From NCBI RefSeq assembly GCF_030028105.1, contig NC_092371.1, positions 167,584,031 to 167,648,030 on the forward strand: a DNA stretch of 64,000 bases, read 5' to 3'. Below the pieces are notes generated by a model. It was not told the DNA's origin, made no database searches, and worked only from the letters and a program-made list of their open reading frames with translations. Positions 1 to 64,000 of the stretch are shown here, piece after piece. Each line of letters starts with the position of its first letter. Positions within the stretch are counted from its first letter, which is position 1. The position numbers were made by a program, and so were the translations under genes. Origin of the DNA: Mobula birostris. Its lineage: Eukaryota.

Positions 1-128
1 AAATACTATCTTTCAGCAAGTTATTGAAAGCTATTCACAGTATTCCAGATGTGTCTTACTTGTGCCTTAAATCACTGAAGTAACACATCCTATTTACCTT
101 CCAATCCACTTTAAATAAGGCTCAACAA

Positions 129-457
129 GGTGGCACAGTAGTGCAGTTGTTAGCGCAATCTCTTTCTGGTTCCAACCATTAGAAGATCAGGTTCGATTCT
201 CACCACTGTCTGTAAGGAGTTTGTATCCTCTCCCCATGACTGCGTGGGTTTCCTCCAGATGATCCGCTTTCTTACCACATTCCAAAGACGTACAGGTTAG
301 GGTGAGTAAATTGTGAGCATGCTACGTTCGCACCATAAGCACGGCGACACTTGTGAGCTGCCTCCAGCACATACTCAGACTACGTTGGTCACTGCACAAA
401 CAACACATTTCGCTGTACGTTTCAATGTATATGTGACAAATTAAGCAAATCTCTTTA
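129..457 (+). mobile_element. tRNA-derived V-SINE (HE1-like); further copies or fragments at ~6487-6760, 11646-11905, 14095-14370(-), 20755-20970(-), 27940-28170, 59955-60155, 61725-62020(-)
   Basis: Box A-like TGGCACAGTAGTG and box B GGTTCGATTC, followed by a V-domain-like core (GTTTGTA..CTCCCC..TGCGTGGGTTTCCTCC..CCACATTCCAAAGAC) that recurs through the window. Confidence 0.8.
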
Positions 458-1496
458 ATTTAAAGACAAAACTGAAAGTATAAAAATATTTTTTAAAAAC
501 CGGTGAACTGATGGCACAACCAGTAACGAGTCTGACTGCAGAGAATGTGAATAGTAAATTAGGCTTGTTAGTTATCTCTGACCAACAGCCACGTGCCTCA
601 GCAAAGCGTGGGTAAAGGTAAGACAGCCATGTCCAATAAACAACATACGTCTAGGGTTGATATGATTCAGGTTCAACGCAAACAGGAAAGTCGGAATGTT
701 GCATTGAGGTAATGAAAGTGATGGTGAATGCTGTATAAATACTACCCCATACAAAAGTTATCATTCACCAGGACATAATGGAACCTACATTGGCATAAAC
801 TTAAAGTGTAAGTATATTTACAAATATTTCAACTTTAACAAACAGTTAACAGAAAAAGGGCCCATTACGGTTAAGAGTCTACAGTGTGCAGATAAACGTT
901 GGAGCTCATTGCTGGGTAAGTCATATGCTTCACTTTAATTACTCATGGTGCTGAACCCATGTTCTGCGTGAAAGGCACTAGCCATGATTCAAACTTTCCT
1001 CAAAGTCTGTTACAAACTAACTGGCTAACTCAGAAAATTTGGCGCTTCCTCCGTGGAAGCATCTGTCTGCACAAAGAATTTCTTACATCTGTGTCTGTCC
1101 TTCAGGCAAGGTTCTGCAAGCATATTCTTTCTGCACATCACTTCTCCCCAACTCCAGCCAAGACCCCAAAACCCAAATCTTCCTAGAAGTTGGATACTGC
1201 AAATCTCTCTCAATTGTTCTACAGTATCCCATTGGACAGAATATTATCAAGACAAACCCAATTGACTGATACAACATTCCTAAGCTAATCAAATTCTCAT
1301 TATCTTAACAGAAACAAAACACTAAAATTAACATAACAGACAAATCTTCAGAGAATCAAATATCCAACAGCAAAACTGTAGTAACACAATAAAACATGTT
1401 CTTAACTAGGGTACTAGATGAAGACCAGGAAGTTGAATCGGTATGGGAGGGCACACAATGAAGTAAGTCACAAGAAACAGCATCATTGCTGGAATT

Positions 1497-1968
1497 AATC
1501 ATAACACCATAAGACATGCACGAGTAGAATTAGGTCATTCAGTCCATCAACGCTGCTCCATCATTTCATCATGGCTGATTTATTGTCCCCCTCAGCCCCA
1601 TTCTCTTGCCTTCTTCTCATAAACTTTGAGCCCTTACTAATTAAGCAGCTATCAACTTCCATTTTAAGTATACCCAATAACTTAGCCTCCATGGTCATCT
1701 GTGGCACTGAATTCCACAGATTCACCACCCTCTGGTCAAAGAAATTCCTCCTCATCTCGTTCTAAAAAGACATACTTCTATTCTGAGGTTGTTCCATCTG
1801 GTCCTAGACTCACCCACTACAGGAAGCATCCTCACCTAGACTTCAAATAGGTTTCAATAAGAACCCTCTTCATACTCCTAAACTCCAGCAAGTACAGACC
1901 AGCAGAGATCAAATGCTCCTCATACGTTAACCCTTCATTCCTGGGATCAGTCTTGTGAATCTCCTCAA
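1497..1968 (-). mobile_element. CR1 LINE 3' fragment
   Basis: ORF 1561-1755 MRRNFFDQRVVNLWNSVPQ matches the CR1 ORF2 C-terminus; same 3' UTR as the copy at 25460-26268. Confidence 0.8.
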
Positions 1969-2719
1969 GAAATGAAAATACCTTGTAACAAAGGTAATAC
2001 AATATTTCCGAGCTGGGGAGGGGCTTTAAATTGCATGCAGATTGAGGAAATCAAACTGGCAAAAGCAGTTTACAGGATGAGTTCATAGAATGCAATCAGG
2101 ACAGTTTTCTGGAACAGCATGTCATAGGATCAGCCAGCAAATAGATAATCTTGCAAACACGAGGAAATCTGCAGTTGCTGGAAATTCCAGCAACGCACAC
2201 AAAATGCTGGTGGAACGCTGCAGGACAGGCAGCATCCATAATCTTATCCATAACCAAAATAGATAATCTTAGCTGCTCTTCTGTGTGATGAGACAGGATT
2301 AATTAATAATCTCATAGCAAAAGATCCTCTAGGGAAAAAATAATTACCGCAGAATTTTGCATGTATTTTGTCAGATACAGTTGAGTCAGAAATTATAATT
2401 TTGAACTTAAATAGAGCCAATTATGAGCATTAATGGATGGTTTGCAGAATTACAAAGGAAAATTAGCTCAATAAGGTTTGCCAGCAGATGAACTGTTCCC
2501 ACAGCCAATGGGCTCATTTTCAAGGACTCTTCATCTCATGCTCTTGCTATCTATTGCTTTTTTGTTTATCATTAATATTATTTTCTTATTGTAGCTGCAT
2601 AGTTCACTGTTTTTTGTACATTGTTTGCTCGTCCATCCTGTTGGGTACAGTCTTTCATTGATTCTATAGTGTTTCTTGTACTGACTGTGAATGCCTGTGA
2701 GAAAATGAATCTCAGGGGT

Positions 2720-3200
2720 GCTTCTCAGGCAGGGGTTGATGTGCTCAATCACCAACTTCTCAAAATATTTCATCACTGTAGATGTAAGTGCTACTGGACA
2801 ATAGTCATTGAGCTAGGTAACCAAAAGCACTGAAATAAGTGAAATGTGCTTGAAGCAGGTGGGTGCCTCAGACTGCTGGTGAGAGGTTAAAGATCTCAGT
2901 AAACACTCCAGACGGTTATCAGCAGAGGTCTTTAGTACTTGGCCAGGTCCCCCAGCTGGGCCAGATGTTTTCCAAGATTTCACCCACCTTAAGGATGTTC
3001 TTATGTTGGCCTCAGAGACTCAATCACAGGATCATCAGGGACTGTGGGAGTTCATGATCGCTCCTCCATGATTTGACAGTCAAAGCAAGCATAGAAAGCA
3101 TTCAGCTCATCTGGAAGCGAAGCCCTGTTGTCACTGATTTTACTTTAGAGGGGGGGGATAGCATTCAAGCCCTCCACAACTGTCAAGTCTCCTTCATTGA
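2720..3200 (-). mobile_element. Rex1/L2-type LINE RT fragment flanked by plus-strand LINE 3' tails (2490-2720, 3205-3513)
   Basis: MMKYFEKLVIEHI follows the YxPVALTS RT motif region; tails end in AATAAATTTACTTTGAA. Confidence 0.6.
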
Positions 3201-3600
3201 TTCAACCATCAGGGTCCTGAACTGGTGTGCTTAACTTCATCACTCACCACAACTCTGAACTGATTCTGTGATCTACAGACTCACTTTCAAGGTACTCTTT
3301 ACAACCCATGTTCTCAGTATTATTTTTTTTATTTGGACAGTTTGTCTTCTTTTGCACCTTGATTGTTTGTCAGTCTATTTATTTACGTTACTTTGTAGAT
3401 TCTGTTGTATTTCTTTATTTCCCTGTAAATGCCTGCAAAAAAATGAATCTGAAGGAAGTACATGGTAACATACTGTACTGCATGTATTTACTTTGATAAT
3501 AAATTTACTTTGAAGTAAGCTTCTCAGATCATTATAAGGACATCATTATAAAGAGACAGGTTGTTAGGGGTGCTAGGGCGTATTCTGGAATTAGGTTGTA

Positions 3601-5200
3601 CGGGTGTCCTCCGCTTTTCGAACGTTCGCTTTACGAAACCTCAGTTACGAAAGACCTACATTAGTTACTTGTTTTCGCTAACAGGTGTTTTCACTGTTAC
3701 GAAAAAAATCGGCGCGCGAAAAAAAGGCAGGACGCGCCCCGAGCAGCCACTCTCCCCCGGATTCAGAACGGCATTCTTGCCGGCATTGCTTAAACTGTGC
3801 CTGTGAGCAGCCGTTAGCAAGATGAGTTCTAAGGTATCGGAAAAGCCTAAAAGAACTCATAAAGGTGTTACACTTAGCGTAAAACTAGACATAATTAAGC
3901 GTTTTGATCGTGGTGAACGAAGTAAGGACAAAGTGAGTTTGGCTTGTGGAAGTTGACGAAGATGATGTTGAAGAGGTTTTGGCATCCCATGACCAAGAAC
4001 TGATAGATGAAGAGCTGATGCAATTGGAAGAGGAAAGGATAACAATCAAAACCGAATGCAGAAGTGAAAGTGAAGTCGTCCAGGAACTGAACGCGAGGCA
4101 ACTACGTGAGATTTTCGCTGCAATGATGAAGTACGACTTTAATTTTGAAAGGGTACGTCGGTTTAGGGCATATTTGCAGGATGGTTTGAGTGCTTACAAA
4201 GAACTGTATGATAGAAAAATGCGCGAGGCTAAGCAGTCAAGCAAGCCTTCCACATCAGCCACAGCAGACGATGAACCACGACCTTTGACATCGAGGCATA
4301 TAGAAGAAGATGACCTGCCTACCCTCATGGAAACAGACGACGAGATGACACCCCAGTGTCCCACCACCCCAAACCCCGGGCCACAGAGATACCAATCCAC
4401 GGAGAATGCAGCGGTAGCCGGGAGGCACCCAGCACATCTTTAAGAAAAAAAGCCGAAATAAACAAGCTAATTAATTAGGTGCCGCCCGGCATGTAAACGT
4501 CGGCCCAGATCAGAGACGATTGCCGATTGCGTCGCCTCTGATCTGAGCCAACATTTACATGCCGGGCGGCACCTAATTAATCAGCTTGTTTATTTCGGCT
4601 TTTTTCTTAAAGATGTGCTGGGTGCATCATGGCCACCATTGTACCATTGCATTCTTGGCAGATCGGTATCGGTCGGCAGTCTGGAGGGTGGGGGCCACTG
4701 CACCAGCCCAACCTGCGACGACTCACCCTAACACACCATCATCAGTGTACTCGGTGCTTTCCCAATTCCGGTAAGTGATACTACACTCTACATACATTAT
4801 TTCTACTTTATATCGGCTGTGTATTTTTACATGTCATTTGGTATGATTTAGCGGCTTCATAGCTTAAAGGTTACTGGAGAGCACTTGCGCCGTGTTTTTG
4901 CCGAGAGTGTTTGCGTGAGATTTTCCCTATGGAGAACAATGCAGGCAATTATTGTGGAAAAGAATTTCTACTTTATATAGGCTGTGTATTCATCATATCA
5001 TTCCTGCTTTTACTATATGTTACTGTTATTTTAGGTTTTATGTGTTATTTGACATGATTTGGTAGGTTATTTTTGGGTCTGCGAACGCTCACAAAATTTT
5101 CCCATATAAATAAATGGTAATTGCTTCTTCGCTTTACGACATTCCGGCTTACGAACCATTTCATAGGAATGCTCTACCTTTGGATGGTAGGGGAAACCTG
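3601..5200 (+). mobile_element. Tigger/pogo-like DNA transposon, internally deleted
   Basis: TA on both sides; TIRs C(G)GGTGTCCTCCG / GGGGAAACCTG; N-terminal HTH remnant KLDIIKRFDRGERSKD joined to the acidic C-terminal tail EVDEDDVEEVLASHDQELIDEELMQLEE (ORF 3946-4443). Confidence 0.85.
4354..4700. mobile_element. hAT-like palindromic MITE nested in the Tigger element
   Basis: Ends CAGTGTCCCACC / GGTGGGGGCCACTG; near-perfect ~200-bp palindrome at 4425-4625; its left arm recurs at ~53248-53420. Confidence 0.65.
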
Positions 5201-5754
5201 TATAGCAAAATATTAACTTCAGTAACCAATCTTTAGACTTGAATGTGGATTGCAGATTAACTTTAAAAAGCAACCATGAACAAAAGGTTCCTCGAGCTGT
5301 GGACAGTAGGTAAATGAAAAATCAAATAATGTGGATTAACATTCATTTTGGGTGTCTGGAAAGTGGGTGTGAAAATCATATGTAACTCAAAGGAAGCATT
5401 GTAGTTACATTGTAAATATAGAATTGCCCTTTGGTCTTTAGCATATAAAATTTCATGTAATATCAGGTCAAACAGGCCTCTTCCTCCAGAGTATACCTCA
5501 TGTTGTTGAATAAAAAACTACTTCTTTATCTATCAGCTGCATCTCTCTAGTGACTTTATTCATGTTACAACAAGAGGCAGACAGTGGTGAGAGAAAGTAT
5601 TGTGTTTACATTGGAAAATACAGAGCACTTTTCAATTACAGATCATAAGAAAGAAATTGAAAAGGTCCAATTTAGAAACTTGTCCATAAATTACATTCTA
5701 TTCAAAAGAAATCTGGCTGCTGAAATACAAATGTCAGAGGACCTTCAAAAGGCA

Positions 5755-6215
5755 TGAACATTGATTTCCCTGACCTTCACTGATTTCTTCCTCCCACCCC
5801 TTGTCTCTTTTTCCACTCTGCATTCAGGCTGGCCTCTTACTCCTTTCTATTCTCCTCACCTTTCCATCACCTCCCTCTAGTGCCCCTCATGCTTCCCTTT
5901 TTCTCATGACCCACTCTTTCTCCACTATCAGATACTTTCTTCTTCAGCCTGTTACCTCTTCAGTTTCTCACCATCCATCCCAACTCCCTTTCTCCTTACC
6001 TGATTTCATTTATCATCTCGCAGCTTTTACTTCTCCCCTTCCCCTGCCTTCTTATTCTGGCTTCTTCCCTCTTCCTTTCCAGTCCTGAAGAAGGGTTACA
6101 GCCTGAAACATCAACTGTTTAGTCCCCTCCATAGATACTGTCTGACCTGCTGAGTTCCTCCTTCTTTTTGTGTTTGTTGCTCTGGATTTCCAGAATCTGC
6201 AGAATGTCGTGTTTA
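5755..6215 (+). mobile_element. Penelope-like element 3' end / pseudo-LTR
   Basis: GGCATGAACATTGATTTC (GMNIDF end of the Penelope ORF), a pyrimidine-rich tract, and the CTGCTGAGTTCCTCC...GATTTCCAG.ATCTGCAG repeat seen more than 10 times in the window. Confidence 0.75.
6080..6117 (+). ncRNA. Degenerate minimal type I hammerhead ribozyme (Penelope-associated)
   Basis: CAGTC-CTGAAGA-AGGGTTACAGCCT-GAAAC-ATC-AACTG: CUGANGA and GAAA cores, stem II AGG/CCT, stem I CAGT/ACTG. Confidence 0.6.
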
Positions 6216-6761
6216 AGACACACAGCCATCTTTGTTAAAGAATTTTTTGCTGGAATGAACAATGATAGCCTCCAGCATGAGGACCAATTCTCGAAATTAG
6301 TCACAGATGTGCATGTCTCACTATCACAATGTGCTGATGAGATTACTGAAGGAGTGTTAACTGCATGATTTAGAGTGTTTTGGACAGGTATATATTGAGC
6401 AACAGATGTTAAATTTAATCTGCTATGACTTGTTCTGGGGAAAGATATAAGAAATGTACATCAAAGGAATAAATTGAGTGCTACAATGGTGTAGCAGTTA
6501 GCACAACACTACTACAGCATGGGGCGATCCAAAATTCAGAGTATAAATCTGGTGCCATCCGCAAGCAGTTTGTACGTTCTCCCTTTGAACTGTGTGGGTT
6601 TCCTCTGGGTGTTCTGGTTTTCTCTCTCAGTCCAAAGATATTCCGGCTTGCAAGTTAATTGATCATTGTAAGTTGTCCTGTGATTAAGCTAGGGTTGAAT
6701 TGGTAGGTTGCTGGGTAGTGCAGCTCGTTGGGCCGGAAGGGCCTATTCCACACTGTACTTA

Positions 6762-7181
6762 TCAGCACCAGCGGATTATTGGCACCCAATTGCCCACCAT
6801 TGAGAACATTTACCATAAATGCTGCCTGGGCAGGGCGAAGAGCATTATCAAGGATGCATCTCACCCTAACCATGGAATTTTCACTCTCCTCCCAGTCAGT
6901 AGGCGCTACAGGAACCTCTGCTCCTGCACCAGCAGGCACAGGAAGAGCTTCTTCCCTGAGGATGTGACCCTGCTGAACCTCACATCACAGCGCTAAGCAG
7001 TATTGCACCCATATTGTACTGTCTCAGTACTTATATATTTGTGTGCTGTAGCACTTACTTTTTATTCGCAGTTATTTTGTAAATAACACTATTCTTTGTA
7101 TTTCTGGTTAGATGCTAACTGAATTTCATTGGCTTTGTATCTGTACTCGGCACAATGACAATAAAGTTGAATCTAATCTAT
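6762..7181 (+). mobile_element. Rex1-type LINE 3' fragment
   Basis: QRIIGTQLPTIENIY..RAKSIIKDASHPNH..RHRKSFFP; ends AATAAAGTTGAATCTAATCTA. Confidence 0.75.
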
Positions 7182-7884
7182 TTCAAAAAAAAGAACAATT
7201 GGACTTTTTTTAAAAAAAGAAAAACAGAAAATGTTGATGAAATCTTTTGTAAAAAAAAATACATGTCCATGGGAAGTTTCGTTTCTTTTGTATGCTGCTT
7301 ATCTCTGTCCACTGACGAAATTTGCTCTTCTAAAATTAGTATGTTTCCCACTCTTTATTTCAGTGCTGAGTTTGTAAATCTTTTGCAGTGTGAAGGATTA
7401 AAAAGTATGAATTTAAGATCATTCCCACCATAAAGATTCAGGAGATATTTTTGAACAGAGAGACATCACAACATTGGAATCAGCAATGGAAGATGAATGC
7501 ACAATAGATTTTAAAAGCGAGTGGATAAGGCACAGAACAGTAAGCACAGGAACAGGCCCTTTGACCCACAATGTTGTGCTGAACCAAATAATAACCAAAT
7601 GTCTAACAGACTAACCTCTTCTGCCCACAGTGTCCCTACCCTCCATTTTTTTCCAAATGTATGTGCCTATCTATATGTTTCTTAAAAGTCCCTAACGTAT
7701 GTGCCTCTGCTACCACCCCAGACAACACAGTCTAGCCACCCACCACATTGTGTAAAACCTTGCTCTCACATTTCCTTTGAAATGACCCCTTCTCATTTTA
7801 AAAGCATGCCCTCTGATGTTAGACATTTTAACTTTTGGAAAAAGATGCTGTCAGGCTATCTACGCTTCTCATATTCTTATAAAC

Positions 7885-8654
7885 CAGCGGTCCCCAACCA
7901 CTGGGCCGCAAAGCATGTGCTACCAGGCCGCAAGGAAATGATAGGAGTCAGCTGCACCTTTCCTCATTCCCTGTCACGCACCGTTGAACTTGAACATAGG
8001 GTTGCCAACTGTCTTATATTTGCCAGGACATCCCGTATATTGGGCTAAATTGGTTTGTCCCATACGGGACCGCCCTTGTCCTGTATTTCCCCCGCTAATT
8101 TACAGCGTTCCTATTAAACCTTTCATGCCGAAATGGCGTAAAGCGCAGAAGCAATTACCATTAATTTATATGGGAAAAATTTTTGAGCATTCCCAGACCC
8201 AAAAAATAACTTACTAAATCATACCAAATACCACATAAAACCTAAAATAACACTAACATATAGTAAAAGCAGAAATGAATGATAAATACACAGCCTATAT
8301 AAAGTAGAAATAATGTATGTACAGTGTAGTTTCACTGAACAGAATCGCCCAAAACCGATTTGTGGAAAAAATATTGGCACGTACGCGCATGCGTACATCA
8401 CGCATGAGAACACAGGTGCCCGCGCAAGGCTTCATGGTCATGGTATATCTTTCTCAGGGTAAACACAAGTGTCCCGGGATTTGACTGCTACTTTTGTCCC
8501 TTATTTGGGAGTGAGAAAGTTGGCAACTCTAACTGTAAAAGACATGTTGAGGTGAGTTTAACCCTACTTGAACCCCCACCCCCGGTCAGGCGGTCCGCAA
8601 GAATATTGTCAATATTAAACCGGTCCGTGGTGCAAAAAAGGTTGGGGACTCCTG
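7885..8654 (+). mobile_element. Non-autonomous hAT (Charlie-like) composite element
   Basis: TIRs CAGCGGTCCCCAACC / GGTTGGGGACTCCTG; perfect 8-bp TSD TTATAAAC (7877-7884, 8655-8662). Confidence 0.9.
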
Positions 8655-8756
8655 TTATAAACCTCTATCTGATCTCCGCTCAGCCTCCACTGCTCCAAAG
8701 AAAACAACCCAAATTTGTTCAACCTCTCATTACAGCATATGTCCTTTAATCTAGGC

Positions 8757-9941
8757 CAGGGGTCCCCAACCTTTTATGCGCTGTGGACCGGTTTAACATT
8801 GACAGTATTCTTGCGGACCAGCCGACCCGGGGGGGGGGGGGGGGGGGGGGCGGTGTAGGGTTGCCAACGGACAAGAGTAGCAGTCAAAGAAAGACTACAA
8901 TGACCATGAAGCCCTGTGCGGGCACCAGTGTGCATGCATGTACCTGCCGATATTATTCTCTGCAAAGCGTTTTTGGCGATTCTGTTCCGGGGGGGGGGGG
9001 GGGGCGCGGGTGTTCATCACGACCGGAATATTGGTAATAAGGGGCTAATACACTCAATTTCGTTTCGAAAAGGGTTTATCTAACGAATTTAATATTAAAC
9101 ACACAGCGCATATTTTCCTCGCATGAATATAGTGATGAGTCAATCATCAGGGGAGGACGGGGAGCTTGAAGTGTTGAAAGAACTTCCAGTAGAAGTGGTA
9201 GAGGCAGGTTCGATATTATTTAAAGAAAAATTGGGTAGGTATATGGACAGGAAAGGAATGGAGGGGTATGGGCTGAGTGCAGGTCAGTGGGACTAGGTGA
9301 GAGTAACTTTCGGCACGGAGTAGAAGGGCCGAGATCACCTATTTCTGTGCTGTAATTGTTATATGGTTATGTAAGTCACTTATCAGTCAATAGCATCATA
9401 ACATTTTAAGTAACGTTTGGATATTAAACATACAGCGCATATTTTCCCCGTATGAACATATAAAATCATTGCAACACACCAGTATCACTGAATCAGTGGC
9501 AGCCCTGGGCTTGTTTCCCTGCAACAAGACGGTCCTATCGAGGGGTGATGGGAGACAGCGATACTCGAAGGAGGTTCCTTATGTCCAGTCTATTTAGTTT
9601 TCGTCGCATTCATTGCAGAGATATGTTGGAAATGGAAGCAACGTTTTCAGTTCTTTTGTGGCTATCTCAGGATATTTAGCCTTGACTTTGATCCAGAATG
9701 CCGGCAGAGATGTTATGTCAAACATACTTTTCAGCCCGCCGTCATTTACAAGCTCGAGGAGTTGATCTTCTTCCCGCGCTGACATGGATGACGTGTGGTT
9801 AATGACCTCGCGTGTGTTCAGGCTCAACAGTGGGCGTGACAGGGAATGAGGAAAGGTGCAGCTGACTCATATCGCCAAATCATATCGTTTCCTCGCGGCC
9901 CGGTAGCAAATGCTCTGCGGCCCGGGGGTTGGGGACCGCTG
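8757..9941 (-). mobile_element. hAT (Charlie/Buster-like) element with a transposase C-terminal remnant
   Basis: TIRs CAGGGGTCCCCAACC / GGTTGGGGACCGCTG; 8-bp TSD ATCTAGGC; ORF 9594-9827 SLPAFWIKVKAKYPEIATKELKTLLPFPTYLC is a hAT dimerisation domain. Confidence 0.9.
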
Positions 9942-10473
9942 ATCTAGGCTACATCCTGGTGAACCTCTTTGCACCCTCTCCAAACACTCGACATCCTTCT
10001 TATATTGGGGTGACCAGAACTGTATGCAATACTCTATTTAGGCTGCATCTGGAGTAATAAAGCTGCAACATAACCTCCTGACTTTTGAACTGGACTGGAT
10101 AAAATAGTTAAAATTAACAAGGGAATATGACTAAATGCATTATCTTTTAAATAATTGCTGAGCAAGTATTATAGGTCATACATTCTCCTGGTGAAAGTTC
10201 TATCATTGTCCTTTCATGAACATAAATAGCCCTCCAGTATCTTGTTAAAATCTCAATGTTTTTTTTTGGTGTAAACCACAACAGAAGCAAATTCTGCACA
10301 CAGCAATCACACACAAACATATCAACCAGATGGCAATCAATCAAACCCTAGAAAACCTCACTCTCTCTCTTCAATGATTCTGTACTCTTACAAACACCAC
10401 AAGAGTTCAACAAGAAGGAAGCTGCATAAAAGGAGGAAAGAAGTGAGTGAAAGGAATGAAAGAACACAAAATA

Positions 10474-11178
10474 AGAATCAGAATCAGGTTTATTATCACT
10501 GGCATGTGACGTGAAATTTGTTAACTTAGCAGCAGCAGTTCAATACCTAATATAGAAGAGAAAAAAATAAAAATAATGATAAGTAAATCAATTACAAAAT
10601 ACATATATTGAATAGACATGCCAAATCTCTTCAATCTCCTAATAAAGTATAGCTGCTGTCGTGCCTTCTTTATAACTACATCAATATGTTGGGACTAGGT
10701 TAGATCCTCAGAGATCTTGACACCCAGGAACTTGAAGCTGCTCACTCTCTCCACTTCTGATCCCTCTATGAGGATTGGTATGTGTTCCTTTGTCTTACCC
10801 TTCCTGAAGTCCACAATCACCTCTTTTGTCTTACTGACGTTGAGTGCAAGGTTGTTGCTACGGCACCACTCCACTAGTTGGCATAGCTCACTCCTGTACG
10901 CCCTCTAGTCACCACCTGAGATTCTACCAGCAATGGTTGTATCATCAGCAAATTTATGAATGGTGTTTGGGCTATCCCTAGCCACACAGTCATATGTATG
11001 TAGAGTAGAGCAGTGGGCTAAGCACACAGCCCTAAGGTGCGCCAGTGTTGATCTTCAGTGAGGAGGATATGTTATCACCAATCTGCACAGATTGTGGTCT
11101 TCCGGTTAGGAAGTCAAGGATCCAATTGCAGAGGGAGGTACAGAAGCCCAGGTTCTGCAACTTCTCAATCAGGATTGT
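10474..11178 (-). mobile_element. Rex1-type LINE 3' fragment with RT remnant
   Basis: Minus strand reads KFADDTTIAG..LNVSKTKEVIVDFRK; (GATTCT)n tail after AATAAA. Confidence 0.75.
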
Positions 11179-12392
11179 AATCAGAATAAGAATATGACAA
11201 CAAACTCAACACGGACATAAAGAGTGGGAGACATACTAATTGAATGAGAGCAAATTTTATCAGTGAACAGATCAAGCAGCATACAAAAGAAATGAAACTT
11301 TCCATGGGTACATATTGCTTTGGAATCCAGTCATTAATGGAAAGAATCCCCAACACCACAACCACCACAATACAGCCTGTTGCTCTCCATTCAAGTTGTG
11401 CTCACAATGCCGAAAAAGAAAATAACCCAATCTTATGCCTGAATAAGAGCTAACAGGAAGCACATATAATAAAACTATTATAATACAAGCTGAAACTGCA
11501 AAAGGGAAATCAGGGTAGATTAGATGAAAATGGGACATTACAGAACAGCACAGCACAGGAACAGGCCTTCAGTCCACAATGTCTGTGTTGACCATGATCC
11601 CAATTAAATATAATCCCACCCACCTGCACGTAGGCTATACCTCGGGGTTGGCATGGTAATATAGTGGTTAGTGTAACACTATTACACTGCCCTGCCAGCA
11701 ACCTGCTTTCAATTCCCGCCACTGTCTGTACTGTCGTACGTTCTCCCCGTGACCTGCATGGGTTTTCTGCAGGTGCTCTAGTTTCCTCCCACATTTCAAA
11801 GCTGTACAATTTAGTAGGTTAATTGGACTCAGGGGTATAATTGTATGGTGCAGACTCAATGGGGCAGAAAGGTTTATTACTGCGCTATAGCTCAAAATAA
11901 AAAAAGTAAACAAATCCCTCAATTCTCTGACTGTCTAAATGCTTCTCTTTCCAGTAACTATTTAATTAAATTGTCAACTTCTACACCCCTCCCCCTTCAG
12001 TGAACCTTCAACAGCTACAACACAAAATCTACAACTCAATTTACCTTTAAATTCTCATCAAACTTGGACAATCAATGGTTAATCCCCTGACACAACAATC
12101 ATCAAAATTCATTACAGTCATAACGCATTAACTGCATATTAACAAATTCGTTGTTCATATACAATAAACCCGACATGTGGCAACATTTACAGGATTTTTA
12201 ATCTCCTGGTTATTTTAATATTGGCTTGCAAAATAATCAGCTTGGAAGGGAGATGGGACATAACGTTGTATAAACAAGATCAAAACCTTGACTTTGATAG
12301 ACACTAAAAAATGGAATATAACAGTTAAAACGAACAAAAAAATCCACATGCTTTATCTTTATTTACAGTTCAGACTTGTATTTCAAGGTCAC

Positions 12393-12544
12393 GATATAAC
12401 TTTTGTGATTCATTGAATGAATTTGAAAAACCGACTATAAAGACTAAAGTAAGTTAAATTAGAAGGAACTTTATAGTTGCTTCTCCCTATTTTCCATTTT
12501 GTAGTCATTTTTTAATTCATTCAATGAATCACAAAAGCTGTATC
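12393..12544. repeat. ~48-bp inverted repeat
   Basis: GATATAACTTTTGTGATTCATTGAATGAATTTGAAAAACCGACTATAAA (12393-12441) versus its reverse complement at 12497-12544. Confidence 0.8.
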
Positions 12545-15206
12545 AGGATTTATTGAACGGATACTGACTACAAAATAGGAAGAAGGAACTGAATAAATCA
12601 CATCAGATTGGCAAAGTGATATTTCACAAGGATCAAATCTGTAACATGGAAGCACAAGTTCAATAAGTTTCCAAATCACTCTAATTGGATAGTGGAGCAG
12701 AACAAAATAACTTCAGGATGACATCAATAAATTTGAAGTATAGATGTCTAATTTGTTTACTAAATTTTAACATCTACAAGTACAAAGTGGTACATTTTAT
12801 CAAGAATAAAAGCAGTCACACACTTCTTGAAAAATGTGTTGAATAAGGAAAAAAAAAGAAAAACAGATCAGGGAGTACAGATCTTATCAGAGATAGCATG
12901 TTAGGTTACCAACTGAAGGCCCATTGCCTGCGAGCCCGAGAGCCCGAGAGCCACTGGAGGCTGGGGGCCCAGAAGTTTGACTGTGTATGTGAGTGGGTGG
13001 GAGGAAAGAAAGAAGCTTGTTTTGCTCTTGCTCTTTATTTACTTGTTGTATTCTATTTTGTCATGTTCTGTGTTGTTCTGCCAAGTATTGTGGGCATGCT
13101 GTGTTGTTGCTGGAATGTGTGACAACACTTGCGGGCTATCCGCAGCACATCCTTGGTTTTGTATTGGTTGTTAACACAAATGATGCATTTCATTCGATGT
13201 ACATGTGAATCGGAAGCTGAATGCTCTTTCTCTTCAAGAAGTCATGGGCAAAAATTTCTTGGAGTCAGTTGGAACATTCCATTTTCTCCCCCAAAGAAAT
13301 GTTGAAAACATTCTCAAATTATTTCTTTTTATATCAGGCAGACAAAAACTAGGAATAAAATGTCTCTTTGGTAGTCTAGTTTTGGGTGTACAAACAACAT
13401 GGTCTGCCCAGCATAATGAGTCTCAGTGTTGGAACGCTAGTCTGGGTCAAGATAAAGACATTCATTTGCTTCTGCTGCCAGTGGATTTGGGAGAATTTTG
13501 CAGCAACAAGAATCGGTGGTACCTTTCCTGTGCTAAGTTATGCACTAGTCAGTTTGGATAGAGAATTTTTGATCTTAAATACTACATCTGTTTCTCTGGA
13601 AAATGCTGGAAGTGCACAGCAGGTAAGATAGAGAAACAATGCAAGAAACATTGTCTTACTCTGTCTTATATTTTAAAAAATATTTTCAGTTATTCGACAT
13701 TTAGCAGATTACAGTCACTTTTTGTGCCAGTAAAGGTGGCTATGGCCACGTGAGAGTTCTATGAAATTATGAGAGGCACAAATAGGATAGGTAGCCAGGG
13801 TCTGTTTCACGTGGCAGAGAAGGCTAAAGTTATGTTCAAGGTCAGAGGGAGGAGGTTTGGTGTGTATCTGGAATGAGGTGCTAGAGGAAAACCATTTAGG
13901 AGGCATCTGGACAGATACTTGAGCATGCAGGGTACAGAGGCACATGGAATTAATGCAGGCAAGTGGTATTAGTATAGATGGGTATGATGGTTGGCATTGA
14001 CATGGTGGCTGTAGGGCTTGTATCTGTATCATACAACTCTATGATGACAATAAATGCAAGAGATTCTGCAGATACTGGAAATTTTAATTTTAATTATTTA
14101 TTTAGTGATACAGCATGGAATCTGCCTTTGGCCCGCACCACTCAGCTACTCCCAACAACCCCAGTTTCACTCTAACCTAATCATGGGTCAATTTACAATG
14201 ACCGATTATCTACCTGATACATCTTTGGACTGTGGAAAGAAGCCAGAGCACCCAGAGGAAACCCTCGTGGTCCTGCCGAGAACATACAAGCTCTTTACAG
14301 GTGGCACTGGAATTGAACTCTGATGCCCTGAGCTTTAATAACATCAAGCAAACTACTACGCTACTGTTGCTGTAAAGTACCACTCGTCAGCAATTGTGCA
14401 AGTTTGATTGATTTCTCAAACCTTGATTTCAACTTCTAACTCTTTCTGTTACCTAAGAAACTACAGCTTTGCTGATTCACATTTTACTCAGTAACTCAAG
14501 TGGGAAAGCAAGAGGACAGGATAGTGACAGCACTGACAGGTGTGACTGAGAGATCAATGTTCCAGATAACCAAATATGCTCAAATCAGACTACAGACCAG
14601 ACTTTCCAGACTACAAATGCAACTGAACCACTAATTTTCATATAAAGTACTTCCAGTGATAAATCACTGTCTTCTGATGACATTCTCCCAAGCAGTTAAA
14701 GACTGATATTGTACCAGCCTCTCAATATAAAAAGACTTCCATGACCTAATACCATTTTAGTTTACTAGGACAATCATAATTGCTTAACTACAAGTGATTA
14801 AAATAGTGACCTCAAAAATATAGCTAGGTTTTGAAGCCACAGCTTGAATAGTTGAACAATCCGCACCACTTAGGATTATTCTATAAATTGGTTAAATTTG
14901 TCAACCAAAGGAGGCAATATGGACTTTAATATGTCTTCTGCAGGTTACATACAGGTAAGGCGAGACAACACAGAGCATTTTTAGTGAACCCTGGCAAACT
15001 TCCGCATTTCACAATTAAAGATACAGTGGAGGATAAAGAACATTTACAGTACTTGAGTATCTTAATCCAATACTAATGCTTACAATCTCTCGCACTATAT
15101 TTTAACTGGACACCAGTATTGGGGTTAGTGGAGTGAAGAAGAGAATTTTAAATCAGGAAACAAAAGTTGGAACCAAAATTTTCATTGTTACCCATGAGTT
15201 ACATAC

Positions 15207-15317
15207 CTTTACTTTGACAAGCCTTTTTGCTGTCTTGATCTTGGCTTCACAGAATGCCCCTCTGTATTTAGCACTCACATCAGTACCAACTGTTAGATAG
15301 GGAGGTTCATCGATTGC
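15207..15317 (-). CDS. ARID4B: ARID4B coding exon (111 bp, start of the N-terminal Tudor region)
   Basis: [37 protein letters not shown]; DEPPY and KTAKR are ARID4B-type residues (ARID4A has DEPAY and KTVKR); acceptor TTTTACAG| and donor AAG|GTATGT, phase 0/0. Confidence 0.95.
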
Positions 15318-15831
15318 CTGTAAAAGGAAACAAAAGCATATTTTCACTACCTTTGGTCTGGTTAGCTTTCAGTAAACAGAACTATTACATCCACATACTG
15401 CACAAGAGCACTTCCTGCTTGCAATGTGTTGAGAACATAATCTGAGGCTGCTGGGGATGGCAGACTGCCAGCAGTTCCACCGTAACTTGGGAGTGCCTGC
15501 TTCCCATTCATCTTGACAGAGCACTGAAAGAACTGAAAGTATTCAAGTCCTAGTTCCTGTAGGTGAAAGTGCAAAACACTTTACGCTGCAACACGATTAC
15601 ACATTGGAACACAAAACAAGTACAAACTTCAGCAGCAGAAGTCGTAGCAGTAACAATCAAAACAACTCATTACCTTGCGCAGCTGTCGCAGTCAGCTTTT
15701 AAATCAGGCTTTGCACATTGATTGTTTGTTAGTCTTTATTTATGTATACTTATTCATCGATTCTATTGCATTTCTCTACTTTCTGCAAATGCCTGCTAGA
15801 AAATGAATTTCAAGGTAGTAATGGTGACATA

Positions 15832-16369
15832 CACTCAGTGGCCACTTTATTAGGTATAGGAGTGGAACCTTGTCAGTTCTTCTGCTGCCGTAGCCCATCC
15901 ACTTCAAGGTTCAACATGTGCGTTCAGAGGTGCTCTTCTGCACACCACTGTTCTAAGGCATGATTATTTGAGTTACTGTAGCCTTCCTGTCAGCTTGAAC
16001 CAGTTTGGCCATTCTCCTCTGACCACTCTCATTAACAAGCCGTTTTTGACAAAAGAGCTGCCACAACCTGGATTTTTTTTTTGCTTTTTGCACCATTCTC
16101 TGTAAACTCATGTGTGAAGATCCCAGGAGATCAGCAGTTTCTGAGATAGGTACTCAAACCACCCTGTCTGGCACCAACAATCATTCTTCAGACAAAGTCA
16201 CTTCAATCACATTTCTTTCCTATTCTGATGTTTGATTTGAACAACAACTGACCCTCTTGACCTTGTCTGCATGCTTTTATGCATCGAGTTGCTGCCACGT
16301 GGTTGGCTGATTAGAGATTTGCATTAACAAGTAGGTTTACAGATGAACTTAATAAAGTGGCCACTGGGC
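15832..16369. mobile_element. Tc1/mariner-type MITE (also ~35350-35824, split copy 44626-51857, fragments ~18336 and ~19190)
   Basis: TA-CACTCAGTGGCCACTTTATTAGG ... TTAATAAAGTGGCCACTG TIRs; inserted in a LINE tail. Confidence 0.8.
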
Positions 16370-19300
16370 TATTTTATTATGTTGATAATAAATTTACTCA
16401 ATTTTTTACTTTACAATAATTCTTAGCAATAAGTTTTTTTGAAAAGATGGCAATGTCTCAGTTTTCCTGCTGGTCTTCAGTGAAAATTTTTGCTCCCAAG
16501 TTCTTCTACCTGTGATTTGCCAGTTAGGTAGTATTCATGAAGAGGTAAACCATTGAAGGTATTGCACTTTTGTCATGAACTGCAGGAACTCCAGATACCA
16601 TCTGAACTTTTCCAGATGGGTACATTTTCAATCTTCTAAACATAACAGCCTTTCTTACAATGTATAGGCCTGTTTTACTTTTGGTTCAGTTCTTGTGTTG
16701 AGGTAAGTATTCAGTATAGGTATTGCTGATGCCACAAGTCATTCAGATTCAAAGAATGGGACATGGGCAAGGTAAACATCTAGACGACTATCTGAAAATT
16801 TCACGTTGGCTGTTTTAATCACTGCTTTATCTCTATTTCTAGTTTTGTCTCGAATTGGGCATCTGGGGCAGGCAAACCCAGGCAAAGTAACTGGCTATGC
16901 AGCAACAACGTTTTGTACCACCCACTGCTAAGTCCCAGATCTCTTGACTTTCAAAGGTGCCAAATTCAGCAGCCAGTCTTCCAAGCTTTTCTATACCTGC
17001 AACTCCAAAAGCACCTTGGATTCTTGCAAGGGCAGTAATATAATAAAATTAATGATGAGGTATCACATTTTGTCCTGCTTTTCTACCCCACTGATTTGAA
17101 ACATTTAAATTCACACTAATTTAAACCCAAACATTTTCAGTCAAGCACGCCAGTTTACTCAACCCATCAGTGAACTATCCACAAGATCACCTTGAGACAG
17201 CTCCTGACAATGCAAAAGTACAGCACATTTTAATTTCTTTATAAAAGAGGCACAAGGATATTCTTTGGAAATTATAAATTTAAGACAATTCTACTTCTGA
17301 TCTCCATATATTAGTACCCTCAACTTAAGCTAGTTAAACAGCTAACCCCTAAAATGTGAGTGATCCCATGGTACTCATTTGAAGAGTAGGGCAAATTGTC
17401 CTGGTGTCCAAGGCAATTCTCAGGCTGAAATCAGAAGTGCCAAGATCGACCTTCTAGTTATTTATCTCATTGGTGGCTGCAGAACATCCTACAATAGTGA
17501 CTGCAGAGTAAAAAAAGCATTTGGTGACAGAAAAGTACTTTAAGACTTCCAGAGACTGTAAGTGAAGCTGCTGAAATACACGATCGTCACTTTGTCTGAG
17601 GAATGCATTTCTCCTGTTTGGATGTGGTTTAAACAATCACTGGCTGTCATAAACAACCTAATGTCATTTAATTGTATGAATTTCAGAAAGATAATCATGC
17701 CATTGAGTGATCCCATTTGCTTTTCTGTGGAAACAACTTCATCTGTACAATTTACTTGTGTAACATAGGAATACAGCAATTTCACCAGATTCACAATTAT
17801 AACAACTCCTCGTCACACTATGTATAGTTTTAACACCAAATCTTAATAAGATTCAACTTTTAAATGAATTTTAAATGCCCCTAAAAATACATCTGAGGAA
17901 AAACTTGTGTATTGTTAATTTGTAAATCATTGCCAATTGAAATTCAGTTTTTAAAATCACCTTAAACATTCAATGCTTGCAAGTACTGGGTTACTGCATT
18001 TTCATACAGCGAGTTGTTTACTGTGCTATATACTTCACATGTATTTTGAATTATGTAAACTTGAACAAAAGTAGACAATTATCCAATTAATATATCGAAA
18101 AATTGGAATAATAAAATGTTAATATAGTGCACTGTATTACATGTGCTCAGAGCCATTTGGGAGGTGGGCATTGTTACAGAATGGGAAATGGAGTGCCAAA
18201 TTTAAGTACACATAGTGAAGAAGCCATTTGCCTTTGAGATGAACATTTTCATAGATATGTTAGCCAGCATCCCAAACTGAATTCACTACTTCCTGTCTCA
18301 GGGTAGAAAATATCGTCACAGAACATTAAAATGCATTCAGTGGCCCTTTATTGGTAGACGCTCTTCTGCACACCACTGCTGTTACATGTAGTTATTTGAT
18401 TTACTGTCCCCTTCCTGTCAGCTTGAATCAGCTCAGCACTGAGGCTGGTACTCTTCAGCCTGGTGGCATGGGACCCAACACACCTGCACCACCCACCCAA
18501 TGGTAGCAGCTAGAAAAGAGTGAAATGGGGCAAACCCAGGCAGATGGGACAGGCTCAGGTGGGGATCTTGGTTGACATGGAGAAGTGAGCTGAACACCGG
18601 TTCATCCTCCACCCTCAGCTTCTACGGCTTAACCTTTAATCTGGCTCGGCGCTTGAATTGACGAATTGATGTGTGTTGGTTGAATTTCCAGCACCTGCAG
18701 AATTCCTGTTGTTTGCGAAACATAGTTTCATTTTTTTTGCTCTCATGCCAGGACAGCTGTGGCTGCCGCAGCTTTGGTCATACCTGAATCTTGAGAGTCC
18801 AGTTCAGCAAATCCTTCCGAATACGCCGAAATGGACACTCATCAATACAGGTATTCTAATAGGTACATCGATGGAAGGAGTATGGAGGACTATGGCCCAG
18901 GTGCAGGTCGATGGGACGAAGGAGACCAATGGTTTGGCACAGAATAGATGGGCCAAAGGCCCTGTTTCTGTACTGTAGTGTTCTATGACTTCATGATACC
19001 ACAAAAAACACCAAATTGCTCAACCAGTTCAAAGGCACATCTCCCAAAGGGGAATTACTGGCTTCAGATTGCAGCAATTGAAGTCCAGAATAAATCTAAT
19101 CAGTAGAATAGTCAGTAGTTTTGTTAGCTGCCACAAAACAACACCATATATCACCAGCACCATCTTGAACATGCAGATGTATAGGTGTAATGAATAAAGT
19201 AGCCACTGAGTGCAGAAGTCCACCTTCACTATCCCACTCAGCTCCATTTAAAGAGGATATTGGTTAAAACTCATGCAGAATATTTTAATCATTATGCTGA

Positions 19301-21502
19301 AGAAAGGGAAACAACACTTGTGCCAGAAATGTGCTGACTCTGTATCTGACAGGCAAGTCAGGCAATTAGGTAGGATTTTGAAGAACTATAGTTGGAAATA
19401 TTTCATACACCAAATCAAACTGGAATGTGGGTCACAGCTTGCTTCCTGTAAAGCAACTTTAAAACTTGTTTTTTTTTATTGCTGTAATTTGCATTGTCGA
19501 TAATAAACTATGTCATGGATGTGGAATGATCACGGCATTTGATCATGATGAACCTTCAGCATGGGGGAACTATGTCCCATGCACCAGTGATACTGGGTCA
19601 TGCCATCTAATTTTTTGATTCTTCTTCCCTACTTTATGACCAGAATTCTCTGTTTGGACTTGAGGATAGAGGGAGGAAAAAGGGGGAAGCACTCTTCCAT
19701 TTCAACTTATTAATGTGAAAAATTCTTCAATATTCCTCTTTTGTTAACATTCATTATTTGCTAAGTACAAAATCATCACTATTAGTCATTCAATAATGCT
19801 AACTAGATATTTATTAGTACCATCAAAACATTTAAAAACCTTTATTTTAATTTAAATCTAATTTGAACACACTTTAAATGGAATTTATTTTTTAGCTCAA
19901 TACTGCACCATGTATGAAAATAGCATTTAACATCAGCCAGAAATACCTGCAAATAGAAAAGCCAAGGAGCTCTTTAGTCTCCATACTTGCACTACCAGCT
20001 GAGGAAAAACAGAATCCTTTTTTGCTCACTTTTTTTCCTTACTACCTCTCAATGTGAACTGTGTCCAGGGTGGACATTACAATTCTTGTATAGTATTATG
20101 GCTTATAGAATGAAACACCTCCCCCCACCCCCCAACCATATCAATTCTCTTCATTTAGTATGAGGTAGAGTGAATCTATCAAGCAAGTGAAAATAAACTA
20201 CAGTTCACTTACTCCCAATATCATGGGGATTGTCCATGACAGGATATCTGTGCGGGAGAGTTTTTAAAGTGGGAAAGCCGTTGCACAGGGGCAGTTCCAC
20301 TCGCTCGATCTGAGAGATCTGGTTCTGGGGTCTACCTTGGTTGCAGTGGATGACCATGCTGCCTTCTATGCCTTGTCATGCCCTTTGCTCTCCACGGAAC
20401 ATTGCAATACCACCTTCTTTACATGTAGTATTAAGCACAAAGCCAGCAGTCTAAGCAAGATGCATACACCAGAAGTCAAATTTAAGTCCACACTTTGTAC
20501 AGGTTCTGCACTAATATAATGGGAAGCACATACTCTTCTTTCTGCCAATACATCCCAAGCCTTGTGTCAGTTGATAACATAATACAGACAACTCCAGATT
20601 CTCAAGGTACCAAATTACTGCCTCCATTTACTACAAGTAAAGCAAACAGCTCAAGCACACACAAATAAAAGCCCCTTTGTCAGCAAATAAACCAAATCCT
20701 TCCCAAAATGTCTATCGTTCCTTCTTCTTCATAGATACTGCCTGACAGGCTGAGTTTACTTATTTTTATTTGGAGATGCAGCACAGTCACAGGTGATTAG
20801 ACACTGCCTAATTACACCCATATGACCAATTAACCTGCTAACTTGTACATCTTTCAAACTTGGGAGGAAATCGGAGTACCCAGAAAAAATCCAAGCAGTC
20901 ACGAGAAGAATGTACAATCTCCTTAAAGTCAGAGACAGGAATCGAACCCGGGTCACTGGCGTAACTGCTATATGACCATTCCAGCAGCATTTTGTGTCAG
21001 CTACTCAAGATTTCCAGCATATGATTTGCTCTCTTAAGATTCAAATTTTCAATAGGATTGGTTTGCTGCCCATGTTTATTTTTAATATATAATTTCTAGA
21101 ATTGAGATTTGTGTATGATTCCAATTATATGACCTTACAAGCTGATCAGGGCAAGTCTACAGATTCAGCTCAAATACACAATTTACAATCCCACTGCATC
21201 TTCCATAGTCTCATCTAACCTTCATACAGTGTTCCAAACAGTAGTTATCATTCCAATATAGGAAACTTGGCAGCCAATTTGTGCACAAAATGATCCCTCA
21301 CAGCAATTTAATAATGTCCAGATTATTCATTTTTGTGATGCCAACTGAGAAGATGATTTTAGTCAGGATATAGCAAAAACTGTCTCAAAATAATACTATC
21401 AATTTTTTTCACATTCCCTAACAGAGCAGATGTAAAAATATCTGCCCATATGGGTGGGTGCAAGTTCTTGCATCTTCACTGTTGTCCTTGTAGTGAAGGC
21501 AA

Positions 21503-22120
21503 CTCCCAAAACACTGCGCCTTCAATATACTGTGTTCAGTGCTCCCGGTGTGGCCTTCTGTATATTGATAGGACCCAACGTAGATTGGGAGACCACTTTG
21601 CCAAGCACCTATGCTCCATCCACCAGAGAAAGCAGGATCTCCCAGTGGCCACGCATTTTATTTCCACTTCCCATTCTCATATGTCCATCCAAGGCCTCCT
21701 CCACTGTTGCGATGAGGCCACATAGGTTGGAGGAACAACACCTTATATTCTGTTTGGGTAACCTCCAACCTGATGGCATGAACATCGATTTCTCAAACTT
21801 CTGGTAGCGCCCCACCCCCTTTACCATTTCCTATCCCCTTTTCCCTCTCTCACCTTATCTCCTTGCCTACCCATCACCTTCCTCTGGTGCTCCTTCCCCC
21901 TTTTCTTTCTTCCATGGCCTTCTGTCTCTTTCAGCAATCAACTTCCCAGTTCTTTACTTCATCCTTCCCCCTCCAGGTTTCAACTATCACCTTGTGTTCC
22001 TCTCTTCCCTCCCACCACCTTTTAAATCTACTCTCTCGCTTTTGCTTTCCAGTCCTGCTGAGTTCCTCCAGCATTTTGTGTGTTGCACAGATTTGCAGCA
22101 TCTGCAGATTTTCAGTTGTT
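21503..22120 (+). mobile_element. Penelope-like element, GIY-YIG endonuclease remnant
   Basis: IYCVQCSRCGLLYIDRTQRRLGDHFAKH..LPVATHF, then EEQHLIFCLGNLQPDGMNIDFS, a pyrimidine tract and the pseudo-LTR repeat. Confidence 0.85.
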
Positions 22121-22659
22121 TGCGCCTTCAGTGGTGTACGCTTTATACAACTGAGTCTTGCGTTAATACAATATAAATGTGCAGCAAATTTCTATCATTT
22201 GGAGATTGAATAAAAACAACCAGTGTAGATGAATTTTCTAAAGCAATGTAAAAGGGATTTCAAGAGCAATGTAACAACAGTTTGAAGTAACATATAATAA
22301 AAACTGAGTCTTTTACAACAAAAAAAACTACATGTGTATGCTACACAGCAAAACCAGCATTCAAATACACAGAGCTCCGCAATCCTGCCATACCTGGCCT
22401 AAGTGGTAATTAAACAGCTAACAGGATGAGGAGATTCTAAGGACATCCTCATTCTCAATGATGAAGGGACCTATAGCTAGGCTGAAGTACTGTGCATTCA
22501 GCCAAAAGTTCCATGTGAATAACCCATCATATTTTCCCCCTGAGATCTCCACCATTATGTAAGCCAGCCTTCAGCCAATTTGAGTCACTCCTAATAGAAT
22601 TTAAAAAAAGGCTGAGATCACGGTTTACTGCAAAGGTTATGGAACCCAACAATAAAATA

Positions 22660-23156
22660 GTGGATACAGCCCAGTCCATCATAGGCAGAGCCGTCCCCAC
22701 CACCGAGCACATCTACAAGGAGTGCTGCCACAAGAAAGCAGCATCCATCATTAAGGACCCCCTCCATCCAGACCACGCTGTCTTTTCACTGCTATAATTA
22801 GGAAGGAGGTACACAAGCCTTGCGTCCAACAACAGGTTCAGGAAAATTATAACCTTCAACTGTCTGGCTTCTGAAACTTCACTCACCCTAACTCTGAACT
22901 GACTCCACAACCGAGAGACTCATGCCCATGGCTTCTACAACTGATGCTCTCTACATGATGCATTTATTATTGTTTTTTTTGCATTTGCTCAGTGTGTTCT
23001 TTTGCACATTGGTTGTTTGTCAGTCTTTATGTGTAGTTTTTCACTGATTCCATTGTATTTCTTTGTTCTAATGTGAATGCCTGCAAGAGCATGAATCTCA
23101 AGATAGTATGTGGTGACATATATGTACTTGGATGATAAATTTACTTTGAACTTTGA
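22660..23156 (+). mobile_element. Rex1-type LINE 3' end inserted in an older degraded LINE (~22380-23870)
   Basis: VDTAQSIIG..KAASIIKDPLHP..GRRY; tail GATAAATTTACTTTGAACTTTGA. Confidence 0.7.
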
Positions 23157-23923
23157 ATACACCAGCTTAATTCCCAAAGATCTGTGCTCCAGAACTAGCC
23201 ATGCCTCAAGTCAAACTCTTCTATGATAGATACAATAATGAATGTTGCAAAGTACAAACAAAAAAAAAAGTATCCAAATTGTCTAACTGGGCATCAAAGT
23301 GAAAACGTTCCACAGGTCACACAAAGAGTTGTGTGGTTTCTAGAAATGGATTCTAACTCTGGATCTTACTGGATTTCCCCAGGGTAGTGACTAAGGCTTG
23401 CTTACTTCATTAGCAACCTTCCTTTAAGCAACAGGTAAGAAAGAAAAATTGCAGTGTTAAATTCCATTGGCAACTCCTCAGTAAATGAAGCTGCCCATGC
23501 TTGCATGTACCAACACTTTGACATGCAGCAGGGGTTAATGGTGACCAGCAACCTCTGTGGCACCAACCGAAGTGCAACATAAAGGCCATCTCCAACAAGC
23601 ATGTGTAATCTCCCTCAACTCTAATGGTATTGACATCAGAATTCCCCATATTCACATCTAAGGGAATGCCAAAAATGGAATTGTATCAGGAACACCCATA
23701 TAAATACTGTGGCTACAAGAGCACATCAGACACTCTGTATTGAATGGTGAGCAGGTTCTCCCTAATTTTTCCTATCAACCCTTCAACGCACAAGTCATCA
23801 TGGAAAGCTTTCCATTTCTACAAATGAGTGGAGATCCAACAAAACTCAAAAAGCTACCAAGGATAGAACTAACTACAGAAGTTAGTTTGTGTGTTAGGTG
23901 ATAAGTCGAACCGCCTTAACCTT

Positions 23924-25276
23924 ATAGCCATAGTCATAGCCATACTTTATTGATCCCGGGGGAAATTAGTTTTCGTTACAGTTGCACCATAAATAATATA
24001 GTAATAGAACCATAAATAGTTAAATAGTAATATGTAAATTATGCCAGTAAATTATGAAATAAGTCCAGGACCAGCCTATCGGTTCAGGGTGTCTGACCCT
24101 CCAAGGGAGGAGTTGTAAAGTTTGATGGCCACAGGCAGGAATGACTTCCTATGACGCTCTGTGTTGCATCTCGGTGGAATGAGTCTCTGGCTGAATGTAC
24201 TCCTGTGCCCACCCAGTACATTATGTAGTGGATGGGAGACATTGTCCAAGATGGCATGCAACTTGGACAGCATCCTCTTTTCAGACACCACTGTGAGAGA
24301 GTCCAGATCCATCCCCACAACATCACTGGCCTTACGAATAAGTTTGTTGATTCTGTTGGTGTCTGCTACCCTCAGCCCGCTGCCCCAGCACACAACAGCA
24401 AACATGATAGCACTGGCCACCACAGACTCGTAGAACATCCTCAGCATCGTCCGGCAGATGTTAAAGGACCTCAGTCTCCTCAGGAAATAGAGACGGCTCT
24501 GACCCTTCTTGTAGACAGCCTCAGTGTTCTTTGACCAGTCCAGTTTATTGTCAATTCGTATCCCCAGGTATTTGTAATCCTCCACCATGTCCACACTGAC
24601 CCCTTGGATGGAAACAGGGGTCACCGGTACCTTAGCTGTCCTCAGGTCTACCACCAGCTCCTTAGCCTTTTTCACATTAAGCTGCAGATAATTCTGCTCA
24701 CACCATGTGACAAAGTTTCCTACCGTAGCCCTGTACTCAACCTCATCTCCCTTGCTGATGCATCCAACTGTGGCAGTTATCCGAAAACTTCTGAAGATGA
24801 CAAGACTCTGTGCAGTAGTTGAAGTCCGAGGTGTAAATGGTGAAGAGAAAGGGAGACAAGACAGTCCCCTGTGGAGCCCCAGTGCTGCTGATCACTCTGT
24901 CGGACACACAGTGTTGCAAGCACACGTACTATGGTCTGCCAGTCAGGTAATCAAGAATCCATGACACCAGGGGAGCATCCACCTGCATCGCTGTCAGCTT
25001 CTCCCCCAGCACAGCAGGGTGGATGATGTTGAACGCACTGGAGAAGTCAAAAAACATGACCCTCACAGCGCTCGCTGGCTTGTCCAGGTGGGCGTAGACA
25101 CAGTTCAGCAGGTAGACGATGGCAACCTCAACTCCTAGTTGGGGCTGGTAGGCGAACTGGAGGGGATCTAAGTGTGGCCTGACCATAGGCCGGAGTAGCT
25201 CCAGAACAAGTCTCTCCAGGGTCTTCATGATGTGGGAGGTCAATGCCACCGGTCTGTAGTCATTGAGGCCGCTGGC
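23924..25276 (-). mobile_element. Young 5'-truncated Rex1/Babar LINE (RT domain, frameshifted)
   Basis: LNDYRPVALTSHIMKTLERL, FFDFSSAFN, GAPQGTVLSPFLF, YKYLGIRIDNKLDW; tail AATAAAG(TATGGC/TATGAC)n. Confidence 0.9.
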
Positions 25277-25459
25277 GAGCCCTCCTAGCAATTGCATCTG
25301 TGAGCTGGACCCAGGACAGGTCATCCATATATTTAAAGATTAGCTTTATTTGTCACATGTACTGTATATCGAAACAAAGTGAAACACGTCGTTTGCATCA
25401 AATCAACAAGCATCGGACTAGGTGGCCCACAAGTGTTACCATGCTTCTGCTGTCAACAT

Positions 25460-26268
25460 AGAATAGAAATGTAGAAACGAAACATGGAAACATAGAAAAT
25501 AGGTGCAGAAGTAGGTCATTCGGCCCTTCGAGCCTGCACTGCCATTCATGGTACGGTCATGGCTGATCATCCAGCTCAGAACCCTATACTTGCCTTCTCT
25601 CCATACCCCCGATCCCTTTAGTCACAAGGACCATATCTAACTCCCTCTTAAATATAGCCAATGAACTGGCCTCAACTGTTTCCTGTGGCAGAGAATTCCA
25701 CAGATTCGCCACTCTCTGTGTGAAGAAGTTTTTCCTCATCTCGGTCCTAAAAGGCTTCCCCTTTATCCTCAAACTGTGACCCCTCGTTCTGGACTTCCCC
25801 AACATCGGGAACAATCTTCCTGCATCTAGCCTGTCCAATCCCTTTAGGATTTTATACGTTTCAGTAAGATCCACCCCCTCAATCTTCTAAATTCCAACAA
25901 GTATAAGCCCAGTCAATCCAGTCATTCATCATATGAAAGTCCTGCCATCCCAGGAATCAATCTGGTGAACCTTCTTTGTACCCTCTCTATGGCAAGAATA
26001 TCTTTCCTCAGATTAAGGGACCAAAACTGCACACAATACTCCAGGTGTGGTCTCACCAAGGCCTTGTACAACTGCAATAGTACCTCCCTGCTCCTGTACT
26101 CGAATCCTCTTGCTATGAATGCCAGCATACCACTCACCTTTTTCACTGTCTGCTGTACCTGCATGCCCACTTTCAATGACTGGTATACAATGACACCCAG
26201 GTCTCGTTGCACCTCCCCTTCTCCTAATCGGCCACCATTCAGATAATAATCAGTTTTCCTGTTTGCCC
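25460..26268 (-). mobile_element. CR1 LINE 3' fragment inserted in a SINE
   Basis: QRDLGV..LYKALVRPHLEYCVQFW..RTRGHSLRIKG..FFTQRVANLWNSLP; (TTTCTATG)n-type tail. Confidence 0.9.
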
Positions 26269-27059
26269 ACAACTTACCAACCTGTACGTCTTCAGAATGT
26301 GGGAGGAAAACGAAGCACCTGGAGGAAACCCAGTATGTGCAAACCCGGAATGTACAAACTCCTTACAAATAGCACCGGCAATTGAACCCTGATGGCTGGC
26401 CCTGTAAAGCATTACGCCAGCCACTACACTGGCACATGTTAACGAACAGGGATGTAAAGCTGCTCTCTCCACAGCCAGTCCCCCAATGTAGACTGCAGCA
26501 GTTTATCTTGCTTCCCCTTTCTGAAGTCAACAATCAGCTCATTAGTTTTATTGGTGCTGAGCAAGAGGTGGCTGATGCAGCACCACTAAACCAGTTTAAA
26601 ACTTTCAGGGACTTGCCTGACAACAGTATTGGAGTATTGTCCACAGAAAGGCTGCAGCAGGGCAAGGTGCTCACCACAACCTGCTCATGGGCAATAAGTG
26701 CTACCTTCCCATGCAACACACAGATCCTAAACATTGACTAGGTTTAAAAAAATCTCCCCTTAAACTATAATTTGTTCTGTTTTAGCCAGTTTCACCTTTT
26801 CGTGTATCTCTCACACACACATACACACACACCACCTAGAAGCTGGGGTCTTTAGGGAGCTATAATATTTTCCAACAAAACCTTTTCAAACACACATACA
26901 TGAAAAATTACTATAAAAGTTAAGAAAATTGACTTCTCCAACTTCTGGAAATCTTTCTTCCTCCCCTCCTTTCTTTTCCCATTCCCCATTCTGGCTCCTC
27001 CTTTACTCCTTCACTTCTCACCTGGCCATCACCTCCCTTTGGATTTCCAGCAACGGCTA

Positions 27060-27838
27060 ACATACTTTATACTTTATTGTCGCCAAACAATTGATACTAG
27101 AATGTACAATCATCACAGCGATATTTGATTTTGCGCTTCCTGCTCCCTGGATTACAAATCGACAGTAAATATTAAAAATTTAAATTGTAAATCATTAATA
27201 GAAAATAGAAAAATGGAAAGTAAGGTGATGCAAAAAAACCGAGAGGCAGGTCCAGATATTTGGACGGTACGGCCTAGATCCGAGTCAGGATCCGTTCAGC
27301 AGTCTTATCACAGTTGGAAAGAAGCTGTTCCCAAATCTGGCCGTACGAGTCCTCAAGCTCCTGAGCCTTCTCCCGGAGGGAAGAGGGATGAAAGGTGTGT
27401 TGGCTGGGTGGGTCATGTCCTTGATTATTCTGGCAGCACTGCTCCGACAGCATGCGGTGTAAAGTGAGTCCAAGGACGGAAGATTGGTTTGTGTGATGTG
27501 CTGGGCTGTGTTCACGATCTTCTGCAGCTTCTTCTGGGCTTGGACAGGACAACTTCCATACCAGGTTGTGATGCACCCTAGAAGAATGCTTTTTATGGTG
27601 CATCTATAAAAATTAGTGAGGGTTTTAGGGGACAGGCCAAATTTCTTTAGTTTTCTCAGGAAGTAAAGGCACTGCTGGGCCTTCTTGGCAGTGGACTCTG
27701 CTTGGTTGTGATATTGACCCCGAGGAACTTAAAGCTTTTGATCTGTTCCACTTGCGCACCACCAATGTAAATTGGGTCGTGTGGTCTGCTACTCCTTTTT
27801 AAGTCAACAACCAATTCCTTCGTCTTGCTGACATTGAG
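27060..27838 (-). mobile_element. Rex1-type LINE 3' fragment
   Basis: LNVSKTKELVVD..FKFLGVNI; RIIKDMTHP..PLPSGRR..FGNSFFP. Confidence 0.8.
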
Positions 27839-30800
27839 CAACACACACATTTTGTGCGTGTTGCTGAATGGGCAGTTAATTCTGGTATTGTAGGATATGC
27901 CCACATCCCAAGAAAATTTGGGCAGTTTTACAGTACAAGGAACGTGGTTTATTTCCTGCTGCCGCCAGTAAGGAGTTTGCATATTCGCCTTGTGTCTGGC
28001 AGGTTTCCTCTGGGTGCTCTGGTTTTCTTCCACAGTCCAAAGACGTACAGGTTGGTAGGTTAATTGATCATTGTAAACTAATTAGACTAGGGTTAAATCG
28101 GGGAATTGCTGGGCAGAGCACTTCAAAAGGCTGGAAGTGCGCTATACTGTACCTCAATAAATAAATAAATAAATAGATAAAATAAGGTTTTTTAAAAAAT
28201 CTTGTTTTAAAGCTACAGTTTGTTATAGATTAGCAGTTTTCATCTATTCACATATCAGGAACAACATGCACAAGTTGGAATCTTTACAGAGCTTTCAATG
28301 TTTTCCAATTTATACCTTTTCAAACACACATTGATGAAAAACTACAAAGTAATGACAGGCATCCTGGACAAATTACTTGACATTTGGTGACTAATTTGAT
28401 TACAATGAAATTTAGAAGTAAATCTACTAAGTTACTTATTTGGTTGACAAGGTAATCAGGTGTCACTCCCAAAATCTCATTTCGACTTCAGCCAACAATA
28501 GGACATATTGTGATACATGTTAAAAGAACTGCACTACAATGAGCACCATCTCCTGATAGAGAACAGACAATCGGCACGGTTAAAGAACAAGAACATTCTG
28601 AGGTTTATCAGTTTCACATCATTAGTTCAGACTCAGAATCAGGTTTATTGTCATTGACATGTGTCATGAAACTTGATGGCGGAGGGAAATCTGAATGCTC
28701 AGTTGCAATCAAATGGATTGTCTTTAACAATTCTCCCATATTCTCAAAGGTCAAACTTTTTTTTTAACTTGTACAAATGACCTTGATGAAGAGACTGAAG
28801 CCATGGTTGCTAAATAACACAAAGTTATGAAAAGGACACAAAAGGAGGCCATGTAGATTAATCAAATAGGCACAAATGTGGAGTATAATATTGGAAAATG
28901 TGAAACTGTCCATTTTTGGCAGGAAAAATCTACACAAATTAAAATCCAAATGGTGAAAGATTGCAGAGCTGGAGGTGCAAAAGACTGGCATCCAGGTACT
29001 GGAAGTAATTATTGCCACGGAAACAAAATACAAAAGCTATGCATCATTTAAATAAATAAAAAGTGTTGATGAAACTACATCTGGGTGAATACATAATGTT
29101 CTCTTCGCTTAAGAATATTTATGCATCAGATGCAGTTCAGTGAAAGTTTATACAAGACAAAAAAAATAAAAACAGGTGTAGTCTGCTGGCCTTTTGAGTC
29201 AGTCTGTGATTAAGGCTGATCTTCTATCTCTGTAAACACAAGAGATTCTGCAGATGCTAGAAATATTAAGCAATACAAAAAAAGTGCTGGAGGAACTCAG
29301 CAAATCAGACAGCATCTATGGAGGGGAATTAACAGTTGATGTTCCGGGAGAGACCTTTCATTAAAATGTTGAGCTTTTATTTTATTTCAGTGAGCCTTCA
29401 GAATACCCCAATGAAGAGGACTACCTTCCAAGTCGTGAAATTTCTCCTTTCATAGCTGTCTAAATCTCAGACCCTTATTTGGAAACTGTGTCCCTGTCCC
29501 TAACTCATCCACAAGAAATATCCTCTGTGCATTCATCCCTGTAAATGCAATATGTTGCAATGAGATCTCCTCTCATCCTTCCGAAGTGAAGAAAATACAG
29601 TCTACTCAATTTCTTCTCATACAACAAACCAATCCCTTTCCTGGAACTAGTCTAGTACTGTACTCCTTTATGGCAAGTAGGTAAGCAGATCAAAACAGAG
29701 CAATATTCCAGATGCAGACTCACCAAGACATAATACAAATGCAATAAGATTTCCTTATGTCTGCATTCAAATTCTCTTGTAATGAGGGCTAACGTGCCAT
29801 TTGCCTAGATGCCGTTGCTACATGTTGGCTGTCAGTGACTTGCGTAAAAGCATATCCTGGTATACAAGAACATCATTATCAAGTGAATGACCTCACATCC
29901 TTCCACCCCACCATATATTCCATCAACCATGTTTTCTCCAACTCACTCAAGAAGTCTATTTAATGGAATTGGTTTATTCTTGTCATATGTACAGTTGCAT
30001 CACTATCTGGTACGGAGGCACCTGTGCACAGGATCGGAAAAAGCTGCAAGGGTTGTAGACTCCATCACAGGAACGAGCCTCCACACCATTGAGGACATCT
30101 TCAAAAGATGATACCTCAAGAAGGTGGCATCTATCATGTGGCACATGCCCTCTTCTCATTTCTACCATCACAGAGGAGGAACAGGAGCCTGAAAACACAC
30201 ACTCAATATTTTAGGAACAGCGTCTTCCCCTTCACTGTTAGATTTCTGAAACCCAGCTTTGTACTCTCTTTTTGTACTATATATTATTGTAACTTATAGT
30301 AAATTTATGCATGCACTGTAGTGTTGCTGCAAAACAATATATTTTAAGACACATATCAGTGGTAATAAACCTGAATCTGAGATATGGTGAAAAGCCTTGC
30401 AGACAAATCATTCTATACGCAAACAGTGGGAGGAAAAGCAGAATGTAAAATATAGTGCAATAATTATCAAGTGCAATGCAAGTAGACAATTTAAATCCGA
30501 CCTCTATACTTTTATGTCCTACATTCAGAGTTTGCTCTTTCTTCAAGACTCAAAATCCCACCAAGATTAGTAGTGTCAGCAAGCTTGGAAATATGACACT
30601 TAGCCCCTTCAGTCAAATCCTTGCAGTAGACTGTAGAAAACTGGGGGATAGTTGTACACTATGCTACTGGTCAAAGTCTGCTAATGCAAAAATCATTGAT
30701 TAAAGAGTATCTTTATTTGTGACATGAAGATTGAAACACACAGTGAAATGCATAGTTTGCATCAAATCAAATAGGATGTGCTGGAAGCAGTCACAAGTAT

Positions 30801-31678
30801 CAACTTGCTTCCAGCCCAACATATCATAAACACAACTTAAAAATTGGTCAAACAAGCTTGTAACAACTGAAGTCTAATAAAGTGAGAGAGGACATTATTG
30901 AAACAGGACAGACACAGAAGGCTTTCAACTGGGTGGACGTAAAGAAGTTATTTCCTCTTGTCTGAGGATCTAGAATTAAGTAGTCACTAATTAAAAGTGA
31001 ATCTTCATCTATTTTAAAAAGTTGAGATAATTTAGTTTTCTTTCTCAGAGGATCATAAGGCTTTGAAACTCTCTTCTTCGAAGCGTAGTGGAAGCAGCCT
31101 TGGACCATTTTCAAGGTACAAGTTGACAGATGCTTGATATGCAAAGGAGGGCAGTGAAAGGTTATTTCTAGCAGATTGTAAACAGAACTAAATTACAATC
31201 CGATTAGCCATAATTTCATTTAATAGAAGAGTAGGCATGAGAGGGCCAAATAACTGAATCCTGTCCCTAATTTGTATGTTTACAAGTAAAATCAATTTCA
31301 TAGAAACTCTAGTTTCTTATCCGTAACCACACAAACTTAACATGAAGAACTAACTAGTAAAGTAACTAAGATTAATTCCAAGTTTCTAGGATTAATCCTC
31401 AGTGTGCATGATCAATTAACAAATATTATGTTCAACACACCTCATTGCTGCATTAATCAGTCCAGAATTTGCCTCACTCATTAGTGCAGAGTGCATGCAA
31501 GGTTTGAAGCCAGAGCAGGGGGTCTGAAGTAGGGCTGGGGTGCACACTGTGGGCAATGCATACGGCATTCATACGGTCCATTTCAGAGGACCTGTCCTGG
31601 GTCCACTTTGTAGGTGTCTCAACAAAGAAAGCTCGGCACAGTCTTTACTTTCTTCGAAGTTTGTGAAGATTTGGTATG

Positions 31679-32194
31679 CAGACATCCCACCCTGCAAAAA
31701 CTCATTTTAGGGAGGTAGCACCATCAATTTGCGGGAGACTCCCGGAACTTCCGGGAGCGGTGGGATGTCTGCAACAGGGTAGCTCCTTAGCAGCTAGCCA
31801 GCTACTTTAAATAACGTTAGCTATGCTAATGAACGAATGACAACTGTTAAACTCACCTCAACATGTCTTTTAGTCTTAATCCACCATAGGCAACAGAAAA
31901 GTCACTGTTGCAAACAGCACAGCGAGGAACACTGTCATTATTTTGACCCCTATCAGGCAGGTGTACACTTTAGGGTAGTCTGGGGTGACATACGTTTTAT
32001 ATTTTCTTTTTTTGGAACACTCTCCCATGGCGCGCTCTCGCTTTCTCTCTCACTCGTGCTCTCGCTTGCTCTCTCTCTCTCGCTCGTTCTCAAAAAATTG
32101 ATTTCCGTGATATTGTATATAATTTGCAGGCATCAGGGAGCCACTATTAATATGTGGGGGACTCCCGGAACTTCCGGGAGAGGTGGAATGTCTG
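31679..32194. mobile_element. Non-autonomous DNA transposon with 6-bp TSD, inserted in a Rex-type LINE (~31640-32757)
   Basis: Ends CAGACATCCCACC / GGTGGAATGTCTG; GGTATG duplicated at 31673-31678 and 32195-32200; the host RT reads RFGMTSKTLTNFYRC across the site. Confidence 0.8.
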
Positions 32195-35100
32195 GGTATG
32201 ACATCTAAAACTTTAACTAACTTCTATAGATGTGCACTAGAGATGAAATTGAGTGGTTCTATCACAGCCTGGTACAGAAACACTAATGCCTTTGAATGGA
32301 AAATCCTACAGAAAGTAGCAGATACAGCCTAGTCCATCACAAGTAAAGCCTTCCCCACCATTGAGCACATCGACATCAAACACTGTTGTGAGAAAGCAGC
32401 ACCTATCACCAGAGGACCTGCACTATGTAGGCCCTGCTCTGTTCTTGCTGCTGCCATCAGGAAGGAGGTACAGGAGCCTCAGAACTCACACCACCAGGTT
32501 CAGGAACAGTTATTACCCCTCAACCACCAGCCCCTTGAACCAAAGGGGTAACTTCACTTACCCCAACACTGACTTATTCCCACAACCTAAAGATTCACTT
32601 TCAAGGACTCTTCATCTCATCTTCTCGATAAGTGTTGCTTATTTATTATCATTTTGCGTTTTTTTTTCCCTTTCTTTGTATTTACTGTGTAGGCTTGCAA
32701 GAAAATGAATCTCAGGGTTGTATAGGATGACATATATGTACTTTAAATTTCTTTGAAGCCAGAGCTGTGGTCTGGAACACCACAGACCAAGAAACATGAA
32801 CCAGGTCTGCAGTGGGAGCTGCTTGTATTTTTCCTGCTCTCTACATTCATTGGAAATGTTATTATACTACAGGCTATTCCCAGATAACAGGTTCTGGTTT
32901 TTACAAATGCCCATAAGTTGACTTTGTCTGTAAGTTGGAAAATGGTTTTAAAGGCACTTAAGACTGATTGAAAAAAAATTACTTAACGCAACACACACAA
33001 AATGCTGCAGGAACTCAGCACATCAGGAGGCATCTATGAAGAAGAATAAACAGTCGATGCTTTAGGGCAAGACTCTTCACCAAGACTGGAAAGGGAGCAG
33101 ATGCCAGGCTTCCGAAGGGTCTTTGCCCAAGATATTCCTCTCCTTAAATGCTGCCTGATCTGCTGAGTTCTTCCAGCATTTTGTGTGTGTTGTTCTGGAT
33201 TCCCAGCATCTACAGAATTTCTTGTGTTTAAGGGTAATTAATTACTAAGTATGAAGAAAGGGGAAACCAATATACAAATGTCACCCATCTGATTTATTAA
33301 ATCTATAATAGATGGCAGGCCAGTTGTATGTATAGTTATCCATAACCCAGGAGAATCGGGTCGAGCGGGATAATAATTCAGCCATGATGGAATGGTGAGG
33401 CAGACTCAATGGGCCAAAAAGCCGTACTCTGGGACCGAAATCTTGAGGTTTGGGATGATGGACAGCAACACTGAAAACTGCTAGTCCAGCCCTATCAAGG
33501 TCCCAAGAGCACAAGATTATCAGAGCTTTACTGTCTTAGAACACTTACCTCAGAGCAAAGACTGCAAATACCATCCCAGACATCTGAACACAAATTTTAT
33601 TCAAGTTCTCTACACAAATTCTATTTCAAATCAAGAAATAGTCTTAGGTGGGATGTTAGTTATAACTTGTCACCTCATGTAGATATAAAGGCTAGTTAAC
33701 ATAGATCATGGATAAACACAAAAGATTCTGTAGATGCCAGAAATCTTGAACAGCACATACTAAATGCTGGTGGAACTCAGCAAGTCAGGCAACATCTATG
33801 GAGGGGAATAAACAGATGACATTTCAGGATCAGACCCTTCATCAGGACCTGTATTGTATACCATACATCTTCTTGGATTAAGTCGCACACAAACTAGTTG
33901 TTACAGAACCTACACTTCACTTCCTGAGGTGTGTCAGCAATGGAAGACAATGAGTAGTGTGGATCCAATATCTTAATTTGGGTTCTGCTCTCGCCCATCA
34001 AATTCTCTGGAAACTTGTATCAGAAGCCTTACTGGACAGTGCAGGAACTGAAAGCATTCTGGTGTTGCAGATAGGTGACTCATGTAGCTCTCAAATGAAA
34101 AGCTGAATACAAAAGGAACTTTATATCAAAGAGAGAATATTTTGCGACATCATAAAAATCATTTCCTTAAAATAAAAGATTCACATTGCCCATTCACCGG
34201 AATTTATTATCCACTTTAACATATATGAGATGTTAAAATATTTGAGATGACAGCTTAAAACATTTCTTTGCGTCCTGTAGTGGGGTTGTATGTCTGACTG
34301 TACACCTTTACTATTACGAGCTTGGCAATCAATAAGACAAAGCTTAGAACCTGTAAAAAACAAATTTCATTTCTACAGTGTATTTTCTGACCTCAGACAA
34401 CCTCATCCACTGCAGTGCCTTTGAAGTGTACTTACTGTTGTGATATAAGCAGCATGACTTTCAATCCCTACCTACAACTAATGTAATAACAACAGATTTT
34501 GTTGAATTACAGTTCCTACGACACCAGGAATAGTTCCCACAGCTCCGAAGCATCATGGGGTATTTGACAGCCACCAAAAACTGCAGCAAGAACCTGCAGT
34601 TGCTAGAAATTCTGAGTAATACACCAAGTGCTAGAGGAACTCAGCAGTGTAGACAACATCTACGGAAAGGAATAGAGAGTTGACATTTCCGGGTGAGACC
34701 TCCAAAACTCTGTATTCCTCTGCATATATTATGCCTGACCTGGAGCATTTTATGAGCAGAGATCTCAAGTTTGATATAGTAGAATAATGATGACTCAGTA
34801 ACTCCTCTGCCACTCCTACCCAGACTGGCTCATGTGTAACAACAAGCAGAATGAGATACCAAAAGCAATATCATTAATTGAACATGGCTTGAATAAAGTG
34901 GTTGCAAGTCAGTGCTCAGAAAAGAACTGATTGGTGACAAGTGCCAATGACTCCAACATTCTATGCAAAAATACAAAAGCACACCAGAATGTTCTAAGAA
35001 CGATCAAACTAGATTTTTTGCTAAAACTCAGAATTGAAAGTTCAATTGAACAAGTCACTGCTAACAGATTGGCTTTAGTACAATATCAGTGCAGCCAAAA

Positions 35101-36582
35101 ACATGACTGTATAATTGGCCCTCTTAAACAGAGAATAGAAACTTGACAAGTAGTGGAACTGAATCATCTGAACTATCAATTCCCTAATAATGCTTTCTAT
35201 TACAAAACTAAGCAGTCCAGAAGCCAGTATTCTCCATGAGTCTTCCTCAAACATGAAAACCTGTCCTGAGCATGCAAGTCCATTGTTTAAAACCTGTTTA
35301 AAGACACCTGAAAGCAGCAAAGACTGCCAGCATATTAGTGTATTTCTGTATGCCCGTGCTGTTCTGTTGCTGTAGTTAATCCACTTCAAGGTTTGATGTG
35401 CCATGCTCTTCTATACACCACTATTGTAATGTGTGGTTATTTGAGTTACTGTCACCTTCCTGTCAGCTTGAACCAGTCTGGTCATTCTTCTCTGACCTCT
35501 CCCATTAACAATGCACTTTCGGCCACTGAGCTGCTCACTGGATTTTTTTTTTCTTTTTCACACCATTCTCCGTAAACTCGAGAGACTTGTGTGTGAAAAC
35601 CCCAAGGGATCAGCAGTTTCTGAGATACTCAAACCACCCCATCTGGCACCAACAATCATTCCACAGTCAAAGTCACTTAGACCATATTTCTTCCCCATTG
35701 TGATCTGAACAACAACTTTTGATCATGTCTGCATGCTTTTGTGCATTCAGTTGCTGCCACGTGGTTGGCTGATTAGACATTTGCATTAGTGAGCAAGTGT
35801 GCCTAATAAATTGGCCATGAGTATACATCTAAATTATTGTTCTTCTCTTTTGGGTATATTTCTCATTCCACTTGCTGAAGTCTCCTTGTGACTATACATT
35901 GTAAACAACAAATTATTTAAATAATACAAAAGCTCAAATAGAGCAGTATGCTTTTAAGAGCACCTTAAAAGAGAATAGAACCATTTAGGAAATGAATAAT
36001 TGAGCCTTGGGGCAAAATACAATGCAGCAGAACTGGCAGAATTAGACAATTCATAGCCAGGGTTTAAGGCTGGAACAGGTCACAAAGAAATGCTTTAAGC
36101 CAAAAGAGATGCTTGAAGTATTTTTGCAGTATGACATTGCCAGAACCAGGATGAGGGGTGAATGGAAACAGAGGCAAGTGTGATGACTATGTGACTGAGT
36201 TTTGTTTTCTCTCATGCTTAAAGGGGTAGGCTCTCAGCCTGAAACATCAACTATTTGTTCCCCTGCATAGACGCCAGGTTCTTGCAGCATTTTGAGCGTT
36301 TTGTGCTGGATTTCCAGCATCTGCAGGGTGCCGTGTTTAAGATCAGTTAAACCACTTAGATAGAGAATGGCTAACACAACAATTCAAAGTGCTGGAGGAA
36401 CTCAGTAGGTCAGGCAGCATCTATGCAAAAGAATACAGTCAACGTTTCGGGATTTTTAAATCTACTCTTTTTTTCCTCCAGTCCCGCTCAAATGTCTTGG
36501 CCTAAAATGTTAACTGTACTCTCTTCCATAAATGCTGCCATGCCTGCCGAGTTCCTTCAGCATTCTGTGTGTTACTAATGTA

Positions 36583-37227
36583 TAGTCACTGCTATAATGG
36601 AGGGAGGAGAAGATGGCGGCATGACACAGCGCACGTGGCTATTCCGAATTGATATCGTATCTGTGAAGTAGGATGCCGTTCACAATTCTGATTTGATAGA
36701 GACAGACGTGAAGAAGCACAGAGGAACATCTGGAGAAACTTCAGAAATGCCTGCTTCACTGCCGCTGCTACTGTGCAATCGAGAATCTCCGGAGGGAAGG
36801 CCCCAAATCCTCGGCCTTGCCTGTTGCCGGGGCCGGGGTTGAAGCGCTCGGCGCATCGGTGTCCGGGAGCTGGTCGGAGGCTCGGAGTTTTCGGACGGAC
36901 TGGGAGTTGGACTGTGGTCAGATGCTTCCCGGATGCTGCATCGGCAAGTTTGCGGCACTGGAGGTTTACCATCTGCATGAGATGATGGGACTTTTGAGAG
37001 ACTTTGAGACTGTACCATGCCCATGGGTCTGTTCTTATCAAATTACAGTATTGCTTTGCACTGTTGTAACTATATGTTATAATTATGTGATTTTTGTCAG
37101 TTTTTCAGTCTTGGTTTGTCATGTGTTTCTGTGATATCATTCTGGAAAAACATTGTATCATTTCTTAATGCATGCATTACTAAATGACAATAAAAGAGGA
37201 CTGCGTGTCCTCATAATCTAATCTAAT
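36583..37227 (+). mobile_element. Non-autonomous LINE-derived (bipartite) retroelement; second 3' copy at ~41925-42152
   Basis: 5' AAGATGGCGG (YY1-type) start; 3' AATAAAA-GAGGAC..GTCCTC stem-loop and (TAATC)n tail; possible TSD CTAATGTA. Confidence 0.65.
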
Positions 37228-38654
37228 CTAATGTAGAAATTGCAGCAGCTCAATTGCACATAATAAAGATCTACAAACATCAATGTGATGGCAACTAATC
37301 TTTTATTTTGGTACAGTAGCCCAGAATCTGACCCTGCAGTTCGGGTCTCGTCATCGGCTAGTCCGGTGGTCGATACCAAAGATTGGAGTCTGAAGGTCAA
37401 TCGAAAGTCCTGAAGTCGAAGGACCATCACAATGTGTGGGTGGTAGAAGGGACTTGGTTTGCTGTTGTTTTATTATTGGAGTTGTTCTGTGCCAGCAGGC
37501 TGTCCCCAGGCACATCCCGATGTGTGCTAGTTGTTCACTGTATGTTTCGATGTGATAAATAAATCTGAATCTAACCACCAAATCTTTAGAAAAAAAGAGC
37601 ACTGGAACTATTAATGGACTTTGAAGACATGTCAACACAGTGCACTCTGACCTTCAAGTCATTGTTACCTATTTTGTTATTAGAAACACCGCTCCCCCCG
37701 GTCTGCAGGTCACTGCAGGTGTTTCAGCCAAGGACGACAAACCTCTTATAGGGAATGTGAACAGGAGCTGCTTGATCAGAATCACAGATCCGATTGTAAT
37801 TATACAAGGCTTGCTTCTCTGCCGTAGGTAAGCGCAGTGTGTTTCATTCAAACCATTGTATAGATCAATTGCCCTCAATTTCCACAAGCCTTCAACTATA
37901 AATTTGTGGAGGAGGTTTGAGGAATTCTGTATTGGCCTGCACTGCACCTGATATAAGTAAACAGACAAAGCAGAAGCCGGCTTCAGGAGCTGATTTTAAT
38001 TTAACACAATAGCCAGGAACTGCATTTTTTTGCCCAGCGCAGCTAAACCGAAACTAACCATGAGTAACCATTTGCAGAATTCAAGTGCTACACTTCAGTT
38101 TAGTCCCAGTAGTCTGCCGTTAAAATGCGGTATCTGAAATCCAAGTAAAATTCGACTCGATTTGACTACATTGTTCGCACGACACGACCCAGATTCTCTG
38201 CATCGTTTGAAAAGCTTTAGAAAACATATTTTCACGGTATCTTTAAAATACTATCGAGACGTTAATACCGATTCTCGATATGACAACACGTAAACGATTT
38301 TTTTTAATCCAAGTATTTTAAAACTACAGTGGTACACGCTGGCTGCAGAAACAAACAAACCAACCCTCGGATCATCCCATCATAAATGCCATTGCTTTAC
38401 TTCGACGGGCAGTTCAAAGAATAAAACGGTGCCTATGTTACAACGACTGGTCCAGCCATAACGTTGCCGCACTAAATAAGCAGTTTATATTTGCCGTTGC
38501 TTTGTCATGCAGCATACTCCAACTACATCAAACACATATCTGCAGTGGGAAAACCCCAGTGTTACAACACGACACTCGAAAAACCCTAATTAAACTACAA
38601 CACCGGTCGGTTATTTTTTGAGCAACCAGAAAAAAATGTAACGTTTCCTTTTAC

Positions 38655-38714
38655 CTTCATGTTAATTCGAAATATACCAAATCGGCGCCCGAAGAAAGTC
38701 AACTGTCGTTATTC
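38655..38714 (-). CDS. ARID4B: ARID4B exon 2: 54 nt of 5' UTR plus ATG AAG (Met-Lys, 38660-38655)
   Basis: Acceptor TTCCTTTTCTTTAG|, ATGAAG|GTAAAA donor; splices in phase 0 to 15317 to give MKAIDEPPY, matching the known MK|ALDEPPY exon split. Confidence 0.88.
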
Positions 38715-39505
38715 CTAAAGAAAAGGAACACAGACAAAAAATCCATTTGGAAAAAGAACTGATCGACATCTCCTTTCAGGACAGACTCCCACCACCAGCC
38801 CCAACCCCCACTCCGAGAATGGCAAGCGAGGCAATGCCACTACAGGATTGTCGGTCGCAAGTGACGATATAATTCCCACATTATCTTCGTCTTCTCCTTT
38901 AGACGCGAATGTTACCTTTGCCTGGCACTTATACACAGCAGCGGAAAGAAAAGATGATGAATGGCGGATGGGTTGAAATGCACAGGATCAGGAGGGGTTG
39001 TAATCGTGCGGCTGATGCATTTCAATCCCCCCACCCCCTCCACCACTCTCTAGTTATGTCAATGACGCCATTTCAGCCGGATCCCAAAGTTACACACGGA
39101 CTGCATCAGTGCCAGAGCTCGGGGAAGTGAGACGAGTTAAGAGGGCCGGGAGATGGAGGGTGAGAAGGTGCAAAAGGTCAGGGAAACGAGGAGAGAAAAG
39201 GTAAAGAGGGGGTAGACGCGAGTCTTCACAATCACTGGCCACACGTACACAGAGCGGAGCTGGCACGCCACGATCACCATTTAACAGCGAAGCGCTGCTA
39301 GACATCCCGCAAACCCCTCTCGCCCGAGCTCAATCTCCCAAAGCACCGACAACGACTTGAGAGAGGGCCGGAGTTGCTCACTCGCCAGGACTGCTCTCGA
39401 CCACCCCTCCCTTCCCCAACTAGCGCCTTTGAAGAGGAGGTGGGTTGCGGTGATTGACACGGGGAGTCCTCAGAGCCGCCGCGGCTCCTCATTGTTTAAA
39501 CTTAC

Positions 39506-39860
39506 CCTCACACCCACCCAACCAACAAGCACAACCCTCGCCGAAGAGCGAACGGAGCCACCCTATCCTCGCCCGTCGCTCCCTCACCGAATGTGGAGAC
39601 TGCAGCAAGAGCGGCAGCGTCGCCTCACAGGCCGGGGCCGCCCGCCCGCTGTCCGACCCGGCTTCTGTTCGGCATTCAAGCCGCGATCGAAGTAGGGGAA
39701 CGCGACGACCAACTCTTGCTTCCCCGAGCCCCACACGCAGAGGTGGTCCACTATCTGCCGGGACTGACAGAGAGACACAGGCCGCTGTTAAAGCGCCAGT
39801 CGCCAGCCAAAAGCAAACGGGGGGGGGGGTAGAGAATTAAAAAAAACACACACTCGACCC
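39506..39860 (-). other. ARID4B: ARID4B non-coding exon 1 (5' boundary approximate)
   Basis: GC/CpG-rich segment ending in a strong donor GAGG|GTAAGT at 39506/39505, directly downstream of the promoter motifs. Confidence 0.65.
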
Positions 39861-40440
39861 CTCTCAGCAACAAACAACCCTTCCCATTGGCTCACCGTCA
39901 CACGGCAACCACGGCACTAGAGCGCTCATTGGCCTTTCCCCTCCTTCCCCTGGACCGGACAGCCTGCGCCGCATCGGCGCTGCCGGGAGTTGAAGTTCAC
40001 TGTTCCTCCGACACCACTGAAAAGATAAGAAGCAAAACTACATATCCCGTTGTTCATGGCGAACGACGGTGGCTTAAAAATACCGCATGCGCACTAATCA
40101 GCTAGGCGATCCTTAAAAAGGGTTACTGCGCAGGCGCAGTGATATTAGGATGGCGTAGATTTGGATGAGGTAAAGTGGGGGGAAGTTGTCTGGGGTAAAT
40201 GGCGTCGTTGTTGTCCTCGTCCTAGGATCAAGTCGCCATTGCTTTTTTGTCTTATTAGGCCTTGTTTGGGGTCGCTCTGAAATAACTGTGACATGTTTTA
40301 TTTTTCCACGTCAAAAGAAAGAAATAACATTAAGGAGAAAGGGGAGGCGCGAAAGCGGAAGTGGGCAGGCCGTAACCCGGAGGCAGACGGCTCAAGCCGG
40401 TCGATGCACGGCGGGTTTTATTGCTGCGTCACGTTTCAAC
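39860..40440. promoter_or_regulatory. CpG-island bidirectional promoter
   Basis: Two ATTGG (CCAAT) boxes ~39886-39932; ZNF143-type ACTACATATCCC 40037-40048 and an opposite-strand copy 39984-39997; NRF1 CGCATGCGCA 40084 and TGCGCAGGCGCA 40127; YY1 ATGGCG 40147 and 40197; ETS GCGGAAGTG 40355; CRE-like GCGTCACG 40426. Confidence 0.8.
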
Positions 40441-40441
40441 A
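40360..40441 (+). other. Putative non-coding first exon of the divergent gene (GGPS1 by synteny inference)
   Basis: ETS motif followed by donor ACA|GTAAGT at 40441/40442; ARID4B is head-to-head with GGPS1 in human; no GGPS1 coding exon recognised in the window. Confidence 0.45.
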
Positions 40442-43400
40442 GTAAGTCTTTGCTGCTCTACTAGCATATTACCCAGGCCACCAAGCAGGTCGGCTTTGTA
40501 TTTGTATACTGTCCTTTCATTGAAAGACCGACCCTCTTCTTTCTCTCCCCCGCCCCCCGTAAGAAATGTGGAAGCAAATTATCATAAAAGATGTTAAAAT
40601 ATGGCCGGATTAAATCTTTCACCCTGGCGTGGCGGTTATGGTTTGGGGCGAAATGTGTTATCTTTGTGTGACCACCTGAAGAGTCAGGCAAATCGGCCTA
40701 AGGTCTCTGCAGTGGAGTGACAGTTTTAATTGGAGGATTCTTGAAGAACTTCAGGGTCTGAGCCCCTGTGCATTCTGATATATGCTCTTCCCACTTGTTC
40801 CTCAGTTCATTCTTTCAGTTGGGCAATGTATTTTCGACTGACGTTCTTGCCACTCGGATTCTTTCTCATCCTTGAAACGTAAACAATTTTTCAGTGCACT
40901 AGCTTGCCAATAACGTCTGTTCTGTAAAGAACAAGTTATAAAGGCTGCTTGAGATTTTCAATGTTTCTCCTGCTTCTCAAGTGGTCATCACAGGTTTTTC
41001 CCTGTATTTCTTCACGTCCGATTTTGTCTTAATCTCCAGAAATCTGCTTGTATTCACAGCTATCAGGGTTTTTGCCACTTGTGTTTGAGACCGCTTAGTG
41101 GATTGCTATCCCCCAACCCTTTTCATTGCCACTCACTTGAAAAAAGTTACTATTTAATGTTTTAGATTACATTACCAAAATCTCAATTGTATAGCTGTTG
41201 TCCTTTCATTAACCATGACACTACTGTGACTACCAGCTTGCTCAAGCATGATCTTATTACCTTGCCTGTACCTTTGATAACTGTACGGCTAAGGCTGCTG
41301 CATCTGGGAGCGGTTGCTGCAATGGTCATTGTTTCTTATCCTTAAAGGATGTGCGGATGAGAACATAGGTAATTTTACTTAGGATCGTGGGTGCTTAATG
41401 AGGACTGTTAGGCTGGGTACAGCTTCTTCCCCCAGGCTATAACCCTGTATACACTACTTGTGACGGCGCTGGTAGCATTATACTGTTGTGTTTTTAACTA
41501 TATGTAATGTATGCACTTACAGAATTGTTATTTAATATTTTATATGCTGTATGTGATTATATATACTGTGTTTTGTGCCTTGGTCCCAGACGAATGTTGT
41601 TTCACTTAGCTGTATACATGCATATGGTTGAATAACATGAACTTGAATTTTATGTGGCTGAATGTCAAAGCATTGTTCTGCTTGTCTCCCAAAAACTTTC
41701 AAGTTTTAGCATTGACTGATTTTGGTTGACCTGATTACGTAGCCTACAGGCTGACTTTCAAAGCGCCTACAATGCATATTCTCAGTGCTATTCTTTTATT
41801 TGCAGAACTTGCTTTTTGCACATGGGTTGAATTCCATTGTATTTCTTTACTTTGTAAAGAAAATGAATCTCATGGTACTATATGATGTGTACTTCAATAA
41901 TAAATTTACTCTAATATTTACTTATCCGAGACTGCAGATTTACTGTGCCATGGACTGTTCTTCATCAAGTTATGGTATTGTTGCACTGTTGTAATTGTAT
42001 GTTATAATTATGTGGTTTTGTTAGTTTTTTCAGTCTTGGTCTGTCCTGTGTTTTGTGATATCACACCGGCGGAATATTGTATTATTTCTTAATGCATGCA
42101 TTACTAAATGACAATAAAAGAGGACTGCGTATCCTCATAATCTAATCTAATCTTATCCTGATGAACCTTAGTATTTCGCTCTTGTTGCACCAGCCTCCCC
42201 TTCACTGTTCATTTCGTTGCTTCCCTGACCACCACCACCCCCCCCACCAATTCTCAGCACACATGCATCCTTTAAATGTGGTTAACTAAACCATTCTCCT
42301 CTACTTTGACATTATAGTTCACTTGATGGGATTGTACTTGTCTAATTCAGTTTATTTGTAGCCAGTGACTAGGTGCCGTTTTGATCTTTGAACTACTTGT
42401 TCACATAATCTGTCGGTACCTTCTACTTGTCATGCCTTTAGGTTTCACTATTCCAACTTGCTGCTCATGTCTAGTGCAGTTAATCCAATTTGAGTACACT
42501 CAATTTTGCTCACTTCACAACTTAAATTCCAGAATTTTGAGCTGCAACCATTTAAAAAAAGTTCTTAAATTTATTGACTAAGATATATTCCCCAATATAT
42601 CTGTGACTCGTGTCAAATTTTGTGTAAAGAGGTTAGGATGCCATACTATGCTTAAAGCATATTTTAAATGCAAATAATGTCCTGTTCTCATTTGCTTCTG
42701 TTTACTTATTGAAATTAGTTTGCTTTCCAGTCTTTTATATAATCTGGGTATTTTTAATATAGTGAACAAATGTCTGGGCATTTAATTAATGTCTGAATGT
42801 GCAGAGTAGCATTAAGCATGATTTCTTCCTTTATTTGCATGCACAACCTTTAAATTTAGTTTAATTTAACCTACCAAGCTGCATTTTGCTGGATTGATAG
42901 CATGTCCAATGGATGTGGCTGTTTATGGTATACTGTGTTTACCATCTTGCATGTTGTTTCATTTGAAGCTTCCAAAATAGTGTCATAATTTTTTTATTTA
43001 AGTCCAGAAAACATTGGCTGCTTTTGCCTTTATATTTCTTAGATAAATATTAGTTGCATTAATGCTTAATTTTGTTAGATTATGTTTAGCAGTCTTTAGT
43101 TCCCCAGCCCATTTTTATTTTTGAGAATGAGCTGATAGCATTAAATTCCTGTTCTAGGAAAAAAAACATATGAAGTAGGAAAGATTTAAGGAAATGTTTC
43201 TAATTTTGGATTAGCTTATTATGTGAATGGATGATTGATAGCTACAAGAATTGCTTTCTGTTCAAATGCTTTCAGTTTTGGTCTGTTTCTTTTTTTGCCA
43301 AACAAGATTGTTGTGGTAAATAGCAGGCACCAGTTTGGTTGGAGTTTGAAATTCTGGCTTTGTGGCAAAATTGAATGGACTGCTGACTCATCTTCTGATA

Positions 43401-44909
43401 GTAATTCAGAAGGTTGCGTTACAATATGACACAAATCTGTGCATGGTAATTCCATTTCTTTCAACTTTAGAAAAGGTACAAAGTTAGTTTCTGGGAGTTT
43501 GGGTCCACTCAAGGAAACTTATTAAAATGAAATTACTTGCAAGTTCTGCTTGCAAATTTTGAATTGTACCTTGTGCCTTCTGCTTGTTCTGACTTTCCAC
43601 CTTTGACAAATGCATGTATTTTGTTCAGGGAGAGAATGTTGCACAAGTGTCTCTAAATGATGCTGTATATAGTATTGTAATGTGATGCCAAAAGATGTTT
43701 TGTCTCCACATTTAATGCAAAGTACTGTTACATGTGACAAGTCACTAGCTTGAACTACAGACTGGGGGTTATATGTCAGTGAGAGTAATTGACTCTTAAT
43801 GAGTCTCTGCTGCAGAGTTGGAGCAGTGAAGGGTTAGGTCTTAAGTTGACTCTTGAGTGAGTGGCATCAACAGTTTGAAATCCAGATTGTCCTGTGCCAA
43901 CTGGATCCTTAGTTTTTTCTGTTGGACTTAGGGCTGAATCTTCCTTCTAAAGTTCTTTCTCATTTCCTCCACCTTTGAAAATATTGTCACTGTGTACATT
44001 GCTACAAATTAAGAATAATTAGAAAATTCTTGCACTTCCTTACTCATTCTGTGTAATCCATATTCCTGTACCTCATGCTTATCTAACTAAAATCAATTTT
44101 GCTCATTTGCCACAACCTTTCCATGTGATTGCATGTAAAATGTTATATATTTTCTAATTTTCCCTAAAATATTGAATTTATCAGTGATCATCTTTTATCT
44201 TGCTCCTCGTCCTTGTGAGTAGATTTGAAGGCCTGTAAATTGGGTGGATTGTTTGTAGCTCAGCCCAGTCCTTCCCTCTCTACTTGAGCACTAAGCAGAA
44301 AACTGACATTCCATATCCATCCTCCTTGGCATTCAATGATGCGAAGCTGACTGCAGTACTCTACCTTTGCCATGGTTATCTTGCATAGTCTAAGCAGCAA
44401 ATCTGCAGCTATTTGAAGCTATATTTAAATTTAGCTGTGCTTGCAGATCATTTTACTTGTGCACGCTCCTTGTCATTGAAAAGTGATATTTTAATTCTTC
44501 CCTGCAACCATGTACTGATCCAACAAAAGAATTGGCTATATTAAGTTTGGCATTATGTAATTCAGACTTAACATTTTTGAAATAATCGTAATAGGTTTTA
44601 ATGTAACATTTGAACTAAAAATATATACTGTGGTCACTTTCGTTAGTGCAAATATCTAATCAGCCAACTATATGGCAGCAACTCAATGCATAAAAGCATG
44701 CAGACATGGTCAGGAGAGTCAGTTGTTCAGAGCAAACTTCAGAATGGGGAAGAAATGTGATTTGTGACTTTGGTTTTAATGACTGTGGCCTGCAGTTATC
44801 AACAGAGTGCCAAACTGGACTGACTCAGCTGTCACTCCTAGGATGTTGTTTGGGACTCTGTTAATTGCTCACTTTTTGCTCTTTGCATGACTTGTGATCC
44901 TGCACGTTG

Positions 44910-45243
44910 TGTTGAGTTGCCTCTACCAGAGAACTTCAGGTTCCGACTGAGGGAATAATGGTCAAACACAACTTACTTAAAAATTTCATACTGTTTATTA
45001 GTAAGCTTGCGTTGCTCAGTTCAACTACAGAGCCCTGCTCGCAGAGCTTGGGAAAGTCTGCAAATCTGTCTGGGGCTGCTGTTATACATCTGTTATCACA
45101 TGCATACTTTGATAAGGGTACACAGCAGCTTTCTCATGCTACAAATACTACTTTGTTTATACATTATTCTCACAGCACGACTTGTCAAGCTGCCAATAAG
45201 TCAGTTAGGTTTCAGCCCTTCTAATTCTGCATGTAATTCCTCA
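44910..45243 (-). repeat. ERV 3' LTR (334 bp), preceded by polypurine tract 45244-45255
   Basis: Minus strand AAAAGGAGAGAA-TGAGGAAT...CTCAACA; TATAA ~45082-45087; AATAAA 44994-44999. Confidence 0.88.
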
Positions 45244-45489
45244 TTCTCTCCTTTTGTCATTCCATGACAACTAGGATTATCAATGTTGGAGTATATCTAA
45301 ATTCTCATATTCGTGTAAGAAGGGTGGATAGTAACCCTCGGGATAGACCAAAGGTCTTTCTTCGTCATTGTAGTCTCCATCCTCATCATTTGCATCTCAG
45401 TCTCTCTGAGGTTGCCTTCCTTCTAGGGGGATTATGTATAAATATCCCTGTAGGTGTAGCGCAAAAGCACCGGCTGACAAAGGGTCAGA

Positions 45490-46661
45490 AACATCAGAAG
45501 AGTGCAATGAGTACTCCTGCGATGATAGCACAATGTAGCAGTATACCGCTCCCTCCTGCGAAGATGTCACTGAAGGGCCACAATCCTCCTTTTGAGCTAA
45601 AGTCATGTAGGTCAGCCCTGATTTTCTGGATTTTATTTACCTCCTTTTGAATATGAATGGAAAGAGGTAATTCATCTGGGATGTAGGGTGTTGGTGCAGC
45701 ACTCGCCCCACAAGAGCACATGCACCTCCTTTTTCAGCCAGAACAAAATTGAGGGCCATTCAGTTCTGTAAAACAGTCTGTCGTAGTGCCATCATTTCAG
45801 CTGTGACGCTGGATGCCATCCATGGCCTCAGCGGTACTACTGGCCATCTCCTCCAAAACTTCAGCCAGGTTGATGATTTCCCTTGAAATGTGGGCCGCCT
45901 CGTAGAAGGGGAAGGTTGACATCCAGAAGCGCTCTGGTTGTGAGGTTTCTCGGTTTTGCCGTAGGAGGGAAGGGTGCTGGTCCAGGGATTTCAGCATTTG
46001 CATGTGGAGTACAAAGTAAGCCAGGAAACAGCATCCTATTCAATTTCTGCGCTCTTGCTGGGTGTCCCATCGGCTAGCTGTCTCTCCTGGGAGCCACATG
46101 TAGGCCCTTTCCCTGCAAACCCATTGAATTCCATTCACAGGGCGCAGTGGTTTGGCCGTTGTAGAAATGGCACAGGTGCTATTACCCAGAAAGTAAGTCC
46201 CTTTATCTTTGAAATTACAGTAGCAGATAGTATTTGCTGGTTGGTCAGATCTGACAGTGATGGAGGGCCATGATGTCTGACCTCCCCATTGGATGGCTTT
46301 TTGTTGGGGTGGGGGTGCAAATGTACCAACCATCGAAGTAATGGCACACACAGTGTCCACTCACATCACTGGTGCAATTTTGGGCCTCACTAGTTTAAGT
46401 GTCTTTAGAAAAAGCCCAGACTGAGCGTTGTTCACTGCTGTTCAGTGGAATGGCTATTAGGGGAACCCCTATCTTCCCATGGGGAGGAGTCACTGCACAC
46501 ACCCAGCAGGCAGATGAGTTAGTTTTCCCAGTATAACTGTAGCAAAGCAACAGGAAGGTGTTTGGCTTGGTTACTATAAGACAAGTGCTTAAGATTACAA
46601 GTATAGACAGTAATAGCTTAGTCGTGAATGCACACATTTGACGTGTCCTAGATATGTCCAT
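45490..46661 (-). pseudogene. env: ERV env (gamma-type), frameshifted
   Basis: Signal-like LLLSILVILSTCLIV; SU CWVC (CXXC); WVC..AYMWLP; RQNR cleavage remnant; heptad EIINLAEVLEEMASST; ISD LQN*MALNFVLAEKGG; CALVGECC; YIPD; TM anchor ILLHCAIIAGVLIALF. Confidence 0.88.
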
Positions 46662-47020
46662 GTAGTTTGACTGCTTTTGGAGTGGTCAGTAACACTGGTA
46701 GGGTCCTTTGCAGCGAGGCTCAAGCTTCTAAGATGGTTCTTTATGAGAACAAAGTCTCCTGGGCATGCTCAATGTTCATTTTCCAGTCCCTCTCCTTCCC
46801 GGTGGGCCTCCTTCACCTGCCAATGCAAGACCTGGAGAGATTTGGTTAGTGCCAGGATATATCCTATAATTTCATTCGACATTTGATTCAGGTCCATCTC
46901 AGGTAATTTTGGGGTCGGCAAGGCAACCTTCCAGGGGGTTCTTAATGGTCTGCCATATACTATTTCAGCCACTGATAGACCATATACTATTTCGGCTGCC
47001 AACAAATCATATTTGGTATG

Positions 47021-47324
47021 ATAGAAACATAGAAAACCTACAGCACAATACAGGCCCTTTGGCCCACAAAGTTGTGCCAAAAATGTCCCTGCCTTAGGAA
47101 TTACTATGCTTACCCATAGCCCTCTATTTTTCTAAGCTCCATGTACGTATCCAGAAGTCTCTTAAAAGACCCTATAGTATCCACTCCCACCACCGTTGCC
47201 AGCAGCCCGTTCCAAGCACTTACCACTCTCTGTGTTTAAAAACAAAAAAAAACTTGCCCCCTGACATCTCCTCTGTACCTGCTCCCCATCATCTTAAAAC
47301 CTGTGTCCTCTTGTGGCAACCATT
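47021..47324 (-). mobile_element. CR1-type 3' fragment inserted in ERV integrase
   Basis: ATAGAAACATAGAAAACCTACAGCACAATACAGGCCCTTT tail plus CR1 3' sequence. Confidence 0.7.
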
Positions 47325-47454
47325 AATAATGAGTTTTCATCTGGAACAAAACTATCGGTAGCACTTAACCAGTTTCTTGTCCTAGTTTAGCCGATTTGTT
47401 TTTCAGCATCCCATTAGCCCTGTCAGTCAGGTCTTTGGGGGCAATGCAATGCCT

Positions 47455-47599
47455 ATTTATTTTTTGTTGAAGTTCATCATCAAACAAATATTTCCATAAG
47501 ATGTATTTCAGATATTGTACACATATATCATATCATATTTGCCACAAATCTCCACATAATATTTATGAGGTATACACCTATAGAAAAGAGAGGAAAGAA
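47455..47599 (-). mobile_element. Short L1/Tx1-like 3' end inserted in ERV integrase
   Basis: 9-bp TSD GCAATGCCT (47446-47454, 47600-47608); A-rich tail on the minus strand. Confidence 0.6.
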
Positions 47600-47736
47600 G
47601 CAATGCCTGTTTAATACATAGAGCCTGGCATTGTTGGGTATTAATCTCACCCACAAAATGAGGGCCGTTGTCAGATACAACTTGCTCTGGTATCCCAAAT
47701 CCGGGAATGATTTCTTTCAACAAAATATGCACGGTA

Positions 47737-48373
47737 CAGTAAGTCCCTGGGTTAAGAACGTCCGACTTATGGACAACTCGTACTTACGAACGGACTGCCA
47801 TAAAGCCTATTAATAAAAATTTGAGTTAAATACAATGGTTCGTAATAACGAACGCACACACTACTTTGTGACACTCAAGAAAACATTGCGTGGCCTCAGC
47901 GGTTCGTCGGCTCAAGGAAGGAATGCCGTCTGCCATTTTTGGGTCGGATCACGTTGCCGTTAACACTGAGTGTGTAACTTTGTACTTGGCTTAAATTTAT
48001 CTCTTATTTACCCTTGTAACCATGCCTCCAGAGCGTAAATCGGATGCAAGTGCTGGTGATGCATCAAAGGAAAGGAAAACGATCACGATTGAAAATAAAG
48101 TGGAAATAATAAGACGATCAGAAAGAGGTGAAACCCCATCAGTCATTAGAAAAGCATTAGGCTACAGTCGGTGAACGATCGGAACAATTTTAAAGGATAA
48201 AGTGAGAATAATGGAGCATGTGAAAGGCCCTGCCCCGATGAAAGCTACAATTATTACTAAGCAATGCAGAGGTTTAATTATAAGAACCGTATGTACCTGT
48301 TCTGACTTACCTACAAATTTGATTTAAAGACAGACTTAGGAACGGATCTCGTTTGTAACCCGGGGACTGCCTG
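47737..48373 (+). mobile_element. Tigger-like non-autonomous element inserted in the ERV integrase core
   Basis: TA TSD; TIRs CAGTAAGTCCCTGGGTTA / GTAACCCGGGGACTGCCTG; RKTITIENKVEIIRRSERGE HTH remnant; integrase reads ..TTDKANT|VHILLKEII across it. Confidence 0.88.
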
Positions 48374-50343
48374 TATTGGCTTTATCTGTGGTAGGATGTA
48401 CTTCAGTCCATCTACTGAAAACATCAAGAATTACAAGATAATACTTGTAACAGTGATGCACGGTAATTTGATTAAAATCAAGTTGTAGTTGGCAGAAAGG
48501 GTATCTTGGCAATGGGTATATCCCTTTGGGCATGGGGTGTCTTTTCCTGGATCACATTCTTGGCATATCAGATGTCGTCTGGGAACATTCTGTGCTACTT
48601 TCTCCAGGTCCGGGCTCCACCATGATTCCAAACATTGCCTTACCATTTCCTCCCTGCCAAGGTGAGTATTGGTATATACAAAATCTACAATAGAGCTCAG
48701 TATAGTTTCAGGTACACAAAGCTGATGGGCGGGAGTAAGCCAGAAGTCCTTGGTCGGTGAGTTAAAAACATGCAGCCGATTCCCAGGTGGCTTTCTCTTT
48801 TTCAGCAGTGTCGAGCTGTAAAACACGCACACCCTCAATTCCAGGCATACCCTCTGATTCGGAAATGGGGGATTCAGTTTTTCCCCAGCGATTCGTCATT
48901 TGGGAAACAGTCAGTGCTCCAGTAAGGGCGGCTTGTTTTGCAGCTGAGTCAGCTCTGTTGTTTCCATGGTCAGCCTCAGTCGTACCGTTAGTGTTGCAGA
49001 GCATTTAATAATGGCCAGTTGTGAAGGAAGACAGATGCTGGATAAAAGGAGGTGATGTCACCCCTTGCTTTCCAAAGTTGCCCGAAATCATGAGCGACTC
49101 CAAAGGCATACCTAAAGTTTGTTTTTAAAAAAAAAATAAATTGGCTGATTTCCCAGTGGCTAGGATGCATGCTGTAGTGAGTGCAAAGAGTTCAGCTTGC
49201 TGCGTCAAGTAAGGAGAAAGAAAGGAAGTGGACTCCACAGTTTCTATGTCAGAATCAACAGCATAGCCTGCACGGTACTGGCCTTGGTTGTCGATAAAGG
49301 AGCTCCTATCTATATAGACTAAATGTGGGTTGGCAAGGGGGACGTCAGTAATGTCAGGTCAGACCTGTCAATTGGTGATTTATTGTTGCACAATCATGGG
49401 TCGGTGAATCTAGACACTTGGGTGCGCATTCTAAAAAGATGGCTGGGTTTACAGTAGAATGGGAAAAAATGGAGAAGGGGTTTCTGTAGTAGAAGGACCT
49501 CATCTAGTGTGGCAGGCATGTGTAAGGCCTTGAGTTTGGTGGATGTTCATCAGAGTGACTACATCATGAGAGGTGAATATGTCCACTGGCTGGTGCAAGG
49601 TAATGTTACTTGCGACCAGAACCATATGGTATACTGCAGGGAGAATTTGAATACAGGGAGGTAAGCAGGAAGTTACCAGATGGAGTTCCTTGGGGATAGG
49701 TTGTTGTCAATCCCCATGGCTCTGGGAAAGGACAGCAGTGGGACACCGGGCCTCGATTGTCACATAGAGTGCAAAGTGGCAATCATAGAGGGGTGCCTTC
49801 TCAGGGCTTGCTTGAGGGAAGCAAAATCCTGTTGGGCCTGCTTTGAGAGTTGAAAGGGAGTCTCGCATTTGGGCAAGGAATAAGGGGTGAGGTATCTGGT
49901 GAGCAGGGCAATGTCGGGAATCCAAGTGCGGCAGAAATTGACAAAGCCCAGGAATTTGTGCATCTGAGTCGATGTGTATTAACAAAGGGGGTTAATTAGC
50001 ACGGGTCAAGGGAATCTGGTACCTTCTGGTCTATTAAGATCTATAGTACATAAAGTGCCACACTTGATAACAAAATCTTTTAAAATCAAATAAATCTTTT
50101 TTCTGACAAATTAACACGATTTTTAAAAATATAATGTGTCCTTATATTTATTCAGAATTGGACAAAATCAAAAATCAACCTTTCCTCAAAGAAAGAAAAC
50201 AAATATTAAAATATAGAACATTGCTCTAGCAACCCACAGTTATGTACTAAAATTTAAATTAACCTTTTCCCTTTAGATGGCCTTTGTGGTTTGCTTTGAA
50301 AGACTGAACAATGACACTACTGTCTGACAAACACAGTTGTCAA

Positions 50344-50647
50344 GAATAATTGTCAAACACAGTTTACTTAAAATTACATACTGTTCATTAGCTAACTTGC
50401 GTTGTTCAGTTGAACTAGAGTCCCGCTCAGAGCTTGGGAAAATCTGCAAATCAAGTGAGCCCCTAAGTGCTGTTTGGGGCTGCTGTTATACATCCGTTAT
50501 CACATACATACTTTGATAAGGGTGCACAGCAGCTTTCTCATGCAATAAATACTACTTTGTTCATACATTATTCTCAAAGCAGGACTTTTCAAGCTGCCAA
50601 TAAATCAGTTAGGTTTTAGCCCTTTTAATTCGGCATATAATTCCTCA
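50344..50647 (-). repeat. ERV 5' LTR (U5 end and PBS missing)
   Basis: Direct repeat of 44953-45243; by hand 14 mismatches over the terminal 173 nt, plus an 18-bp indel further in. Confidence 0.88.
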
Positions 50648-50964
50648 GTTGGGTATCCAGTGTTTTCTTTTAATAAGTTCCTTAGTGTTTTATGGCTGTC
50701 CGCACGATGACAAATCTCAAGGTTCTATATTGTATACATACTTTGACAATAAATGTACTTTGAACCTTTGATTGTTGGTGCCAGGTGGAGTGGTTTGAGT
50801 ATATTAGAAACTGCTGATCTGGGATTTTCACACACTTACAGAGAAAAGTATGAAAAACAAAAATCATCCAGTGAGTAGCAGTTCTGTGGGCGAAAATGCC
50901 TTGTATACGAGGGGTCTGAGGAGAATGGCCATACTGGTTCCAGCTGACAGGAAGGCAACACTAA

Positions 50965-51710
50965 AGGCTGATTTATACTTGTGCGTTCTAGCTTACGCCG
51001 TAGCCTTCACAAGTGGGTTATACCGTTGTGAGCATTTATACTTGTGTGTTGGTGTCCCTGTGTCTCTGTGCAATTCATCACCAAAACGCTAGCTGGCGGT
51101 GGGGTTTCTGTGCCACTGAGAGTTTCTTCGTGTTGAAACTCAACACGAAGAAACTCAAACTTCAAACAATGGTGACTGAAACTGAAGGAGGGTGAATTTT
51201 CTGTGCTTGTCAGGCCACTGAGAGCCATGGACAAGGAAATGCATTTCAAATATTTTCGGATGTCAGCAGGTAGATTTGACGATTTGGTTAATCGTCTCTA
51301 ACCATTTATTTTGCATCAGTGTACGCACAGTATACTCAGAGACTGGCAATCACCATTCAAGTTTTAGCTTCAGGTGGAAGTCAACAGGTTGTAGCAGCTA
51401 GCTAGAAACTGGTGTCAAGCACAGGGTCCTGCATAATTTCAGAGATCTGTAAAGCTTTATGGAAAGCATTGCAGCCAGAGTTCCTTCCCTGCCCTCCAGT
51501 TGCCCAGTGGAAAGCTGTTGCAGCGTAGGAGGAAATGCGATGTTACCAAGCGGACCAATCATAGTTGTTGCAGTCTGCGTCACCACGAAGCATAATTATA
51601 TTTTGGGAGAGGTGTGCATAGGGCATAGGGTTCGGCGTAGAGTACAGCATAGGGTACGCGGCTATGCCATACCTACGGCATACATTTGACGCACAAGTAT
51701 AAGTTGGCCT
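50965..51710 (+). mobile_element. PIF/Harbinger non-autonomous element
   Basis: TAA TSD; TIRs AGGCTGATTTATACTTGTGCGT / ACGCACAAGTATAAGTTGGCCT; transposase remnant [16 protein letters not shown]. Confidence 0.88.
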
Positions 51711-52054
51711 TAACTCTTATAACCACACAATACTGCAGTGGTGTGCAGAAGAGCATCTCTGAATGCACAACATGTTGAAGTTTAAAGTGGATGGGCTACA
51801 GCAGCAAAAGACCACGCTGGGTGTCACTCCTGTACCACATGAAGTGGCCCTTGAATGTAGTTTAGATCCTAAGAATAGTTAGTCTTCCATGCAATGAGAT
51901 GGATTGAAGAAGGTCCTTTTTTGTTTAGCTTTGCATATGCTTTTTCCCTTACCGTGATTTTTTTCTGTTGACTCATCTTAAGGCTATAAACTGATTCTGT
52001 ACATAGTGAATCTTGTTTGGAACAATTGTTGACAATAACTGAACAACCTTCAAG

Positions 52055-54560
52055 AGGATGGTGCGTACAGACGCTGCCACCACTTTATTTCCTGGTGTAA
52101 TTGTTCGTCTGTGTTCTGTATGTTATGATCAGAAAATGCTGCTGGCTCTTAAACGTACTGTGCACAGCAATTCTACCTCGCTAGTGAACTGTTGGACTAC
52201 AGAGGAGCTTCGCAGCTTGGGCTTACTGGATACGTCGCTGTTTGTTTCAGACCTCCATGAGCAACACCGTAGGAGGAGGCTCACAAGGAAACAAGAAAGG
52301 AGAAAACGTGCTGGAATCCAGGAACGACTTGGGTCGACTGTCCCCTCGCTCTTACTGGCAAATAATCTGCTCACTTGAAAATAAGCTGGACTGCCTGAGA
52401 CTGAACCAGCAAGAGAAACACATCTGCGCACTCATTCCTACAGAATCATGGATTCATGAATCGGTCCCAGACATGGCCATCCAGCTAGAGGGTTTCAGTT
52501 CAGTGCATTTCAGGCTGACAGGGTTCCAGTGATTTCAGGCAAGACCTGTAGTGGCAGTACAGGTGGCCTCCGTTTTCCCAACATTCGCTTTATGACACCT
52601 CGCTGTTACATAAGACCTACATTAGTTACTTGTTTTCGCTAACAGAAGCTGTTTTCACTGTTACGAGAAAAGGCAGCATGTGAAAAAAGGCAGCGCACGC
52701 CCGAACAGCCAAGCTCCTCCCACGAAACTGCATTCTAGCCGCCATTGCTTAAACACATGCTTTATCTCGATTTATTTTGTGCATCCGTTAGCAAGGTGAG
52801 TTCTAAGGTATCAAAAAGCCTAAAAGAGCTTGTAAGGGTGTTACAATTAGCGCAAAACTAGACATAATTATGCGTTTCGATCGTGGTGAACGAAGTAAGG
52901 ACATTGTCCACGCGTTGAACTTGCCTGCGTCCACCATTTGCACTATTTATACGCAGAGAGAGAATTTTGAAAGCTGCCAATGTTATGATGGTTCTGCTCG
53001 TAGCAAAGTGGTCTGTCTTGGTCGGCTTCCAATAATGGAAAGTCTATTGCTTGAGTGGATTGATGGGTGTACAAAGCATGGTGTTCCGTTAAGTTTTCTT
53101 ATACTTAAGGAGAAATCAGTCAGTCTTTTTAATAAGCTGAAACAAAGTACTGGACGATGGTGATGAAAGTGTTGCGAAAGTGAAATTTAAAGGTAGTCAT
53201 GAGTGGTTTGATCGGTTTTGGAGGCGAGGGCCGCTTCATAGTTTAAGCAGTGGTCCCCATCCTCTGGGCAGTGGACCGATACATTGCCGCGCAGAATGCA
53301 GTGGTGCAGCGGTAGTCGGAACGCACCAGACACATCTTTAAGAAAAAAGCTGAAATAAATAAGCTAATTAATTAGTTGCCGCCCGGCATGTAAATGTCGG
53401 CCCAGAACAGAGGCGATTGCGGATTTCATCAGTTGGTTATTCATATAAGCAAGTGTTTAACTGTGACGAAACTGCAATTTATTGGAGTCGTCCCAATTTC
53501 GATAAGTGAAACTACACTGTACATACATTATTTCTATTTTATATAGGCGGTGTATTTTTATGTATGATTTGGCAGCTTCGTCGTTTAAAGGTTACTGGAG
53601 AGAGTTTTTCTGCCGAGAGGACTTCCGCGAGATTTTCACTGTGCTGGACAGCGCTGCAGAAAAGTGTTTCTACTTTATATAGGCTGTGTATCTATCATAT
53701 CATTCTTGCTTTTACTACATGTTACTGTTATTTTAGGTTTTGTGTGTTATTTGGCATGATTTTGTAGGTTATCCTTTGGGTCTGGGAATGCTCAAAAATT
53801 TTTCCCGTATTAATAAACGGTAATTGCTTATTCACTTCATGACATTCTGGCTTACGAACCGTTTCATAGGAACGTTCTACCTTCAGATAGCGGGGGAAAC
53901 CTGTGTGTGTGTGTGTGTGTGTGTGTGTACTGATGTATAGATGCTTTAACAGTGGTGTTTCATTGTTCACTGATGAATGAGTTTATTTTTGTGACGTGCA
54001 GACAGATGAACAAGAAGCACAGTAGTGCTTCCACTTCCTAAGCAAGGCTCCCCACCCCCATCTTAACTGTGTTTTACAGGAGCACCATTGAGAGCATCCT
54101 GACAAGTTGAATCTCCATCTGGAAAGGGAGCAGTTGATCATTGGATCTGAAGTCCCTACAGAGGACTTAGAACAACTGAGAGGATCATAGTGGTCTCCCT
54201 ATCATCCATCGGGGACTTTTATCAGGAGCGCTGTGTACACAGGGCCCTTGACATTATCAGGGATCCCACCCATCCTCTGACTTTCTACCATCAGACAGGA
54301 GACCATCTTGCATAGAAGCAAGAATGGTCAGGATAAGAAACAGTTTCCCCCTCACCGTTACATTTCTGAACTCCCAGCTGCAGTGTATTTGAAGCGTTAC
54401 TGGTTGATTTGTCCCAAACCTTATGATATTTAATATTAATGCACAATTTATGTGTGATTCGTCTGTAGATTTTATCCTTGCCTTCATAAGTTATCATGTG
54501 TTATGTTTTGCAACCTGGTTTAAAGAAATATCCCATCTCTGTATTCATTATATACATGTG
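52055..54560 (+). mobile_element. Internally deleted Rex1-type LINE (5' UTR and AP-endonuclease start plus 3' end) interrupted by a Tigger
   Basis: PSLLLAN..SLENKLD..ICALIPTESW endonuclease motifs; 3' part FYRSTIESILT at ~54075. Confidence 0.65.
52560..53903 (+). mobile_element. Tigger/pogo-like element, same family as 3601-5200
   Basis: TA-CAGGTGGCCTCCG / CGGGGGAAACCTG; HTH FDRGERSKDIVHALNLPAST, CENP-B-type LLLEWID..KGSHEWFDRF, DDE-start QVFNCDETAIYW. Confidence 0.88.
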
Positions 54561-57500
54561 AAGTTCATTGTCATTTAACTCTACACTTGTCACTAATCTG
54601 GTAATGTGCAAAACAGATCAGGGGAGGTGTTCAGTAAAGATCTTGTTAAGATACAGAGCCAGTTTGTGCTCGTGACTGATGGGTGCTTTAATTTTTCAGA
54701 GAACCAGAAGGGACTGGCTGCATAAAACCCGAGTGTTCAAAAAGAAATCCAAAGTTGTTAAATGTTTTAAAAATGCAGATAATAAGTATCAGGCAGGTAT
54801 GCACTGCTAAGGGTGTATTTCAAGTAAAGGGGGATGCCAATATTATCATTTTAAGGGTTCATTTTTAATCCATTGAGAATTTGTCCCTCTGTTGAACTAA
54901 TCTTCGCAGGATTTTCTCTGGGTGTGGAGTGAATCATCAAAACAATGCACAGACTGCTTAAGGGAGTTTTTGGGGGTGGTCTTGGGCAAGTAGTGCAGCT
55001 GCTGGATGCTGGGATGCATCATGGCCAAGCTGCTGAGTGTGCTTTGCTGGGTGCCAACAGCAGTTCCAGTTGTTGACAGATTACCCAGATCCAACCTGCT
55101 TCAACATTGGGGGTTTACTCGACACTGAGCTGTGTTAATGCATTTACTGCTTTGTTTCTGTGGGATTGTTTGCAGAAGGTAAGATAGCAGTGAATAGCCT
55201 GAGTGAGGGGATATAGAGAATGCTGGAGCAAGTATTTAAAATTCAGAATCAAAAGTCCTATAACAAATTAGTGTTTGAATGGTGGTGCAAAATAGGTTAA
55301 CAGTCTACTGTAAAAATGTTTAAATGCTTGGTAAATGCCAACCTGCAAGTAGGAATGGCTAGTCTATATTTTTTTTTACAAAAAATAGATATGGTGTAGC
55401 AAATAAAGTAGTGGGATCACAGATGGACCTCGAATACTGGAATCGGTTTGGGGCCTTATTCCTTTGTCTATTGTGTAAGTTGAGCTGTCGTTTAATTTAT
55501 GAGAATTGATTTTAAATTGTGTTTTTTTTTTGCATCTTTCAGTAATACAACTAATACCAGCTCCCTTAGGCAGCCTCTGTGTTTCATCCATAGCCAACCA
55601 TGCAGCAACAAATTACTTCAAACATGCAGGAGTGTCAGTAAAGGACTGAGCCTTTAACCAGGTTCCCAGCACAGCCAAGTTGTCAATGATTCATTAGTCT
55701 TAATTCTTGAGAATGCACCCTCAGTACTGAGCAAGATATTATTATATGGCCCAATGCAAAAGGTTATCAACTATTACTCAATATTTGTAGTTTATTGCTT
55801 TTAATTTTTTTCCTTTTGTATGCCTTTTATTTTGAAGCTTTTGTGTGCTACTTTCTGAGCTGTCTCGCATATAATATTTTGTTACAGTGTGTATGCTTTT
55901 AAAATCTTGCTTAATCCCATCACCCCATTCAAAGGTTTCCAATATTTGTTCCATGGGTTTCTGAATAACTTCAGGAAATGAATTATCAGTGATGTTGGCA
56001 TTCATTCCCATGTCTTTGTTTGCTAATTGCTAAATTGAACTAAAAGTAATTCAGTTAATCTTATCTGCTTATAGTTCACTGGTTGTTTTTAAGAGATGTT
56101 TCAATCTATTCTTGTCTAATTGTTGATAAACAATTCAACAATTTACCAACGTTTTCCATTGCCCTGTCTTTCAGATATTAGCAAGATTGGTGCAGTTTAA
56201 TTGACTTCCATAGAAAAATGGATTGCCATAACCAAGTTGGCACTTTAAGCTCTTATGTGTCTCTTTGTTGGTATTGTGTTGAACTCCATAAGTAAAATTT
56301 ATCTTCATTTGCATGTCCCTGTAGAATGAACTTTGCAGTAACTTGTTGAAGAAAAACCACCTTGTCTCCATGGCAAATTCTTGGATTAGACCTGGTCCAA
56401 TCACCAAAGGCCAAGATAAATGCGGCTTCTCTCATTGAATTGACTTTATTTCTTAAATCCTTCACATACATGAGTAAAAATCTTTGCGTTATGTCTCCAT
56501 CTAAATGTGCAATCATGTTAATTTATAATACATAGAACAGTCAATGTAACATAGAAATAGACTCCGATCAGCGTGAGTTAATCAGTCTGATGGCCTGGTG
56601 AAAGAAGCTGTCCTGGAGCCTGTTGGTCCTGGCTTTTATGCTGCAGTACCGTTTCCCAGATGATCCTTTGGGCCCTTTTTCCACACTTGGCTTTGTAAAT
56701 GTCCTGAGTCATGGGAAGTTCAGAACTACAGGTGCGCTGGGCTGTCTGCACCACTCTCTACAGAATCTTGCAATTAAGGGAGGTACAGTTCCCACGCCAG
56801 GCAGTGATGCAGCCAGTCAGGACGCTCTCAATTGTATCCCTGTAGAAAGTTCTTAGGATTTGGGGGCCCATACCTAACTTCCTCAACCGTCTGTGAGGTG
56901 AAAGGGACGCCTTATTTGGCCTCCGTTGTGAAAAGTTGAGTTAAATGGCTCCCACCTATTATTCTCCTATCTATGTGAAACATCCATATTGCTGCTACAT
57001 GACAGCAGCCATCATTTTGACAGCTGGAGCCAGATACTGTTGTTCCTTGTATGAAGTGGATTATATGCCAAATTGTCCACAAGATCTAAATTTGAAACTG
57101 AAGAATTCTAGCTTATCAAGTCTTTTGCTACTCATTATCTGAACTTTGTGGTCTGATTCCTATTGCTATGTTGCAGCAATGAACAAAAAATAAACGTTTT
57201 GATATTTCACAGTATTGAAATACTCTGCAGTAGTTCTAATTCTTTCACCTTACCATTGGTATAGCCTGGGTAAAAACTAGTGTCAAATCTTTTTAATTTC
57301 TGCACACTGTGTGGAGAGCATTCTGACTGGCTGCATCACATTTGGTATTGGGGGCAGGGGGGGGACTACTGAGCAAGATTGAAATAAGTTACAGAAACTT
57401 GTCTATCGTGGGTACCAGCCTCCAGTGTAGCCAAGACATCTTTAAGAATTGGTGCCTTAGGAAGGCAGTGTCCATCATTAAGGACCAACACCCAGGACGT

Positions 57501-60155
57501 GTCCTCTTCATACTGTTACCGCTGGGAAGGAGGAGGTGATGATAGGCAGCTGTCGATCCCAGGGGATTATGGGTTTGTGCCTCTGGTGGACTGAGTTGAG
57601 CAACATCCAATGTGGGAGTGACAGAGTTTGCCACGCCATGTACAGCAGAACGCCTAGGCAGTGCTGGCGTCTTGGGCACAGAGCTTTTGGCAGGCGCTCC
57701 TTTTCTCTGCTTGCTGCATCAGGGTGGTCTTGTACCCCAAGAGACCCTTTTCACCTCCTGCTTACAGGGAAGGATGTACAGAAGCCTGAAGGCATAATCT
57801 CAGCAATTCGAGAAAAGCTTTCCCTCTGCCATCAGATTTCTAAATGGGCATTGAATCCATGAACACTACCTTTTTTTAATTTCTGTTGTTTTGCACTACA
57901 ATTTTAACTTAACTATTTACTAGACATATAGATCTAATGTGACTCAGTTTTTTCTCTATATGTATTTCATTGTACTGCTGCCATAAAGTTAACAAATTTC
58001 GTGACATATGCCAGGGATAGTAAATCTGATTCTGCTATTTTAATAGGTCTTAAGCTCCTAATGTTCAGTAAATTCCTGTTACTTGCATTGCTGAGTTTAG
58101 TATTTTGTGCTTCCTGGGTTGACTTTAAGCTACTGTTGACGCACCCAAGTACAGTCTTGCTCCAATCTGTCTCTGAATTTGCAGTGATTCTCTTTCTAAC
58201 TTGGTGCATGAATGCTGCCAGCCAAATCAAATTATGTTTATATCCTCCTGAAAGCAGGCAAAATTCTTATTGTTGATTTGCACTGAGGGAGCTCTGCATT
58301 GTAGAATATGGTGGTGATGCAGTGGTTAAATCACTGATCCAGTGACTAGATGTAATATGAAGATATAACATTTAACTTCTGGTATTAAGAATAATGACTA
58401 CTCAGCCATCACGCTGGAGTAGATATATATTTTTGCTTCCAGTACCCTAATCACCTGACAAGTGATTACAAATGCACTAGAATGTGCTTGATTCTTAAAG
58501 CCTCCTCTAAGTTGGCTGGCAAGCCGATCAGCTTTTCAGAATAAATGCTGGTCTTGCCAGCAATTTCCACATCCTGAAATATAATGCATAAGGTTTCAGT
58601 AGTGAAACTGGCTTAGAATTCTTTTCAGAGAAAAATATGTTGAATTTGTAGCATACATCTTTTGTGGGTGGGTCTGTCACTATAAAGTGTAATTCTGAAT
58701 GAGGCCAGGAGTCTGTTCACGATATGTATTTAAGGATGGAGGGAAGGGTGACTTGAGCGACTGCTGCTTGCAGCTGGTTCCCAGGGCTGGGCCTCATCAG
58801 CTTGAGCCTGTGCAAGTAGGCTCAGTTCTACAAAGAACGCTCTTCATTTATCATTAGGACCTGCTTCTGCACAAGTGATGCATACCATCATCTGAAGGCC
58901 ATCTCCGAGGATGTGAACTTTGCTGATCCACTCTTGGATAAAACCCCAGGTGGATCCAGAAGCAGCAACATAAATATCATAATGAATGTAAGTTAATTGT
59001 TGTTTGCAATGAATTCCTTTCCATAATGTAAACATTTCTATACTTAATACCAAAAAAGTCATCTTTTCTACTGACGCAAACACGAGGAAATCTGGAATCT
59101 CAAGCAACACACATAAAAGTTGCTGGTGAACGCAGCAGGCCAGGCATCATCTCTAGGAAGAGATACAGTCGATGTTTCGGGCCGAGACCCTTTGTCGGGA
59201 TCTTTTCACCTGAAGTCCTTCCCAATTGATCAGATTAAAGTGAAATCCATTTTTCTATTCAAAGAAATAATATTCCAACATTCTTCCCAAACATTCCTGC
59301 CTGATTTTGATTCAGTGCCAACTATCTTAAAGACAAAAGTTACTTCACACTGAAATAAAATTAATTGGCCATAAGTACAGGTTACTAGTAATTACATCCT
59401 TGAGCTTTATTGTTTTTATTTTACATTACATGTAGTGCAGTAGAAGGCTTTTCTGGGCAGCAAGCACACACAGCCAAGTTAGTCATGGCCAATTAAGCTA
59501 CTATTACAGGGAGAATGTGCAAATGCCGTGTAGACAGAGGTAGAATTGAACCTGGGTTGCTCACACTGCAATAGTTATGCTTAACACCATGTTACCATGT
59601 GGCCTCTATTTCGTTAATGTGATGCAAGTAGATAGGCGGGTGCCTGGCAGTGAGGATGTGCTCCTAAGAATGTGGGTGTAAGTGGAATTGGCACTAATAG
59701 ATCATCATGGTATTGTATCAAAATCTGTTATGAAGTCCTGCCATGGTGCATACCTGAATATCCCTTGTGATATCCTGGCTGAGGACCCAGCTTTTTGCTG
59801 CCCTTCCTACAGCAGTGAAATTATTAGTTATCCCATCTTCATAATTTGATGAGCTACCCTCCAAAGCAAAGTGCATTCTGTGCCGGTGAGACCTGACAGA
59901 TTTAAGTGAGTCCTTGGGTTGTTTCACATGTATGTGGATTGCTCTACCCTGTCAGGACATCACGGTAGCGTAGCAGTTAGTGTGATACTATTACATCGCT
60001 GAAATTCAATTCTAGCACTGCCTGTGAGGAGTTTGTACATGCTTCCTGTGAGCGCATGGGTTTCCTCCCACAGTCCAAAGGTCATGTTAAATTGTCCTGT
60101 GATGGGGCTTGCGTTAAGTAGGTGGGTTGCTGGATAGAGCGGCTCCTGAGTTCAG

Positions 60156-61512
60156 CTGATGACTTGTCGTCATCCCATCCTGATGACTTGTCGTCATCCC
60201 ATCCTGATGACTTGTCGTCATCCCATCCTGATGACTTGTCGTCATCCCATCCTGATGACTTGTCGTCATCCCATCCTGATGACTTGTCGTCATCCCATCC
60301 TGATGACTTGTCGTCATCCCATCCTGATGACTTGTCGTCATCCCATCCTGATGACTTGTCGTCATCCCATCCTGATGACTTGTCGTCATCCCATCCTGAT
60401 GACTTGTCGCCATCCCATCCTGATGACTTGTCGCCATCCCATCCTGATGACTTGTCGCCATCCCATCCTGATGACTTGTCGCCATCCCATCCTGATGACT
60501 TGTCGCCATCCCATCCTGATGTCTTGTCGCCATCCCATCCTGATGTCTTGTCGCCATCCCATCCTGATGTCTTGTCGCCATCCCATCCTGATGACTTGTC
60601 GCCATCCCATCCTGATGACTTGTCGCCATCCCATCCTGATGACTTGTCGCCATCCCATCCTGATGACTTGTCGCCATCCCATCCTGATGACTTGTCGCCA
60701 TCCCATCCTGATGACTTGTCGCCATCCCATCCTGATGACTTGTCGCCATCCCATCCTGATGACTTGTCGCCATCCCATCCTGATGACTTGTCGCCATCCC
60801 ATCCTGATGACTTGTCGCCATCCCATCCTGATGACTTGTCGCCATCCCATCCTGATGACTTGTCGCCATCCCATCCTGATGACTTGTCGCCATCCCATCC
60901 TGATGACTTGTCGCCATCCCATCCTGATGACTTGTCGCCATCCCATCCTGATGACTTGTCGCCATCCCATCCTGATGACTTGTCGCCATCCCATCCTGAT
61001 GACTTGTCGCCATCCCATCCTGATGACTTGTCGCCATCCCATCCTGATGACTTGTCGCCATCCCATCCTGATGACTTGTCGCCATCCCATCCTGATGACT
61101 TGTCGCCATCCCATCCTGATGACTTGTCGCCATCCCATCCTGATGACTTGTCGCCATCCCATCCTGATGACTTGTCGCCATCCCATCCTGATGACTTGTC
61201 GCCATCCCATCCTGATGACTTGTCGCCATCCCATCCTGATGACTTGTCGCCATCCCATCCTGATGACTTGTCGCCATCCCATCCTGATGACTTGTCGCCA
61301 TCCCATCCTGATGACTTGTCGCCATCCCATCCTGATGACTTGTCGCCATCCCATCCTGATGACTTGTCGCCATCCCATCCTGATGACTTGTCGCCATCCC
61401 ATCCTGATGACTTGTCGCCATCCCATCCTGATGACTTGTCGCCATCCCATCCTGATGACTTGTCGCCATCCCATCCTGATGACTTGTCGCCATCCCATCC
61501 TGATGACTTGTC
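60156..61512. repeat. 24-bp minisatellite (CTGATGACTTGTCGCCATCCCATC), ~56.5 copies
   Basis: Direct inspection; 8-residue periodic ORFs in 5 frames. Confidence 0.97.
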
Positions 61513-63148
61513 TATTAAAAGAGCTGGGTGACCAACATTAAGCTTGTTCTTATAGAGAAACACTGGACTAAGGATGTATCAATGGCCCACATTAAGTGTT
61601 AGGGCCAGAGTACAACTTCTGAGTCCATACCTCAGCATTTAGCAGCTGCATCCTTGTGTAATCTAGCTAAGGACTCAAGTTTGTTCCAGGTACAAGAGAT
61701 GGCCAAGGATAAAAGACATTGTAAAGATAATCTTTATTTGTCACCTCTACATTGAAACACACCGTGAAATGTGTTTACATTAGTGACCAACAGAGTCTGA
61801 GGAATGCCAGCGCACAACAGTCGCCGCTCTTTTGGCGCTAACCTAGCATGCCCACAATTTACTGACGCTAACCCATTACGTCTTTGGAATGTGGGAGGAA
61901 ACTGGAACACCCAGGGGAAACACATGGTCATGGAGAACATACAAGCTGCTTGGAAACAGTACTGGAAATCAGACCTGGATTGCTCTTGCTGTAAAGCGTT
62001 ATTCTAACTGCTATGCCAGTGCCCACTTGGGTTTACACCAGATTTACAACAGAAGTGCATGGTATCGGGGTGAATGCAGCAGCGTGCAATCCGAACAGCT
62101 GCCTTTAAAATACAGTTTTTTTACACCTGTAATTGCTCAAACTGCAGGATCAATATGTTCCTCAAGAATTCCAACAGCTTTAGTCAGTTTTCGGTGTGTT
62201 CAATTCCACTTTTTTGCTTTAAAGATTTGGAAAATGAATGCTGGTGAATGTGTATGAAAATTAGGTACCCTTTCTAATTCATCTGTAATATCTGATTTGT
62301 GTTTCACCTGCCAAAGCTGAAGTTCTTTGGAGCTGCAAAGTTTTGGTAATGAGACTTGGGCCAAAAGAGAATTAGTCAGGGCACCTGGTTTCGTATTACA
62401 AATTACAATCCTGGCCACATGTCAATTGTACACTTTTCCATAGATGCTGCCTGGTCTGAGTTCCTCAAGCATTTTGTGTGTTGCTTGGATTTCCAGCACT
62501 TGCAGATTTTCTCTTGTTTATGATTGGCCACACGACTGTCCATTTCCACCTTGTAGTAATTGCTTCATATTGTCTTCTGTACTGAAACCCTCATCCATTC
62601 TTTGTTGCCTTCAGTTTCCTGCACTTGGTCTTTATGTAAGCCATGTTTATAATATCCAATTCAAAAAACAATCGTCGTTTAGTTGGCACTTATTTGCAAG
62701 ATACATCTATTGCATTTTTTTGCCCTTTACACAAATGGTGACCTTCTGTGTCTTTAAGTTCCAGTTCATTGAGCAACTGCACCAGCTGGTAATAATGGAA
62801 AACAACCAAAATTGCATGCCTTAGAAATCTGACCTGCAACCAGAATAACCTTGATGAATTTTGGGTTCCTCAAACAAGGATACTGTTTTACACTACTCAT
62901 TGTCATTCTGCATTTGGAACATCTGTGAATCTATGAAGTTCAAATGTTGTTTTCTCAAAGTAAATTGAAGTTTATGCCCCACGTAGTCTGCCTTCCTGCC
63001 CACTTCCCTTCACTGTAATAAGATTTGGTTATTTCTCTTGTGCATTCAGCGTGTCCTTGAATACAACAGTGGTGCTTAGCATGCTGTTTATCTTAGTACT
63101 CTAGTTGAGAATGTTTTTTCCAAATTTTCCCTTTAGCGCATGTGTAAA

Positions 63149-64000
63149 CAGTGCCTATAAGAAGTATTCACATCCCCCTCCTGCAAGTTTTCATGTTTAT
63201 TGTTTTACAACATTCATCTGTGGATTTAATTTGTCTTACTTGACACTGATCAATAGAAAAGGCTCTTGGTGTCAAAGCGAAAACAATTTTCTTCAAATTG
63301 GTCTAAATTTATTAGAATTAAATAATTGCATAATTACTCACCCCCTTCAAGTCAGTATTTAGTGGATGCACCTTTGGCAGTAATTACAGACTTCAGTGTG
63401 TGCATACGTTTCTTATCAGCTTTGCACATCTGGACACTGCAATTTTTCCCCATTCTTTACAAATCTGCTTAAGATCTGTCAGATTGCCTGGGGATCATTA
63501 ATGAACCACTCTTTAAGTCCAGCCACAAATTCTCAATTAGATTGAAGTGTGGACTCTCACTTGGCCACTCCAGGACATAACCTTGTTTTTAAGCCATCCT
63601 GTGAGGCTTTGCCTTTATACTTGGGTCATTGTCTTGCTGGAAAACAAATCTGCTCCCAAGTTGTAGTTCTCTTGCAGACTGCATTAGGTTTTCCTTCAAG
63701 ATTTCCTTGTATTTTGCTGTATTCATTTAACTCTCTACCTCTTCAGGGCCTGCTGCAGTGAAGCATCCCCACAATATGATGCACCCACTACCATGCTTCA
63801 CAGTAGGGATGGTGTGTCTTTAACATTTGTTTGGCACATGGCAAACACAGCGTTTAGTCTGATCGCCAAAAAGCTCAATTTTGGTTTCATCAGACCATAG
63901 AACTTCCAGCTGACTTCAGAGTCTCCCACATGCCTTCTAGCAAACTCTAGTGAGATATTGAGGTTTTTTTTTCAACAGTGGCTTTCTCCTTGCTGCTCTC
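63149..64000 (-). mobile_element. Tc1 (DD34E) transposon, runs off the window end
   Basis: TIR CAGTGCCTATAAGAAGTATTCAC with an inner direct repeat ~63332; minus strand WSDETKIELFG and IPTVKHGSGCIILWGCFTAAGP. Confidence 0.88.

Follow-up and report, generated by a model that had tools for sequence, protein, structure and literature searches.

An RT-less class I endogenous retrovirus with a segment probably captured from the 3' UTR of a PAK gene in a likely cartilaginous fish

We analyzed a 64,000-nt stretch of DNA (the window) and found that the endogenous retrovirus (ERV) on its minus strand belongs to a family in which most proviruses lack the reverse transcriptase (RT) core and carry 473 nt of non-viral sequence in its place. 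It is quite probable that the family's RT-less form arose when 473 nt of the 3' UTR of a PAK kinase gene were captured by template switching, and that helper proviruses then spread it. The initial annotation of the window had overlooked the double deletion and the copy's place in this host-sequence-carrying sub-lineage, the aspect of greater interest. The donor locus, the helper-type proviruses, the recombinant and a second-generation deletion are all found in one genome with base-exact joins, and together they would form a complete fossil record of host-RNA capture by a retrovirus in an early-branching jawed vertebrate. Such an event would carry 3' UTR capture, known from class II ERVs of primates, over to the class I ERVs of cartilaginous fish, and surveys based on RT would overlook about four fifths of the window element's family.

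The window provirus starts with TG at 44910, ends with CA at 50647, is flanked by GTTG at either end and lies ~5 kb upstream of the CpG island (~38.0-40.5 kb in window coordinates) of ARID4B, an exon of which is located at 15317-15210. These ends, the 4-bp duplication and the proximity to ARID4B had all been described in the initial annotation, and so had a polypurine tract (PPT; AAAAGGAGAG-AA, preceding the 3' LTR), an env with CXXC and ISD motifs, and remnants of RT thumb, RNase H, integrase and env in proviral order; our analysis recovered each of them (Table 1). The remnants in pol were placed by tblastn with a skate Pol (best E 2e-53); Pfam matches on the window's own fragments were weak, and a Pfam search for the env domain gave no match. 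Of the two LTRs reported, the 3' copy proved whole and the 5' copy truncated. They were 92% identical over 178 nt and differed at 25 of 285 columns (8.8%; K2P 0.094), in agreement with the earlier hand count of ~8% and with an old insertion. Aligned to the skate Pol, the window pol begins at residue 535, past the RT palm, and the copy is devoid of NC, protease, the 2H-like domain and the RT catalytic core, all of which are still present in nine sibling loci. A deletion of its own (~1.7-1.9 kb) removed the U5 end, primer-binding site (PBS), leader, gag and the initial part of the host piece; no PBS, leader or gag was detected in the window copy. The nested repeat within its integrase is presumably the 3' end of a LINE, and the 142-nt stretch splitting the integrase core had no match in the window or in the fetched loci.

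Table 1. Features of the window provirus (window coordinates).
Feature	Position	Strand	Basis
Target-site duplication (TSD), left copy (GTTG)	44906..44909		sequence
3' LTR, complete, 334 nt, TG..CA; AATAAA at LTR position 245	44910..45243	-	sequence
PPT, 2 nt from 3' LTR	45246..45255	-	sequence
env remnant interrupted by stops and frameshifts; start resembling a signal peptide, CWVC in SU, ISD, TM	45290..46685, ends approximate	-	motifs
Integrase C-terminal remnant	46690..46985	-	MLVIN_C match in sibling L043, E 5e-17; skate Pol tblastn
Nested repeat	47021..47324		31 matches among fetched loci
Integrase core remnant	47326..47732	-	split by 142-nt stretch 47460-47601
Nested Tigger/pogo-like DNA transposon remnant	47737..48373	+	terminal inverted repeats, flanking TA, CENP-B_N HTH (E 0.001)
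Integrase zinc finger and core start, broken	48374..48900	-	Pfam, skate Pol tblastn
RNase H remnant (RYAFGVAHDFG)	48930..49355, ends approximate	-	Pfam, skate Pol tblastn
RT thumb and connection remnant, without fingers and palm (YxDD)	49356..49993	-	skate Pol tblastn, mapping to siblings
Host-derived piece, final ~337 nt of 473-nt segment	49994..50330	-	82% gapped identity (p 0.099 ungapped) to DNA downstream of group I PAK gene
Junction of the window copy's own deletion, short TTGACAA-like repeat	50331..50343	-	alignment
5' LTR, without last ~43 nt of U5	50344..50647	-	sequence
TSD, right copy (GTTG)	50648..50651		sequence

The 473-nt piece was present with identical ends in at least 38 proviral loci (~32 independent). 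When 30 junction loci were mapped onto RT-bearing copies, all 30 lacked the block from 2972 to ~4854-4900 of L046, a ~1.9-kb region comprising the NC-protease-2H-like-RT core. Since these joins are common to the siblings, the RT deletion is not private to the window copy. The piece is also not a degraded protease/RT remnant, as the 460-nt replacement gave no alignment to four RT-bearing copies. One locus, L105, carries the piece without any viral part within 10 kb. A 1-kb query from L105 (40 of 48 candidates scored) matched elsewhere only within nt 281-753, in 38 distinct loci, 37 of them with viral flanks and the remaining one with a pol match 2 kb off. This sole non-viral match of the piece lies behind a group I PAK kinase gene located at C12:120.56 Mb, 2.6-3.1 kb from its stop codon and on the same strand as the six kinase exons upstream of the match, two of which matched PAK1/2/3 in PDB (E 7e-41 and 1e-9). 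At the 5' join, 10-12 nt are common to the host locus and viral gag in 6/6 RT-bearing copies, while the 3' join has only ~1 nt of homology. Capture of a coding exon was ruled out: the gag frame enters the piece for ~50 codons only, the host locus is open in that frame too, and stops occur in the other frames. The piece is likely to be part of the PAK 3' UTR and to have passed from host to virus.

Several AATAAA/ATTAAA signals occur between the PAK stop codon and the piece, so that a shorter PAK UTR is possible. A search of sequencing runs for the host locus listed no RNA run, an outcome that says nothing about its expression. These signals, together with a 3' join almost free of homology, would suit a genuine capture from another source, namely read-through or nuclear RNA extending past the poly(A) site, or DNA-level repair in one master provirus. 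We consider this unlikely, given that the piece lies on the PAK strand, that no transposon-like reading frame was found between the stop codon and the far end of the piece, and that capture of 3' UTRs has a precedent as described in PMC11905727. A reversed direction, in which the virus took up some other RNA and part of an RT-less provirus subsequently ended up downstream of PAK, is more improbable still. It could draw on the 11-12 nt that the 5' end of the host match has in common with viral gag, but the host match ends exactly at both viral joins, with LTR, gag and pol absent around it. Moreover, the host piece differed from the copies by a mean p of 0.088 (23 copies) as against 0.110 among the copies themselves (253 pairs), and its branch in a tree of the captured piece was 0.028 compared to a median of 0.055 for the copies. 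The host piece has thus accumulated about half the change of the proviral copies, which fits a constrained source and not an insert of the same age.

RT-bearing proviruses were found at nine loci (22/22 candidates scored), placing RT-less copies at ~4:1 over them. Both forms fall in the same age range by LTR divergence (K2P 0.051-0.143 for 12 RT-less and 0.068-0.135 for three RT-bearing copies). Fifteen of 31 loci share a second deletion, of ~445 nt, with an identical join. TSDs examined in 12 RT-less copies were exact in five, matched at 3 of 4 nt in another five and were absent from two. Among 19 outer flanks compared, only those of the two C24 copies matched each other. Spread of the RT-less form by segmental duplication or gene conversion, and not by helper-driven integration, does hold for C24, where seven copies are 0-2.3% apart and have common flanks, and the intermixing of both forms in the pol tree could be read the same way, but for the dispersed copies, which have unrelated flanks and TSDs of their own, it is refuted by the sequence comparisons, and exchanging 1.9 kb for 0.47 kb at ~30 loci on ~15 chromosomes is implausible, so that we give it next to no weight overall.

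The RNase H-integrase DNA tree was star-like. RT-less copies did not form one clade, at least two label changes were forced, and one starred pair joined an RT-less with an RT-bearing copy; such mixing needs either recombination or poor resolution. In the tree of the captured piece, the copies with the second deletion did not group as a clade either, and with star-like copy trees the order of events cannot be read. All proviral copies examined have broken frames. A codon-position test was flat (p3/p12 0.84-1.09), with no third-position excess in any group, and selection therefore lends no support to infectious spread.

We favor helper-spread capture because the joins are identical in 38 loci, the non-viral match is single, the 5' join has microhomology, flanks and TSDs are separate, RT-bearing siblings fall in the same age range, and a second deletion is shared by about half the copies. 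In the sequence of events that we propose, PAK mRNA would have been co-packaged with viral RNA, and RT would have switched from gag to the PAK RNA at the 11-12 nt of identity and then back into pol. With its LTRs, leader, PPT and tRNA-Ser primer site retained, the recombinant could have been packaged, copied and integrated by helpers. With complete siblings supplying the enzymes, the crippled genome may have been copied until it stood at ~4:1 over its helpers, and a form with the further ~445-nt deletion would then have arisen and been amplified anew. Once integrated, the window copy would have been stripped of its U5 end, PBS and gag, been invaded by nested repeats and undergone neutral decay. 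A more speculative and rather doubtful extension is that the captured piece acted as a cis-acting RNA signal (for stability, export or oocyte localisation) that aided germ-line entry. This would explain the ~4:1 excess and why the piece stayed intact when the second deletion took neighbouring pol; if true, the family would be a defective-interfering retrovirus fossilised with its helper and host donor.

The RT of sibling L111, standing in for the core missing from the window copy, matched MLV-type RTs (E 4e-35) far better than foamy (3e-18) or Ty3 (1e-7) RTs. A Gypsy origin was thereby ruled out, and the annotated class I assignment stood. A 4-bp TSD is a class I trait, the integrase C-terminal domain is of the MLV type (Table 1), and the exact CX6CC of TM was found in 4 of 23 loci scanned, being frameshifted in the window copy. 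These data support a class I, fish-type ERV that is neither Gypsy nor mammalian gamma. The annotation had left the choice between epsilon- and gamma-like open and suggested a tree with WDSV, gammaretroviral and chondrichthyan members. We built a Pol tree with gamma and skate/shark rows, in which the gamma rows formed their own starred clade (99) and the query grouped with skates and sharks (99), so it is not a clade Jin gammaretrovirus. In this tree, which is unrooted, contains no WDSV sequence and has weak deep branches, the query was placed with ERVs of fish, turtles and amphibians and outside gamma; with these caveats, an epsilon-like position (clade Mu, the group of WDSV/WEHV and fish ERVs) is tentatively supported over gamma.

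Membership in Epsilonretrovirus proper is not indicated. The primer of WDSV and of that genus is tRNA-His. Here a tRNA-Ser PBS followed the 5' LTR in 15 of 25 siblings (1-4 mismatches; deleted in the window copy), and env reaches the PPT, leaving no space for 3' ORFs on the 3' side, the side examined; epsilonretroviruses are described with accessory ORFs such as a retroviral cyclin (PMC4299795). Two HxT motifs ~60 aa apart were seen between protease and RT in the RT-bearing siblings and the skate Pol, and an HxT/S-motif domain at this place was shared by teleost ERV Pols and the RT-bearing siblings but missing in gamma Pols. The best atlas lead for this putative 2H-like region was tRNA_lig_CPD at 0.78, below the 0.9 mark, its single-sequence model had a pLDDT of 36, Pfam and PDB gave no matches, and a region search recovered skate copies only. 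A 2H/CNPase domain is described for WDSV and other teleost epsilon-like retroviruses (PMC9503650, PMC4977317). Unlike WDSV-type retroviruses, the window copy has this 2H-like domain deleted.

The annotation suggested that the lineage may be uncatalogued. Its nearest Pols, already in NCBI as uncharacterised proteins, were those of Leucoraja (XP_055501356.1), Amblyraja, Scyliorhinus, Heterodontus and Pristiophorus (42-47% identity; sister group, SH-aLRT 99). Since they come from skates and sharks, the elasmobranch host suggested earlier gains support, and a cartilaginous fish is likely. In its PR-[HxT..HxT]-RT layout the skate Pol agrees with the RT-bearing siblings; the window lineage is nevertheless distinct, on a long branch (0.7), and the skate Pol frames are open whereas the copies here are broken. 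Elephant shark CmiERV lineages II and III, with ages of at least tens of millions of years (Han 2015, PMC4422223; clade Mu, PMC6001957), are epsilon-like ERVs of a cartilaginous fish, compared here by description only, and the excerpts of these two sources mention no host capture. In the literature covered, capture of host sequence by an ERV of a chondrichthyan was not described; supplements outside its scope (e.g. bioRxiv 2021.11.23.469661 S1 Data, six cartilaginous fish) could list the family. Acutely transforming retroviruses captured coding oncogenes, had internal genes replaced and depend on helpers, and recKoRV took up another retroelement. In both, the acquired sequence differs from the non-coding tail probably captured here.

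Host capture as such is already known from primate ERV-Hako and crocodilian ERVs. As in recKoRV (per PMC11905727), internal viral genes of the window family were swapped for foreign sequence, in a form whose spread probably depended on helpers. CrocERV29 (KIT ligand) and CrocERV31 (nectin3) are described as ancient non-mammalian ERVs that multiplied once they had taken up host mRNA (Chong et al. 2014, PMC4299795); their captured ORFs are coding, under purifying selection, and lie between pol and env or replace env with RT kept, whereas the piece here is non-coding and RT was lost. ERV-Hako and HakoP of primates are defective ERVs that carry parts of host 3' UTRs (SUSD6, SPHKAP) at several loci, and helper dependence is discussed for them (Frith 2025, PMC11905727). 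The window family resembles ERV-Hako in having an internal non-viral segment that matches one host locus and independent integrations. It differs in being class I with tRNA-Ser and a 4-bp TSD, not class II with tRNA-Trp and 5-6 bp, and in that the capture replaces the NC-PR-RT core while a single genome still contains both the source locus and helper-type copies.

The element is a real class I provirus of the fish type. The initial annotation had claimed TG..CA ends, a GTTG duplication and a polypurine tract, all of which were present (table), and remnants of RT thumb, RNase H, integrase and env in proviral order, which were borne out by env motifs and by tblastn with the nearest skate Pol. 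Five broken pieces from 49963 to 46865 aligned with residues 535-1219 of this Pol (best E 2e-53) and covered RT thumb, connection, RNase H and an integrase interrupted by three inserts; an env carrying CWVC and an ISD followed. The AT-rich insert had no match within the window or among the fetched loci. Of the two LTRs claimed, the 3' LTR was complete but the 5' LTR lacked its end. The loss of the U5 end, primer-binding site (PBS) and gag from this copy must have postdated integration, since reverse transcription depends on the PBS and regenerates both LTRs. The LTR pair had 25 mismatches in 285 aligned columns (K2P 0.094), in agreement with the ~8% counted earlier. With 2.2e-10 per site per year, as PMC4422223 assumes, this distance corresponds to 214 My; faster rates of 1e-9 and 2.2e-9 bring it down to 47 and 21 My. 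The insertion is old, as had been proposed, with a date loose by an order of magnitude. CpG decay raises the LTR distance, and a shark pedigree rate of 7e-10 per generation has been given (PMC10587355).

Features of the provirus and its neighbourhood (window positions)
Feature	Position	Strand	Remarks
Provirus	50647 to 44910	minus	TG..CA ends, GTTG either side
3' LTR, whole, 334 nt	44910-45243	minus	polypurine tract ahead of it
5' LTR without last ~43 nt	50344-50647	minus	
Insert in integrase: common repeat	47021-47324		
Insert in integrase: 142-nt AT-rich stretch	47460-47601		
Insert in integrase: Tigger-like remnant	47737-48373		
Remainder of host piece	49994-50330		
ARID4B exon	15317-15210	minus	best PDB match ARID4B E 4e-19, ARID4A 2e-16
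CpG island	about 38.0-40.5 kb		

Searches of the 4.0-Gb genome returned 207 candidates with the LTR (40 scored, at 77-83% identity) and 86 with the pol stretch, and the fetched copies sorted into two types. NC, protease, an extra domain and the RT core were present at nine RT-bearing loci (11 family-level matches; all 22 candidates scored), with YVDD intact in L044, L049 and L111; all translated copies were broken. This block was missing from the remaining, RT-less copies, the window copy included: all 30 mapped junction loci lacked the RT-bearing reference (L046) between its position 2972 (capsid end) and about 4854-4900 (RT thumb). Additional LTR and env fragments adjoining the 5' LTR in L050 and L052 suggest proviruses in tandem or nested in one another. 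The RT matches at L064-L074, eleven in all, were short and weak (64-87% over 54-335 nt) and indicate further, more distantly related families of retroelements in this genome.

The RT of one sibling was closer to MLV-type RT (E 4e-35) and foamy RT (3e-18) than to Ty3 RT (1e-7), which upheld the assignment to class I retroviruses. A natural 340-aa ORF had skate and shark ERV Pols as best relatives (41-45%), and in a 49-row Pol tree, unrooted, with two short rows dropped and no WDSV row, the query formed a sister group to five rows from skates and sharks (SH-aLRT 99). Of the proposed epsilon/gamma-like placement, the gamma part did not stand, as the query fell outside the mammalian gamma clade; the grouping with skate and shark Pols comes from this unrooted tree without WDSV. 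The protease-to-YxDD spacing was 423-500 aa in the skate and ~20 other Pols, many teleost and many with HxT/S motifs, and about 300-320 in gamma and most other Pols. The sibling's extra domain aligned with that of the skate at 34% (E 3e-16) and is putatively 2H-like; WDSV and ERVs of fish are reported to have 2H domains (PMC9503650, PMC4977317). Leucoraja and Amblyraja (cluster P0004) had several ERV Pols that were nearly identical, with frames open and a PR-[HxT..HxT]-RT layout, annotated just as uncharacterised proteins.

The gap in the RT-less copies was filled by 460 nt (33% GC) that aligned across 15 copies and did not align to four RT-bearing copies. One match, L105 on C12, had no viral part within 10 kb. 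When 1 kb of L105 was used as query, it matched elsewhere only over nt 281-753, the host piece; the 40 candidates scored out of 48 gave at least 41 matches, at no fewer than 38 distinct loci. Viral flanks were observed at 37 of the 38, and the remaining locus had a pol match 2 kb off; seven were segmental duplicates on C24 (0-2.3% apart, flanks in common), leaving ~32 independent loci. Six kinase exons lay upstream on the same strand, with the stop at about L105:7716, and two of them matched PAK1/2/3 (E 7e-41 and 1e-9) far better than PAK4-6. The piece is likely PAK 3' UTR, because it lies 2.6-3.1 kb past the stop; poly(A)-like signals were found ahead of it. At 15-20 kb downstream of PAK, L128:6376-9998 held a Gypsy-like element (classed from motifs) whose gag, protease, RT and integrase frames were long.

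The 5' join had 10-12 nt common to host and viral gag in each of six RT-bearing copies compared (12 nt once, 11 nt in four copies, 10 nt once), and each of seven RT-less copies compared switched at this stretch; homology at the 3' join was ~1 nt. The host piece differed from 23 dispersed copies by a mean p of 0.088 (0.067-0.108), the copies from one another by 0.110, and its branch was 0.028 versus a median of 0.055. Its shorter distance and branch fit a constrained host source. The gag frame entered the piece for 49-51 codons and then stopped in 6 of 12 copies, the others having shorter or longer extensions by later mutations. Pol could thus not be translated from RT-less copies, and NC is gone.

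TSDs, scored in 12 RT-less copies that had both ends, were exact in five, matched at 3/4 nt in five and were absent in two, and outer flanks (n=19) matched only between a C24 pair. Of 25 siblings, drawn from both types, 15 had a primer site complementary to tRNA-Ser behind the 5' LTR (tRNA identified with ARAGORN, 4 of 21 fetched pattern matches). LTR divergence overlapped between RT-less (0.051-0.143, median 0.09, n=12) and RT-bearing copies (0.068-0.135, n=3). A second deletion of ~445 nt with ~10 nt of microhomology was joined identically at 15 of 31 loci (script calls at 11, calls by eye at 4), so the RT-less genome was copied in more than one round. A tree built on RNase H-integrase from 35 copies was star-like with types mixed, forcing at least two label changes, and codon positions were equally diverged in gag, pol and env; both weigh against a simple history. 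Spread is equally compatible with infection and with intracellular copying. Seven near-identical RT-less copies on C24 (L039-L042, L097-L099; 54.7-66.2 Mb), in both orientations, with flanks in common and a 59-nt tandem expansion of variable length within pol, are a recent segmental amplification; they were 15% from the host piece, about twice the divergence of dispersed copies.

An ARID4B RBB1NT exon lay 41 kb left of the window and a plus-strand polyprenyl-synthase exon 62 kb past its right end. These positions, with the ARID4B exon and CpG island of the window, place the provirus upstream of ARID4B by ~5 kb, and likely within one of the first introns of the divergent gene. The island looks like a bidirectional ARID4B/GGPS1-like promoter; human ARID4B and GGPS1 are arranged head to head. 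On its minus strand it had a site resembling a splice donor near 39500; GCGC/ATGGC motifs and a plus-strand donor near 40150-40200 were also seen. A 24-nt tandem array at 60156-61512 (56.5 copies, 99% identical, several frames open) is likely a young minisatellite.

The family is probably a helper-dependent ERV that bears what is likely a host 3' UTR. It is of value for the complete record of donor, helper type, recombinant and second deletion, and for crippled copies exceeding the helper type 4:1. Our literature search found no chondrichthyan ERV capture, and supplements or Dfam/Repbase may hold the family; epsilon-like ERVs of cartilaginous fish, the elephant shark among them, have been described (PMC4422223, PMC6001957, bioRxiv 2021.11.23.469661). 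Defective ERVs bearing host sequence are an already known kind: primate ERV-Hako has parts of the SUSD6 or SPHKAP 3' UTR inside the ERV (PMC11905727), and crocodilian ERVs took up KIT ligand and nectin3 (PMC4299795).
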